A DNA stretch of 55,861 bases, taken from the IMG/VR virus record IMGVR_UViG_3300021082_000030, positions 1-55,861 of that record. The stretch is one strand, 5' to 3'. Source of the stretch: a virus. Taxonomy: Duplodnaviria > Caudoviricetes. The first letter of the stretch is position 1. Each line of letters begins with the position of its first letter. Position numbers and translations under genes: made by a program. The notes below the pieces were generated by a model. The model was not told where the DNA came from. It made no database searches and saw only the letters and a program-made list of their open reading frames with translations. This document shows positions 1-55,861 of the stretch, piece after piece.

Positions 1-133
1 ACAGCGACCGCGTCAGGTTCAGCATGAAGTCGCTGATCGATTGATACTTGTTCGGCTTGCGCAACAGCCGCGACAGCGCCGACGTGGTGACGCGCTCACG
101 ACCGCCTTTGCTGTTCAGCCGCCAGTGATCGCC
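1..133. repeat. Terminal direct repeat (assembly overlap of a circular genome), copy 1
   Basis: 1-133 matches 55729-55861 with one mismatch (position 8 C vs G); lies inside the portal ORF. Confidence 0.95.
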
Positions 134-367
134 CGGCAGCATCGCAACGGTCTGGCTGTAGGCCGACAGACAGGCTTCGACGATCGCCGAGCCGGCTGCC
201 AGATTGACGGGATCATAACCAAGCTGCCACCAGTTCATGTACTGGCCGGCGTCGGCAGACAAATAGCCGCCGGTCACCGGCAAGTGATACGGGCCGGGTC
301 GATAGTCGCCCTCGCCCTTCATGACGAAGGGCGAGAGCGCTTTGCTGATGAACGAACCGATGCCCAT
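1..367 (-). CDS. HK97-family portal protein, N-terminal part (continues at 54671-55861)
   Basis: ATG at 367 reads MGIGSFISKALSPF...SALSRLLRKPNKYQSISDF, in frame with the portal ORF at the other end through the terminal overlap. Confidence 0.9.
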   Translation of the reverse strand, partial: MGIGSFISKALSPFVMKGEGDYRPGPYHLPVTGGYLSADAGQYMNWWQLGYDPVNLAAGSAIVEACLSAYSQTVAMLPGDHWRLNSKGGRERVTTSALSRLLRKPNKYQSISDFMLNLTRSL

Positions 368-376
368 GTCGGCTGA

Positions 377-718
377 TTATTCTGCCGGCTTCGGTTGCTG
401 CGCGCGGGTCTGGTATTGCCCGCCGCGTTGCCCCTCGACTTGCTTCTGCTTGCCCCGCTCGTGCGTCGCCTTGTCTTGCGGCGCAAACGGGTCTTGCACC
501 GGGCTGCCGTCGGGCTCGTGTTCTGGGATATGGACTCCCATAGCCGCCATGTCGTTCTCTTCCTGCGTCGGCGTCGGCTTGCCTTCGTCTGGCTGGTCTG
601 CCATCCGCTGCTCGCGAGCCTGCTTCTGCTCGGCGATCACTTTCTTGGCGTGTTCTTTCTGCTCTTCGGTCGCCTTGTTTCGTGCTTGTACTGCTTGTTC
701 GCTTGTCTGTTCGGCCAC
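377..718 (-). CDS. Small charged hypothetical head-module protein
   Basis: 113 aa, Q/E/K-rich, GGAGG RBS, between capsid and portal genes. Confidence 0.75.
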   Translation of the reverse strand: MAEQTSEQAVQARNKATEEQKEHAKKVIAEQKQAREQRMADQPDEGKPTPTQEENDMAAMGVHIPEHEPDGSPVQDPFAPQDKATHERGKQKQVEGQRGGQYQTRAQQPKPAE

Positions 719-776
719 GATGGACCTCCGTTGTTTACGAGATGAGCGTGCCGGGTGGCAGCGCCCTGCTTAGTGT

Positions 777-806
777 GAAAGGCCCGCCATCACTGACGGG
801 CCTTTC
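777..806 (-). terminator. Hairpin (terminator or stabiliser) after the capsid gene
   Basis: On the minus strand GAAAGGCCCGTCA-GTGA-TGGCGGGCCTTTC, GNRA loop, short U tract. Confidence 0.55.
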
Positions 807-813
807 GAGGGGC

Positions 814-3048
814 CTACCAAGTGACGCCGGCCATCCACGCGACCACGCCAGTGCGCCGCAGTGTCCAGTTGAGCGGCATGATCAACCGCAACGCCATAGA
901 GTCGGTCTGCCAGAGAGAACGCGTGGGCGCGGCGACGGTTGCCGGCGAGCCGGCGGTGCCGATCGCGAGCGGCGTCGTGTCCTCCATGTGCAGCGTCGCC
1001 TGATCGGAGATTTCGAACCGGGGAGCTTCGCCGCCCACCGAAACGAAATCAGCCGCATCGAGCGCAATGATGGTGCCGACGGGCACGGTGCCCGCCGCGA
1101 TGATCGGATAGGTCAGCAACTGATTGCGGCCCACCTCTTCCTTGAACGGGAACGCGCCGGTGCCCGGTGCGCTGACCAGCGACAGCGACAGCTTCTGCGC
1201 CGGGTTGATCAGCCACACCATCTTGCGGACGTTGCCGTTGGTGCCAGTCATCAGTGCGCCGGCGAGCTTTTGCAGATCGCCCACCACCGCAGCGAAGCCG
1301 CCGCCAGCCGTTGGCGTCAAGCCAGCGACGCCGTTGAGCAGTCCAGCCGGACGCACTGTCGTGGCCGGGTTGGCATCGAGCAGCACGGAGTCGATCGACA
1401 CCGCCGTGTCCTGCTTGATCGCATCACGCAGCAAGCCCTCGATCGCCGGCACGCTGTGTTCGTCGATCTCGCGGGTCCACGTCGTGATCACCGCCATTTT
1501 CTTCGGCGTGAGCGTCGCCGCCGTGAACGCACCCTGACGCACCGGGATCGGCGCGCCCTCACCGACGAACGATCCTGCAATCGTCGGAGTAAGCGAGCGC
1601 GTCGGCACCACGATCTTGCCGTTGCGACCGAACGACAGAGACAAGCCCTGCGCCGACAGCGACGGATAGACCACGTTCGGATAGAGCGGCTCAAGGAAGT
1701 CGGCGTTGACTTGCTGGATCAGTTCAGCGGCCCAGCCAACAACCGATGTCATTGCCGGCGCGGTGGCCGCCTTTGACGTGTAGTCGATGAACGCCTTGGT
1801 CGCTTCGTCATCACCGTAGATCGCCTTGCGCATGTCGTCGACGTTCCTGCGCTCGCGGTGTGCGAACAAACGCACCACGCCATCGCGCACGAGGTAGTCG
1901 ATCGGATCGATCTGCTTCGGCTTGAAGCCGAACGGCCGAGCCGCAGCGCGCGCGGGAGCGAGCGTGAGGACGTTGCCGTTGTCGTTGTTGTCGCCGTTCG
2001 CCGAGAGCAACAGATTCTTCTCGGAGTCCTTGAGCGACGCTAAGCCCTTTTCTTCCTGCTTGATCCTCGCGTTCAGTTCGTTGGTGACCTCAAGTTCGGC
2101 ATCGCTGACATCGCTGTCGTCGATGTTCTTGAGATGATCGGTTAGCTTGTCACGCAGAGCGACGATGCGCGCCTGCGAGTCCGTGATCCTTTGTGCAAAA
2201 GCAGACATGGATTTTCCCATTATGGGAGACGTTTCGGCGGGCTTGCCGGTGAGGCTCCGACGAAGATCGACCACGCCCCGGCTGCCGGGCTTGGCAAAGA
2301 CGAGATCGACTGTGTCGTTGGAGATGTTGAGAGACTTGGCGACGGCGAGAGCGTTCGGATTCGCCGGCACGGTGACCAGCGAACACTCGACCAACTCCAT
2401 CCGCTTGAAACGATTGCCAGCGAACGGATCGCCCTTGACCAGCGGTTCGGCTTCGAGCGCGTGAAAGCCGACGCTGACCGCCTTGATCACGTCATGATCG
2501 ATCAGCGCGCGAATCTCATCGATGCGCTGCGACTTGCCTTCCGGCAAAAGATTGAGCTTGCCGCGAAGCTTGCCGTCCTTGATCTGGATGTCGGACCATG
2601 TGCCGATCGGCAGACCGCTGTTGTGATTGTATAACGCGATCGGATTTTTTTTGAAGTTGTCGAGTTGCCAGCCGGTCGACAGGATGATGTCGTTCATGCG
2701 ATCCGGCGTCTCATCCGACATGATGAACTCGCGGTTCACCACCGGCTCGGCGTGCGTTTTGCGCACCAGCTTGCCGGCTCCGCTCTTGGTGGTCTGCTTG
2801 GCGCTGCGGTTCTCGGCCCAGATCACGCGGCACTCTTCCGCGTCTTCGCCGTCCTCTTCGCAGCGATCCATGAAGTCGGAAAATTCTTCGTCGTCGGCGG
2901 GCGTCAGCGCCTTGTCTTTTTCGCGAAACATGGTGAGGCAGGCAGCGACCGCCTGCTCGTTGTCGCGCTTGCCGTCGCCCATCATGTCGGGCACGCAGCG
3001 CTTCATGAAATCGGCTTGGCTCTCGTCCTTGTTCGGCTTCATCGGCAT
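814..3048 (-). CDS. Fused HK97-type prohead protease and major capsid protein
   Basis: Protease motifs (DRMNDII, NPIALYNH, KAVSVGF, ELVECSLVTVPANP), a coiled-coil delta domain, then capsid motifs (FVGEGAPIP, LTPKKMA, SLWQTDSMALR). Confidence 0.93.
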   Translation of the reverse strand: MPMKPNKDESQADFMKRCVPDMMGDGKRDNEQAVAACLTMFREKDKALTPADDEEFSDFMDRCEEDGEDAEECRVIWAENRSAKQTTKSGAGKLVRKTHAEPVVNREFIMSDETPDRMNDIILSTGWQLDNFKKNPIALYNHNSGLPIGTWSDIQIKDGKLRGKLNLLPEGKSQRIDEIRALIDHDVIKAVSVGFHALEAEPLVKGDPFAGNRFKRMELVECSLVTVPANPNALAVAKSLNISNDTVDLVFAKPGSRGVVDLRRSLTGKPAETSPIMGKSMSAFAQRITDSQARIVALRDKLTDHLKNIDDSDVSDAELEVTNELNARIKQEEKGLASLKDSEKNLLLSANGDNNDNGNVLTLAPARAAARPFGFKPKQIDPIDYLVRDGVVRLFAHRERRNVDDMRKAIYGDDEATKAFIDYTSKAATAPAMTSVVGWAAELIQQVNADFLEPLYPNVVYPSLSAQGLSLSFGRNGKIVVPTRSLTPTIAGSFVGEGAPIPVRQGAFTAATLTPKKMAVITTWTREIDEHSVPAIEGLLRDAIKQDTAVSIDSVLLDANPATTVRPAGLLNGVAGLTPTAGGGFAAVVGDLQKLAGALMTGTNGNVRKMVWLINPAQKLSLSLVSAPGTGAFPFKEEVGRNQLLTYPIIAAGTVPVGTIIALDAADFVSVGGEAPRFEISDQATLHMEDTTPLAIGTAGSPATVAAPTRSLWQTDSMALRLIMPLNWTLRRTGVVAWMAGVTW

Positions 3049-3144
3049 GGTCGTGCCCTCGCGTGCGCGCGCGTGAGCGCGCGGGTGTGCGCACGCGGGA
3101 GGGCCCGCGCGCGCGTGGAAGGTTCGGTTGTCTGGTGGTGCCGG

Positions 3145-3477
3145 CTATTTCGCCGGCGGTTTTTTCTTCGCCTTGGCGCGATGCTTGTCGCGGATTTCCT
3201 GCTTGCGCTTTTCGCTGAGATTGTCCGGCGCTTTGCCCTTGCCTTTGCCTTGTTGGCTGAGCCAGTGCGGCGCGCCGGTTTCCATCTCGTGCGCGAGAAT
3301 GTCGATCTCGTGTTTCGCTGGCGGCTTGTCGTCGTCTTCCTTGTCGGGTTTCTTCGCGCGCGCAAGGCGTGCCAGTGTTTGCTCAGCTTCGGCGCGGACA
3401 ACTTCGGCGCGCTGCTTCGGAGTCAGCCGCGCCAGTGCTTCGCGGCGCGCTTTGCCGGCGAAATAGTCGCTAATCAT
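3145..3477 (-). CDS. Basic hypothetical protein, translationally coupled to the ART-domain gene
   Basis: MISDYFAGK... 110 aa; ATG overlaps the stop of the upstream gene (ATGA at 3474-3477). Confidence 0.65.
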   Translation of the reverse strand: MISDYFAGKARREALARLTPKQRAEVVRAEAEQTLARLARAKKPDKEDDDKPPAKHEIDILAHEMETGAPHWLSQQGKGKGKAPDNLSEKRKQEIRDKHRAKAKKKPPAK

Positions 3478-5285
3478 GTGTGCTTCTGCAGCGGCGTGCC
3501 GCCGAGCCCCGGTGCTTGTCCTTGCCACACATCCCAGCCCTTCCATGCGGTGCCGGCGATCACGACTTCCTGCTCGCTCTTGACGTTGATGCCATAGGCC
3601 GGGATCGACACCGCCGCCGTGCGCGGCACGACTGCGCGCAGCACGACCTTGCCGCCGCCGTGACCGCCCCAGCCGTTGGCGACGCTCAGCGCGGTCGTGG
3701 TCGACGCCGCGCCGTTGCGCTTCACGTCCATCGTCGGCAGATGCGTGAAGCTGCCGACTTTGCGGCCCGTCTCGACATGCTTGCCGAAAATCTTCTCGAC
3801 CAGCGCCTTGTCGAGCGTCAGCCCGCGATAAAGCTGAAGCTCGTCTTCGCCGGCCTTGCTGAGCAGATGCTGCGTCACTTCCCACTTGGCGCGGATCAGC
3901 GCCTTGACGCCGGCATAGCCGCCGACGCTGTCGTAAATCTTGTCGGCGCGCGCGCGTTGCGCTTCGGGATCGATATCGGCGCGGGTCTTGGCATTGAGCC
4001 GCCCGCCCAGTTCTTCGGCGGTTGCAAGCTGAATCAGCTTGCCGTCGTCCGATGTCGAGCTTTCCTTCCAGCTTTTCCAGAGCGTGTTATCGATCCGGCG
4101 CAATTCCTGATCGGACGGCACGTCGAGTCCGCGCTCGCCTAGGATTTGCTCCGAGCGCTCGCGCGACAGATAGCGCGCCAGCGCCTGCGTGCGCTTGTAA
4201 TCGTCGCCGCTGGTGTTGTTGAGTGGATCATATTTATCCGGCAATTTGTCGATCTTCATTTCGCTGATGCTGCCGCCATCGCTGTCTTGCTCATATTTTT
4301 CGAGGATGTTGGTGTTGCTCTGGACCCATTCGAACTTGTCGCTGTCCGGCATCATGCTCCAGCTTTCGGCAGCGAATTCCTTGGCGCTGTCGGCCAGATA
4401 ATCCGGCGGGTCCATGTCGCCTGCGTCACTCTCAGCTTGCTTGTCGAACGCCTTCAGCAGCGCCTTCTCGATCTCTTCGCGGGATTTGTCGCTCAGCATC
4501 TCGTGCGGCTGCAGCGGCTCGACACCGGGCAACGTACCTTGTGCGGGATCGTAGCCTTGCGGGTCTTTCAGGTAGGCGTCGTCGAAAGTTATCTCGGGAT
4601 CGTTGCGACCTTCGCCGTCGCTTTCGTATGCAACATTGATCGCGCTGAAGAGTTGATTGTTGGTATACGGGATCGGCGGCTCACCAGCTTCATCGCGCGC
4701 GTCGCGCACCGCGTCGATCGCATCGACCGCCCACTCGGGAGCGCTGACAAAATTATCAGCAAGATTGGTTTTCGCAGCGTCCAACGCCCCGCCGCTGTCG
4801 GCCCAGTTCTGCACTTCGTTGTCGTGATAGTCGGAAAAACTTTTATCAACGTATTCGTCTGCGGCTTCGGTTTGATCGTCGCTCGTCAGCGAGTCCCATT
4901 CTTCCGGCATATAGACGGTGTCTTCGTCTTCGTTGTCGTCATCAGCGCTTGGATCGCTGGTGTCCTCGACGTTGCCGATCGCCCTTTGCTCAAGCGCTTC
5001 GATCTTCGGGCGCGCGGCTTGAAATTCGCGTTCGAGCTTCACCGCTGTTTTCTGATTCCATTCGTCGCCGCCGACATCGGTCAGCTTCGGATCGAGCTTG
5101 GCGCTCTCGCTCGATGCCGCCGGCTTGTCGGATGATCCACCGCCGCCACCGCCGCCACCGCCGCCGGCGTCGGTCCATTTGCCGTCTTCGTCGCGCGGGT
5201 GCTGGCTCTCGTCATACTCGCGCCGCCGCAACAGCGGACTGTCCGCGAAAAGACGTGCCAACATTTGCGCAGCTTGTGGCGTCAT
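3474..5285 (-). CDS. Large acidic protein with a C-terminal R-S-E ADP-ribosyltransferase-like domain
   Basis: N-terminal YDESQHPRDEDGKWT motif and poly-Gly; C-terminal LYRG...STTTALSVA...SEQEVV in ART catalytic order. Confidence 0.72.
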   Translation of the reverse strand: MTPQAAQMLARLFADSPLLRRREYDESQHPRDEDGKWTDAGGGGGGGGGGSSDKPAASSESAKLDPKLTDVGGDEWNQKTAVKLEREFQAARPKIEALEQRAIGNVEDTSDPSADDDNEDEDTVYMPEEWDSLTSDDQTEAADEYVDKSFSDYHDNEVQNWADSGGALDAAKTNLADNFVSAPEWAVDAIDAVRDARDEAGEPPIPYTNNQLFSAINVAYESDGEGRNDPEITFDDAYLKDPQGYDPAQGTLPGVEPLQPHEMLSDKSREEIEKALLKAFDKQAESDAGDMDPPDYLADSAKEFAAESWSMMPDSDKFEWVQSNTNILEKYEQDSDGGSISEMKIDKLPDKYDPLNNTSGDDYKRTQALARYLSRERSEQILGERGLDVPSDQELRRIDNTLWKSWKESSTSDDGKLIQLATAEELGGRLNAKTRADIDPEAQRARADKIYDSVGGYAGVKALIRAKWEVTQHLLSKAGEDELQLYRGLTLDKALVEKIFGKHVETGRKVGSFTHLPTMDVKRNGAASTTTALSVANGWGGHGGGKVVLRAVVPRTAAVSIPAYGINVKSEQEVVIAGTAWKGWDVWQGQAPGLGGTPLQKHT

Positions 5286-5286
5286 C

Positions 5287-5376
5287 TCATCCGATCCAGA
5301 ACACGATGCCGATGATCACCATCGCGATCAGGCAGAGCCACAGAATGCCGCGCACGTTGCTGCTCAGCGGCTTCAT
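5287..5376 (-). CDS. 29-aa single-TM membrane peptide
   Basis: MKPLSSNVRGILWLCLIAMVIIGIVFWIG, translated by hand (below the ORF track cutoff). Confidence 0.45.
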   Translation of the reverse strand: MKPLSSNVRGILWLCLIAMVIIGIVFWIG

Positions 5377-5428
5377 CGTTCGGGGACCATGATCGGCGGC
5401 GGGGCCGGCGGGTAGGGCGGCAGCGGCG

Positions 5429-5674
5429 CTATGCGAGACTCAGAGCGAAAGGGCTGCCACCTATGACGCGCAGGCTCGGCATGCCGAGCAACAGCGCAAC
5501 CAGCATGTACAGCGCAATGAGCGCCACCACGAGCAGATAGAGCCGCTGCACGTTCCAGTCGATCGGCCACTGCATCCAATTCGCAAACATGACGATGACC
5601 GCGCCGACAAGCACCAACACCACGACCACGATCGCGATGTTGATGACGCCAAGCAAAATTCCAGCGAGGCTCAT
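5429..5674 (-). CDS. Two-TM membrane protein (holin-like)
   Basis: 81 aa, two long hydrophobic helices, AGGAG RBS. Confidence 0.65.
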   Translation of the reverse strand: MSLAGILLGVINIAIVVVVLVLVGAVIVMFANWMQWPIDWNVQRLYLLVVALIALYMLVALLLGMPSLRVIGGSPFALSLA

Positions 5675-5682
5675 GGCAACTC

Positions 5683-6060
5683 CTATCTGCGCGCGGCACC
5701 TTCGGTAGCCGGCGCGGCTTCATCAACCTCGACCGCGATGGCAAACCGGCAGTCGACTGCCTGCTCGACCGGATGCTTGCCCGAGCCCGAGCGCAGCTTG
5801 ATGAAATTGATCGACTTCGTCCAAGCCTCATGCACGACGATGCCGGTGTTCGGCTTGGCCGAGATCATCACCTCTTCGCCGTCTGAGTTGTACAGATCGT
5901 TATAAAAGTTGCCGTCGGACGACACCTGAAACGTCAGGTTCGCCGCCGTGTATTCCTGCGGCACGGTGATGCGCACGATGGTGCCCGATGAGCAATCCGC
6001 GCCATCGGAAAGCGATTCGCCTGCGGCGATGGTGGGGCCGTCTACGATCTGCAAAGGCAT
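5683..6060 (-). CDS. Phage hypothetical beta-rich protein (possible virion decoration)
   Basis: MPLQIVDGPTIAAGESLS...LTFQVSSDGNFYNDL; AGGAG RBS before ATG 6060. Confidence 0.65.
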   Translation of the reverse strand: MPLQIVDGPTIAAGESLSDGADCSSGTIVRITVPQEYTAANLTFQVSSDGNFYNDLYNSDGEEVMISAKPNTGIVVHEAWTKSINFIKLRSGSGKHPVEQAVDCRFAIAVEVDEAAPATEGAARR

Positions 6061-6235
6061 GTCGTTCTCCTGTTGAAGTTCGGTTCGAGCTTTTCCCATG
6101 TGGATTGTCGGACGTACATCATCGCCAAGCCCATGAGACATTCACCTTGCGGCAGCGAGGCCAGCACGTCTTTCGGAATGCGCTGGTTCGCGTCGGCGTC
6201 GTTGTCCGGCACAATCTCAATCCGGTATCCGCCGA

Positions 6236-6490
6236 TCATGCTGCTTGCTTCTCTGACAACACCGCGAGCGATAGCCCAGCGGAGAGGATTGCGATCTTGA
6301 ATCCGGGGAATTGCTGCTCGGCGGCTTGACGCAGCGCGGCGCATTGATCGACGCTCAGCATCAGATCGGTGCGCAGCACCAGCGTGTCGCCCGGCTTGAG
6401 TTCAAGCTTGGCGATCTCGAACTTGCTGACGCCGAGCTTGTTGCGCTTCACCTTGCGCCCGAACGTCTTGGTCTTGCGGACTTTGCGCAT
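6236..6490 (-). CDS. Hypothetical protein
   Basis: 84 aa in the late operon orientation, abutting neighbouring genes. Confidence 0.55.
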   Translation of the reverse strand: MRKVRKTKTFGRKVKRNKLGVSKFEIAKLELKPGDTLVLRTDLMLSVDQCAALRQAAEQQFPGFKIAILSAGLSLAVLSEKQAA

Positions 6491-6493
6491 GCT

Positions 6494-7090
6494 TCACCCG
6501 ATCAGCAGCTTTCGCATCTCGCGCGCTCGTTGCTTCATCTTCCGCCACGCCCGCCTGTCCATCGGTATGCGATCGTGACGAAGGCGGCTGTTCTTCCTTT
6601 GCTCGTCGCGCGTAGCCCATCGGCAATTGCCGGGCTCGTAGTCGCCGTAATTCTGGATGCGATCGAGCGTGTGCCCTTCGGGTGGCTCGCCCATGTCGGC
6701 GAGAAATGCTTCGAAGCTCTCGCGCCAGCGATCGCAAACTTGAATGCCGCGCCCGCCGTAATCCTTGAACTGGTGAAACTTCGGATTCGTACAGCGCTGA
6801 ATCATCGCGTCCCAGCTATGATAGGCGTGGCTCTTTTTTCCGCGACCAGCGTGACCGTGATGCGTGTTGGCTGCTAAGCGCTTCGGCGCTAGTGCTGCCA
6901 ACCTCTCTCGCTTTGCGCAGCCGCATGAACGTGTGCTTGATCGAAGATGACCAGCCGTAACCGTGACTCGATTTCCGCAATCGCAATCACATAACCATTC
7001 ACCACTACTGCGCGCCACGATACTGCGCGCCACGAGACGGCCAAACCTTTGACCCGTCAAATCGAGCCTTGCTGGCATTTGTCGCTCCAC
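6494..7090 (-). CDS. Free-standing HNH-type homing endonuclease
   Basis: DLTGQRFGRL, WLCDCDCG, SCGC, YGGRGIQVCDRW, TLDRI..GDYEPGNCRWAT are typical phage HNH motifs. Confidence 0.8.
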   Translation of the reverse strand: MERQMPARLDLTGQRFGRLVARSIVARSSGEWLCDCDCGNRVTVTAGHLRSSTRSCGCAKRERLAALAPKRLAANTHHGHAGRGKKSHAYHSWDAMIQRCTNPKFHQFKDYGGRGIQVCDRWRESFEAFLADMGEPPEGHTLDRIQNYGDYEPGNCRWATRDEQRKNSRLRHDRIPMDRRAWRKMKQRAREMRKLLIG

Positions 7091-7114
7091 CGATCTATTA
7101 TCCGATCAGTGTTG

Positions 7115-8767
7115 CTAACCAATAAGGGCCTCGATGTCCACGGGCTTCACGTTCTTGATGATCGCCAGCGAGAACGCCATCGCCAGCGCCTGCGCGCCGT
7201 CGATGCGGCCTGACGACTTCACCTTGTCGAGCTTGCGGAAGCCGTCGGCGTTTCTGGTCGCCACCGCGTTCGCCACGTTCCACGTCAGGATCGGATGGCC
7301 GCCGTGCCTAATGCGTTGCTGGAAGATCAGCCGTTCCAGCACGTCGATCGCGCCGTTCATATCCTTGAAGCTCTGACCGTGCGGCGTCAGCAACACCCGG
7401 CAGCCGATCTCGTCGAGCGCGCGCTGTAGCTCGGTGATGCGCCACGCGTCGAAGGCGATCGAGGTGATGCGATAGCGCCCGTTTAGTTCGGCGATCTTCT
7501 TCGCCACCAACTTCGGATCGGTGCCCTCGCCGGCGGGATTGAGCAGACCCTGCCGCACCCACACGTCATAGGGGGCCATGTCCTCGTCGGTGCGTTCCAG
7601 AATGTTGCCCGGCAGCCAGAAATGCGGCTGAACATGAAACACGTCGTCGGCGTCGGCCCACACCAGCACCAGCGCCGTCATGTCCCGGGTGGCCCCGAGA
7701 TCGACCGCGCCGAACACCTTCGCACCGTCGGGAATGTGCGGCTCGCCGTCGCACGACTTCCAGCGCTCGCGCTCGAACAGCTTGGCTTCCGCCGCAACCC
7801 GCTGGTTGAGAATGAGATTGCGGAAACGGTTTTCTTGGCTCGGCATCGAGCGCGCCTGATCGGCTTGCCGCTTCAGGTCGCTGTAGCTGCGGAAATCACC
7901 GAGCGCCGGGTTCGCCAGCCGCCACGTTTCCTCGCTCCACAAGTCCGCATCGACCGGCGCTTGGTACAGCGTCAGATGAAACGCCGGATCGTCGACCTCG
8001 CCGTGCTGCACGCGCAGCCCGTAGTCGACCAAGACCGACAGCGGCGCGTGATCGTCGGCGGCTTGCGTGCTGATCACCAGCATCAACGGGTTCGCGCGCG
8101 CGCCTTGCGCGGAGTCCATCGCGTCGTAGAGCTTGCGATCGCGAGCGCTGCCTAGCTCGTCGTAGACGACGAAGCTCGGGCTCAACCCCATCTTGGTGCG
8201 GGCCTCTGCGCTCAACGCCTGAAACGTCGACCCGGTGTCGAGATCGCGCATCAGTTTCTGGTGGCTGATGATGTTGACGCGATCCTTGAGCAGCGGATGC
8301 TTCAAGATCGAGGCTTCGGCTTCAGCAAATATCTTGGTCGCCTGCGCGCGATCGTTGGCGCAGCTATACGCCTCGCCCCGGTCTTCCGCTTCCGGCCCGA
8401 ACGTGTGGCAGAGCGCGAGCAACGCCGCGAGCGCGGTCTTGCCGTTCTTCCTCCCCATCGACAGGATCGCGGTGCGCACCGGACGCCGGCCATTGTCGTC
8501 ACGGTAAACCGCCTCGACAAAGTCGCGCTGCCAGTCGCGCAGCTTGAACAGCTTGCCGTTGTCGGGGCCGCTCGTGATCTCGAACGATTCGATGAACGCG
8601 ATGACCCGCTGCGACCGCGTCATGTCCGGCGCTGTCCACGGCACAACCGGCGGCAACTTGCCGGCCTTCGCGTCTAACCGGCGCAAGACCTTCTCGGCCT
8701 TTTTGCGCTTCACATAGTCCGGCTTCAGCTTGAGAATTGGCCGGGCTCCTAGGCCACGCAACCCCAT
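7115..8767 (-). CDS. terL: Terminase large subunit (HK97/Terminase_1 type)
   Basis: Walker A GRKNGKT, Walker B VVYDE, nuclease GAVDLG and RIDGAQA. Confidence 0.95.
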   Translation of the reverse strand: MGLRGLGARPILKLKPDYVKRKKAEKVLRRLDAKAGKLPPVVPWTAPDMTRSQRVIAFIESFEITSGPDNGKLFKLRDWQRDFVEAVYRDDNGRRPVRTAILSMGRKNGKTALAALLALCHTFGPEAEDRGEAYSCANDRAQATKIFAEAEASILKHPLLKDRVNIISHQKLMRDLDTGSTFQALSAEARTKMGLSPSFVVYDELGSARDRKLYDAMDSAQGARANPLMLVISTQAADDHAPLSVLVDYGLRVQHGEVDDPAFHLTLYQAPVDADLWSEETWRLANPALGDFRSYSDLKRQADQARSMPSQENRFRNLILNQRVAAEAKLFERERWKSCDGEPHIPDGAKVFGAVDLGATRDMTALVLVWADADDVFHVQPHFWLPGNILERTDEDMAPYDVWVRQGLLNPAGEGTDPKLVAKKIAELNGRYRITSIAFDAWRITELQRALDEIGCRVLLTPHGQSFKDMNGAIDVLERLIFQQRIRHGGHPILTWNVANAVATRNADGFRKLDKVKSSGRIDGAQALAMAFSLAIIKNVKPVDIEALIG

Positions 8768-8768
8768 T

Positions 8769-9352
8769 ACAACCTCTAGGTTGTGCTAACTAAGGCAGAG
8801 TTCCAGACCCTCTGCCGACAGTAGCTTTATTCTACGCTAACCCATTGATAACAGGGGCTTTTTACCCCCTCATTGAAATCATTGGGTTTTTCGCGTTTGC
8901 CCCAAATGTAGGACTAAATGTGCCCTCGTAAGTGCTTGATATTGCTTATGTATTAGCGATGTGTTGCTTAATTACAACAGGTTCGAGCGCCGCCGCGCCG
9001 GGCCCTAGGTTCCATTTCAAAAATTCCGCACCGCCCCCCCGGCCCTTCGATATGGATGGGCCGTGGCTGCCCGCCCCATCCCCGCCCATGCGTTCGCTGA
9101 TCCATTTGGCCTTCGTCGTCGCTCAACCTCGCAAAACGCACCAGTGAGCATCCTAGGGGCTCGATCTCGGGCAACTCGTAACCAATTGATATTGTTATAC
9201 TATTGTTTTGAGCCTGCCACAACCTATTGATCTAATTGATCTTTTAGACTTGGCTCCAATCAGAGAGAATATCCTTCCTGACCTACCCAAACCCACATAA
9301 CCCTAGGTTGCATAACTGTGTCGCTGGACTACTCTGGCCTTGCCACAACCTA
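8769..9352. promoter_or_regulatory. Putative cos/packaging region with three IHF consensus sites
   Basis: AT-rich non-coding gap between the HNH gene and terL; exact WATCAANNNNTTR matches on the minus strand at 8838-8850, 8929-8941 and 9179-9191; C/G-rich tract near 9029-9045. Confidence 0.6.
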
Positions 9353-10192
9353 GCAGTGCATCGCATCGTTAGAGCTTTTCACTCTCTCTAGTTGCACGAG
9401 GCGAGCAGGCAGGCTGTGCAGATGGTGCCAGCGCTTCACTCCGTTGGTCAGGTCAGCGACAGCATGGGCTCGTGCAGGGTCCGCGTGCAGGCGTGCGATG
9501 CAGACATCAGCCGCAGTGTCGAGCAGCACCACAGTCGGAGAGCCGAGCGCTCGGCACCATGCGTCACGCTCGTCTTGAGTGGGCCCACCGATCACCACGA
9601 AAGCTCGGCCTTTTGTTTTCAGCACCAAGCCTCGCAGCATGGAATCCCTATAGGCCATTGCGCGTCGGAGAATCCTTCGATCGGTGTCCCATAGTCGCCC
9701 ACCGACAGCGAGCTTGCAGTCATCGAGACTGATCACTGTGTCGCCTGAGCGCTTGTGTGCGTTGACCCATGTGGTCTTGCCCGAAGCGGGAGGACCGCAC
9801 ACCAGAAAAACTGGAATTGTTGGGGCTCGCAGATGATGCGGGACAGAAAAACCGAAACGCTGAAAAGCTCCGCGCGGCAAGTTCGCTGGATGGTTTGGAT
9901 CGACCGGCCATCCGTCGGTGCCGATGGCGCGATCGTAGCCGCGACTCTCAGAAAACTTTTTCCGAACCTCGTGGCAATTCCTGCAGACGCTTTGCAGTTC
10001 ACCGCACCAAAATTTTTCCGGATCGCCGAAATGTTTTTCGATGTGGTCGACGACGTTTGCCGGCGTGACCTTGCCTTGGCGCTTGCACAGCCGGCACAGC
10101 GGCTCGATCGCCAGTTGCTGCAGCCGCATATTTTTCCAGCGACGCCAGCGATACCATTTTGTCCAAGGCGCTGTTGTCTCGATCGGCTTCAT
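9350..10192 (-). CDS. Packaging-type HNH endonuclease fused to a P-loop kinase-like domain
   Basis: EPLCRLC...VVDHI...LQSVCRNCH, then GTDGWPVDPNHP, then LVCGPPASGKTT...ISLDD. Confidence 0.8.
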   Translation of the reverse strand: MKPIETTAPWTKWYRWRRWKNMRLQQLAIEPLCRLCKRQGKVTPANVVDHIEKHFGDPEKFWCGELQSVCRNCHEVRKKFSESRGYDRAIGTDGWPVDPNHPANLPRGAFQRFGFSVPHHLRAPTIPVFLVCGPPASGKTTWVNAHKRSGDTVISLDDCKLAVGGRLWDTDRRILRRAMAYRDSMLRGLVLKTKGRAFVVIGGPTQDERDAWCRALGSPTVVLLDTAADVCIARLHADPARAHAVADLTNGVKRWHHLHSLPARLVQLERVKSSNDAMHC

Positions 10193-10272
10193 GCGAGCGG
10201 ACGCGCGGCGATGACGACAAGGACGCCGGTGAGCAGGACGATCGCGAGCCACGGGACGAGATCGGCGATCAT
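10189..10272 (-). CDS. 27-aa membrane peptide
   Basis: MIADLVPWLAIVLLTGVLVVIAARPLA; its stop overlaps the HNH start. Confidence 0.4.
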   Translation of the reverse strand: MIADLVPWLAIVLLTGVLVVIAARPLA

Positions 10273-10277
10273 GTGAG

Positions 10278-10442
10278 CTACCAGCGCTTGAGCGCATCCA
10301 TGAACGTCATATCGGGCACGTTGCCTTCGTAGCGTTTTTCATCGTTGCGCACGGTGGCTTCGGACCCGAGCCGGATGGCGCACCAGTAGACAAGGCGGCG
10401 CGGGAGCAGCCACGCGATGATGATGGTGAGGCGCTCGATCAT
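10278..10442 (-). CDS. Small hypothetical protein
   Basis: MIERLTIIIAWLLPRRLVYWCAIR... first ORF after the putative late leader. Confidence 0.55.
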   Translation of the reverse strand: MIERLTIIIAWLLPRRLVYWCAIRLGSEATVRNDEKRYEGNVPDMTFMDALKRW

Positions 10443-10659
10443 GGCGCACCTGAAAATGTTGGCGTGCCCAACGAACCACAAGACCGGGGATGGGTTGAGG
10501 TTGCCGGGCACGCCTGATCCTGCCGGACGAAGACGCGAAACAGTTTCCCAACACGAGACGCGGGATCAACCGGCAGAAACGCGCTGCGCGTTCGAGATTC
10601 GCCATTCCGGCGAAAATCGCGCGACGGAATTGTTCAGCGTCTTGTGTTGGGATGTCCGA

Positions 10660-10688
10660 GCCTTACGCCCGAATCGAAAGCTGTGCAA
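10660..10688 (-). promoter_or_regulatory. Putative late promoter (sigma70-like)
   Basis: TTGCAC-17 bp-TAAGGC on the minus strand, downstream of the NusG-like gene and upstream of the packaging genes. Confidence 0.4.
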
Positions 10689-10704
10689 GGCTTTGTGCGT
10701 CTTC

Positions 10705-10917
10705 TCAAATCCAAGTCTCGACGATCTCGGGCGCATCGTCGGGGCTCCGCGTCATCCGCACCAGCCCTTTCGGCAACAGCGCGCGGATTTCCGGCAGCGA
10801 CCGGGCGGTGAAGCCATCATGAGTGGCGACGGCTCCCTGCTTGGTGATCTCGAAGCGCCGCGCGGCGTAGCCGTAGGGCTCGCTTGGTGGCCGGCGGTAG
10901 ATCGTCCAAGTGTTCAT
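10705..10917 (-). CDS. Phage hypothetical protein
   Basis: 70 aa, coupled to the NusG-like gene (ATGA overlap). Confidence 0.65.
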   Translation of the reverse strand: MNTWTIYRRPPSEPYGYAARRFEITKQGAVATHDGFTARSLPEIRALLPKGLVRMTRSPDDAPEIVETWI

Positions 10918-11405
10918 CGCTTCACCGCGATCGGCTCGACCTGACCGACGGGCATGGTGACGGTCACGCTCTGGCCGAGCAGATCGAGCAGCACGCGCTC
11001 GCGTTGGGCTCCGTTCATGCCGGCATAGATCGCGGTATGCCCGGCGAATGTCCCGGTGAGGACGCGCACGGGCTGGCCCTCCTGCAACGCCGGCGGCTTC
11101 GGCAGTTTCACCAAGCCGCGCACTTCTCGCCCTTTGATCTCATCCACGACAGCATCCGCTAATTTTGCCGGCCTATCGCCGTGCATCAACAGTTTCAAAA
11201 CACCCGGGCACCATCGTATCGGATACCAGCGCACCACGACACGAACCATCAGGTAGCCCGGGAACAGCGGGGCGACGCGCTTGGCCGCTCTGATCTTCGG
11301 CACGTAGACTTCGAACTGATCGCGTTCGAGATGCCGGCGCACGAGGTCTTCGCGCTGCGACATCGCCACCGCGACGGTCCAATAGGGTTCGGTCATCCGT
11401 TCCAA
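10914..11405 (-). CDS. NusG/RfaH-family transcription antitermination factor
   Basis: NGN motif PLFPGYLMV and KOW motif GQPVRVLTGTFAG...VLLDLLG. Confidence 0.88.
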   Translation of the reverse strand: MERMTEPYWTVAVAMSQREDLVRRHLERDQFEVYVPKIRAAKRVAPLFPGYLMVRVVVRWYPIRWCPGVLKLLMHGDRPAKLADAVVDEIKGREVRGLVKLPKPPALQEGQPVRVLTGTFAGHTAIYAGMNGAQRERVLLDLLGQSVTVTMPVGQVEPIAVKR

Positions 11406-11649
11406 ATCCCTCTCACACTCTCCCTATAGGGTAGAAGACGGAACGGAACGGCCCGCAGTGACTCGCAATCGTGGATGCGGTCCTGCGGCTCCCGTCCCAT
11501 GTTTTTTTGCGAAATTGGTTTTTGTTTTCCGTTGGTTGGTTGAAAATCGTATCGCGCGTTCCGCGACCGTTCCAACGCGCAGATATTCGGCGCTCTTAAA
11601 GTGGTTTGGTAAGAGTTGCCGTTCCAACTTTTCTGGAACGAAAGTTCCG

Positions 11650-13683
11650 TCATATCAGGTCGTCCTGCGCGTCATCGTAGGCGGGCTCGGGCGTCGAGCG
11701 CGGATGCAGTGCATAGTCGCGGGCGAGAGCCTTACCCGCTTCTGTTAATTGATATTTTTCGTTGCGGGTCTGGCTCATCAGCGGCGGCTTGCGGCCCTTG
11801 ATCAACCGCTCGACCACGCGATGAACCTTGCTTTTGTGCGGCTCGCCATTGCCGGCCAGCCATTTCAGATGCCGGGCAACGTCGGCGATCGATGGCCGCT
11901 GCGATCCGATCTGCAGATAGGCGGCAAGCACCGCGCGCTCTTCGTCCTCCGCTTTGTCCTGTTGCTGCTCTTCAGCATGCATGGTGATCGGCACCGCGCG
12001 CACCGTGGGAATGAGCCGGTTCTTGGTGTCGACCAGCTTCGGCGTGGTGATCGGCTCAAGCTGAAACGTCATCGGCTCGAAGCCCGGCCCGCGCATCTTG
12101 TTGTGATGCAGCCGGATCAGGTTGTCGTCGTGCTTCCAGACCGTCAGGTTGCCGTCGACTTCGGCGAGGAAGGCACCACCGCCACGCGGCAGCAACTGAT
12201 CGGGCTCCTGCACCGACTTGGCTGGATGACACAGCACCAGCACGCACGGCCCGCCGGGAAGCTCGGTGAGCCGGCGCAGCTTGCGGGCATGCGCGCCCAT
12301 CTGCGCGTTGCTGTTCTCTTCATCGCCGAGAAAGTAAGCCGCGCTGGTGTCGACGATGACGAGATCGACACCGCCGATCTGCTCGACGTGCGCGGCCAGC
12401 GAGGCGTACATCTGATTGATGTCGAACACGCCCGGCACAAAATAGATTCGATCTCCTAGTGGGTCATCGCTGCGCTTACTGTCGGCACCGATCACCCGCA
12501 TGCGCAAGTCATCTGGATTCTCACCAACGAAATAGACGACGTTGCCTTTCTCGGCCTTGTGCAGTCCCACCATTGCGTTGCGGTTTGGGGAAGCGACTTG
12601 CTCGGCGACGCAGAGCGCGATCGCGGTCTTGGCGTGCCCGGTCTGCCCGGTGGCCGAGTAGACAAAGCGCCGTTGCAGCATGCCGTCGATCAGATATTCA
12701 GGCGGCAGAAAGCCCAGAACAAATCCGCGCTTAGGCAGCCACTTGACCGGCGGCGGCGGATCGCCCTGCGGGACTTCCCAAAAATCTGCCACGTCTTCGG
12801 TGTGATCGTGGCCGTTGGCGATCGGCATCTCAGCGATCGGCAGTTGATCGAGTGCCTCGCGCGTGCCGCCCTGCTCGACCCATGCGGTCAGGTCTTTGGC
12901 CGGGAGGTTCAACAGCGAGACGCTGGTCGCGATCGGCTTCAACCGCTTGGCGATGACGCGGGCGAGCGCGCCGCCCTTCATCGGATCGGCGTCTTGATCC
13001 GGCACCAAGATCACATTGGCCCCGGCGAAGAATTCATCGTAAGCGCCGCGCTCCCAGTGACCCTTGCCGGCGAGCCCCATCGCGGTTGTGGTCGTCACCA
13101 GCCCGAGAGACGTGCCAGTGTTTGCATCCTTTTCACCCTCAACCCAATAGACCGGGTGGCCGTTGGCGATCGCTTCGAGCATGTCGGGCAGGCGATACGG
13201 CACGAGCCGCACGCCGTCGAGATTGCTGATCCATTGATCGTCACCGGGGCGATCCAGATCGGGGCGGCGTTGCGAGAACCGTTTCGGATCGTAGCGGCAG
13301 ACTTGATAGAGAACCGATTCCAGTTCGTCGGTGTAGTCATAGGCGCAGACGAACTTGCCGCGCTCTTGCTTGCCGCCGCTGCGCTGCTTCGGTCCTTCCT
13401 TCGGCGGCGGCTCGCCGGTGATGATCTCGACCGCCTGCAGGAACGTCACGCCGTCGAGAAACTCAACAAGGCTGATCGAGCCGTGGCCCTTGCCGCCGCA
13501 GCCGCGACAGTTGAAGACTTGTTTTTCCAGATCGACCGCGAAGCGATCGGTGCCGGCGCACTTTGGGCACGGGCCGGCCAGCCGGTTGCCGCGCCCTAAA
13601 AGCTTGATCTGCCGCGTGGCAAGAATCGCGCTGACGGGCTCGCCGCGCGCGCGCTCAACCCAGTCGCGGAATGCTGGTGTCAT
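11650..13683 (-). CDS. Primase-helicase (Zn finger, TOPRIM, RepA/AAA_25 helicase)
   Basis: CPKC..DRF..FNCRGC; VYWVEGEKDA...PDQD; Walker A GQTGHAKT, Walker B LVIVDT, LCHPAK, RGGGA. Confidence 0.85.
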   Translation of the reverse strand: MTPAFRDWVERARGEPVSAILATRQIKLLGRGNRLAGPCPKCAGTDRFAVDLEKQVFNCRGCGGKGHGSISLVEFLDGVTFLQAVEIITGEPPPKEGPKQRSGGKQERGKFVCAYDYTDELESVLYQVCRYDPKRFSQRRPDLDRPGDDQWISNLDGVRLVPYRLPDMLEAIANGHPVYWVEGEKDANTGTSLGLVTTTTAMGLAGKGHWERGAYDEFFAGANVILVPDQDADPMKGGALARVIAKRLKPIATSVSLLNLPAKDLTAWVEQGGTREALDQLPIAEMPIANGHDHTEDVADFWEVPQGDPPPPVKWLPKRGFVLGFLPPEYLIDGMLQRRFVYSATGQTGHAKTAIALCVAEQVASPNRNAMVGLHKAEKGNVVYFVGENPDDLRMRVIGADSKRSDDPLGDRIYFVPGVFDINQMYASLAAHVEQIGGVDLVIVDTSAAYFLGDEENSNAQMGAHARKLRRLTELPGGPCVLVLCHPAKSVQEPDQLLPRGGGAFLAEVDGNLTVWKHDDNLIRLHHNKMRGPGFEPMTFQLEPITTPKLVDTKNRLIPTVRAVPITMHAEEQQQDKAEDEERAVLAAYLQIGSQRPSIADVARHLKWLAGNGEPHKSKVHRVVERLIKGRKPPLMSQTRNEKYQLTEAGKALARDYALHPRSTPEPAYDDAQDDLI

Positions 13684-14243
13684 TGGCGATGCCCCGTATG
13701 TGCGACGCCCCAGCCCTCGAAGCCTTGACGCTCGAACCCAGCCGAGAACAGATCGGCCCGGCGCGCGCCCGGCGTTCGCTTGGCAAGCAGCGCATAAAAT
13801 TCATCGGGCTTGCGCGAGTGTTCGCGTGCGAGCCCATCGAACTGTGAGGGGAAGCCAAGTCGGCCCGGTTTGCCCTTGGTGCAGATCAGGATCGGCTCGT
13901 GCATCGAGCGGGCGATGTAGCCGGTGCCGACGCGGACCTTGCCGTTGACCGTGCGCTTGATCCACACCGTCTCGGTCTTCGGATCGAAACCCCATGCCCG
14001 CGCGACGCGTTGCGCCTGCCCGGTGGCGATCGCCCATCCCGTCGTCCACAGAAACAGGAAGCCGTGCGCACCGAGAAGCTCGGACACCGGCAGCGCCTCG
14101 ATCTCATCCAATGACATCAGCCGATAGCGTGCGATCGCGCCCTTGCCAATGTCCTGATTGCGCGCTGACCATGTCGTGAACTGCCACGGCGGATCGGCGA
14201 CCACGACATCGAACGGCGGCAGCAATGGTGCGAAGGCGGTCAT
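13680..14243 (-). CDS. MT-A70 family adenine methyltransferase
   Basis: DVVVADPPW, FLFLW, HEPILI, HSRKPDEFY, DLFS. Confidence 0.9.
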   Translation of the reverse strand: MTAFAPLLPPFDVVVADPPWQFTTWSARNQDIGKGAIARYRLMSLDEIEALPVSELLGAHGFLFLWTTGWAIATGQAQRVARAWGFDPKTETVWIKRTVNGKVRVGTGYIARSMHEPILICTKGKPGRLGFPSQFDGLAREHSRKPDEFYALLAKRTPGARRADLFSAGFERQGFEGWGVAHTGHRQ

Positions 14244-14812
14244 TGCTTCGCCCCCCGAGCCCGCGCCACCTCTTCCCACGAGCCGAACAGCGGTGTGGTC
14301 GCCAGCGCTGATGCCGGATTGATCAGCCCGGCGGTGTAGCTCCACAGCGCCAGCGCGTCGGCGCAATTGTCATCGGACGCTGACCAGCCGAGCATCTTGC
14401 ATGTGGCCCACACCTTGCGTTTCGATTGCTCGCGGTTGAGCCGGCGCGTCTGAATGAAATGCGCGCGCACGTCGAGAACGTGCGCCGTGATCACCTCCGG
14501 AATTGCCGCTTGCTTCGCCAACGCGCGGACGATGCCGTGCAAGCCGGCGAGCCGGTGCTGCGCTCCGGTGTTGGTGGTGCCGAACCGCGCCAGTGGCGGC
14601 AGCAACGCCTCGATCGCGAGGATGTCTGGATGCTCGGAGCGTTCGAGGATGTCGGTGAACCAGTTGAGGCAGCCGACGAACAGCGCATCACTGGTCGAGC
14701 CCGTCGGCGCGAAGCGGATCGAGTGTGCCTTCGGCTTGCCGCCGGCGCGACCGATCGCGAAGCCGGTGACGGTGGCGATGTCGAGTGCCCAAATAAGAGG
14801 CTGATCCGTCAT
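14240..14812 (-). CDS. RuvC-like Holliday junction resolvase
   Basis: IWALDIATVTGFA, LAIE, DDNCADALAL acidic motifs. Confidence 0.75.
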   Translation of the reverse strand: MTDQPLIWALDIATVTGFAIGRAGGKPKAHSIRFAPTGSTSDALFVGCLNWFTDILERSEHPDILAIEALLPPLARFGTTNTGAQHRLAGLHGIVRALAKQAAIPEVITAHVLDVRAHFIQTRRLNREQSKRKVWATCKMLGWSASDDNCADALALWSYTAGLINPASALATTPLFGSWEEVARARGAKQ

Positions 14813-15090
14813 CTCGCCTCAAAAATTATGCGCGCAGAAAAAGTGCTGAGAGCGGAACGCTCTAGCGGGAAACGGAGTCGTGGTCGTGATGACGAGAGAC
14901 GATGCGCCGTTGAATGAAGCGCGCAAGCAAAAATATTTACAAAATGATTCCGCCAAGGCTCCCCGTCACTTAACCGTCATGAAATGCTCGCTGTCGGACG
15001 AAGCGCTGTTGACGGTTGAAAATGCGCGTGATGAGGTCTTGAGCGGTCCCTGTAAGTCTATGGGATAGCTAGGAAAAACAACGCATTCTG

Positions 15091-15130
15091 TTTCTCTGGT
15101 CTTCTCTGGTCTTCTCTGGGCTTCTCTGGG
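15091..15130. repeat. 4 x 10-bp tandem repeat (YTTCTCTGGK) in the divergent promoter region
   Basis: tttctctggt cttctctggt cttctctggg cttctctggg. Confidence 0.9.
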
Positions 15131-15203
15131 CTTCGCGTTTTTTCGCACAAGGCGGGAACTGAATCGCAAGGCCGCGCGTCAACCTCTTTAAGGGTCATAA
15201 GAA

Positions 15204-16166
15204 ATGACACAGGGAGTCGAGCAGTACCCGATCGGTAATCGCAGCGACTGGCTCGAACGTCGGCGCAAATACCTCAACGCGTCCGACATGGCGTGCGCCT
15301 TCGGTCTGCACGACTACAAAACACTGGCCCGGCTTACTGCCGAGAAGCGCGGGCTGGAAAGCGACGTTGACCCTGACAGCCCTTTGATCCGGCGCGGCAA
15401 CGCGCTGGAAGACGACGCCCGGGACGAGATTCAAAAGCTGCACCCGAGTTGGCGCATCTCTCGCTGTGAACACCAGTTCGTCGACCCGGTCGCGCGCATC
15501 GCCTGCACGCCAGATTTCCTTGTGGTCGATCCGGATCGGCCCGGCATCGGTTCGCTGCAGACCAAGGTCGTGTCGCAGCCGGTGTTCAAGCGCAAATGGC
15601 CGGACGGCACGCCGCCGCTCGGCTATCTGTTGCAGCTTGCCACCGAGATGATGCTGGTGCCGGATTGCACATGGGGTGCGCTCGGCGCGCTGATCATCGG
15701 CGATTTCACCTTCGACGCCAAGGTGTTCCCGGTCGACCGCAACGCCAAATCGGAAATCCGCTTGCGCACCGCCGCCGCCGAGTTCTGGCGCGCGTTCGAT
15801 GCCGGCGATCAGCCGGTGATCGATTTCGAACGCGACGGCGATCTGATCGCGCTCATGTTTCCGACAGAGACGCCGGGCAAGATCATTGATCTCTCGACCG
15901 ACAACGCGATCGGCGATCTGCTCGAACGCCGGCAGATACTGAAGGACACCGAGAAGGACATCACCAAGCGGCTGAAGGCGTGCGAGGACGAGATCAAGCA
16001 CAAGATCGGCGACGCCGAAGGCGCGCTGGTGCCCGGCTGGCGGCTGACGTGGAAGCTGCAGAACCGTGCTGAATACACCGCGCCGGCGACCAGCTACCGC
16101 GTGCTGCGCGTCGCCCGCAACGAACATGAAACCAAAAACATCGGGAGCAACGCGAATGCCCAGTGA
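15204..16166 (+). CDS. YqaJ-like viral recombination exonuclease
   Basis: WLERRRKYLNASD, RGNALED, ACTPDF, LQTK, YLLQ; next to RecT. Confidence 0.88.
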   Translation: MTQGVEQYPIGNRSDWLERRRKYLNASDMACAFGLHDYKTLARLTAEKRGLESDVDPDSPLIRRGNALEDDARDEIQKLHPSWRISRCEHQFVDPVARIACTPDFLVVDPDRPGIGSLQTKVVSQPVFKRKWPDGTPPLGYLLQLATEMMLVPDCTWGALGALIIGDFTFDAKVFPVDRNAKSEIRLRTAAAEFWRAFDAGDQPVIDFERDGDLIALMFPTETPGKIIDLSTDNAIGDLLERRQILKDTEKDITKRLKACEDEIKHKIGDAEGALVPGWRLTWKLQNRAEYTAPATSYRVLRVARNEHETKNIGSNANAQ

Positions 16167-17232
16167 AGTGATGGAGCGCGAAACCAAGTCGACCCCGGCG
16201 ATCACCGTGCTGCGTGATCGCTTGCTGCAGCGGCGCAGCGAGATCGAGCATGCGCTGGACGGCTCGGGCATCAGCGCCGATCGCTTCATCCGCACGGCGA
16301 TCACCGCCGCCACCTACCAGCCCGAGCTTGTCAGCGATGTTTCGTTTCAGTCGCTCTGGCAGGCGCTGCTCGAAGCCTGCAACGATCGGCTGTTGCCCGA
16401 TCGCCGGCAGGGCGTGATCGTTCCATACAAAGGCAAGGCCAAGTGGCAGCCGATGTATCGCGGGCTGATCGATCGGTTCGAGCAGTCCGGTGAATACAAA
16501 TGGATCGGCGCGAACCTTCATCGCGAGGACGATCGCGAGTTCGACATCTGGCTCGACGAGAACGGCCAGCACTTCCTGCATCGGCCCGGGCCGGGCAAGG
16601 GTAAGGTGATCGAGACTTACGCGGCAGCGATCACCAAGTCGGGCGGCTTCTTTGTCAGTGTCGTCAACGAAGACGAGATGAACCGCATCCGCAGCGTCTC
16701 GCGCGCGCGTGGCGACGATTCACCGTGGGCGCAGTGGACCGATCAGATGCGGCTCAAGTCCGCGCTGAAGCGGCTCTGCAAATTGCTGCCGGTGCCGCAC
16801 GAGATCAACGAACTGATCACCCGCGAGGATGACGACGACGGCGAAGCGCCGGCCCGCCCGACGCTGGCGTCGCCGAAGCCAACACCGCGCCCGCGTGGTG
16901 CGCAGGCGGCGCTCGATCAGTTTGCCAGTGATGAAGACTGGGGCCCCGAGCCCAAGCAAGCGCCAGCGAAGACCGAGCAGCATGATCGGCAGACCGGCGA
17001 GTTGCCGATCGACCCACCGAAGCAAAAAGAGGATTACAAAGGCAAGCCGGTCGATAACAGCCAGCCGGTGCCTATGGTGTTGATCGACACCGCCTACGAG
17101 CGCGGCAAGGAAGCCAAGCGCACCGGCATGAAGCGCACCGCACTGCCGGGCGAGTACCGCGAGCCGGGCCGCGAGCCCGAAGTCGACGCGTGGCGCAAGG
17201 GTTGGGACGGCGAGCCGTCGGGTGGGCCATGA
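16156..17232 (+). CDS. recT: RecT-family single-strand annealing protein
   Basis: DRFIRTA, VIVPY, YRGLI, SPW...QMRLKSALKRLCKLLP. Confidence 0.88.
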   Translation: MPSEVMERETKSTPAITVLRDRLLQRRSEIEHALDGSGISADRFIRTAITAATYQPELVSDVSFQSLWQALLEACNDRLLPDRRQGVIVPYKGKAKWQPMYRGLIDRFEQSGEYKWIGANLHREDDREFDIWLDENGQHFLHRPGPGKGKVIETYAAAITKSGGFFVSVVNEDEMNRIRSVSRARGDDSPWAQWTDQMRLKSALKRLCKLLPVPHEINELITREDDDDGEAPARPTLASPKPTPRPRGAQAALDQFASDEDWGPEPKQAPAKTEQHDRQTGELPIDPPKQKEDYKGKPVDNSQPVPMVLIDTAYERGKEAKRTGMKRTALPGEYREPGREPEVDAWRKGWDGEPSGGP

Positions 17233-17441
17233 GCAAGCGCAGCTTGGATGACGACGATACTGATGGCAGTGAAGTCAAGTTGCTCTCGCCGAAGAATGCG
17301 GCGCGGCAACTGGGGCTGAGCATCTCGCAGATTTATCGTTTGGTAGAACGAAAAAAACTCGAAATGCTGAAGCTCGGGCGCGCCGTGCGCGTCACGCAGG
17401 GAAGCATCGACAACTACATCAAGAGTCTGCCGCGCAAGTGA
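17229..17441 (+). CDS. Excisionase-like HTH_17 DNA-binding protein
   Basis: LLSPKNAARQLGLSISQIYRLV...KLGRAVRV. Confidence 0.8.
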   Translation: MSKRSLDDDDTDGSEVKLLSPKNAARQLGLSISQIYRLVERKKLEMLKLGRAVRVTQGSIDNYIKSLPRK

Positions 17442-17453
17442 GAAAGGCGTGTC

Positions 17454-17861
17454 ATGCTTCGCTGGTCTTTCGCACTAGCGGCTGTCCCGGCGATCGCGAT
17501 CGCGATTGCCAGTAATGGCGGCAGCAAGCCGCCGCCGTCGCCACCGGAGTCGATCGCGCCGCTGCCGGTGGTGACGCAAGTGATCCGCTCGGCGCGGCTC
17601 GATGATGAAACATTCTCTCGACGGTGGCAGTGGGTTTTCGAGAACACGCCGGCGATCGAGCAAGAGGTTCGCCCCGCTACTTCACAGGGACGCGTGGCGG
17701 ACGCGGTGCCGGTGGAGGACGCGGGCCGCATACCCCGTTCGCCCCGGCATCGGCTCATCGGGTCAATCTCGCGCGGCGGTGATGTCTGCGCCCGGCACGG
17801 GATGCACCGGGTGAGCTACACGAAGCCGAACGGCTGGAAATATTGGAGGTGCCGCCGATGA
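17454..17861 (+). CDS. Hypothetical exported or membrane-anchored protein
   Basis: Hydrophobic N-terminus, Pro-rich linker, C-terminal DVCARHG...WRC. Confidence 0.55.
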   Translation: MLRWSFALAAVPAIAIAIASNGGSKPPPSPPESIAPLPVVTQVIRSARLDDETFSRRWQWVFENTPAIEQEVRPATSQGRVADAVPVEDAGRIPRSPRHRLIGSISRGGDVCARHGMHRVSYTKPNGWKYWRCRR

Positions 17862-18631
17862 CTCAAACCCTCCGAATGACGACGCCAGCAAAGGAAATGG
17901 CGCGGCTTGAGTTTCATCCGCTGGCGAATGTGCTGCCGCTGATCGAGGGAGTCGAGTTCGACCAGCTTGTTGATTCCATAGTGGAGAACGGGCTGCACGA
18001 TCCGATCATCATCTTTGAAGATAAGATTTTAGACGGGCGCAATCGTTATCGCGCTTGCCTCAAGGCTAACGTCGAACCGCGCACTGAGACATTCACCGGC
18101 AACGACCCGGTGGCGTTCGTGATGAATCGCAATCTGCACCGTCGTCATCTGACCACGGGGCAAAGGGCGATGGCGTTGAAAAAATTCGCAACGCTAAGGG
18201 ACGGGCGACCTTGGCAAAAAATAACCAGCGGAATTCCGCCGGTTAAAACCCGCGCCGAAGTTGCGAAGCTTGCGGGCGTTCCTGATGAAGCCATCAGCGA
18301 CGCCAAGACCATCGAGGCCGAAGGCACGCCCGATGAAATTGCCGATGTGAGCAACGGCAAGCGGGCGATCAGCACGGTCGCCAACGAAGTGCGCAAACGG
18401 CGCGGCGGTCGCCAAAAGGGCTCGACCGCCCACAAGACCAAGCTCGCAATTTTCGGGCGCGCGATTTCATCGCTTTGCAACATTTGCGAAACCGCCGCCG
18501 AACTGGAAATTCCGAAATTAGACGCCGAGCAACGCAAAACCATCGGTCAACAATTGATGGAGGCTCAAGGAGCGGTGCGCGAATTGCGCCATCGCATCAC
18601 CAACAATGAGGGAGGTCGCGCGCATGGCTGA
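17858..18631 (+). CDS. ParB N-terminal domain protein
   Basis: FHPLANVLP, LVDSIVENGLHDPI, ILDGRNRYRAC, NLHRRHLT. Confidence 0.8.
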   Translation: MTQTLRMTTPAKEMARLEFHPLANVLPLIEGVEFDQLVDSIVENGLHDPIIIFEDKILDGRNRYRACLKANVEPRTETFTGNDPVAFVMNRNLHRRHLTTGQRAMALKKFATLRDGRPWQKITSGIPPVKTRAEVAKLAGVPDEAISDAKTIEAEGTPDEIADVSNGKRAISTVANEVRKRRGGRQKGSTAHKTKLAIFGRAISSLCNICETAAELEIPKLDAEQRKTIGQQLMEAQGAVRELRHRITNNEGGRAHG

Positions 18632-19451
18632 AAAATTCAGCGAGAAGAATCAGCGAATAGAATGGCTACCAAACAGACAGTTATCGGTGATTTGGATTCA
18701 ATCGCAGCGCCCTTATAAGGAAACACGCGCGCGCAGGATCGCCGACAATTTCGACCCTGATCGTTTTGACCCGATCCGCGTCACGTTGCCGAACGGCAAA
18801 GGCGAGTATCACATCGTTGACGGTCAACACCGCAAGGCGGCGGTTGAAATGCTTTGGGGAAGCTCTGAAAAAGTCCCCTGTATCGTGCTGGACGCCGAGA
18901 ATCCCGCAGAGGCGGCCAAGCTGTTCGACGGCATCAACGGGTTGCGGTACGGCGTCGATCCGGTTGCCAAGTTTAAGGTGCGAGTGACGGCTGTCGAGCC
19001 GGTCGAAGTGGCGATCAACAAGATCGTCGAGCATCGCGGTTATAAGATTTCCGGCGGTCGCAGCGAAGACCCAAAACACGGTCGCAGCATCGGCGCAGTC
19101 GGCGCATTGATAGCCGTTTACACCGCGCACGGCCCAAAAGTTCTAGACGATATTTTGCAAATTCTTTCTGCGACTTGGCCGTCCGATCCATACGCGACTA
19201 GCTCAAGCATCATTCGCGGATACGGTTCGTTGCTTGGCGAGTTTGGCAGCAAAGTCGATTGGGGTCGCCTCAAGGCGGTGATCGCCAACAAATACACGCC
19301 CGGCAGCTTGCTGACCCACGCCCGCGAACAGCGGCACACCTATGACATTCCGATGGGCGACGCGGTCTTGCGCGTGATACTGGCGCGTTACAATCGCGGC
19401 TTGCCAGAAGCGAAACAACTCAAGCGTGGAGTCGCCCGTGCGGTCGCGTGA
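18624..19451 (+). CDS. ParB/Srx-fold (DUF6551-like) protein
   Basis: QRPY...IADNFD...YHIVDGQHR...EAAKLF. Confidence 0.7.
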   Translation: MAEKFSEKNQRIEWLPNRQLSVIWIQSQRPYKETRARRIADNFDPDRFDPIRVTLPNGKGEYHIVDGQHRKAAVEMLWGSSEKVPCIVLDAENPAEAAKLFDGINGLRYGVDPVAKFKVRVTAVEPVEVAINKIVEHRGYKISGGRSEDPKHGRSIGAVGALIAVYTAHGPKVLDDILQILSATWPSDPYATSSSIIRGYGSLLGEFGSKVDWGRLKAVIANKYTPGSLLTHAREQRHTYDIPMGDAVLRVILARYNRGLPEAKQLKRGVARAVA

Positions 19452-20079
19452 GGCGCGGTTTATCGGCCACGGCAATTTTGCGCAGGGCGAAGGGCACTGC
19501 CGCATAAACGCTTGGCGGCTGACGTGTTCGCAGTGCCGAGACATCAAGGTGATAGCGATGCCGCACGGCGACCTTCCGCCAAATCTGCTAATCAAAAAAT
19601 TCCATCAGGCGGGCTGGATTGTTGGCAAAAAAACAACAGGCGACCTGTGCGGCGCGTGCCAGAAAAAGCAAAAGCAGGGGCAAGTGGTTGCGATGCCAGC
19701 CCCGGCACCAGCCCCAACAATTGCGGCACCGCCGCCAGCTAGACCAACAACAGAACCGCCGCCAGATGACGGCGTCATCACCATCACCGTCCTTAGATAC
19801 AAGGAACTAACGGCGGCGTGGCGCTTAAGGCGCGCTGGTATTGAACCGCTCAAGGACGAAGTGTTGATAAACATTCACGCCATGTTGTGCGCAGGCCAGA
19901 TCGACGATGCACGGCGGGCCATTGAGGCATATTTGCCTGATGCCAAAGCGATCGCCAAAGTGACCGCCAAAGCGCCCCGCATTTCACCAGCGGAAATCAT
20001 CCAGCGCGACGACACCTTCGACGAATGGTTGAACAATTTGGAAAAGAATCACCGTGCGAAAGGAGGGGCCGCGCAATGA
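19426..20079 (+). CDS. Hypothetical Zn-ribbon protein
   Basis: CSQC...CGAC plus Pro-rich linker; start uncertain. Confidence 0.55.
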   Translation: MESPVRSREARFIGHGNFAQGEGHCRINAWRLTCSQCRDIKVIAMPHGDLPPNLLIKKFHQAGWIVGKKTTGDLCGACQKKQKQGQVVAMPAPAPAPTIAAPPPARPTTEPPPDDGVITITVLRYKELTAAWRLRRAGIEPLKDEVLINIHAMLCAGQIDDARRAIEAYLPDAKAIAKVTAKAPRISPAEIIQRDDTFDEWLNNLEKNHRAKGGAAQ

Positions 20080-20366
20080 GCAAGAACAGGCACACGCTCG
20101 GCGACGCGCCGATCGAGTCGCAATATCAGCGGAAGATGAACGCGCTGGCGAAGGCGCTCGATGAGCAGTTCAACGGCAATGCCAAGGGCAGCGCCCGCAA
20201 GACCGGGTTTGTGCTGATGGTGTTTCCGTTCACCGGCGAAGGCGAAGGCACCGATGGCCGCTGCAACTACATTTCGAACGGGGCCGATCGCAAAGACATC
20301 GTCGTGCTTATGAAAGAGATGATAGCCCGCTTCGAAGGGGCACCGGAAGCGAAAGGAACGGCGTGA
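20076..20366 (+). CDS. Phage hypothetical protein
   Basis: GFVLMVFPF...NYISNGADRKD; AGGAGG RBS. Confidence 0.65.
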   Translation: MSKNRHTLGDAPIESQYQRKMNALAKALDEQFNGNAKGSARKTGFVLMVFPFTGEGEGTDGRCNYISNGADRKDIVVLMKEMIARFEGAPEAKGTA

Positions 20367-20602
20367 TGGCCGGCAAGGAATTCTTTGTGATCGACGGTGA
20401 CGGCTTCGTCTCATCGGTTCCCGGGGAGTGGCGCGAGTCTGAGCCGGAAGCTTTTGGCAACCTCCGGTCAGCGACCAAGCGGGCACGCGAGCTTGCCCAG
20501 TCAGAGCCCGGGCGCACCGTCGTGATCACGCAGGCGGTTTCGTATGTGACCTGTCCCGAGCCGCCAAAGACCCGCCCGCAAATTGTAATGCGCAAACTGT
20601 AA
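20363..20602 (+). CDS. Hypothetical protein
   Basis: 79 aa, translationally coupled to the previous gene. Confidence 0.55.
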   Translation: MMAGKEFFVIDGDGFVSSVPGEWRESEPEAFGNLRSATKRARELAQSEPGRTVVITQAVSYVTCPEPPKTRPQIVMRKL

Positions 20603-20617
20603 CAATGGAGGACGCAA

Positions 20618-20956
20618 ATGATCATCACCACCGAGAAGCTCAACGCCGCAAAGGCGGGTGTCGACAAGCTGATCGAGCAAGGGCAAGTGCTGTTCGGCGA
20701 CATCACCGAGACGACGCAGGACCGCGAACGGTTGTTGCAGGAGATCGAGCTTAACAAGCAGACCATCAGCCATCTGAGCGAGGAAATACTGGAGTTGGAA
20801 GCAAGGCTCGGCGACGCGCTCGCGCGACTCGAATCCATTTCCACGACAGCGCAACTTGATGCCTATGCGTCGGTCCCGCGCAACGGTCGTGCCGGGGCTC
20901 TCGGCGTCGCTGCACTGGAAAAGCTCGCGGCCACGCGGACCAACGGGCAGAACTAA
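20618..20956 (+). CDS. Coiled-coil hypothetical protein
   Basis: GGAGG RBS, heptad-like L/E pattern. Confidence 0.65.
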   Translation: MIITTEKLNAAKAGVDKLIEQGQVLFGDITETTQDRERLLQEIELNKQTISHLSEEILELEARLGDALARLESISTTAQLDAYASVPRNGRAGALGVAALEKLAATRTNGQN

Positions 20957-21228
20957 TGACCGCGCCGCTGCGTCGCTATCTGCTCAACCACGAGATCGCA
21001 ATCGAGGCGCGCCGCATCGCGCACTTCGCCACCAAGACGTGTTGCCGGCATGACGTGTCCGGGCTGCCGCCGGACAACGACGACGAGCATACGAAGAACT
21101 GTAACGAACTGAAGCGCCAGATCATGGCGCTGGCGATGAACATCAAGCTCGCCGCGCTGCAGGCACCAGTGAGGCCGGCACCAGCGCCGCCGGCTGCGAA
21201 CCTCAACGTCGAGGACAGATACAAGTGA
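20956..21228 (+). CDS. Hypothetical protein
   Basis: 90 aa, TAATG coupling. Confidence 0.55.
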   Translation: MTAPLRRYLLNHEIAIEARRIAHFATKTCCRHDVSGLPPDNDDEHTKNCNELKRQIMALAMNIKLAALQAPVRPAPAPPAANLNVEDRYK

Positions 21229-21458
21229 CCGAGCGCACCGATCACGATCGCTACATGGACATGCTGGCAACGGAGATCGGCGAAGTGCTTGATGGTGTCC
21301 CGCTGCAAGATGTCATCTCCGCGTGCGCCGCTATCATCGGCTTCACGCTCGCCGAAATGACCGACGACCAAGCAAGGCGAGAAGCGGTGTTGCAGACCAC
21401 CATCGCGTTCATCAGGAAAGTTTGCGCCGAGAAGGTGATGGATGGGCACCGACTTTGA
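21225..21458 (+). CDS. Hypothetical protein
   Basis: 77 aa, GTGA coupling. Confidence 0.55.
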   Translation: MTERTDHDRYMDMLATEIGEVLDGVPLQDVISACAAIIGFTLAEMTDDQARREAVLQTTIAFIRKVCAEKVMDGHRL

Positions 21459-21675
21459 TCCGGTGAAGGCAATGCGTGAGGAGATCGCCGGGCTCAGCGA
21501 TGTCAGCCGGGTGATGCTGCTCCGCGAGCGCGAAGCCGAGAAGAGGATGGCCGAAGCCGAGTCCGAATATACAGCGCTAACCAAGATCAATGGCTTCATG
21601 CGGATCATGCTGGACACCGCACGCGCCAAGCTCCGGGCGCTAGAGGATGAAGCCGAACGGACGGGACCACAATGA
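21442..21675 (+). CDS. Hypothetical protein
   Basis: 77 aa, overlapping operon neighbours. Confidence 0.5.
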   Translation: MGTDFDPVKAMREEIAGLSDVSRVMLLREREAEKRMAEAESEYTALTKINGFMRIMLDTARAKLRALEDEAERTGPQ

Positions 21676-21875
21676 GTCAGATTATTCGCCGGCCCGAAGT
21701 TGAGCGCCGCACCGGGAAATCAAAGGCGGCGATCTACGCGCAGATGAAGGCCGGCGCATTTCCGCGCGCGGTGAAGATCGGCAGCCGCGCGGTGGGTTGG
21801 ATCGAGGAAGAGATCGATCGTTATGTCGAGGCCAAGATCGCCGTGCGCGATCGCAATGTGGAGGAAGCGCGATGA
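21672..21875 (+). CDS. alpA: AlpA-family regulator / recombination directionality factor
   Basis: IIRRPEVERRTGKSKAAIY...GAFPRAVKIGSRAVGW. Confidence 0.9.
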   Translation: MSQIIRRPEVERRTGKSKAAIYAQMKAGAFPRAVKIGSRAVGWIEEEIDRYVEAKIAVRDRNVEEAR

Positions 21876-22321
21876 GAAAGGCTGGTAAGGGTTTGCAGAA
21901 GACTGGCAGGGCTATCAAGCTCGTCGACGGGGGCAATAGGCACGTCGCCCGGAAGCTCGCCGGGAAGCGGGCAGAGCCCGTTAACATCTTCGATCGGGTG
22001 CGGGCGCTGGACGAAAGCGCGCGCCGGCACATGGCGCATATCATAGAAGAAACCGTGCGGCCCGAAACCGATCGCAATCTCGGGCGCGTCGAGAACTACA
22101 AGCGCTTGCTGGAGTCCGGCGAAGCCGCGAAGGTGCAGCAAGTCATCGCCGCAGCCCACTATCGGGACGGGCTCGCCGATGTCGCGATGCGGCAGCATAT
22201 CGCCGAACTGATCGACCAAGGCCGCGAGCAGGAATTGACCACGCAGCTTCGCGCCTATGCGGTGATGCATCTCATCACGCCGATGCAAGTCATGCGGCGG
22301 CGCGACTCCGACTCAGCTTGA
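21872..22321 (+). CDS. Hypothetical protein
   Basis: GGAGG RBS, ATGA coupling; its 3' end overlaps the convergent integrase. Confidence 0.55.
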   Translation: MRKAGKGLQKTGRAIKLVDGGNRHVARKLAGKRAEPVNIFDRVRALDESARRHMAHIIEETVRPETDRNLGRVENYKRLLESGEAAKVQQVIAAAHYRDGLADVAMRQHIAELIDQGREQELTTQLRAYAVMHLITPMQVMRRRDSDSA

Positions 22322-23564
22322 TCACTTGCTTGCCGGTGACGTAATCGGCCCAACGATCCATCAGGTCGCGGCGCTTTTCGAAGAACGTGACCTGATCCTT
22401 GTATGCGGCTTCGGCCTTATCGGTGGAGAAAACCCGGTGCGCCAGCGTCGTCTCGATCACGTCTTTCTCGAAGTGCAGGACGTTGCTGACGTAGCCGCGA
22501 AATGCCGAGCGCATGCCGTGGACGGTGAAGGTGAGCTTGGCGTCATTGAGCAGCCGCGACATCGCTGTGGTCGACATCCGCTTGCTGCCATCGGCGAACT
22601 CCGACGCAAACACCGGATCGCTCGGCCCGTGCCCGTTCAGCTTCAGCGCCTGCACCCGCATCAGCACGTCGATCGCCGCGTTGCTCAGCGGAACCTCGAA
22701 CGGCTTGGGATCGTCGGCGTCGGCGGTCTTCACCGCCGGCACCGTCCAAACCCGGCGCTTGAGATCGACATCACCCCAAAGCATCGAGCGCTTGTCGATC
22801 GGCGAGCCCTTGTGGCGCGCGCCGACAACGTCGCCGGTGCGGCACACGGTGAGGATGACGAATTCGAGCGCGAGCGCGGCGACCGCGCGATGCCAGCGCC
22901 GCCGCAGATCGGAGACGAACGCCGGAAGCTCGGTGTAGTGGATCGCAGAGTATGGTTTGTTCTTGCGCACCTTTTTGAAGGTGGGCAGCGTGTTGCAGAT
23001 GTATTGCTTATGGGCGACCGTATCGATGCTGTTGGTCGCGGACTTGATCACCGCCTGAATGCGTTGCTGCAGCTTGCGCGCCGTCTCGAATCTCTTCTGC
23101 TTCAGCAGCCCGCCGATGATGCTGATGATGTCGTCGGTGGTGATCGCACTGATGAGCTTGTCGCCGATCACCGGCAAGGCGTGCAGTTCGAGCATCCGCT
23201 GCCAGCCGTGGCGCGGGTGTTGCTGCATCATGAAGTCGAAGCGCTGGCGAAAGGTGGCCGCGCCGCCGGCCTTGGCCTTGAGCTTGTCGCGCTCGACGAT
23301 CGGATCGCGCCCGGCGTGGACCGCCTCGCGCAGCCGCTTGGCTTCCACGCGCGCGGCCTTGAGCCCGAGCTTGTGCGCCGAGCCAAGCCCCATGTCGCGG
23401 CTCTTGCGGGTGACCGGGCTGCGATAGCGGAATATCCACGACACCGATCCGGAGCGCGCGACTTGCAGATAAAGCCCGCCGCCGTCGTGCAGCATCTTCG
23501 GCGTCTTGACCTTGCGCCTGATCTCGCCGTCGACTGCGCCGGGGGAAAGAAGCTCGATCGCCAT
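22290..23564 (-). CDS. int: P4-like tyrosine integrase with arm-binding domain
   Basis: DGGGLYLQV...WIFRY...MGLGS arm domain; catalytic R (VCRTGD), K, HGMRSAF, LAH, AAY, RRDLMDRWADY. Confidence 0.93.
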   Translation of the reverse strand: MAIELLSPGAVDGEIRRKVKTPKMLHDGGGLYLQVARSGSVSWIFRYRSPVTRKSRDMGLGSAHKLGLKAARVEAKRLREAVHAGRDPIVERDKLKAKAGGAATFRQRFDFMMQQHPRHGWQRMLELHALPVIGDKLISAITTDDIISIIGGLLKQKRFETARKLQQRIQAVIKSATNSIDTVAHKQYICNTLPTFKKVRKNKPYSAIHYTELPAFVSDLRRRWHRAVAALALEFVILTVCRTGDVVGARHKGSPIDKRSMLWGDVDLKRRVWTVPAVKTADADDPKPFEVPLSNAAIDVLMRVQALKLNGHGPSDPVFASEFADGSKRMSTTAMSRLLNDAKLTFTVHGMRSAFRGYVSNVLHFEKDVIETTLAHRVFSTDKAEAAYKDQVTFFEKRRDLMDRWADYVTGKQVIKLSRSRAAA

Positions 23565-23567
23565 CGC

Positions 23568-23783
23568 TCAAACCTCCGTGCAGTCGATGAGCAGAAACTT
23601 GAAGACCTTGCCGCTCTTGTCGAGCCGCACATGGGCGATCTCGCGCTCGACGGCGGGCTCTGCCGTGTCGCGGCGGGTGCCGTCGGTCAGCGGGAAACTT
23701 TTGCCTTTGGTGATCTTGGCGACCTCGCCATATCGATCGCCGCGCATCCACGCGTCGGTGTAGGCTGGAATTTGAACACGCAC
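23568..23783 (-). CDS. Small phage protein between attP and int
   Basis: AAAGGA RBS, GTG start: MRVQIPAYTDAWMRGDRYGEV...RLDKSGK. Confidence 0.6.
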   Translation of the reverse strand: MRVQIPAYTDAWMRGDRYGEVAKITKGKSFPLTDGTRRDTAEPAVEREIAHVRLDKSGKVFKFLLIDCTEV

Positions 23784-23810
23784 GGCGGGGATTCCTTTCG
23801 CTCGGTTTTG

Positions 23811-24053
23811 ACCCATAACCTCACCCATAAAATTCGGTTGAGCAGCCCAGAGAAGCACAGGCAAGCCCAGAGAACAATTATGCGAGAAAACGCGATGCCA
23901 CAAGGCTTTTTCACTTTCGCAGTGGACTGCCTGAGACTTACCAAGACCACGGCGGCATGCCCTACAAGGGGCGCACGCGCGCGGGCTAAGTCCTTTGGCG
24001 CGAAGGACTTTTTCGACTTAGACGAAAGCTCGACCCATACTGCGACCCATACT
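23811..24053. other. Putative attP with paired integrase arm-type sites
   Basis: ACCCATA pairs with 12-bp spacing at 23811/23823 and 24033/24045 flank a non-coding core upstream of int. Confidence 0.6.
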
Positions 24054-24193
24054 TGGATCGAGGTTGCCGCGCGCCGCTGGTGCCTCGCCTGCGGCAGCTA
24101 TCAAGCCCGCTCGGGCGGCGTCTGGCGCGACAGCCTTGTCGGCCCGTGGCCGGGCTATAGCCGGACGGACACGGCAGCCCACGGGGGTGCGCG

Positions 24194-24904
24194 ATGAGCG
24201 ATCGCCCGCCGTTCATGGGGCGCTATGCGCTCGCCATCCGCGACATCCCGATGCCGAACCGGCTGCGCTATCGCCCGGTGAGCGAGACAGGCTTCCCGGT
24301 GCCGTGGTTCGTGGACTGGATCAACGGCAAGCCCGACTTCCGCGTGATGGACGCCGCGAAGTGGTCGCAGGCTGTGCGGCAGGATTTGTGCTGGCTGTGC
24401 GGCCAGACGCTCGGGCGCTTCAAGGTGTTCGTCGCCGGGCCCATGTGCGCCGTCAATCGCACCAGCGCCGAGCCGCCGAGTCACCGGGAATGCGCCGAGT
24501 ATGCGGTGCGCGCTTGCCCGTTCCTCGCGCGCCCGCGCATGCGCCGCAACAGCGCCGATCTGCCGCCGGACCACCTTGAGCCGGGCGGCATCATGCTCGA
24601 TCGCAACCCGGGCGTCGCGCTGCTCTGGGTCACGCACGACTATCGGGTGATCGGCACGCACGGCGGCCCGATCATCAAGATGGGCGAACCGATCGAGATC
24701 GTCGCTTATGCGGAAGGGCGGCTTGCCACGCGCACCGAGCTTGATGCGTCGATCATGTCGGGGCTGCCGCTGCTCGCAGAGCAATGCGACTGCGATGACG
24801 ACAGGCAGGCGCTTGCCGCCGCGATGGATCGCGCCAGCGCGTTGTTCAAAGAGAAGCTGAAGGTGGCTGAGCGGAACGACTCAATGATGAGCCGTTCCGT
24901 TTAG
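24194..24904 (+). CDS. Cys-rich phage hypothetical protein
   Basis: GFPVPWFV, CWLCG, GPMC...EPPSHRECAEYAVRACPFL. Confidence 0.7.
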   Translation: MSDRPPFMGRYALAIRDIPMPNRLRYRPVSETGFPVPWFVDWINGKPDFRVMDAAKWSQAVRQDLCWLCGQTLGRFKVFVAGPMCAVNRTSAEPPSHRECAEYAVRACPFLARPRMRRNSADLPPDHLEPGGIMLDRNPGVALLWVTHDYRVIGTHGGPIIKMGEPIEIVAYAEGRLATRTELDASIMSGLPLLAEQCDCDDDRQALAAAMDRASALFKEKLKVAERNDSMMSRSV

Positions 24905-24909
24905 CAACT

Positions 24910-25695
24910 ATGGAGAACACCATGCGAAAACTTGTCTTAGGCGCTGCAGTGGCAGCGTCGCTTGCTACGTTCGCACTGCCGCTGCCAGCGCAGGCGGCAA
25001 TCATCGATACCTTCGGCGGGCAGACTTGGACGGTTGACGGCGGCACCCTTCTCTCTCTGGGTGGCGTACCGTCCGGTAACCAAGTCCAGAACGTTCCCTG
25101 CATCATCTGCGGAGCGAACCAGCCGAACCAGACCAACTTCGGCTTAAACTTTGGTTACACCGACTTCGGCAATACCGGCAACACAGGCAACATCGCCTAC
25201 TTCTCGTCCGGTATCCTCCGCGACACGGTGCTTGGTCAGGACACGATCTCGGTAACGAACTACAGCGGTACGCAACTGATCAATTTGTTGACCGCTCTCG
25301 GCGATCCAAGTCTGACCTTCAGCATTGGCATCGACGTGAATGACACCGGCACCGCGCAGACGCTGGAGTCGTTCTACTTCCTCGACCTGACGACGCATTC
25401 GGTGATCGCGGCATACTCGCCGCAGCCGGGCGGCACGTTGATTCCGTCACTCAACAACGGGACGGGCTTCCCGGACTATACGTTGAACGGGCTGACGCTG
25501 GCTGGCCTCAATCCCAATGATCAGTATGCGTTCTTTGCGCGTATCAGCGGCGCGAACGATGGACCTGACTCGTTCTTCATCGTCCCGCAAGTGGCGGCGG
25601 TGCCGATTCCTGCCGTCGGTGCCGGCTTGCCGGGACTGATCGCGGCGTTTGGCCTCGTCGCCTTTGCTCGCCGTCGTCGTCGCGCGTTGGCGTAA
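24910..25695 (+). CDS. Secreted protein with a PEP-CTERM-like (VPxPA) exosortase sorting signal
   Basis: Signal peptide ending AQA-A; T/G/N-rich body; C-terminal VPIPAVGAGLPGL, TM helix, RRRR. Confidence 0.82.
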   Translation: MENTMRKLVLGAAVAASLATFALPLPAQAAIIDTFGGQTWTVDGGTLLSLGGVPSGNQVQNVPCIICGANQPNQTNFGLNFGYTDFGNTGNTGNIAYFSSGILRDTVLGQDTISVTNYSGTQLINLLTALGDPSLTFSIGIDVNDTGTAQTLESFYFLDLTTHSVIAAYSPQPGGTLIPSLNNGTGFPDYTLNGLTLAGLNPNDQYAFFARISGANDGPDSFFIVPQVAAVPIPAVGAGLPGLIAAFGLVAFARRRRRALA

Positions 25696-25697
25696 CA

Positions 25698-25976
25698 ATG
25701 CGGGAAGCGTGCTGCTTTAAGGAAGGCTGCACAAACCCGGCGGTGCTTCGCGGGTGGTGTCTTGAACACTACCCGCGATGTCATTGCGGGCAACTCGTGT
25801 TCGCGCGCGATCTCTGCACCGCTCATTATCAGCAATGGTACGCGCACGGCGATCGCGATGCGAAGTGTACGGTCGAAGGCTGCGATCGAAACACTCATGC
25901 ACGCGGGCTCTGCGAAAAGCATCTGAAGCGGTTCTATCGTTGGCAGAAGCAAGAAACCGAAAACGTCGGAAAATAA
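25698..25976 (+). CDS. Triple C3H-type zinc-finger repeat protein
   Basis: Three C..C...RG/DxCxxH repeats. Confidence 0.6.
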   Translation: MREACCFKEGCTNPAVLRGWCLEHYPRCHCGQLVFARDLCTAHYQQWYAHGDRDAKCTVEGCDRNTHARGLCEKHLKRFYRWQKQETENVGK

Positions 25977-26293
25977 TTATTTTCGGCTTCGGCAACGCCT
26001 GATCCATCGATGCTCTCGCACTTCAACTTTGTTAATTCGTTTTCAAAAACGCCCGTTGATCCTAGAGTCAAGTGCGCGAAAATTTTTTGCCGAGCTAATA
26101 AACATCGGCCTTCGCGCGATCGCGATTCAGCAAAACCGAAAAAACCGCGGACCCCATTTGCTAGGATGGTGTCACGTCGCGAGCAATGACGTTCGCGGCG
26201 GGTTGTTTGAAATGTGAATCAAACAGAAAGAACCCGGAGCGCTGTCACGCCCCGGGTCAAGGAAGCTGCAAACCCAATAGGAGAAAGCCTAAC

Positions 26294-26782
26294 ATGACCA
26301 CTCTACCACTACGCGAACGCCGACACCAGCAAGCGCTTAAAGATCGCACCCGGCTGGAACGGCAACGCGACGAAGCACTCGACAAGCTCGCGCGCATCAC
26401 CGGCAAGCTGAAGACGGTGAGCCGATCGATCGAGCGATACGAACGAACGCCGACGCCCTTGGCTGCAACGCCCACGGTGCCGGCGAACGTCGAGCCGCCG
26501 GCGTCGACACCAGTGCCGCAAGCAGCCGCACCAGTGACCGCGCCGGCGAGCTTGGACGAAATCCCGACGTTCCTCGATCGCCGCAAGGCTGCAGAGGAAA
26601 GGGACGCTGCAGCGCGCGCCGCGATCGAAGCGGCGAACGCCGAGCAGAAGAAAGCGAAAGCCCGCGTGCGGATCGAAAAGCTCAAGGTGCGGCAAGAGAA
26701 GCTGCACGCGAAGCTGACCGGGGCGACCCGGGCGATGCCGCTCACCGGGCGGGCTGCGCTCGAAAAGATCAGAGCGGGATAA
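26294..26782 (+). CDS. Basic hypothetical protein
   Basis: AGGAG RBS, followed by a strong terminator. Confidence 0.7.
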   Translation: MTTLPLRERRHQQALKDRTRLERQRDEALDKLARITGKLKTVSRSIERYERTPTPLAATPTVPANVEPPASTPVPQAAAPVTAPASLDEIPTFLDRRKAAEERDAAARAAIEAANAEQKKAKARVRIEKLKVRQEKLHAKLTGATRAMPLTGRAALEKIRAG

Positions 26783-26802
26783 AGTAAGGTTACAAACACG
26801 GC

Positions 26803-26829
26803 AAAGCCGCCCTTCGGGGCGGCTTTTTT
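26803..26829 (+). terminator. Rho-independent terminator
   Basis: AAAGCCGCCC-TTCG-GGGCGGCTTTTTT. Confidence 0.9.
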
Positions 26830-26878
26830 CTTGTGTTTTCAGGCACTTAAGAAAGGTGAAAAAAGTCTGCCCCACCTC

Positions 26879-26907
26879 TTGCGTGTCACTTCATGTGACA
26901 TTAGGTT
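26879..26907 (+). promoter_or_regulatory. Sigma70-like promoter with a palindromic operator in the spacer
   Basis: TTGCGT-17 bp-TAGGTT; TGTCAC-N5-GTGACA at 26884-26900. Confidence 0.6.
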
Positions 26908-26913
26908 GTGGGC

Positions 26914-27160
26914 TGTTGATGAGTTGTTTGGTTGCCCCGGCGGGGCGGAAAGGACGAGATCGAAACCACTGGTTACCGGCCACGAGCCACGCGGGACAGG
27001 GCAGTCAGCACCGCGAAAAGCACGATCCGAAAAGTGCATGCAGACCATACCGCCCGCGTCGACTTCTCTGGAACGTAAACCGAGAGATAGATGCTCCCCG
27101 CACCACCGGCTGAGACACGCCGGCGAGTCAGTCGGGGCAACAACAAATCTACAATTCAAA
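26914..27160 (+). ncRNA. Putative structured non-coding RNA (~250 nt), family not recognised
   Basis: 11-bp closing helix 26931-26941/27131-27141 with flanking extension, several internal helices, T-loop-like CUGAGA and CGAAA loops, no convincing ORF. Confidence 0.6.
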
Positions 27161-27161
27161 C

Positions 27162-27204
27162 GTGAACAGTAAGCGGGGCCTTCGGGCCCCGTCATAGTGT
27201 TCAT
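27162..27204 (+). promoter_or_regulatory. Long hairpin with GTAA/CATAG internal loop (RNase III-like site), copy 1
   Basis: GTGAACA-GTAA-GCGGGGCC-TTCG-GGCCCCGT-CATAG-TGTTCAT. Confidence 0.55.
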
Positions 27205-27251
27205 CCGAACACCGCGCCTCGCAACGGCGCAACTCAAATGGAGAACTGAAA

Positions 27252-28277
27252 ATGACTGCTCAGCTAAACGAAGTTGAATGCACGATCGCGGACGCGGCTG
27301 TGCTGCTCGAACGGCAACTAGACAAGGGACGCCCGGTGATGATGTGGGGCCCTCCCGGCGTCGGCAAGTCGGCGATCGTCTGGCAGCTTGGTGCCAAGCG
27401 CGACCGCAAGGTGATCGAGTATCGCGCCAACTTGCGCGAGCCGGTCGACGTGCGCGGCATCCCGGTGCCTGATCTCAAAAGCGGCGTCACCCGCTGGCTG
27501 GTGCCGGACGAACTGCCGCGCGCCGATCGCGATGGCGAGTTCGGCTATCTGTTCCTCGACGAGATCAACACGGCATCGCCGCAGATGATGGCGGTGCTGT
27601 TCGGTCTTGTTCTCGATCGGCGCGTCGGCGAATACGAACTGCCGCCGGGCTGGCAGATCGTCGCCGCCGGCAACCGCGTGAGCGATCGCGCGGCTGCGCA
27701 GCGGATGCCGACGGCATTGCGCAACCGCTTCTCACACTTGACCGTGCTGCCTGACGTGAACGCGTGGGCGGTGTGGGCGAACGGTGCCGGCATCGCGCCG
27801 GAAATGGTGGCCTTCATCCGGCTGCGCCGCGAACTGATCCACCGCATGCCGCGCGGTGATGAGAACGCCTTCCCGACACCGCGATCGCTGGTCGCGGCTG
27901 CGGACTTCGTCGACGTGCCGAGCCTCTCGATGCGTCAGAAGCTTTTCGCCATGCACGTCGGCAACGATGTCGCTGGCGAGTTGAACGGCTTCATCGAGCT
28001 TTATCAATCGCTCGGTTCGCTCGACGACATCATCGCCGATCCCGACAAAGCGACGGTGCCCACCGAGCCTTCACAACTCTACGCGGTTTGCACCGGCCTT
28101 GCCCGTCTCGCGACGCGCAAGAACTGGGCGCAAGTCGTGAAGTATGCCGAGCGGCTGAAGGGCGAGCATCAAGTGTTGCTCGTGCATGACGCCGTGATGC
28201 GCGACCCGAAGCTGAAAGAGACGGCAGCCTATAGCAAGTGGGCCGTCGCCAATCAGGGCGCGCTCTTGCAATCGTGA
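27252..28277 (+). CDS. MoxR/CobS-like AAA+ ATPase
   Basis: WGPPGVGKS, LFLDEIN, IVAAGN, ALRNRF, FPTPRS. Confidence 0.9.
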   Translation: MTAQLNEVECTIADAAVLLERQLDKGRPVMMWGPPGVGKSAIVWQLGAKRDRKVIEYRANLREPVDVRGIPVPDLKSGVTRWLVPDELPRADRDGEFGYLFLDEINTASPQMMAVLFGLVLDRRVGEYELPPGWQIVAAGNRVSDRAAAQRMPTALRNRFSHLTVLPDVNAWAVWANGAGIAPEMVAFIRLRRELIHRMPRGDENAFPTPRSLVAAADFVDVPSLSMRQKLFAMHVGNDVAGELNGFIELYQSLGSLDDIIADPDKATVPTEPSQLYAVCTGLARLATRKNWAQVVKYAERLKGEHQVLLVHDAVMRDPKLKETAAYSKWAVANQGALLQS

Positions 28278-28319
28278 GCAGTAAGGGCGGCGCTACATGC
28301 GCCGCCCCATAGTGCCCAC
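28274..28319 (+). promoter_or_regulatory. Long hairpin with GTAA/CATAG internal loop, copy 2
   Basis: GTGAGCA-GTAA-GGGCGGCGC-TACAT-GCGCCGCCC-CATAG-TGCCCAC. Confidence 0.55.
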
Positions 28320-28369
28320 AAGCGACACTCGCCGGCGCAACCGGCGCAAACCCAAATGGAGTCACAATC

Positions 28370-29284
28370 ATGAACGCGAAAAAGATCGCCTCGCCGCTGT
28401 CGCGGAAGGCAACGCTGGTGTCGGTCGACATCAGCCAATGGACGGCCCGCAAGCTCGACAAGCGGGTGACCGACAAGGTCAACCGCGATCACCACGCCAG
28501 CGACGACGCTGGCCGCTACCACAAGCTGCTGATCGAGGCGAAGCGCTTAGAGTCGATCAACTCGATCGTCGCGCAGGCGCGCCGGCTGCACTACACGATG
28601 ACCAAGCCGTGGGCCGATGAGGGCCTGCGCATCCTGCCGAACGTACTGCACGAAAAGTTTGCGGAGCAGTTCCGCAACCTGAAGCGCGAATTCGATCAGG
28701 CTGCCGACGACTTTTGCCGCGACTATCCGACGTTCATCGCCGAGCGCAAGCGCGCGCTCAACGGGCTCTTCAATCAATCGGACTATCCGGCGGTCGAAGA
28801 GATCAGGAGCAAGTTTCGGCTGACGACGAAGACGTTTCCTCTGCCTGAGAGCGACGACTTCCGGTCTGACGTTCTCGATGCCGACACCGTCGAAGACATC
28901 AAGGCCGAGCTTGCCGAGACTAACGATCGCGTGCTTGCCGATGCGATGACGCACACGGCGAAGCAGATCGGCGAGGTTGTCGGCCACATGGCCGAGAAGC
29001 TGAAGAACTACCCCGGCCAAAAGCCGGCCAAGGGCAAAAAGGCAGGCAAGGGTTCGCGCAGCTTTTTCTCTTACTCGCTGGTCGAGAACGTGAGAGAGCT
29101 TGCCGAGCTTCTGCCGGCCTTCAATCTCGACAACAACCCCGATCTTGCTGCGGTCACCGATCGCATCAAGAAAGAGCTTTGCACCGAAGACGCAAAGACG
29201 CTTCGCGAAAACGAAGGCGTGCGGAAGAGCGTGGCGAAATCAGCCGACGATATTCTGCGCGATGTTGAAAGCCTGCTCGGCTGA
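28370..29284 (+). CDS. DUF3150-like helical protein
   Basis: LVSVDISQWTARKLD N-terminus; position between AAA and vWA genes. Confidence 0.6.
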   Translation: MNAKKIASPLSRKATLVSVDISQWTARKLDKRVTDKVNRDHHASDDAGRYHKLLIEAKRLESINSIVAQARRLHYTMTKPWADEGLRILPNVLHEKFAEQFRNLKREFDQAADDFCRDYPTFIAERKRALNGLFNQSDYPAVEEIRSKFRLTTKTFPLPESDDFRSDVLDADTVEDIKAELAETNDRVLADAMTHTAKQIGEVVGHMAEKLKNYPGQKPAKGKKAGKGSRSFFSYSLVENVRELAELLPAFNLDNNPDLAAVTDRIKKELCTEDAKTLRENEGVRKSVAKSADDILRDVESLLG

Positions 29285-29336
29285 GAGCGCGCCGGTCGCA
29301 ACCCGGCGCTTTTTTCAAACCCAAATGGAGACGACA

Positions 29337-30770
29337 ATGCCAACGATCGACACTGCGGCGGCGCTGGCCGCCGAGCGCGTCAGCAAGGCGCGGCAAGAAC
29401 TGATCCTGACCCGCACGTTCTACGGCGTGCTGGTGAGCCAAGTGCTGGCGGTCGCATCGCGGGATTTCCCGACGATGGCGACCAACGGCAAACAGCACTA
29501 CTACAACCCGGACTTCATCAACGGGCTGCGCCAAGTCGAAGTGCTTGGCGTGCAGGCGCACGAAACCGAACACGACGCGCGCCGGCATCAGACCCGGCGC
29601 GGCACCCGCGACCCGGACGAGTGGAACGTGTGCTGCGATCTCGCGATCAACCCGGACCTGATCAAGGCCGGCTTCACCCTGCCGGAAGGCGCGCTGCTCG
29701 AATGGCGCTTCGAAGGCATGTCAGCCGAAGACATCTACCGCACCCGCGAGCTTGAGCGGCAGCCGCCACCGCCGCAGCCGCAGCAAGGCGACGGCGAAGC
29801 GGACGAAGACGACGACGCCGGCAAGCCCGGCGACGAAGACAACGATGCCGGCGACGAGGGCGACGACACCAGCGACGAAGCCGGTGAGCAGCCCGGCGAC
29901 AAGGCCGACGGAACCGACGGCGACGATGCCGACGGCGACGAAGGCGGCCAGCCGGGCGCTGGTGAGCCCGGCGAGGGCGAGGGCGGCGAGGGTAGCGGCG
30001 GCTCTCAGGAAGCCACTGGCGAGGCTGCCGGCGAAGGCGGGCAGGCTTCCAGCGGCGACCCGGGCCGTTGCGGCGAGGTTCTCGACGCGGCACCGGACGC
30101 CGCCGAGCGGGCCGACGAAGACGCGAAATGGGAGCGCGTGGTGCGCGAGGCCGCAAGCCTCGCACGCAAGCGCGGCGAGCTTCCGGGGCACGTCACCCGG
30201 GAGATCGAGCGCAACGATCACCCGCCGCAAGACTGGCGCGAGACTTTGCGCGCCTTTTTCGACGGCGGCGCGGTGACGACTGAAACGTGGTCGCGGCCAA
30301 ATCGCCGCTTCATCGGCTCGGGCTTGTATCTGCCCGGGCGCGAGCGTGACGGCGTCAACCGCGCGGCGTTCTTGGTCGACACGTCGGGCTCGATGGACAA
30401 GATCGCGCTCGCGGCGATCGGCGTCGAGGTACAGGCTGCGCTCGATGAAAACATCATCGACGAAGTCGTGGTGATCTACGGCGACACGAGAGTGACGCGC
30501 GTTGACACCTACCGGCCCGGCGACGAATGCGAGTTCGATCCGCGCGGCGGTGGCGGCACAGTGCTGGCCCCGCTGTTCGATCACGTCACCAACGAAGTCG
30601 ACGCCTCGCTGATCGTCTGCTTCACCGACGGTTACACCGACATCAACAGCAACAGCCCCGAGCCTGCTTGCCCGGTGCTGTGGGCCTTCACCGGCCTTCC
30701 GCAGGAGGTTCGCCGGCACATGGCGAACGCGCCTTGGAACGCTGCCGCGATCGATGTCGGATCGCACTGA
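29337..30770 (+). CDS. DUF2201-type HExxH metallopeptidase-vWA protein
   Basis: PTMATNG, HETEH, WNVCCDLAIN, acidic linker, MIDAS VDTSGSM...GGGT...FTDG. Confidence 0.88.
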   Translation: MPTIDTAAALAAERVSKARQELILTRTFYGVLVSQVLAVASRDFPTMATNGKQHYYNPDFINGLRQVEVLGVQAHETEHDARRHQTRRGTRDPDEWNVCCDLAINPDLIKAGFTLPEGALLEWRFEGMSAEDIYRTRELERQPPPPQPQQGDGEADEDDDAGKPGDEDNDAGDEGDDTSDEAGEQPGDKADGTDGDDADGDEGGQPGAGEPGEGEGGEGSGGSQEATGEAAGEGGQASSGDPGRCGEVLDAAPDAAERADEDAKWERVVREAASLARKRGELPGHVTREIERNDHPPQDWRETLRAFFDGGAVTTETWSRPNRRFIGSGLYLPGRERDGVNRAAFLVDTSGSMDKIALAAIGVEVQAALDENIIDEVVVIYGDTRVTRVDTYRPGDECEFDPRGGGGTVLAPLFDHVTNEVDASLIVCFTDGYTDINSNSPEPACPVLWAFTGLPQEVRRHMANAPWNAAAIDVGSH

Positions 30771-30857
30771 CCACTGCAGGGCGGCATCGCAAGGTGCCGC
30801 CTCACAGTGTTCATCCGAACACTGCCGGCGCAACCGGCTATCAAATGGAGAACGAAA

Positions 30858-31163
30858 ATGCGCTTACTTATCGCGACCGGCATCGTTGCCGGACTTCTGG
30901 CTGGCCCAGCGATCGCCGACGACAAACTGAACCAAGCCGCCGACATGGCTGCGTTTGCAATAGCCTGCCCCAGTCACTGGAATCGGCTGCCGCCTCGAAC
31001 GCAGCGGATCATCGTCGGCATCGGAGAGGACGCCGGTCGCAGCTACGACAAGGAAACGATCGAGAAAGCCGTGCGCGAGGCATACGCCAACGGCTACGAC
31101 AAGCAGGGCGAGCGCTGGTGCGTGTCGATGCAAAAGATGCTGACCGACGCTGGAAACTTTTAA
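30858..31163 (+). CDS. Small secreted protein with two cysteines
   Basis: Signal peptide MRLLIATGIVAGLLAGPAIA. Confidence 0.7.
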   Translation: MRLLIATGIVAGLLAGPAIADDKLNQAADMAAFAIACPSHWNRLPPRTQRIIVGIGEDAGRSYDKETIEKAVREAYANGYDKQGERWCVSMQKMLTDAGNF

Positions 31164-31205
31164 CCGCCCGCCGCAAACGGGCTCAATCTCAAATGGAGAA
31201 CTACA

Positions 31206-31475
31206 ATGTTGAAACTATCTGAAAGGGAATTGCGCGTGATCGTCGACGCGCTGACTCAGTATGTCGACAACGCGCAGGACATGGACGACCAGCCGGCGGG
31301 CGTCGCGATCGCCGAGCGGCTCACCGATGCGCTGATGCCCATCGCCTACCCGATGAGCGTCGACGCGATGCTGACGACGATCGCCGCCGTGCATGGCGAT
31401 GACGACTCTATGGCGGTGCATGAGATGATGGCAGTTGAGATGGCCGACAAGGCGAAGCGGAGGGCGGCGCGATGA
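31206..31475 (+). CDS. Hypothetical protein
   Basis: CAAATGGAG leader, 89 aa. Confidence 0.65.
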   Translation: MLKLSERELRVIVDALTQYVDNAQDMDDQPAGVAIAERLTDALMPIAYPMSVDAMLTTIAAVHGDDDSMAVHEMMAVEMADKAKRRAAR

Positions 31476-31522
31476 AGCGAAAACGCAACGAATAGCGATT
31501 TTGTTGTTGCCCCCTGAAAATT

Positions 31523-31567
31523 AAAATCCCCGGTCGAGCTTCACGCTCACCGGGGATTTTCCTTTTT
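31523..31567 (+). terminator. Terminator-like hairpin
   Basis: AAAATCCCCGGT...ACCGGGGATTTT followed by CCTTTTT. Confidence 0.7.
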
Positions 31568-31705
31568 GTGCTGTCTTTGCAACGCCTTGTCGCCAGCACT
31601 TGATGCGACACCGAGTCACAAATTTTTCATCACGCGCGCCCGACAGTAGTATCCGAAACAAGGGCGACGCGCGTTTGCTCTATTCCTTTGCAATGCGGAC
31701 TGGGA

Positions 31706-31945
31706 ATGCGCACGGCACAGTTTGTGAGACGCTCGCGCGCGAAGCTCAATCTGACGCAAGCCGAACTGGCAAAGGCACTTGGGCTCGAACGCCGCAGCAT
31801 CATGCGATACGAGAAGGGCAGCCCGTTGCAGCCGCATATTCGCTACGCCATCAAGTGGTTGGTCGCCCGCGACAAGCGACTCAAGCAACTGGCGCGGAAG
31901 CGAGCCGCACGCAAAGCCAGAATCAAAATCCCCGGTGAGCCGTAG
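31706..31945 (+). CDS. XRE-family HTH regulator, copy 1
   Basis: RAKLNLTQAELAKALGLERRSIMRYEKG. Confidence 0.8.
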   Translation: MRTAQFVRRSRAKLNLTQAELAKALGLERRSIMRYEKGSPLQPHIRYAIKWLVARDKRLKQLARKRAARKARIKIPGEP

Positions 31946-32200
31946 GGCCCAGCCGGGGATTCGCTCGTGCGATCGCAACTTCGCGGTCGAGCCTCGCGCC
32001 CGGGCCAAATGGAGAATCCCGGTCGCCAGTAAGCTCTTGATGTAGGCGCGTTGTCGCCCCGTTGCAACGCTCTTTTGTGCTGCGTCGCGAAAGCTGCGCA
32101 ACATCTTGCACAGCTTCACCCTTGTCCACAAATTGTTAACTTGACGCCAACTTGCAGGGTGACATGGTGCGACACGATTCGAAACGGGAAGAGGGGCTAA

Positions 32201-32443
32201 GTGAGTACGGCAGAACTTTTCACGCCGATGCCTGATGATGCTGGTTTCGTGAAACGTGCGCGTGCGAAGCTCAAGCTAACCCAAGGCGAACTAGCTGAGC
32301 AGCTTGGGCTCGAACGGCGCACCGTGATGCGCTACGAAAGAGGCGACCAGTTGCCGCCCCAGACTCGCTTTGCGATCAAGTGGCTGGTCGCCCGGGACAA
32401 GCGAAACAAGCAGAGAGCCAAGGACCGCGAGCGCGGCGACTAG
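32201..32443 (+). CDS. XRE-family HTH regulator, copy 2
   Basis: RAKLKLTQGELAEQLGLERRTVMRYERG. Confidence 0.82.
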   Translation: MSTAELFTPMPDDAGFVKRARAKLKLTQGELAEQLGLERRTVMRYERGDQLPPQTRFAIKWLVARDKRNKQRAKDRERGD

Positions 32444-32631
32444 GAGCTAAGCCTGCGGATCGCGTCGCGCACCGCCTTCTCTCTCTCGGTGAGCCGCTGC
32501 AGTCCCTTGCCGAAGCGCTTCATCGCCGCGTCCATATCCGACTCAACCATCATCACTTCGAACAGCGTGCAGAAATGTTTCAGCACCGCCTGATCGAGCG
32601 CGGCGTCGAGCAGTTCGTCGGCGGGTGCCAT
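32440..32631 (-). CDS. Hypothetical protein at the end of the late operon
   Basis: 63 aa after the endolysin. Confidence 0.5.
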   Translation of the reverse strand: MAPADELLDAALDQAVLKHFCTLFEVMMVESDMDAAMKRFGKGLQRLTEREKAVRDAIRRLSS

Positions 32632-32633
32632 GC

Positions 32634-33320
32634 TCACCGATCCTTCGCTAACTCTAGCCATGTGTACCGCCCGACAACGCCGTCGACGACCAAGTCGCAC
32701 TTGTATTGGAACGCGCACACCGCCTGCTCGGTGCCCGGCCCAAAGTCGCCGTCGATCGGGATGATGTGACCGGCGTCGACCAGTTGCCGCTGCAGGATTT
32801 CAACCGCCGGCCCCTTCGCGCCCTTCTGCAGCACGGGAAAAACCGGAACGGCAGAGGCAGACACCGGCGGCAGCGGCGCATCTTCGATCTCCGCGCCGAT
32901 GTCCCAGCGCGATTCGTCGTCGTAATATTCCGGCTCGTCCTTCACCGAAATATGCACATGCATGCTGTGCGGATTCGATCCGGTGTAGGTGCGCCACACC
33001 CATGCCTCATGATCCTGTCCGGTGCCGCTACAAATCTTCTCGTTGGAAATAATATATTTGATGCGCTCGTCTTCGCTCACGACCAGCGCATCGGCGAGCC
33101 CTTGCGACGGCATGCCGGACGCCGGATCGTTGGTGATGTCCTGCGCCGACACAACCCAAGTGTCGGTTTCGTCGTCGTATATCCACGGGTTGTGATCGCT
33201 GGTCGTGGTCTGGTGGCTGGCGTCGCCGATCCAGCCGTCGCTCGCCTTGTCGCGATCGGGCGCGAGCGCGTTCACTTGCTCGACCAGCACCGTAAGGCTT
33301 AACGCGCGGCGATCTGTCAT
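32634..33320 (-). CDS. Endolysin: putative Zn peptidase with a peptidoglycan-binding domain
   Basis: SDHNP...AQDIT...PHSMHVHIS; C-terminal LQKGAKGPAVEILQ...DGDFGPGTEQAVCAFQ...VDGVVG. Confidence 0.8.
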   Translation of the reverse strand: MTDRRALSLTVLVEQVNALAPDRDKASDGWIGDASHQTTTSDHNPWIYDDETDTWVVSAQDITNDPASGMPSQGLADALVVSEDERIKYIISNEKICSGTGQDHEAWVWRTYTGSNPHSMHVHISVKDEPEYYDDESRWDIGAEIEDAPLPPVSASAVPVFPVLQKGAKGPAVEILQRQLVDAGHIIPIDGDFGPGTEQAVCAFQYKCDLVVDGVVGRYTWLELAKDR

Positions 33321-33547
33321 TGTGTTGGACCTTGCCGGCAGTCGCGAATGTCGCTCACCAGCTTGCTGATCAACTCGACTTGCGACTTGTTGCGCTCGGC
33401 GCTGTTGCTGGCAACGGCACCAAGCACATAGGCCGCGAACCCAAGAAAACCGATGTTGACGATCAGCAATGCGATCGCGAGCGGGGTCGATCGCATTGCG
33501 TCGATCGCCACGCTCGCAACCTTGCCGCTGGTTTCAACCGGGGCCAT
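33317..33547 (-). CDS. Holin-like membrane protein
   Basis: Single TM helix, directly upstream of the endolysin. Confidence 0.55.
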   Translation of the reverse strand: MAPVETSGKVASVAIDAMRSTPLAIALLIVNIGFLGFAAYVLGAVASNSAERNKSQVELISKLVSDIRDCRQGPTQ

Positions 33548-33675
33548 CAAGCCGGCTCTTTGTCGTCTTCGTCATCGTCTTCGTCCGGCTCGGGCTGCGG
33601 CGTTTGCTGCGGCTTCGGCGGCTCGGTGATGGGCGGCTTCTGATCGGGCTCGCGCGGGTTTGGATGTTGCTGCAT
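33547..33675 (-). CDS. 42-aa Pro/acidic peptide
   Basis: AAAGGA RBS, MQQHPNPREP...DEDDKEPA, TGATG coupling. Confidence 0.4.
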   Translation of the reverse strand: MQQHPNPREPDQKPPITEPPKPQQTPQPEPDEDDDEDDKEPA

Positions 33676-33759
33676 GATGTTTTCCTTTCGTCTGGGGTGA
33701 AAGCCACGCACGCAAAGCTGCGCCAACTCTGCGCCGCCTTTCCTCGCACTTGAGACAGG

Positions 33760-34038
33760 TCACGCCGGTTGCGTTTTTGCGATGAAGTCCTGCAGCGACA
33801 GCGGTGGCTGGCCTTCGATCGCGCGCAAGCGATTCTCGTGGTCGTAGATCACCGCCTGCGCTTGCGTCGGCTGCGGTGGGGCCGGCTCGGGCGGCACATA
33901 CGGATCAGGCACGCCGCCGTCGTCGAGCCATGCCTGATACTCGACCCAGTCGCGGTTTGCCGGATCGTTCGGGATGCCCGCGCCGTCCGCTGTGCGGATC
34001 ACCATCGAGTCGGTCGAAGTCAGTTGATACTCTGCCAT
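33760..34038 (-). CDS. Tail fibre assembly chaperone-like protein
   Basis: VIRTADGAGIPNDPANRDWVEYQAWL..GGVPDP, directly after a fibre gene. Confidence 0.65.
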   Translation of the reverse strand: MAEYQLTSTDSMVIRTADGAGIPNDPANRDWVEYQAWLDDGGVPDPYVPPEPAPPQPTQAQAVIYDHENRLRAIEGQPPLSLQDFIAKTQPA

Positions 34039-34039
34039 T

Positions 34040-35308
34040 TCAAAATCTCGCATCCGCGCGCCAGTGAAACATTGCCGTTTGACCGAATACCGGCGTGCCA
34101 AGCGTCACGTCCAAGAAACCGCCCCAACCAATCGGCGACAAAACCGGCGGATTGCAAGCATAGCTGTCCACGCCCGGAGTCCAGACCCAACCGCCCGCAC
34201 CATTGGACGGACTATAAATAGTCAACGTCGGCGTCCCTCGCTTTGGCACGGTGAACAATCCAGAGCCGGCAAAGCGCACGCTGTTGATCGCAACCACCGT
34301 CGCCCCGCCAACGCTGTCGTTGAGGCCATAGGGGCCCCACGATTGCTCTAGGTATCGCTTGCAAAGCTCAAGCTCCTGACTGCGTGGCCGCATGATCAGC
34401 GGCGACTGCGTTGGCGTCAGCGCGACCGCATCCGGCAGCACGACAACGCCACCGATCCGGAAAATGTCGCTGGTCGAAGCCACCGCGTTAACCTGTCCCG
34501 GCGCGGCGAAGTAATTGCCGGGATGCCAAGTGTTAACTGTCGGCGCGGTGTAGGTGCTACCGCTCGCCATTGTGAATGTAATGAGCAAGCCGCCCGTGTT
34601 GTCGATGGGCCAGACGCCGTTCGGACAGCCGGGGATGGTCACAACATTGAATTGCGCAATGTCTGCAACATTCTGCGTATAGGTCGTCACATAACTAAGC
34701 GTGGCGTTTCCGTTTCTTACGCCAACCGAATAGAGGCCCGGCCTGACATGCTTGCTCCAAAAGCCAATCGTCATCGGCTTGGCGTTGACGCCGCCCCACG
34801 CGAGCCGCGCAACACGATAGCCTTCGATCACTTGGTACAACGACACATAGTCACCCGTCGCAAGCGAAGCCTGCGCGGCGCTAACCAAGGCTTGAAAATT
34901 ATATGGCAAGCCGGGAAACAATTGACCGAATGTCTGCCCAGCCGACAGCACCATTGTCCCGGCGGTGCTAAACAGCCAGCCGTCTACGGGGCGCGGCATC
35001 ACTCCAACTTGATTGATTTCGAACGAGCCATTGATCTGCATCCCGTTGTAGGCGAGCGCGTCGAGCCCTGCTGCGGTGCCACCGGATATTTCATTCCATG
35101 CCGAACTGCGCCGCCCGTAAATCTTTCCATCTGTCGGTGCTTCCGGTACTGCACCGGGATCACCCTTTGGCCCCGGCGGCCCCGGCACGACTGACGGCGA
35201 GCCGGGATTGCCGATAGGGCCTTGCGGCCCTATCGGGCCGGGCGGTCCCTGCTCGAACGTCTGGATGGTGACGACTTCATCCTCTGCGGTGATGACTTCG
35301 ACTGGCAT
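34040..35308 (-). CDS. Tail fibre / receptor-binding protein B
   Basis: Short collagen, EAPTDGKIYGR foldon-like motif, beta-rich domain, QELELCKRY, ends ADARF. Confidence 0.75.
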   Translation of the reverse strand: MPVEVITAEDEVVTIQTFEQGPPGPIGPQGPIGNPGSPSVVPGPPGPKGDPGAVPEAPTDGKIYGRRSSAWNEISGGTAAGLDALAYNGMQINGSFEINQVGVMPRPVDGWLFSTAGTMVLSAGQTFGQLFPGLPYNFQALVSAAQASLATGDYVSLYQVIEGYRVARLAWGGVNAKPMTIGFWSKHVRPGLYSVGVRNGNATLSYVTTYTQNVADIAQFNVVTIPGCPNGVWPIDNTGGLLITFTMASGSTYTAPTVNTWHPGNYFAAPGQVNAVASTSDIFRIGGVVVLPDAVALTPTQSPLIMRPRSQELELCKRYLEQSWGPYGLNDSVGGATVVAINSVRFAGSGLFTVPKRGTPTLTIYSPSNGAGGWVWTPGVDSYACNPPVLSPIGWGGFLDVTLGTPVFGQTAMFHWRADARF

Positions 35309-35622
35309 CAGGATGACGCCTCTTTCATACGCTGTGCCATTGCCTCGGCCTTGCGCGTTTCCATTGCATCAAGACCAATGGCGACATCGGCTATCAGCGC
35401 ATCGCCATCCGCCCACGGCATCAGCCCGCCATCGATGACGTTGCCGTCGCCCATGTAGGTGTGCCGCTTGCCCTGCGTGTAGACCTGTTCATTCGCCCCA
35501 TCGGGCAGCGGCGGCAATTCAAAACCATAGTCGCGCAAAAATTCTTCTGGCGTGGCCGTGTACTGACCTTGCGCTGCGCGGATGATCACATGACCATCAG
35601 GATGACGATGAAATTCACCCAT
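35308..35622 (-). CDS. Tail-associated hypothetical protein
   Basis: 104 aa within the fibre cluster. Confidence 0.6.
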   Translation of the reverse strand: MGEFHRHPDGHVIIRAAQGQYTATPEEFLRDYGFELPPLPDGANEQVYTQGKRHTYMGDGNVIDGGLMPWADGDALIADVAIGLDAMETRKAEAMAQRMKEASS

Positions 35623-35629
35623 TGTTACC

Positions 35630-36418
35630 TCACAGCTTGATCATGAAATTCATGTAGACCGTTGGATCGAGGATCGGAAAAGGCGAGCCGCCGCCGCTAT
35701 ATGCGCTATTCAACCCCGGCAGCGGCCCCCATGTAGCGGCGTAGTATAATTGCGCCGCGCCGCTACCGCCCGCGATTTGCAAGTCGTGCAAGTGGGGAGC
35801 CAATTGCGCAAGGCTTTGTGTCGTCGTCTCCGCGCCGCCGTTCGAACCGAGAGCGTGCGCGCTCAGACCCGCGCCTGTGCCGGCAACCGCAAGCGAGCGG
35901 CCTAGTGCCTTCGGAATTACCAGCCGCCTGTTCGCAGTAAAATCCGCAGCGGAGTTCGCGCCGCGCGCGACGGTCGTGCCCGCGCTGTCCTGCACCACGA
36001 GAAACGAAATGTTGTCGTAGAGCAATTGATAAAGCGGCTGCGTGTCGGCATTGGCGCGCGTGGTGGCGTTCGATGCCGCGCTGCCGATTGAACCATCGTT
36101 TGCAAATATCCAGCCTGTTTGCGCGTTGACCTGAAACGTCGCCTTTGCATCGCCGGTTCGAAAGCCAGACAACCCGGCATCGCCAGCGTCAACGTACTGC
36201 TTGGTTGCTGCCTGCAGCGGCGCAGCCGGATCGGCGTACAACACCAGCGGCCCCGGCCCCGTCATTGCGTCGCCAGCACGCTTCACAAAGGCGATCTGAT
36301 CCAGCACCGTCGCCGTCCACACCGTGCCGTCCCACTTGTATTGCGGCACGCCGGGCACAGCCGGAACGGGATAAAAATCGCCAACGGTTGGTGTGGCCGG
36401 AAAGTCGAGGTGGGCCAT
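35630..36418 (-). CDS. Tail collar-like fibre protein
   Basis: LDFPATPTVG, YKWDGTVW, AATKQYVD, GWIFANDGSIG, ends MNFMIKL. Confidence 0.7.
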   Translation of the reverse strand: MAHLDFPATPTVGDFYPVPAVPGVPQYKWDGTVWTATVLDQIAFVKRAGDAMTGPGPLVLYADPAAPLQAATKQYVDAGDAGLSGFRTGDAKATFQVNAQTGWIFANDGSIGSAASNATTRANADTQPLYQLLYDNISFLVVQDSAGTTVARGANSAADFTANRRLVIPKALGRSLAVAGTGAGLSAHALGSNGGAETTTQSLAQLAPHLHDLQIAGGSGAAQLYYAATWGPLPGLNSAYSGGGSPFPILDPTVYMNFMIKL

Positions 36419-38001
36419 CAGAACCTCGCATCCGCAGTGGCGTGAACACCTAAACTGTGCCCAATAATTTCAGAATTAACGCCAGATGCCACGATAACAA
36501 ACCCGCGCGTACTGGGATCACTCACCCCAACAGAAGCACAATCAGAGTTGTTTGCGAAATTGCGCACCAGTGAATTAGCAACCACTGGATTGCGTTGAAG
36601 AATGGTTGGGTTCGCACGCATCTCAACTGGAAATCTAGCAAGCAGCTTCGTACCAAATCCGCTACTGCCAACGCTGCTAGCTGTCAGCATACCGTCATAG
36701 GCTATAGGTCCGTACCCTACAGAGATGTTGTGCGGAAATGTCTTCCAATAATATCGCTGACACAGCAGCAATTCCTGATCGAACGGGCGCATGATCATTG
36801 GCGATTGCGCGGCGGTTGGTGCGCTCGTCCCCGGCAGCACGATGACGCCGCCGATCCGAAACACATCCGACGTTGAAGCGATGGCATTGATCTGGCCGGG
36901 AGCGCAGATATAGCTTCCAGTCACCCAAGTGTTCGCCGACGGCGCGGTGTAGGTCGTGCCGCACGCCATGCCGAAAATCACCGAGAGGCCGAGTCCGTTT
37001 GTGGAATCCCAAGCGCCGTCAGGGCATCCGGGGATCGTTACCGTGTTGAACTGCGGGACGTTGGCAACCGCGTGGGTGTAGGTGGTGCCATAGAAACGAT
37101 CACTGGTGGCGTTGCGAGCAGCCACAGAATAAACGCCGGGTCTGGCGTGGTTCGTCCAGAATCCAATTGTGATCGGTTGCTTTAGAGTTGCGTTCCCCCA
37201 TGCCAGCCGCGACACCCGATAGCCTTCGATCTGTTGGATCAGGCAAGCATAGCTTGTCGCAGCCATCACCGCGTCTGCCGTTGTGACAACCGCATAACAG
37301 GCGTTGCGTAGACCGGGAAACCATCCGGCGGCGATTTGCGCGCAGCCCATGACCGCAGGCCCGCCCTTTGCAAACAGCCACTGATCGCAGGCATATCCGG
37401 CGTTGGTGGCGTTGGTCACCTTCTCCTGCGAAACATCGAAGCTGCCGTTTATTTGAAGACCGTTGTAGGCTAGCGCGTCGAAAGGCGCAGCGGCTGAAGC
37501 GGCTGGCGCTGGCGTTGCCACCGCCTGCACCCATTGCGGCGCGCCAACCCCGTCGTTGTATCGGACGAACAGCGTGCCGGTGGTGCTGTTCCACCACATG
37601 GTGTTATCGGACGGCGCGGGCGGTGGCGTATCGCTGATGATCAGCGAAGTGCCCGTGCCCGCCGCACCCTGCGGCCCCTGTGGCCCCATTGGCCCAGTGA
37701 GATTAGCGCGCAACGTCCATGTGCTACCGACTAACTCCCACACCTCGCCGTCGGTCGTGTCGAAATACAGATCGCCGCTCGCCGCGCCCGGCACCGAGAT
37801 GGTCGTCGGGTTGCCCGCGCCGGTAACCCATTTCTCGCCGGCAGCCCCTTCCGGCCCCGGCGAGCCCTGCGGTCCTGTCTGCCCCGGCGGGCCGGGCGGC
37901 CCCGGCGGTCCAACGAGAGAGGCCACGACGACAGTGTCGTTGTCTTCATCGGTGCCGATGATCTCGACATTGTCGGCGACAGTGACGGCGACTTCACTCA
38001 T
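36418..38001 (-). CDS. Tail fibre / receptor-binding protein A
   Basis: Collagen segments, GDLYFDT, QELLLCQRYY, ends ADARF. Confidence 0.75.
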   Translation of the reverse strand: MSEVAVTVADNVEIIGTDEDNDTVVVASLVGPPGPPGPPGQTGPQGSPGPEGAAGEKWVTGAGNPTTISVPGAASGDLYFDTTDGEVWELVGSTWTLRANLTGPMGPQGPQGAAGTGTSLIISDTPPPAPSDNTMWWNSTTGTLFVRYNDGVGAPQWVQAVATPAPAASAAAPFDALAYNGLQINGSFDVSQEKVTNATNAGYACDQWLFAKGGPAVMGCAQIAAGWFPGLRNACYAVVTTADAVMAATSYACLIQQIEGYRVSRLAWGNATLKQPITIGFWTNHARPGVYSVAARNATSDRFYGTTYTHAVANVPQFNTVTIPGCPDGAWDSTNGLGLSVIFGMACGTTYTAPSANTWVTGSYICAPGQINAIASTSDVFRIGGVIVLPGTSAPTAAQSPMIMRPFDQELLLCQRYYWKTFPHNISVGYGPIAYDGMLTASSVGSSGFGTKLLARFPVEMRANPTILQRNPVVANSLVRNFANNSDCASVGVSDPSTRGFVIVASGVNSEIIGHSLGVHATADARF

Positions 38002-38342
38002 CGCGTCGGGCCGGCGTTGTTGGTCAGCAAGCCGGTCCAGATGCGGACCTTGTTGCCGTTGCGGGTGAGAATGTTGGATTGATCGAAGTCGCCGAGCCCG
38101 AGCCGCTCAAGAACGTCCTGCGTTATCTTGATCGTGAACATCCCGTTGAACGGATCAGTCAGCACAATCTCGCCGGTGTCGGTGCCGAGCCGCAGCACCG
38201 CGACGTTGTCCGTCGCGCGCCGCCGCAACATCATTTCCATCTCGCCGCCGGTGATGTCGATCGGCTCACCGGCAACCGTGATATATTGAAACGTCCGATA
38301 AAAGTCGGCGTCGTTGGTCACGGTGATGTTGACGGTCGTCAC
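37998..38342 (-). CDS. Fibre adaptor (BppU-like) protein
   Basis: EPIDITG...IVLTDPFNGMFTI; GTG start. Confidence 0.55.
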   Translation of the reverse strand: MTTVNITVTNDADFYRTFQYITVAGEPIDITGGEMEMMLRRRATDNVAVLRLGTDTGEIVLTDPFNGMFTIKITQDVLERLGLGDFDQSNILTRNGNKVRIWTGLLTNNAGPTR

Positions 38343-38345
38343 GTT

Positions 38346-38900
38346 TCAAAACTCCGCGTCGATCTGGTCTTTCGTCTTGATCTGACCGCTGGCGATCTTT
38401 CGGGCGATCGCGGCTTCCGTCGACCACAGCCCTTCGACATGCTCGCCAACGGCTTTCGCCAAGTCTGCGATGCCTTGCCGATCCAACTCGATGAAGCCGT
38501 CGCGCGTCTTCACGTTGACGATGGCGTCATCGTTGACTTGCGCATAGGCCAGCGCGCGCGTGATGCGGGCTTGGCTTTCGCGATCGGTGTCCACCGTGTT
38601 GCCGTTGAAGTCGATGCCTTCGACCTCCCTCGCATAGCGAAGCTGCGCGGCATAATTCATCAGCGCACCGGCAGGCGAGATTGCAAGCCCGTGCGGCGCG
38701 AGTGTCTCGGCGAGGATGGCGTCGGTTTGCGCGCCGGCTTCGTCGACCGGCCAGCGCATCGGCGCGCCAAGCGTTAGAAATTCCGCATAGCCGGGATCAG
38801 CGGTCGTGACGATTTGTTGCAGTGGTCCTGAATAGACCCGGTCATCATCGGCCAGCCAATAGTGCTGCGCCGGATTGATACGTCCCAGTATTTGGTTCAT
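38346..38900 (-). CDS. DUF4376-like tail fibre assembly protein
   Basis: RYAREVEGI...DTDRESQARI. Confidence 0.7.
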   Translation of the reverse strand: MNQILGRINPAQHYWLADDDRVYSGPLQQIVTTADPGYAEFLTLGAPMRWPVDEAGAQTDAILAETLAPHGLAISPAGALMNYAAQLRYAREVEGIDFNGNTVDTDRESQARITRALAYAQVNDDAIVNVKTRDGFIELDRQGIADLAKAVGEHVEGLWSTEAAIARKIASGQIKTKDQIDAEF

Positions 38901-39934
38901 CGGTAAATTCCTCCGTTAGCAACTCCACCCGCAACGGTGCCGGGAAAGTAGTTTGGCCCGCCGACATTGGTGTCGACCCAACCGCCATAGTTCGCGTTAT
39001 AGCGTTGACCACTGACGCCAGACCCGCCGTTGAAGATCACGCCGGTCGAGCCGATGATCCCGGTGGTGCCCATTGCCAGCGCGAACGATCCCGCCAGAGC
39101 TATCGGTGCGTCGATAAAGAGTTCGAGGCCCTGTCCGAGATAGCCGCACGTAATCGAGCCGCCCGCCGCATACAGGAAGAAGTCGCTGGCGCTGCCGTTC
39201 GAATGGAACGGCGAGCCGACGTTGATCTGCCCGCCAGAAGTGATCAGTGCCAGATCGCATTTCCCGAATGTAACGCCTGCCTGAATATTGATGGTGGCAT
39301 ACTGAAAGGCAACAACGCCGCTCGATCCCGGCCCGATGTGTTGGCCGCCGGTTGCCTGCAACTTCACATAGCGAATAGACAATGTGTTGTATGAGCCGCA
39401 GCCCGCCGCCCATTGCGTGCCGCCATCGATGACAACGGACGTGGGCGTCAGCGTGTCGCCTTCAACAATGATCGGCGGGATCGAATAGAACGGCAACGTG
39501 AAGCCGACATAAGACCCGGCGGCGATCTTGATGGTGATGGCGTTCGGTCCCGGCGCGTACAGACTGGCCGCATTGACCGCCTTGGTGATCGTCTTGAAGG
39601 GCGCTACAGGCGTCAGCCCGTCGTTGGTGGTGTCGTTTCCGGTCGCGCCGTTCACATAGAACGTAAACGGCACCACGACCCTCTGCCTGTTGCTCAACCC
39701 AAAGATCGCCTTCAGCAATTGCTGAAGATCGGCTTCGCTCGGGTTTTGACAGACCGCGTTGTTGAAATCGATCAGCCCGTGATCAGCCGCGTACTGAATG
39801 ACGGCGACGATCTCGCGCATGTCATGCTCGATGCTCGCCGCCGGCGGGATCGAGCCCATCGTGCCGGTCGTCGGGTTGCCGTTGATGTAAGGCGCGTTCG
39901 GATCGCTGATGCCGTAGGGCTGTACGTATTTCAT
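38897..39934 (-). CDS. Primary tail fibre/spike protein
   Basis: Follows the Mu gp48-like gene; DLQQLLKAI anchor, YVNGATGNDTTNDGLT...PFKTI, Gly-rich repeats. Confidence 0.75.
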   Translation of the reverse strand: MKYVQPYGISDPNAPYINGNPTTGTMGSIPPAASIEHDMREIVAVIQYAADHGLIDFNNAVCQNPSEADLQQLLKAIFGLSNRQRVVVPFTFYVNGATGNDTTNDGLTPVAPFKTITKAVNAASLYAPGPNAITIKIAAGSYVGFTLPFYSIPPIIVEGDTLTPTSVVIDGGTQWAAGCGSYNTLSIRYVKLQATGGQHIGPGSSGVVAFQYATINIQAGVTFGKCDLALITSGGQINVGSPFHSNGSASDFFLYAAGGSITCGYLGQGLELFIDAPIALAGSFALAMGTTGIIGSTGVIFNGGSGVSGQRYNANYGGWVDTNVGGPNYFPGTVAGGVANGGIYR

Positions 39935-39952
39935 TGCTGCTTCCTTGAGGGC

Positions 39953-40717
39953 TTACGGCGTTCCTGCCATAGGATCACCGGGTGCTTCCATTCCGGAATA
40001 GTCGAAGATGATTTGCGTGTGCGCGGGCTTGTAGCGGTTGAGCAAACATTCAAGATCGTTCGCGAGCCCGATGCGCAGATGCGGATCGACGCCGGTCTGT
40101 CCGCTGGTGACGCGAAACCAGATCAGCGCCTGACCGCTCACATGCACGGTCCAATAGAAGCGATTCGCCGGCGGCCCGAGCCCGTACTGCGGCCACGCTG
40201 AAAGCTCGTCCTCGACGATCGGCACGCCGGCATCGTTGAGGATCGGCTGGCCCCATTGGTTGTACATGGGAGTCGAGCCGTCGCCGTAGACGCGACTGTC
40301 GCCGCACTGATCCATGCCGACGACCCACACACGATATTCCGAGATGGTGATCGTGTAGCCAAGCTCAGCCGCCATATCGATGAAGAACTGACGCGACTGC
40401 GCGCCAAGCATCGTCATCCGTCGGATCAGTTCGCGGTGCCGCTCGTCGATCGATTGCGGTGCTTCATAGCAGGGATCGGGCAGGCCCCAGTTGCGTTCCC
40501 AGTCCAGCAAAAGCTCTAGCGTTTTGCGCGGATCGCTTTCCTGTTCGAGCAGATCGCCGGCGCGCCGATCGACCTCGCCCCAGTATTTCGCCAGCCCGCG
40601 ACACGCGAGATCGAGCGTCGAGCCGAGCGTGCGCGGCCACGCCGGACCCTGCGGCAACAGTTGCAGAAATGCGCTGCCGTAGTCGTCTCCGGATCGGCGA
40701 ACGTGGCGATCGCTCAT
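39953..40717 (-). CDS. Baseplate protein, Mu gp48-like (DUF2313)
   Basis: LLPQGPAW, ELLLDWERNWGLPD, LECLLNRYKPAHT. Confidence 0.88.
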   Translation of the reverse strand: MSDRHVRRSGDDYGSAFLQLLPQGPAWPRTLGSTLDLACRGLAKYWGEVDRRAGDLLEQESDPRKTLELLLDWERNWGLPDPCYEAPQSIDERHRELIRRMTMLGAQSRQFFIDMAAELGYTITISEYRVWVVGMDQCGDSRVYGDGSTPMYNQWGQPILNDAGVPIVEDELSAWPQYGLGPPANRFYWTVHVSGQALIWFRVTSGQTGVDPHLRIGLANDLECLLNRYKPAHTQIIFDYSGMEAPGDPMAGTP

Positions 40718-41805
40718 GATGTTGGCGGCGCTTCAAACAGCACGGTGCCAAGCACGGCCATGTGCCCGAGCGACGGCATCGGGTGGTCATCGTTGTTGAC
40801 CAGCGTGAACGACTGCACGCCGGGCGCGTTCATGATCGCGTAGGAAATCCACGCCGCATAGATCGTCTGTCCCGGCGACGCCATTTCGAACAGCATATCG
40901 CGCAGGCTCTTCTCGATCGCGCCGGCAACCTCTGCCGTGTCGGGCACAACGCTGGCGATCGTAACGTCGATGAATTCCTTGATCGGTGCCATGACGTAGC
41001 AGCCCATGACGGTGACCGGGCGCATGCTGTCGATGTAGTTATGCACGGTCTGCACATCGCTCGCCGTCGGCCAGCCGTCATCGTCGGCGCGCAAGTCGTC
41101 CATCAGGAAGCGAACCGTGATGGTGCCGGGGCCTTGCTCGGGCGCGGCCCACGCGCGCGTCACGCCCGGGACCGCGAGCGCCCACGTCACATAGTTTTCT
41201 TGGCTGCCGCCCATTGGCGGGTTGCGGATGCGCTGCAGGATGCGCATGCGCAATTGCTCGTCAGTCTCGATGTCGGTGCCGCCGTCAAGCTCGATCACCG
41301 TCACGGTGACATCGACCCCGGTTACGGCTACCGCGAGCGACAGCGCTTCGCCTTCCTCGACGTTGCCGGCACTGCCGGCATCGAGCGCGCGCACCGGCGC
41401 GTTGGTGGGCCCGGTGCCGATGATAATCTCGGCGGTCGTCTCATAGGAAACGTCAGAGCCGCCTTCGAGCCGTGTCGCCAGCGGCACCACGCTGCCGTCG
41501 GTCCCGGTGAACGCGACCGTGCCGTCGGCGAACGTCGCCATCTTGCGCCCGGTCGTGCCGTCGCCGTTGATCAGCCAGATGTCGCCGTGCCGATCGAGCC
41601 ACTCAGTCTCGGCGGTGTCGGGCAATAGCTGCAGCGCCAGCCAATCGAGATACTGCAAATTGAGATGGCACAGCCCGCCCTGATTGTCGGCCAGCACGCG
41701 CAGCACGCTATTCGGGATCGATGCATCAGCACCCGGCAGCGTCGCGCGCACGTAGTCGCGCACAACACTGCGCACTTCCCGAAGCGTAGGGGTTGCCCAA
41801 GGCAT
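40714..41805 (-). CDS. Baseplate J / Mu gp47-like wedge protein
   Basis: QLLPDTAE, GGTDIETDEQLRMR, PPMGG...WALAVPGVTRAW. Confidence 0.92.
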   Translation of the reverse strand: MPWATPTLREVRSVVRDYVRATLPGADASIPNSVLRVLADNQGGLCHLNLQYLDWLALQLLPDTAETEWLDRHGDIWLINGDGTTGRKMATFADGTVAFTGTDGSVVPLATRLEGGSDVSYETTAEIIIGTGPTNAPVRALDAGSAGNVEEGEALSLAVAVTGVDVTVTVIELDGGTDIETDEQLRMRILQRIRNPPMGGSQENYVTWALAVPGVTRAWAAPEQGPGTITVRFLMDDLRADDDGWPTASDVQTVHNYIDSMRPVTVMGCYVMAPIKEFIDVTIASVVPDTAEVAGAIEKSLRDMLFEMASPGQTIYAAWISYAIMNAPGVQSFTLVNNDDHPMPSLGHMAVLGTVLFEAPPTS

Positions 41806-41830
41806 TTCTGAATGTCCTGAAAAGTTTGGC

Positions 41831-42337
41831 TCAGCTTTCGATGATGCCGGCCCACAAAACCTGATAGCGAAGATCGACCGCCAGATCGGGGCCGCGATAA
41901 AGCCGGATCAGCGCGGTGATGCGCTCGCGCCCGACGCGCTCGACCTTGATGTCCATGCGCGTCGCGACGCGCCGATCGATGAACGGTTGGATCGCCTCGC
42001 GAATGTAGTTGTCGACGCGCACTAGCGTTGAGCCCTGTTCGGCACCGGCCCCAACGATCTTCTCGCGCCGCATCAGCCACAGCCGCGTGCCGATCGGCCA
42101 GCCGTTCCAGATCAGTTCGGTGTCGAGATCACCCCACCAGCCGCGCCGATCGGTCGAGTCCGGATCGGGCAGGATGTCGGTGCGCTTGGCGGTTCGATCG
42201 GTGCCGAGCGCGACGATCACGGCGGTTGCCAGCGCGTCCTTTTCGTCGAGTGATCCGTTGCTCAATAGCGACCAGTCGACCGACACCTCGCTTTGCGCCG
42301 GATAGTCGCCCTGTTGCACAAGTCGGATGTCGGTCAT
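41831..42337 (-). CDS. Mu gp46-like baseplate protein
   Basis: LATAVIVALGTDR...RRGWWGD...IGTRLWL. Confidence 0.9.
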   Translation of the reverse strand: MTDIRLVQQGDYPAQSEVSVDWSLLSNGSLDEKDALATAVIVALGTDRTAKRTDILPDPDSTDRRGWWGDLDTELIWNGWPIGTRLWLMRREKIVGAGAEQGSTLVRVDNYIREAIQPFIDRRVATRMDIKVERVGRERITALIRLYRGPDLAVDLRYQVLWAGIIES

Positions 42338-42621
42338 TTAACGCTCGTTGTCGGGCTGCCTTGCGCGGTCTTCGGATTGCAATGCTCGCCGCCAGCTATC
42401 GGACAAAGCGCGTCCGGGTTTGCGTTGTCGGGCCGATGCACGACCACGCGCTTGCCTTCGATGTAGACGCTGCTTGACGCGATCAGCGCGCCTTCGCCGT
42501 GCGTATCCAGATCGCCTTCGACCGCCCACAGCCTGCCGTCCGACTTCACTGTGCTTTGCCCGGTGACGACGGTGGTCGCCCCGCATGTACGCAGATCGCC
42601 GTGACGATGAACCGGCGGCAT
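42334..42621 (-). CDS. PAAR-like spike tip protein
   Basis: PVHRHGDLRTCG...STVKSDG...VEGD...SVYIEGK. Confidence 0.8.
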   Translation of the reverse strand: MPPVHRHGDLRTCGATTVVTGQSTVKSDGRLWAVEGDLDTHGEGALIASSSVYIEGKRVVVHRPDNANPDALCPIAGGEHCNPKTAQGSPTTSVK

Positions 42622-43421
42622 CAGTTGTGATCGATCTTCGGGGCTTCGTCTTTGACTTGCTCGGTGGCCTTGTTGTGAATCACCTTGCCGGTGAAGAACC
42701 ACTTTTCTTCCTTCACGTCGAAATAGCCCATGACCTTGTCACCGGATCGAAACTCGATGCGCCCCTTGGTGCAGCGAATCTCGGTGTTGACCGTCTCGCC
42801 TTCGTGCTTGTAGTCCTCGTTTTTCTTTTTGATGTCGGCTGCGTAGGTCGCCCACTCTTCCGGCGTCAGGATTCTGCCGTTTGCGTCTGTTGCCTTGCCC
42901 TGCGGCTTCTGCCGTTCCTGCTTTTTTTTCTCGACGTGGCGCAAGCTCACCATGCGCTCGACGTTCTTGCCGCCGCCGCCGCTGTCGCCGGCCTTGCTCT
43001 GGCTTTGCTGGCTCTCGTCGGGCCCATCAAGCGACAACATGAACAGCCCGGCGCGGCGCATCAGAGTCATCTGGCCGATGTCGTCGTATTGCGAATTCTC
43101 GCCCGCCTTCAATCCCAGTGGGCGATGCCGGCGATCGTCCATCATCGAAGCGATCGGGTGCGAGCGGTTGCCACCGATGAAGTTGATGATTGCTTCGGCG
43201 CTTTCCTCGATCTGGCCGTCCTTGCCTTTCTTGGCCGGCAGCACAACGCTGGAAAAACCATAATTCTGCGGAGCCTCGACCTTGTCACGGCTTTCACCCT
43301 TCATGAAGTTGCCGCCCATCTCCTGCATCAGCGAACCGTCATCGACCTTGTCGACGATCGAGCGCGCGCCGCCGGCGCTGAATGCACGAAAGGCTGTCAT
43401 CAAGGGAGTGTAGCGATGCAT
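42621..43421 (-). CDS. Mu gp45-like baseplate spike
   Basis: VEAPQNYGFSS, GGNRSH, DDRRHRP.GLKAGE..QYD. Confidence 0.88.
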   Translation of the reverse strand: MHRYTPLMTAFRAFSAGGARSIVDKVDDGSLMQEMGGNFMKGESRDKVEAPQNYGFSSVVLPAKKGKDGQIEESAEAIINFIGGNRSHPIASMMDDRRHRPLGLKAGENSQYDDIGQMTLMRRAGLFMLSLDGPDESQQSQSKAGDSGGGGKNVERMVSLRHVEKKKQERQKPQGKATDANGRILTPEEWATYAADIKKKNEDYKHEGETVNTEIRCTKGRIEFRSGDKVMGYFDVKEEKWFFTGKVIHNKATEQVKDEAPKIDHN

Positions 43422-43429
43422 GGTTCCTC

Positions 43430-44593
43430 TCACGCGCTGCTTAGTTGAACCGGGTAGGGCTCGGGCACTGTGCTGGCCGTCGGTGACGCCGGCGGCTTGC
43501 TGTCGGTCTTCGCTTCGCCGGGCACTTGCGGCACGCCGCGCCGGCCCACGTTCATGTCGCCTCTGTCCTTGAGCAGCCACGGCGCGACCAGTTCTAGCTG
43601 TGTCAACGTGCCGCCGCTGTTGTCTTGCGTAAACGTCGCCGTGTCGATCTTCAGTCCCATGTTGAGCATCGCCATCGGTGAGTCGACCGCGATCAGATCG
43701 CCGGCGCGCCATAAGCCGCCGCCCGGCATCATCCAGCCCTGCACGGTGATGCTGGCGCGAATCTCGGTGCCCTCGTGCCAGATCGATTCATTCTTGGCGC
43801 GATCGGCAAGCTCTGCGATGGTCTTCACCGGCTGTTCTGCCGGCGTGAGCAGCGGGCTGTAGCGCAGCGCGCTGCCGCCGATCTTCGCCCGCATTTCGGT
43901 TGCGGCTATGCCGTGCTGGCTGTCGTCCTGCGGTGGCTGGCCGTCGACGATATAGTCGGAATGCATCTGCTCTTTCGAGATCGTCGCCTGACACTTCAGG
44001 ATGTTGTCGCCCTCGACTAGCTCGGCAGCGACCAGTGACGAATGATTATCGATCAACAGCAAGTTGCCGAAGTGATCGCTGCCCATGACGATGCCCTTGG
44101 GCCGGGCGATGCGCTCCAGAAAATTCCACAGGTTCTCGCCATGCTCGACTTGCAGCTTCTCGAACGGGATCGCGTTCAGCACGCCGATGGTCTTCACGCC
44201 GACGCCGAACGGCGCGATCACCTTGCGCGCCACCTGTTCGAATGTCTGGCCGTCGAAGTTGCCTTTCTCGTCGATGATGCTGCCGCGTGACGCGTACCAC
44301 GTCATGCCGACGCCCTGCAGCATGACGCCGTGCGCGCTTGCATCATAGGACGCCTGCCGCAACAGGATCACCCCGGAGATCGCGAGGATGCCGCCGAGAT
44401 AGATCGCGCACTCGTCGCCCGGCTGAAACTGCAGCTTCTCCCACAGCGTCGACGGCGTGTCGCGCTCGGCTGCGGTGAAGCGAAACTGCGGAAACGCTTC
44501 GGTCCAGCGGTGCTGCACGTACACCGATTCCCAGTCGTAGAAACGTCGGCCCCGCACGATCAGCGTTGCGGTTTCCTCTGGCTTGATCGTCAT
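43430..44593 (-). CDS. Mu P (gp44)-like baseplate hub
   Basis: YDWESV, GENLWNFLERIAR, LVEGDNI, TVQGW...LW. Confidence 0.88.
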   Translation of the reverse strand: MTIKPEETATLIVRGRRFYDWESVYVQHRWTEAFPQFRFTAAERDTPSTLWEKLQFQPGDECAIYLGGILAISGVILLRQASYDASAHGVMLQGVGMTWYASRGSIIDEKGNFDGQTFEQVARKVIAPFGVGVKTIGVLNAIPFEKLQVEHGENLWNFLERIARPKGIVMGSDHFGNLLLIDNHSSLVAAELVEGDNILKCQATISKEQMHSDYIVDGQPPQDDSQHGIAATEMRAKIGGSALRYSPLLTPAEQPVKTIAELADRAKNESIWHEGTEIRASITVQGWMMPGGGLWRAGDLIAVDSPMAMLNMGLKIDTATFTQDNSGGTLTQLELVAPWLLKDRGDMNVGRRGVPQVPGEAKTDSKPPASPTASTVPEPYPVQLSSA

Positions 44594-45291
44594 GCCGAAA
44601 GCGCTACGCCCAGCGGTTTCATGAAGGCCGGATGCACGACCTTGTTTTCCTCGCGCAGTTCATCGGCCCGCCCGGCATCGTCATAGAGCCGGTGGCCGGC
44701 GACCAGCGTCGACAGCGGCGCGGCAAAGCGAAACGCCAGCATGCGCGGCAGCGGGCGCGCGGTCTCGACCAGAAAATGCGTGGTCGCCGCGTGCAGCCGG
44801 ATCAGCGCCAGATACATGAACGAGTCCATCGCGTCGGCGACGACGTTTTCCAAAGTTGCGAAAGAGTTGTTCAGCCTTTGCTTGGCGGATTCGACTTCCT
44901 CGCGGCTGCGGAAGTCCAGATCGCAGATCAGCCGCGCCACATTGGCGAAGCAAAAGTTGAGCAGCGCGTCCTTGATCAGGTTGCCGCCCAGCGTGTTCGG
45001 CGTCTCGGCAGCGGCACCGTCATAGACCGCCGCTAGTCCCTGCGTGGTCGCGCCGGCCTCGCGCGCGAGATCGAAGCAAGTGGCGAGCGGCTCGCCGATC
45101 GTGTCGTCGTGCAACAGCGTGTCGACATTCCCCAGCAAGTCGCCGATCTCGGTGCGAGCATCCGAGCCGTTGCGGCCATAGTCGACCACTGTAAGCAACA
45201 GGTTTTGCATCGCCCGCTCCACGATCGGCTTGGCCTCGTGTGCGTCGATCTTAAACATCGGGGCCAGTGGGCGCTGGTGGCGACTGTGCAA
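44590..45291 (-). CDS. Mu N-like DNA circularization protein, C-terminal domain
   Basis: LVAGHRLYDDAGRADELREENKVVHPAFM. Confidence 0.75.
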   Translation of the reverse strand: MHSRHQRPLAPMFKIDAHEAKPIVERAMQNLLLTVVDYGRNGSDARTEIGDLLGNVDTLLHDDTIGEPLATCFDLAREAGATTQGLAAVYDGAAAETPNTLGGNLIKDALLNFCFANVARLICDLDFRSREEVESAKQRLNNSFATLENVVADAMDSFMYLALIRLHAATTHFLVETARPLPRMLAFRFAAPLSTLVAGHRLYDDAGRADELREENKVVHPAFMKPLGVALSA

Positions 45292-45865
45292 CGCCGCGCG
45301 TGAGGATGTCGACGTTGCGGTTGCGCATCTCTTGATAATATTTGATCACTTCATCGCGGTTGTCCGGCTGCGGCTGCTTCGGCGGCGCGCCAAGCTCAAC
45401 GAACGTCATATCGAACACGCAATAGCCGCCGGCGCGATCTTCCTCTGTGACCCGGTAGCGCGGGCACATCACCACCATTTCGTTGTAGCTCGCGCCCTTC
45501 ATCGTCGGCAGCTTCAGCGGGCCGGGCTCGCCGCTCACCAGTTCAACGCTCAGAAGATCGCGCGCGAGCCGATAGTCGGTGTTGTAAAGCTGCGACCCTG
45601 ACTCCGCGCCCGAGCCAGTGGCGTTGTACGGATACTGGATGCAATAGCCGCGCACCGTGAACTCGAACGCCTTGCGCCCCATGTCTTCCGCGTAGGGCAG
45701 ATTCTTTTTGGGAAACTCGTGCATCACGACGCGCCGTCCGCTCTCGACCGCGTTCGCATCGCAATGAAAGAACGCGCCGCGAAACGATGCCGGCTGCAGA
45801 TCGGCGCGCCACGGGCTCTTGATCTTGCCGTCGGGGCTGTAAGCGAGATCGCGGATCGTTGCCAT
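45251..45865 (-). CDS. Mu N-like DNA circularization protein, N-terminal domain
   Basis: WRADLQPASFRG, GRRVVMHEFP...YAEDMGR. Confidence 0.88.
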   Translation of the reverse strand: MATIRDLAYSPDGKIKSPWRADLQPASFRGAFFHCDANAVESGRRVVMHEFPKKNLPYAEDMGRKAFEFTVRGYCIQYPYNATGSGAESGSQLYNTDYRLARDLLSVELVSGEPGPLKLPTMKGASYNEMVVMCPRYRVTEEDRAGGYCVFDMTFVELGAPPKQPQPDNRDEVIKYYQEMRNRNVDILTRGVAQSPPAPTGPDV

Positions 45866-48564
45866 TAGATCGAAGCCTGTGCGTCGTCGGTGACGCGGCT
45901 GGAACGCGCCGGCTCCATCTGCGTCTGCCGATCGATCTCGGTTTTCTTGAACAGTCCGTCACCGGACGCGTCCACCTTGGTGCCGCGCGGGGCGTTCACG
46001 TCAACCTTGAGTTTGCCGTTTGCGGAGACGCGAGTCTCACCGCCGCGATCAAGCGCGGTGCGATCTAGCGCCGCGCCACCTTCGCCGGCTTCGCCGACGT
46101 TCGGGCGATAGAACTGAAATTGCCGCGTGTTGTATTGGCTGACGCGCTTCGACTGATTACCGCCAAGCCCTGCAAACTTTCCGCCGCCGAGCTTTTCATT
46201 CAGGATCGTCACATGGCTGCCAGCCTCGCCAGTGCGACCGCTGCCGCGCCGTGACCACCCCGGGCGCGCGACAGCAACGTCGCCGGGCTGCGCGTCCTCT
46301 GCCGAAACCTCCGTGCCCGAGTTGCGCCAGTTCGAAGCCAGTTGCCAATTTTTTGGTGGCGTGCCGCCCGCTGCTTTGACAGTCGCCGCAGCGAAGTCGC
46401 CGCACCATTGATCATGTTGCGGATAGCCCTGCGCCTTCATCCAGTTCGAAAGCTGCGCCGGACCAAGCTGCGCGACCGCTCGCGCCTTCTCCAAGATCGC
46501 CCCGGGCACCGGATGATCGCCGCCGCCGCTGTTGGGATTGCTGGTGGTGTCGGCTGCAGCGTAGCGCTCGGCTTGCGCGCCACGCTTTGCCGCCTCGCCT
46601 CTGGCGTTCGCCGGGCGCTCGTACAGTCGGCTGACCGCGCTGCCGGCTTCGGCTGCAGTCTTCGTGCCGCGCAACGCATCGCCGGCTTTCTTCTCGCCGT
46701 TGTTCAATTCCCAGTTAACGGCGGCAAGCTGCTCTTGATAGGACATCTGCGACAGCGGCTTGCCGAATTGTTTCTCGATCTTGGCCTGCCGATCGGGATG
46801 CCATTGCGCGATGCCCTTCGCCTTGCCGCCGTCGCCGGTCGAGCCGGTGTTAAATCCGCTCTCGGCGTTGATATTCGCGGCGAGGCCGGCTGCCTGCTCA
46901 TGCGACCAGCCCTGACTCTTGAAATACTCCATCGCCTGTTGCGCGCGACTGCCCGCAGCCGAGCCGGCTGGACGCGCGGCGCTCGCCGGCGTGTCGCCCG
47001 CGCCCGGGCCCGTGCCGGGGCCGACTTGGCTTCCGTTCGGCGCGGCACCGCCACCGCCGCCCGGCACTTGGATGTTGCTCGGCAGCCCGCCGCCGCCCGG
47101 CATCTGGAAGCCGCCGCCGGTTGTCAGCGATGCGCGCTGGAAGCCCGGCATGCCACCGCCGCCGCCACCGCCGCCACCGCCGCCGCCACCGCTCAGATAA
47201 TTCTTGAAGTCGACCATGCCCTCGAACACGCCGACGCGAATGGCATCCTTGAACATGCCGCCGCCGCTGCTTCGCGTGTAGCCGCCGTCGTCATCGCCAC
47301 CTAAGCTCGCCTTGATCACGCTCGCGCCGGCGAAGCTGCCGCCGCTGTAGGACATCTGTTTAGCCGGTGGCGTTAACCCGTGATAATATTTGTTTTTCCC
47401 CTCGGGCGTCATCTCCGGTGCCCAGTCGGGCCGGTTGGTAAACGAATCCCAGATGTTGCTTTCGCCGCTTTTCCACTTCTCTTCCCATTTTTTCTTGTTC
47501 TCTTCCGACGTTTCAATGCCAAAGAACTTTTGCAGTCTCGGGTCCATGCCCTCGCTGATGGCCTTCTTTGGATTTGTCACCAGCTTGTAAATCTCGATCA
47601 TTCCCTTCGCGACTTTCGAGACTTCCTTCAATGCATTCTCACCGAACGCCTTGCCCCAATTCTCGCCGGTGAGGCCAAGCTGCGTATTCAAGTCCCGCAT
47701 CAGCGGCAACAGCCCGGTCTGAATCGCTTGGATGAAATCGTTATATTGCTTGTTGATCTTCACCATCTCGGTGTTGAAGTCCCGAGACGCCTGCAACCGT
47801 GACGCATATTCCGCTCTCTCGGCGTCGGTCGCGTCCTTTAGATCAGCCTTGAGTTGAACAAGCACTGAAGGGTCGAGCTTGAGGCCGCCAATAAATCTGT
47901 TGCGCAATTCGGCGGCCATTCCGGCATTGCCGCCGGTGCGCGCCATCTCTGCTTCGAAGACGTTATTGGCGGCGGTGATGACTTCGTTCAGCGCCTTCGC
48001 CATCTCGCCACGGCTGGCAAAGCCGGTGATGCGTGAGATGAACGCCGCCATCGCCGCCGGATCGCTGACCGCGCCCTTCATCAGGTCTTCGCGTAGCTTG
48101 CTGCCTGATCGACTCAGTTCGGCAATCGCGTTCTGGAAGTTCGTCACGGTTTGCGCGGCGGCGTTCGGATCGACGCCGACGAGCTTCATCTGCTCGACGA
48201 GGCCCTTGAGGTTTGCGCCGGCGACGCCGAATGACCGCGCCGTGGCGTCGAGCCGGATCACTTCATCGGTGAACTTGCGCAGCCCTTCGAGCATGAAGTT
48301 GCTGATGAAGCCCGCCGCGAAAGCCGAGAACGCGGTCGCCATCGAGCGGCCCATCGACTGCAGCGCGCTCGATGTCTTGGCCGCGCTTTCGCGCGTCTGG
48401 CCCATCTTGACGTTGAGTTGCTCGACCTCCTTTGTCATCCGCGCGATCGCGTCGCGGTTCTCCTGCCCGCCCAAGGCGCGCAAATGTTGACGCAGCGTTG
48501 CCAGCCCGGTCGACGCGTTGTCGATCAAGGTGACTGTAAGACGTAGCTCTTCGAATTCAGCCAT
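45865..48564 (-). CDS. Tape measure protein with tail-lysozyme and CHAP-like domains
   Basis: Helical N-terminal half; QAAGLAANINAESG...GIAQW; WCGDFA...PGDVAV...HV...GGNQ. Confidence 0.88.
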   Translation of the reverse strand: MAEFEELRLTVTLIDNASTGLATLRQHLRALGGQENRDAIARMTKEVEQLNVKMGQTRESAAKTSSALQSMGRSMATAFSAFAAGFISNFMLEGLRKFTDEVIRLDATARSFGVAGANLKGLVEQMKLVGVDPNAAAQTVTNFQNAIAELSRSGSKLREDLMKGAVSDPAAMAAFISRITGFASRGEMAKALNEVITAANNVFEAEMARTGGNAGMAAELRNRFIGGLKLDPSVLVQLKADLKDATDAERAEYASRLQASRDFNTEMVKINKQYNDFIQAIQTGLLPLMRDLNTQLGLTGENWGKAFGENALKEVSKVAKGMIEIYKLVTNPKKAISEGMDPRLQKFFGIETSEENKKKWEEKWKSGESNIWDSFTNRPDWAPEMTPEGKNKYYHGLTPPAKQMSYSGGSFAGASVIKASLGGDDDGGYTRSSGGGMFKDAIRVGVFEGMVDFKNYLSGGGGGGGGGGGGGMPGFQRASLTTGGGFQMPGGGGLPSNIQVPGGGGGAAPNGSQVGPGTGPGAGDTPASAARPAGSAAGSRAQQAMEYFKSQGWSHEQAAGLAANINAESGFNTGSTGDGGKAKGIAQWHPDRQAKIEKQFGKPLSQMSYQEQLAAVNWELNNGEKKAGDALRGTKTAAEAGSAVSRLYERPANARGEAAKRGAQAERYAAADTTSNPNSGGGDHPVPGAILEKARAVAQLGPAQLSNWMKAQGYPQHDQWCGDFAAATVKAAGGTPPKNWQLASNWRNSGTEVSAEDAQPGDVAVARPGWSRRGSGRTGEAGSHVTILNEKLGGGKFAGLGGNQSKRVSQYNTRQFQFYRPNVGEAGEGGAALDRTALDRGGETRVSANGKLKVDVNAPRGTKVDASGDGLFKKTEIDRQTQMEPARSSRVTDDAQASI

Positions 48565-48766
48565 CGTCGTCGTCGCTGCTTATTCGTTGTTGCCGCCGCC
48601 TGATCTCGGCAAGCGTGATCGTGTAGTGCAGATGAAGCTGCACCTCATCGAGCGGCATGTTGAGGAACACGTCTGGGGCTTGGTGGTAGTGCAGGGCGAG
48701 TCGGTAGCAATCGAGAATTAGATCTTTCTCGTCGCCTACCAAGCGTCCGGCACGGGAAGAAAAAAA
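48557..48766 (-). CDS. Tail assembly chaperone -1 frameshift extension
   Basis: T7 run (A 48760-48766 on the plus strand) leads into an open -1 frame that ends at the tape measure start. Confidence 0.7.
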   Translation of the reverse strand, partial: FFSSRAGRLVGDEKDLILDCYRLALHYHQAPDVFLNMPLDEVQLHLHYTITLAEIRRRQQRISSDDDDG

Positions 48767-49155
48767 TTGCGTAGCCGATACGCGCACGACGCCCAGTCGC
48801 GCGGGTCCATTGTTTCGAGGAAAGGAGTCATCACGCCGCTAAGCGCCGTCATCATCAGCGTCATCTTGCGCTCGTCCATGATGACATCGCCGTTGACATC
48901 GATACGAACTGGCAAGCCGTTGCGGTTGATGTCCGCGCCGGTGGGCTGCCGGAACGACAACTCGCGAATCTCTTCGCCCTTGTTATTGCGGATCGCCTTG
49001 TTCATGAGCTTGACCTTGATCGGCCATTTCTCGACGTAGGGCTCGGGCTCGGGCGGCGACGGCTCGGGCTGCGGTGTTGCATCAAGCTCAAGATCAACAT
49101 CCGGCTTCGCCACCGGCTCATCGGCAACGAAGCCTTCACGCACTGGTTTGTTCAT
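48736..49155 (-). CDS. Tail assembly chaperone (Mu gp41 / P2 E-like)
   Basis: ELSFRQPTGAD...MDPRDW...FF, between tube and tape measure genes. Confidence 0.85.
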   Translation of the reverse strand: MNKPVREGFVADEPVAKPDVDLELDATPQPEPSPPEPEPYVEKWPIKVKLMNKAIRNNKGEEIRELSFRQPTGADINRNGLPVRIDVNGDVIMDERKMTLMMTALSGVMTPFLETMDPRDWASCAYRLRNFFLPVPDAW

Positions 49156-49164
49156 AGCGTTTCC

Positions 49165-49530
49165 TTAAAGCTGGATTTCCTCGCACCACAGACCTTCCCA
49201 GCGCACGCGCGCTTGGCCGTCTCTGGTGTTGCCTTCCAGCGCGCTTTTGCACGTCGCGCCGGCGAGCGTGTATTGCTTCTGGTTGGCAAGCTGCGCCACG
49301 ACCGTGACATCGGTCTGCGCGTCGAGGTCTTCTAAGTTGATCTCGGCAGTCAGCGAGATGTCACCCTCGATGTACGGGACGCGCGGCAATTCCTGATAGC
49401 CGTGAACGCCGTCCTGCCCGGCGATCATGGTTCGCTCTGTCGGGCTCGGCGAGACGGTGAAGTTGCCGCGCAGTGGAAGTTGATAGCCATCGACCATGAC
49501 GAAGGCGATGCCAGCGAAGCGCTGTGCCAT
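49165..49530 (-). CDS. Mu-like tail tube protein
   Basis: AGIAFVMVDG...GQDGVHGYQE.P. Confidence 0.88.
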   Translation of the reverse strand: MAQRFAGIAFVMVDGYQLPLRGNFTVSPSPTERTMIAGQDGVHGYQELPRVPYIEGDISLTAEINLEDLDAQTDVTVVAQLANQKQYTLAGATCKSALEGNTRDGQARVRWEGLWCEEIQL

Positions 49531-49550
49531 TTCAGACTCCTGTTTCTAGG

Positions 49551-49574
49551 AAAAGAGCGGGCCGGGTGGCCCGC
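49551..49574 (-). terminator. Weak terminator-like hairpin between sheath and tube genes
   Basis: GCGGGCC-ACCC-GGCCCGC-TCTTTT on the minus strand. Confidence 0.4.
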
Positions 49575-49591
49575 CAAGTCTTGGGGGAAAA

Positions 49592-51157
49592 TCAGGCTGC
49601 GGCGGCGCGACCAGTGACGCCCACCGGCGGGCCGATGATCTCGTTGTCGAGGCCGCGATCGTATTGCAGCCGGAACTGCGCCAGCACCGCGAACACGCGA
49701 AGCTGATTGATAAGGTCCGGTGGATAGAGGACGTTCAGCCGGTTGGCGTCGTTTGGGTCACGCTCGACGATCAAGTGTTTCTTGAAGTTGCGCGTGTCCT
49801 CGACCAGCCCGTTGAATTCATCCATCCGGTATTGCGCGATGAGTTCGGCCTTGACGATGCCCGGCGTGACGATCGCTTGTCCGGGGCCGAACCGTGTCCC
49901 GTCATTGGCGAGCTTGTGCCGGGGGAATTTGCTGGTGATGGCGTGGCGCTGATTGCGCAACAGCCGCGCCAAGGTTGCCAGCGTGGTGACAAGCTCATAG
50001 GCGTCGTCGAGGTTGCCATAGAGGTTTTTTTGATAGGTCGTCTGCTCACGCGCGAGCATCGGCTGATTGTCCGATCCGGTCTTCTGGATCGCGATGCCGT
50101 TGAGCGCGAGTGAGTTCAGTTCGGCGAACATGAAGCGATCCTGCAGTGGCGCTGGCTTGATCTGGTTGAGCGACAGCGATTGCAGCGGGCGGGCCGGGTC
50201 GTTGATCAAGGCGCGCTGTGCCTTGGCCGCGTAGGCGGCAGCCCATTCGAACGCCGGCGACGGGCTCGTCGTCTCGATGCCAAGCACCGACATCACGCCG
50301 GAATTGCGCGAACCGCCGAACGTCAGCAAGTCCGCATACAATCCGCGCTTGGCCGAGAACACATGACCGTAAAGCTGACGCTGCCAGCCCCAGCGCCCAT
50401 CATCTGAGAAACCATATTCGTTCTCCCAAACGCCGAGCGATGTCGCGTCGCTGTAGGGCATCGCGACATATTCGAACTCCCGCTCGCCGAGCGCGTCGAC
50501 CGCGTTGTCCATTGCCGGCACGCCGGTGCCGCCGGTCAGCAAGCCGGTGGCGGGCATGGTGATGCCGAGTCCGATCGGTGTGATCTCGCCGCCGATCGTG
50601 CCGAAGTAGTTCAGCCCGACGGTGATCTCGTTGCCGCTGACGCCCTTCCACAGCGCGGTGATGGTGACGTTTGTCGGCGAGCCGACGGACGACACCGGCA
50701 AGTCTTCGTTCTCATTGATCGCCGCCGAGATCGCGACGTTGATCTCGTTCACCGTGTCGGAGACGCCGACGTTAACCGGGACATGCACGCCGCCGATGTA
50801 GAGATGTAGCGTTCCCGGCTCGGTGGGCGTGCCGGTGATCGTGATCGTGCCCGTTGCGGCAGCGGCACCGGCGGGCTCGGCGAGCGGCAAGCCGTACACC
50901 AGCCCCGACGTGTTGTTGTTGTAGAACGCCTTGAACATGCGCGCGAGTTCAGAGCCCTGTCCGAACGCGACATCGGCCTGCGCTTGGCTGCCGATCGCGA
51001 TCGGGATGTCGGCGGTTGCTTCGCCGGCGGCGATCATGGTGCCGACGAGCAGCGCCGGCTGCTTCAGCACCGGCAGCCCGGCCTTCGACGGGTCAACCTC
51101 AACCCAGTAGAGCGGCACTTTGATTTCGGCGGGGATTTGCGAAAACGAGATAGGCAT
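49592..51157 (-). CDS. Mu-like contractile tail sheath protein
   Basis: ISFSQIP..VPL..EVD, FGQGS, DPARPLQ, FPRHKLA.DG, PPDLINQLRVFA. Confidence 0.95.
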   Translation of the reverse strand: MPISFSQIPAEIKVPLYWVEVDPSKAGLPVLKQPALLVGTMIAAGEATADIPIAIGSQAQADVAFGQGSELARMFKAFYNNNTSGLVYGLPLAEPAGAAAATGTITITGTPTEPGTLHLYIGGVHVPVNVGVSDTVNEINVAISAAINENEDLPVSSVGSPTNVTITALWKGVSGNEITVGLNYFGTIGGEITPIGLGITMPATGLLTGGTGVPAMDNAVDALGEREFEYVAMPYSDATSLGVWENEYGFSDDGRWGWQRQLYGHVFSAKRGLYADLLTFGGSRNSGVMSVLGIETTSPSPAFEWAAAYAAKAQRALINDPARPLQSLSLNQIKPAPLQDRFMFAELNSLALNGIAIQKTGSDNQPMLAREQTTYQKNLYGNLDDAYELVTTLATLARLLRNQRHAITSKFPRHKLANDGTRFGPGQAIVTPGIVKAELIAQYRMDEFNGLVEDTRNFKKHLIVERDPNDANRLNVLYPPDLINQLRVFAVLAQFRLQYDRGLDNEIIGPPVGVTGRAAAA

Positions 51158-51199
51158 GACGATGCTCCTGATGAAAGCTGTGCGAGGGTTTGCCGGCCT

Positions 51200-51571
51200 T
51201 TACGTTGCCGACGAGCCCGGCGGGTTCTGCGGGGGAGTCGCCGGCTGCGGTTGTGCCGTCGGCTGTTGCTGTGGCGGCTGGCCTTGCTGCGGCGTCGTCG
51301 GCGCACGCCGTCCTTCGTCACGCTCGCGCTTGCCTTCGCGATTCACCGAGCCGTCCTTGATGCGGCGGCGGGTGAACTGATCGAGCGGCCATTCGACCGA
51401 ACCGCTGGCCGGAAACTTGACGCCGTTCGGATGCTTGAGCGCCTTGCGCAGTTCATCGCTCGCCGGCGTCACGCGCACGCGCTCCAGCGGCGGGTTCAGT
51501 TTCTTCATCTTTTCCCTGCGCTCATCGAGTTGCTTTTCGCGCAGGCTCTTCTCGCCTTCCTTAGCTGCCAT
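51200..51571 (-). CDS. Small pre-sheath protein (Mu gp38/DUF2635-like)
   Basis: HP.G..FP..G...W...FTRRRIKDGSV. Confidence 0.6.
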   Translation of the reverse strand: MAAKEGEKSLREKQLDERREKMKKLNPPLERVRVTPASDELRKALKHPNGVKFPASGSVEWPLDQFTRRRIKDGSVNREGKRERDEGRRAPTTPQQGQPPQQQPTAQPQPATPPQNPPGSSAT

Positions 51572-51637
51572 GATTGTCCTCACGGGTTGGCGAGCCGACG
51601 GACGCCGGCGCGCTGTGGTCTTGCACTTGCGGGGGAG

Positions 51638-52294
51638 TTACGCGGCGGCTCTCGCGGTGGCCGGCGTGAACTCGTATTCGGTGATGATGCGTTGCACTTC
51701 GTCGATCGGCGGGATGGTGCCGTCATGCGAAAGCGGCACCGTCTCTTGATGAATCCGCAACAGATCGTCGGTGATGATCGGCGGGAAGGTGGCGCTGTAG
51801 AGAACTTGCGCCTCATACTGCAGTTCGCCGATCGGCGTTTCGTTTATTCCGATCTTGTCCCAGTTGAACTTACGGTTGCCGCCCTTGATGCCCTCGATGC
51901 GGATGCCGTCGGGCAAGGTGACCACGCCGGCGGGCGCGCGCGTGTCGATCAGGTTCATGATGTACTGATCGCGCCAAAGCCCGTTCATGATCTCCCAATA
52001 GGCGGCGTCGAGCTTCTTCTGGCTCTCGATCGGATCGTTGTTCTGGATCACCACCGAGAAGCCGATCGTCATCTCGTTGTCGAAGCGCACCTCGCCGGCG
52101 TTGGCGTCGCCGTCCGCTGTCAGAGTCTCGCGTATGAAGTAGACGCCGAGATAGGGCAGCACTTCCGGAATGAGCGGCATCTGCTTGGTGCGCCGCGACT
52201 TGAACCCGGCGAAGAACGGCAGCGTCACCGTCTTCGCATAGAGCGTGTCGCAGATCACCAAGCCATAGCTTTGCGAAGTGAAAACCTCTGTCAC
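51638..52294 (-). CDS. Putative tail terminator/completion protein
   Basis: Position before the sheath; LPYLGVY motif; GTGA coupling. Confidence 0.6.
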   Translation of the reverse strand: MTEVFTSQSYGLVICDTLYAKTVTLPFFAGFKSRRTKQMPLIPEVLPYLGVYFIRETLTADGDANAGEVRFDNEMTIGFSVVIQNNDPIESQKKLDAAYWEIMNGLWRDQYIMNLIDTRAPAGVVTLPDGIRIEGIKGGNRKFNWDKIGINETPIGELQYEAQVLYSATFPPIITDDLLRIHQETVPLSHDGTIPPIDEVQRIITEYEFTPATARAAA

Positions 52295-52647
52295 GGCTTG
52301 GCCGCTCCGTATTTGCGGAGCGCGCATGTGATCAGCCCGCCGTCGTCGTCGGTGTCGGTGATCTCGAACTCACCGACGGGCGCGCCGTTGCAGTCGTAGG
52401 GAATCGTCACGCGATCACCCTGCATCGGTGGGTTGGCGTATTCGGCGGCGCGGATGTCGAGAATGGTCTGCTGATCGGAAAAGATCGAGCCGTCGATCAT
52501 CTGCACGTCGACCGGGCCGGTGATGAAGATGCCCCGCCCGCCGTAGGCAGGCGCGCCCGGCTGCGAGACGACCGGCGTGAACGTCACCGGCACCGAGAAC
52601 ATATCCTGACACGGCAGCTTCACCAGCGTGGAATAGTTCACCGCCAT
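52291..52647 (-). CDS. Head-tail joining protein (lambda FII-like)
   Basis: FSVPVTFTP...GIF...PPMQGDRVTI...DDDGG. Confidence 0.65.
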   Translation of the reverse strand: MAVNYSTLVKLPCQDMFSVPVTFTPVVSQPGAPAYGGRGIFITGPVDVQMIDGSIFSDQQTILDIRAAEYANPPMQGDRVTIPYDCNGAPVGEFEITDTDDDGGLITCALRKYGAAKP

Positions 52648-52651
52648 CGCA

Positions 52652-52984
52652 TCACCATTTGACTTCGCGCCGCAGCAATTCCTGCATGCGCACTTCCAGC
52701 TTGTTGAGCAGCACCGGGCGCAGGATCGGATGCTTGCCCGCCGCGCGCACCGTGCGCCGGCGCTGCGGCAGCGCTGACCGCTGCGCTTGCGTGCGCCCGC
52801 GCGGCCATATCCGCGTGATCGCCGCCGTCGGGTTGAGGATTTCGGTGTTCGGGTGCTTGCGCTTCATGTCGTCGACTTGCCATGCCGTCAATTCCGCCGG
52901 CACCGGCACGGTCTGCAGCGTGTTCATCATCTTTACGATGCGATCTTCGATCGCCATCGTCTCGATCAGAATCTCGAAGCCCAT
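52652..52984 (-). CDS. Neck/tail completion hypothetical protein
   Basis: Basic protein with HPILRP motif, between connector genes. Confidence 0.55.
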   Translation of the reverse strand: MGFEILIETMAIEDRIVKMMNTLQTVPVPAELTAWQVDDMKRKHPNTEILNPTAAITRIWPRGRTQAQRSALPQRRRTVRAAGKHPILRPVLLNKLEVRMQELLRREVKW

Positions 52985-53619
52985 CAGACTTCCAGCCGGC
53001 TGTAGTGATAGAGCAGGGCGTGCGCGGCGCGCAGCGACTCGGTGCCGCCGCTGGTGCTGGTCGATGAGCCGCCGCCGGTGTTCGGATCGAAAAACATCAC
53101 GCGCTGATCCTTGTGGCTGATCGACTTGATGCCGGCGGTAGCCTCGCGCTGCGCTTCGGTGCGACCGTTGCGCACCAACAGCCCGGCGATGTTTTTGAGA
53201 TCGTCCGGCGCTTCGTCCGGCAGATTGTAGCCGCCGGTATAGGTGACGACGATCGGCTCGGCGCGTGAGCCGAACAGCGACAGCTTGCCGGACGCTTCCT
53301 CAAATTCGTAATCGGTGCCGGGTATGAGCGCACCGCGCGGCGCTTCGACGCTCTCGATGTCCTCTTCCTTCGCCGGAAAGTGCGACAGAAACAGCCGCCG
53401 GTCGTTAATGTCGCGCCAAGTCTCGCGCACCTTTTCCCGCGCGAACACGCGGTTAGCGATGTTCGATGCGTAGGCCGAATAACCATCGATCATCTGTTGC
53501 AGTTGCGGGTCGCTGGTCGTGTCGCCGGTGGCGATGCCAAGCATGATCTTCAGTTCGTCGAGCGAGATCAGCGCGAAGCTGGTGGCCGGTTCGAGTACCT
53601 TGATGGTTCGGTCTGCCAT
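52984..53619 (-). CDS. Head-tail connector (gp6-like adaptor)
   Basis: LISLDELK, VTYTGGY..P.DLK. Confidence 0.78.
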   Translation of the reverse strand: MADRTIKVLEPATSFALISLDELKIMLGIATGDTTSDPQLQQMIDGYSAYASNIANRVFAREKVRETWRDINDRRLFLSHFPAKEEDIESVEAPRGALIPGTDYEFEEASGKLSLFGSRAEPIVVTYTGGYNLPDEAPDDLKNIAGLLVRNGRTEAQREATAGIKSISHKDQRVMFFDPNTGGGSSTSTSGGTESLRAAHALLYHYSRLEV

Positions 53620-53622
53620 TGC

Positions 53623-54744
53623 TCAGCCCGCGTCGTCCTGAAACTGCTCGAACAGATCACGCAGATCGAGCGCCGCGCCTTCGCTGCCGTCGGTCAGCAC
53701 CGGCTTGGCGATGTAGCTCTTGCGATCGATCAACCAGCGCTCGATGCCGGGGCCGCTCGGGCCGCGATCGCCGCGCGGACCTTGCACGCCTTTTTCGCCC
53801 TTGCCGCCGTGCGCCGTGAGCAGTTGCCAGCCGTCGCCCGGGATCGGTCCCGGGTTGTCGCGCTTGGCGATGAAGCTGCCCTTGTTGAAGGCGACGATGT
53901 CGAGCCCGCGATATTGCTCGCCGTCGCTGTAGGTGCCGCGCACGCGCGGCGATGCGCCGTCGAGCCCCGGGCGCGCGAGGCAAAGCCAGTCGGTGTGCGG
54001 CGGTGCCTGTCCGGTGTCCTTGCTTGCCTGCCAGAGCCCGCCGCCGTGGGCGACGACTTGCGCCGCGTAGTGAACCGCGCCGGGCTCGTACAGCTTGGCG
54101 ATCGGCAGCAAGCCGATCGGGCCACGCTCGCCGATGTCGCCCTTCTCGCCGCGCTCGCCGATCTCCCCGCGCGCGCCTGCGGGCCCGGGCGCACCCGGTG
54201 TGCCCGGATCACCCGCCGGGCCGGCTAACCCAATATCGCCTTGCGGACCTGTTCCACCGTCAGCGCCGCGCTCGCCGGTGAGCCCAATGGGTCCGGCTGG
54301 CCCGATGTCGCCGGCGGGGCCGGCGGGGCCACCAGCGCCCTCTGCGCCGCGTTCCCCAGCGGCTCCCACGGGCCCAGCGGGGCCGGTTTCGCCAGCGGGT
54401 CCGGCGTTGCCGGCTGGCCCTTGCTCGCCTTGGATTCCTTGCTCACCTTGTGTCCCTCGCTCACCTTGCGCACCCGGTGCGCCCGGCTCACCGTTCTTCA
54501 CCAGAGCCAGCCGCGCGTTCACCAGTTCGAACACCTCGCCGCGCAGCGTCGCCGCTGCCGCGTGCATCTTGCTGATCTCGCGCTGCGCCTGCGCCTCGAT
54601 CAGCGCGCGCTCGCGTTCCCAGTGCCGGCGTTCCTGCGCCAGCGTCTCGCCGAGCGCTTCGCGCCACGCGTCAAGCAGAGCGTCGCCGGCTGATCCTTGC
54701 GGCGGCTCTGAGTATATTTCTGACTTCCCGTTGGACGCTGTCAT
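53623..54744 (-). CDS. Collagen-like head-associated protein
   Basis: Coiled-coil N-terminus, about 42 uninterrupted G-X-Y triplets, two small C-terminal beta repeats. Confidence 0.8.
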   Translation of the reverse strand: MTASNGKSEIYSEPPQGSAGDALLDAWREALGETLAQERRHWERERALIEAQAQREISKMHAAAATLRGEVFELVNARLALVKNGEPGAPGAQGERGTQGEQGIQGEQGPAGNAGPAGETGPAGPVGAAGERGAEGAGGPAGPAGDIGPAGPIGLTGERGADGGTGPQGDIGLAGPAGDPGTPGAPGPAGARGEIGERGEKGDIGERGPIGLLPIAKLYEPGAVHYAAQVVAHGGGLWQASKDTGQAPPHTDWLCLARPGLDGASPRVRGTYSDGEQYRGLDIVAFNKGSFIAKRDNPGPIPGDGWQLLTAHGGKGEKGVQGPRGDRGPSGPGIERWLIDRKSYIAKPVLTDGSEGAALDLRDLFEQFQDDAG

Positions 54745-55861
54745 TGCCTTCCCCTTTGGGCGGTGCAGGCTTCGGCGCTTCAAGACCCAGCGCGGGCGGG
54801 GCCCCCGGCGCGCTGCCGGGCCCGGGCGTTGTCGGGATCGCACCCGCTGCAGAGAGCGGCACGACTTGCTGTTGGACTCTCGGTTCATCCCCGTATTCGA
54901 CGGCGTCGAGCCCTTCGCGTTCGCGCGCTTCGTTCGGCGCATAGATGCCGCCTTGCACGCCACGCGCCAGCGCGTCGATGCGATCCTTCATCGCCGAACG
55001 CAGCAACGCTTCGGTGTCGAATTCGACATACTCGTCGGGCTGCCCGTCGAGATTGAAGAACAGCCCGAACGCCTCTTCGATATGATTGAGCGCAAAGCCT
55101 AAGCCGGTGGCGCGCCACGACTGCATCATCGCTTCGGTTGAATTCATCGGCGTGCCGCCGAGCCCGAGCAGCGGCAGCGGAATGCGGTAGGCCAGCGCGA
55201 CGTTCTGGCCCGACAGCTTCATGATCTCGGCAAGCTCGGCGTCCTTCGCGCCCATCGCCCACGGCTGCACCTTCAAGCCGGCGGTGAGGATCGGCGTGCC
55301 GCCTTGCTGCAAGCCCCGCACCTGTTCGTTCCAGCGATCGCGCAACGCTTGGACCTGATCCTTGTCGAGTTGCAGATCGGTCGACAGCACGGCGGAAGGC
55401 CGCGCTTGATTCATGTAGAAATTGATTTGCTGTTGCAGCATCGCGTTTGACGCGGCGATGTCGGACGCGGCGGCCTCAATCGGCGAGGCTCCCACCAGCG
55501 GCACCGGATAGCGCCGCGAACTGTGCAAGCGGACATGCAGCACGTCGCGCTGCGGCACCAGTATCTCGCCGAAGCGCTCCATCACGTCATTGCCGCCGAG
55601 CCGATAGAACACGTCGCCGGTCGAGCGCGCAATCTGCGGCGCGGACTCGCGCGGGTTCATCAGATGAAGCTCGTCGACCTCATAACGATCGTTGCGCAGC
55701 GCCAGCGCATAGGCATTGCCGTCCGCGTACAGCGAGCGCGTCAGGTTCAGCATGAAGTCGCTGATCGATTGATACTTGTTCGGCTTGCGCAACAGCCGCG
55801 ACAGCGCCGACGTGGTGACGCGCTCACGACCGCCTTTGCTGTTCAGCCGCCAGTGATCGCC
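54671..55861 (-). CDS. HK97-family portal protein (main part)
   Basis: DGNAYAL, DVLHVR, GASPI, NQARPS, YRIP, NEAREREGL. Confidence 0.93.
   Translation of the reverse strand, partial: GDHWRLNSKGGRERVTTSALSRLLRKPNKYQSISDFMLNLTRSLYADGNAYALALRNDRYEVDELHLMNPRESAPQIARSTGDVFYRLGGNDVMERFGEILVPQRDVLHVRLHSSRRYPVPLVGASPIEAAASDIAASNAMLQQQINFYMNQARPSAVLSTDLQLDKDQVQALRDRWNEQVRGLQQGGTPILTAGLKVQPWAMGAKDAELAEIMKLSGQNVALAYRIPLPLLGLGGTPMNSTEAMMQSWRATGLGFALNHIEEAFGLFFNLDGQPDEYVEFDTEALLRSAMKDRIDALARGVQGGIYAPNEAREREGLDAVEYGDEPRVQQQVVPLSAAGAIPTTPGPGSAPGAPPALGLEAPKPAPPKGEGNDSVQREVRNILRAAARISRRRSA
55729..55861. repeat. Terminal direct repeat, copy 2
   Basis: Matches 1-133. Confidence 0.95.

Follow-up and report, generated by a model that had tools for sequence, protein, structure and literature searches.

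What occupies the stretch of nearly 250 nt between a promoter-like block and the first gene of an accessory operon in a tailed phage, if not a protein-coding gene? The stretch lies at positions 26914 to 27160 of 55,861 nt of viral DNA (IMG/VR record IMGVR_UViG_3300021082_000030), the whole of which is referred to here as the window. The phage is myovirus-like, and the operon is a self-contained accessory unit. An earlier note on this DNA had proposed a discrete, intricately folded RNA. We tentatively favor a plainer answer, namely that the stretch is a fast-changing, cis-acting untranslated 5' leader of the operon, whose two ends form a stem serving stability or processing and may also pair with the 3' end of the transcript.

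From left to right, the unit (Table 1) comprises a terminator, an operator-overlapped promoter, the ~250-nt leader, a hairpin module, the AAA, DUF3150-like and vWA-like genes, two small genes, a UUG box and a terminator. The leader was correctly placed by the earlier note at the head of an AAA_5/DUF3150-like/DUF2201-vWA operon, behind a terminator and a conserved promoter/operator block. The terminator that had been claimed upstream was recovered by a terminator scan, and the hexamers of the claimed promoter, TTGCGT (26879-84) and TAGGTT (26902-07), are in place, each agreeing with the consensus at 3 of 6 positions, in a block whose sequence from the terminator to the 5' box is 75 to 84% identical among three lineages; a consensus scan of 26000-28000, however, called no sigma-70-like promoter. 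The palindrome TGTCAC-N5-GTGACA within the block occurs once in the window. From these sequence features we infer promoter activity, a transcription start near 26914 and the transcribed strand of the leader. Sites matching AAATGGAG number six in the window, all on the plus strand between 27236 and 32014, and the start of the DUF2201 gene was set at the ATG behind one of them (29323-29330), in frame with an ORF opening at 29100. The hairpin of the distal terminator (31528-31555) was missed by the scan, probably because its loop is too long for the scan rule. The AAA/vWA pair is widespread in phages, with relatives in 873 phage records, all below 60% identity, and literature searches on DUF3150, on DUF2201 with phage and on MoxR/vWA/phage returned nothing on RNA or leaders.

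Table 1. Features of the accessory operon and its leader (positions in the window)
Feature	Position	Strand	Basis
Intrinsic terminator ending the upstream gene block (10-bp stem, T-run)	26803..26829	+	Terminator scan; conserved in L001, L170
Promoter-like block TTGCGT-N17-TAGGTT, containing palindrome TGTCAC-N5-GTGACA (26884-26900), a likely operator	26879..26907	+	Sequence
Untranslated 5' leader	26914..27160	+	Feature check, codon-position GC, folding, ORF searches
5' arm of closing stem, UUG-rich box "a"	26920..26941	+	Leader fold
Lineage-specific interior with local hairpins, no excess folding energy	26942..27130	+	z = -0.35; unalignable with L001, L170
3' arm of closing stem, CAA-rich box "b"	27131..27158	+	Leader fold
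First copy of repeated intergenic module: TGA.CA, H1 27173-27192, H2 27197-27212, H3 27214-27230 (loop TCGCAAC), Shine-Dalgarno AAATGGAG 27236-27243	27160..27251	+	
AAA_5/MoxR-like ATPase (phrog_1297)	27252..28277	+	Family match
DUF3150-like protein	28370..29284	+	Weak match, below Pfam cut-off
DUF2201_N + DUF2201 (metallopeptidase-like + vWA-like)	29337..30770	+	Family match
101-aa protein, hydrophobic N-terminus (read from sequence)	30858..31163	+	Without family match
89-aa protein, last operon gene	31206..31475	+	
UUG-rich box "c" TTTGTTGTTGCCCC, complement of box "b"	31500..31513	+	
Terminator hairpin CCCCGG...CCGGGG (31528-31555) with T-rich tail, operon end	31528..31569	+	Read from sequence; conserved in L173, L175

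The module behind the leader belongs to a family of 15 copies, and the first hairpin of this family shows compensatory changes at 5 of 9 pairs. The suggestion that a processing hairpin lies at 27162-27204 is plausible, because this hairpin is part of the repeated intergenic module. A transcription-attenuation leader was rejected: the hairpin at 27173-27192 is followed by TCATAGTG, and between leader and first gene the scan found no terminator on the plus strand. In the L170 lineage, a terminator-like hairpin with a T-run is found at 3412-3435, after the first leader domain.

The leader is non-coding. Its GC content by codon position is flat (0.56 to 0.60 in every frame), compared with a GC3 of 0.71 to 0.86 in six real genes. 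The two long ORFs that cross it, one of 113 aa on the plus strand and one of 132 aa on the minus strand, have no relatives in a set of 5.8 billion protein clusters, searched among proteins of 0.55 to 1.75 times the query length, and no Pfam or PHROG family where tested. BLASTP of the 113-aa ORF against a 115-aa ORF of L001 gave E = 33, and tblastx of the leaders of the three lineages against all collected loci gave weak matches alone (E of 0.001 to 0.008), in unrelated loci. The absence of a convincing ORF, as first described, is thus confirmed by the lack of both a codon-position signal and protein relatives. A decayed gene was likewise rejected, since the codon signal is absent from every frame. 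No direct-repeat family was found in 26860-27252, which removes a replication origin with iterons from consideration; a type III toxin-antitoxin RNA, a CRISPR array and a retron msr-msd were rejected on the same lack of repeats and on the identity of the neighbors, which are AAA ATPase, DUF3150-like and vWA-like genes.

Every element named in the earlier note is present where it was placed. The closing helix of GTTGCCCCGGC (26931-41) and GTCGGGGCAAC (27131-41), with the TTGTT/AACAA extension, is predicted to close the leader over a long range, and in the whole-leader fold the closing stem is longer than had been noticed, joining 26920-41 to 27131-58 through 22 bp in three segments with pair probabilities of 0.60 to 0.99. 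The proposed internal pairings, comprising ACGCGGG (26989-95) with CCCGCGT (27053-59), GGGCGG with CCGCCC, GCGTC/GATGC around TCTC/GAGA, CCGGC-TGAGACAC-GCCGG (27106-23) and GCAC/GTGC with two CGAAAA motifs, are all there as sequences. The excess of structure over chance is only marginal, and the case for an elaborate fold is weak. For the element 26914-27160 the z score is -2.06 (9 of 300 shuffles as good), a level equalled by 1 of 36 other 247-nt windows of the genome (mean, -0.44; SD, 1.02), while the 189-nt interior (26942-27130) without the closing helix gives z = -0.35 (109 of 300 shuffles as good). When compared by strand, folding is equally good on the minus (z = -2.52) and plus (z = -2.55) strands. 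The 11-bp helix, which is the best contiguous helix in the element, was equalled by 32 of 300 dinucleotide shuffles in length and by 11 of 300 in H-bond score. When the 5' arm was tested for duplex formation with the remainder of the leader, a permissive test, 286 and 260 of 1,000 shuffles did as well, which is not significant. Together, boxes a and b make up an inverted repeat of 18 nt (arms 26922-39 and 27133-50) with 78% complementarity.

Relatives of the AAA gene were examined in 8 and then 49 IMG/VR loci, 53 metagenome loci and 47 genome loci. Among these, the terminator-promoter-leader layout is confined to three lineages, those of the window, L001 and L170, all with 82 to 89% AAA identity. 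The three share the terminator, the promoter/operator block, the downstream hairpin module and the AAA gene; between lineages, four-fold sites of the AAA gene are 67 to 73% identical and the right-hand module is 80 to 86% identical. The leader interiors, by comparison, align no better than shuffled sequence, with 66, 70 and 63 of 100 shuffles reaching the observed score in the three comparisons, and those of L001 and L170 (~363 to 366 nt) are unrelated to the 189-nt interior of the window. The string TTGNTTGGTTGC in the 5' arm is common to the window and the L001 lineage. The closing stem is not kept as such: when the full leaders are folded, box b finds a local partner in L170, and the long-range helices of L001 reach a probability of only ~0.1. 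Stem-closed leader domains were found at 3196-3411 (z = -2.26) and 3436-3585 (z = -4.26; 0 of 200 shuffles as good) of L170 and at 2510-2903 of L001 (z = -1.54).

Wider searches gave no homologue of the window leader in the phage and plasmid collections by blastn and no matches to the L170 and L001 leaders among phages. With a word size of 7, blastn against 108, then 56, then 57 loci recovered only the shared promoter block and module. Pattern scans of IMG/VR found no match to the closing-helix string, 55 stretches with two CGAAAAG motifs, none of them related, and one stretch (L167) with the CCGGC-loop hairpin, whose likeness is confined to the 18 nt of the pattern. The promoter/operator pattern returned four already known contigs and no others, and the pattern combining the 3' box and terminator returned L225 and L226 in addition to the known lineages, neither of the two having a protein in common with the operon. 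Among the 24 sequencing runs listed for sampled words of the stretch, none is RNA; five contain at least half of the words, all as DNA, and three of these five may be where the record came from. Contigs from four runs (X1, X3, X4 and X5) are identical over the leader where they cover it, with the exception of a single 151-nt contig from X1.

Turnover of this kind could simply mark functionless filler: the conserved promoter block and the first module would flank a hot spot of recombination or indels, and the helices would be chance products of GC-rich sequence. Interiors have been replaced at least twice while four-fold sites diverged by only ~30%, and they measure between 195 and 366 nt. Identity of the upstream gene among the same lineages is only 49 to 55%, which places a mosaic junction here. 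A 69-aa gene occupies the slot in L004, a coding gene abuts the AAA gene in L005 and L015, and the interior z score and marginal helix statistics of the window fit as well. We nevertheless regard filler as rather unlikely. Boxes a, b and c persist amid otherwise unalignable sequence, the complementarity between b and c is kept through a double change described below, and all four folded leader domains have negative z scores (-2.06, -2.26, -4.26 and -1.54, against the genome mean of -0.44).

The proposal of the earlier note was that a ~250-nt structured noncoding RNA with T-loop tertiary structure, acting as a scaffold, a tRNA binder or decoy or an antitermination RNA, is cut from the operon transcript as a discrete species. 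A non-coding stretch with a long closing stem of high pair probability, followed by a hairpin of a conserved module family, would suit such an RNA. The L170 leader, in which the first domain is followed by the terminator-like hairpin and the second domain folds far better than its shuffles, indicates that the slot between promoter and module can hold well-folded RNA domains. The deviating X1 contig also matches 26978-27049 at 62 of 72 positions, its 10 differences including 27008 G>C and 27009 C>G among those listed, and so the center of the leader, at least, has a relative somewhere. Several observations make this proposal improbable. The first is that the predicted folding of the leader interior is at a random level, which speaks against tertiary structure built on T-loops. 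The second concerns the loop motifs, UGAGACAC and CGAAAAG: they fall within the segment that does not align with L001 or L170, where the interiors bear no relation to it in sequence or length, and the proposed loops are therefore not conserved. None of the runs carrying the stretch is RNA.

Comparison with known RNA families points the same way. Rfam 15 gave no match at the gathering score in the whole window or in the loci of 20 relatives, so the statement that the element belongs to no known family holds. At E <= 10, 25 weak matches fell within 26780-27270 and no real family was among them: 22 lie on the terminator (26780-26864), one on the hairpin at 27164-27202 and two inside the element, both on the minus strand (E of 2.9 and 6.2). 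At E-value thresholds, the three leaders gave terminator look-alikes and noise alone, and ARAGORN found no tRNA or tmRNA gene in the window. The Rfam models presumably include T-box and RNase P, and no covariance model of a tRNA-elbow binder of the T-box stem I, RNase P or L1 stalk kind matched. The background on which the T-loop idea drew is correct, in that the L1 stalk, RNase P and T-boxes do use interdigitated T-loops to bind the elbow of tRNA (PMC4810234), but this is no evidence that the leader loops are T-loops. Because close relatives carry unrelated sequence at the same spot, a conserved, intricately folded RNA is unsupported here; a T-loop RNA is unsupported as well.

The part of the leader that does persist points to the other end of the operon. 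Box b (27134-27147) is the exact complement of box c, which sits 14 nt before the operon terminator hairpin, and all three lineages retain GTTGTTGCC where the operon ends. The resulting leader-to-3'-end helix is 14 bp long both in the window and in L170, a length reached by 0 of 200 shuffles in either. One of its positions is A:U in the window and G:C in L170. Duplex energies for a:b and c:b are -30.3 and -30.0 kcal/mol in the window and -12.2 and -29.6 kcal/mol in L170. In the L001 lineage, box c is kept and box b is absent; the best leader-to-3'-end helix there is 9 bp, which 79 of 200 shuffles reach. Because the window and L170 share ancestry, support for a conserved b:c pairing comes down to one double change plus the persistence of two short islands. 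The pairing does not cover the ribosome-binding site: box b lies ~90 nt upstream of the Shine-Dalgarno sequence (27236-27243) and therefore cannot mask it directly.

A bolder interpretation of these boxes is that the slot between promoter and module holds interchangeable stem-closed RNA domains, one in the window, two in L170 and a different one in L001, bounded by UUG/CAA-rich boxes. Diversifying selection would act on the variable cores, which might for instance be released as decoys or guide-like RNAs in the conflict between phage and host, and the conserved CAA box would connect the leader with the 3' end of the operon mRNA. We hold this to be quite improbable; were it true, a phage polycistron would be regulated by its two ends pairing with each other.

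An inverted DNA repeat would give the same b:c signature. The boxes could in principle act at the level of DNA, with b and c as inverted repeats flanking a 4.4-kb invertible or cassette-like operon, or with a and b as terminal inverted repeats of a small inserted element. The 14-bp exact inverted repeat (27134-47 and 31500-13) is likewise found in L170, both arms having changed together, and the 18-nt, 78% complementary a/b repeat surrounds a variable interior that is replaced between lineages. We consider such an element highly doubtful, however, as no recombinase, invertase or transposase family was found among 37 ORFs scanned (with one or two libraries per ORF, in a record estimated at ~78% of the genome), the leader has no second copy in the window, the phage and plasmid collections or the collected loci, and no target-site duplication was seen beside the arms. 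Moreover, the stem arms of the second L170 domain differ in sequence, and box b is absent from the L001 lineage. A MITE-like insertion was rejected on the same grounds of single copy and lack of target-site duplication, despite the terminal inverted repeats. Contigs compared over 26600-27500 revealed no joints.

It is very improbable that the leader encodes a short peptide coupling translation to the leader fold, the candidate being a 24-codon ORF (27091-27165) that starts behind GAGAG and ends exactly at the module TGA, the codon at which the preceding gene stops in other copies of the module: the ORF has no ribosome-binding site of the AAATGGAG type seen at operon genes and, in a listing of small ORFs, no counterpart in L170 or L001, no ORF of at least 15 codons closes inside the L170 leader, the ORF opening at L170 3269 continues out of frame into the AAA gene, and the codon-position signal is absent from the leader.

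We return, then, to the untranslated leader with paired ends. In such a leader, the a:b stem would bury the 5' end of the mRNA and act as a stabilizer or as a double-strand processing site, and together with the first intergenic hairpin it may separate the leader from the AAA cistron. Box b might also switch partner to the 3' box c, linking the transcript ends or allowing them to be trimmed jointly. If this reading holds, the object is of an ordinary kind, an untranslated mRNA leader, with two notable features: an interior that is replaced much faster than neighboring synonymous sites change and a short box that complements a conserved one at the opposite end of the same 4.6-kb transcript. The locus also cautions against inferring tertiary motifs such as T-loops from single sequences, given an interior that folds like its shuffles and motifs that are absent from the nearest relatives.

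Several known systems resemble parts of this arrangement. Phage morons are inserted among the genes of a phage as independent units of transcription, each with a promoter and a terminator of its own. The terminator-promoter-genes-terminator unit described here, in the early/middle region of a tailed phage, is like them, a likeness that concerns the operon and not the leader. With the double T-loop RNAs (L1 stalk, RNase P and T-box stem I), the sole likeness is that two leader loops contain pentamers that can be written as T-loops; sequence alone cannot show a T-loop, and the leader differs in having no Rfam match, no conservation of the loops in relatives and no folding excess in the interior. 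Stems that stabilize 5' ends or serve as RNase III processing sites in polycistronic transcripts are known from the T7 early mRNAs, the lambda N leader, rRNA precursors and the ompA 5' hairpin. The ~22-bp duplex formed from the ends of the leader domain and the long hairpins between cistrons recall these. The T7 sites, however, are local hairpins, whereas the stem here closes a 189-nt interior, and its cleavage is only presumed.

For the pairing of the two transcript ends, the closest parallel is icaR of Staphylococcus aureus, for which base pairing of the 5' and 3' untranslated regions within one bacterial mRNA is described (PMC3868564) and with which the phage operon shares a 5' untranslated stretch complementary to a 3' untranslated stretch of the same transcript, over 14 bp in the phage. 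The phage differs in that its 5' partner lies ~90 nt upstream of the Shine-Dalgarno sequence, in that the pairing is a predicted one within a 4.6-kb polycistron and in that one of three lineages has no 5' partner. The icaR 3' UTR reportedly pairs with the Shine-Dalgarno region, and RNase III is said to cleave the duplex. To our knowledge, only a few bacterial mRNAs, and no phage polycistron, have been reported to pair their 5' and 3' ends. In the hok mRNA, fold-back pairing of the 5' and 3' ends keeps the full-length message inert. Although the hok message is short, encodes a toxin and refolds along a defined pathway, and the phage operon has neither a toxin nor evidence of 3' trimming, the two have in common a long-range pairing of mRNA ends and alternative partners for one segment.

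The record (completeness estimate, 78%; 55,861 bases in IMG/VR) encodes a tail sheath, baseplate, tape measure, portal, large terminase, and major head protein, and we therefore regard the phage as myovirus-like. Terminators on both sides, the gene order, and the clustering of AAATGGAG (all six sites in the window are plus-strand and fall within 27236-32014, with about 1.2 expected by chance) mark the stretch at 26914-27160 as the front end of a self-contained operon, some 4.6 kb long. Within the vWA-like gene of this operon, overlapping GAC/GAA-rich direct repeats (29792-29946; 32-nt unit, six copies) would, as read by eye, encode an acidic stretch. Elsewhere in the window, a 744-aa minus-strand ORF (814-3048) matches major head protein and head maturation protease families, and a 315-aa minus-strand ORF (9350-10297) matches small terminase and HNH endonuclease families.

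Features of the leader's surroundings and of its operon
Feature	Position	Strand	Basis
Early/middle gene block (RecT-like, ParB-like, HNH, unknowns)	upstream of terminator	+	ORF/family scans
198-aa ORF, last of early/middle block	26186-26782	+	ORF call
Intrinsic terminator ending upstream block	26803-26829	+	terminator scan
AAA_5/MoxR-like ATPase (phrog_1297), first gene after leader	starts 27252	+	family match
DUF3150, weak match	28370-29284	+	family scan
DUF2201_N+DUF2201 metallopeptidase/vWA-like protein	after DUF3150 match	+	family match
101-aa protein, then 89-aa protein	last two operon genes, 3' of DUF2201 gene	+	
GC hairpin and T-rich tail closing operon	31528-31569	+	read from sequence
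Hairpin module, window copies	27160-27251, 28272-28369, 30766-30857; shorter forms before 29337 and 31206		
Hairpin module, copies in relatives	loci L173, L175, L004		

The leader is non-coding. Its GC content is 0.56 to 0.60 at the three codon positions in every frame, compared with a GC3 of 0.71 to 0.86 and a GC2 of 0.38 to 0.54 in six real genes. The 113-aa plus-strand and 132-aa minus-strand ORFs across the region had no relatives among the similar-length proteins searched; the former matched no Pfam or PHROG family and bore no likeness to the similar-size ORF of the nearest relative (E = 33). When leaders were compared by tblastx with all loci collected, just weak matches resulted (E, 0.001 to 0.008), in unrelated loci. 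Rfam gave no match at gathering score in the window or in 20 relatives' loci, and only terminator look-alikes and noise at E <= 10; ARAGORN found nothing. The flat codon-position GC and the lack of protein relatives and of Rfam or ARAGORN matches bear out the earlier note, which had called the stretch non-coding and unrecognized, and every sequence string that it quoted was found in its place. A 24-codon ORF (27091-27165) has GAGAG upstream and takes as its stop the TGA of the hairpin module behind the leader; a scripted listing of small ORFs gave none corresponding to it in L170 or L001, two related phage lineages.

Folding of the whole leader pairs 26920-41 with 27131-58 (22 bp in three segments; probability, 0.60 to 0.99). 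The element has a z score of -2.06, with 9 of 300 shuffles folding equally well; of 36 further 247-nt windows taken from the genome (mean z, -0.44; sd, 1.02), one is as low. Once the closing helix (26931-41/27131-41) is removed, the 189-nt interior gives a z of -0.35, equaled or bettered by 109/300 shuffles. The long terminal stem is the sole robust structural feature predicted for the leader, and the inner hairpins listed in the earlier note are what sequence of such a kind yields anyway. The best contiguous helix is 11 bp, its length equaled in 32/300 shuffles and its H-bond score in 11/300; the 5' arm was not significant in a duplex test (286/1,000 shuffles equal it). Plus and minus strands fold equally well.

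The search for relatives used the AAA protein, the protein encoded upstream, an AAA alignment, and DNA patterns. The terminator-promoter-leader layout is common to three lineages: the window, the L001 type (three IMG/VR contigs and five metagenome contigs, some the same records), and L170 (one contig). Their AAA proteins are 82 to 89% identical (67 to 73% at four-fold sites) and their right-hand modules 80 to 86% identical; five aligned copies of the L001-type leader differ at 4 of 604 columns. The interiors, 195, 363, and 366 nt long, gave global alignment scores reached by 66, 70, and 63 of 100 shuffles in the three comparisons, and blastn at word size 7 found nothing between them. Since evolution at the synonymous rate would leave about 70% identity, the interiors were replaced rather than worn down. 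In more distant relatives (AAA identity, 60 to 74%), the slot is taken by a small gene (L004) or by a coding gene that abuts the AAA gene (L005 and L015). The interior could be filler that has no function and sits at a mosaic junction, a reading favored by the upstream protein, which is just 49 to 55% identical between lineages. In L004, whose AAA protein is 65% identical, the gene in the slot (1259-1467) encodes 69 aa and has a module of its own. The L001-type leader contains two tandem 40-nt units (L001 2792-2871; 73% identity), each with a small hairpin (GCGC/GCGC versus GCAC/GTGC).

The less likely reading of a discrete ncRNA, put forward in the earlier note, gains from a 151-nt contig of run X1, a sediment metagenome that also contains the phage: it aligns to 26978-27049 with 10 differences in 72 positions (62/72 identical) and unaligned flanks, so relatives of the leader center exist in nature. 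Because no interior is alignable among the lineages, they offer no alignment for covariation, and the loop motifs singled out in that note are not conserved. The feature is real; the results give no support to its being a conserved RNA that has tertiary structure. No RNA run carrying the stretch was found among the sequencing runs listed.

The three lineages share 75 to 84% identity over the block that extends from terminator to 5' box. Its hexamers, TTGCGT and TAGGTT, are separated by 17 nt and each agree with the sigma-70 consensus at 3/6 positions by our own count; a promoter scan of 26000-28000 called no promoter. The palindrome TGTCAC-N5-GTGACA (26884-26900) lies inside this block and occurs once in the window, and two Xre-type HTH genes lie directly past the operon, their products being candidate regulators for this operator. 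Given the block's conservation, the single-copy palindrome, and the nearby HTH genes, we interpret it as a regulated promoter; transcription would start near 26914. The HTH genes (31688-31945 and 32201-32443) are paralogues sharing a 167-nt repeat with 78% identity (31721-31887 and 32246-32412).

Directly behind the leader comes the first of the modules, each about 95 nt, that stand before most operon genes in all lineages. The module starts with TGA.CA, the source of the preceding gene's stop codon; there follow, in order, a GC hairpin, a hairpin of the form CAtAGTG..CA/..CAC, a CGCAAC-loop hairpin, and AAATGGAG before the start codon. Alignment of 15 full copies gave the first hairpin as the consensus structure, with compensatory changes at 5/9 pairs; neither the window nor 20 relatives' loci gave an Rfam match to the module at gathering score. 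Processing or stabilization at these hairpins is a reasonable inference, in keeping with the earlier note's proposal that the leader may be cut off there. The L170 lineage has its Shine-Dalgarno GGAG within the loop of a small hairpin, GGAAAT-GGAG-ATTTCC (L170 3669-3684; pair probability, 0.95), an arrangement that recurs ahead of each of the five genes listed (the lineage's other genes are in L173).

Three short boxes are conserved. Box a, UUG-rich, is close to the 5' end (window, TTGTTTGGTTGC; L001, TTGATTGGTTGC). Box b, CAA-rich, makes up the 3' arm (window, GGGGCAACAACAAA; L170, GGGCAACAACAGAG) and is absent from L001. Box c, UUG-rich, stands 14 nt upstream of the operon's terminator hairpin, where all three lineages have GTTGTTGCC, a 9-mer confined to box c sites in 401,035 nt of relatives' loci. 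The b:c helix is 14 bp in both the window and L170, reached by 0/200 shuffles in each, with a double change at one position (A:U in the window, G:C in L170). Duplex energies are -30.3 (a:b) and -30.0 (c:b) kcal/mol in the window and -12.2 (a:b) and -29.6 (c:b) kcal/mol in L170. The conserved relation is thus b:c complementarity, and the a:b stem described in the earlier note is strong only in the window's phage. The other lineages' leaders contain stem-closed domains as well: L170 3436-3585 (150 nt, with a closing stem of about 19 bp; z = -4.26; 0/200 shuffles), L170 3196-3411 (z = -2.26), and L001 2510-2903 (z = -1.54). A terminator-like hairpin with a T-run (L170 3412-3445) lies between the two L170 domains. 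The inverted repeats could instead act at the DNA level, but no recombinase family was found among 37 ORFs scanned in this incomplete record.

The operon thus carries a non-coding leader with a long terminal stem, a replaceable interior, and a box complementary to the 3' end. The stem may bury the mRNA 5' end, either shielding it from 5'-end-dependent decay or providing a double-strand cleavage site, and the CAA box might switch partners, pairing now with the 5' box and now with the 3' box, and so link the transcript ends. Pairing between 5' and 3' UTRs has a precedent in a bacterial mRNA, icaR (PMC3868564). The window's feature is best classed as a 5' leader of rapid turnover that has a terminal stem and may have a partner at the 3' end. 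In icaR, the UTR pairing reportedly covers the ribosome-binding site, whereas the pairing in the window's leader does not.
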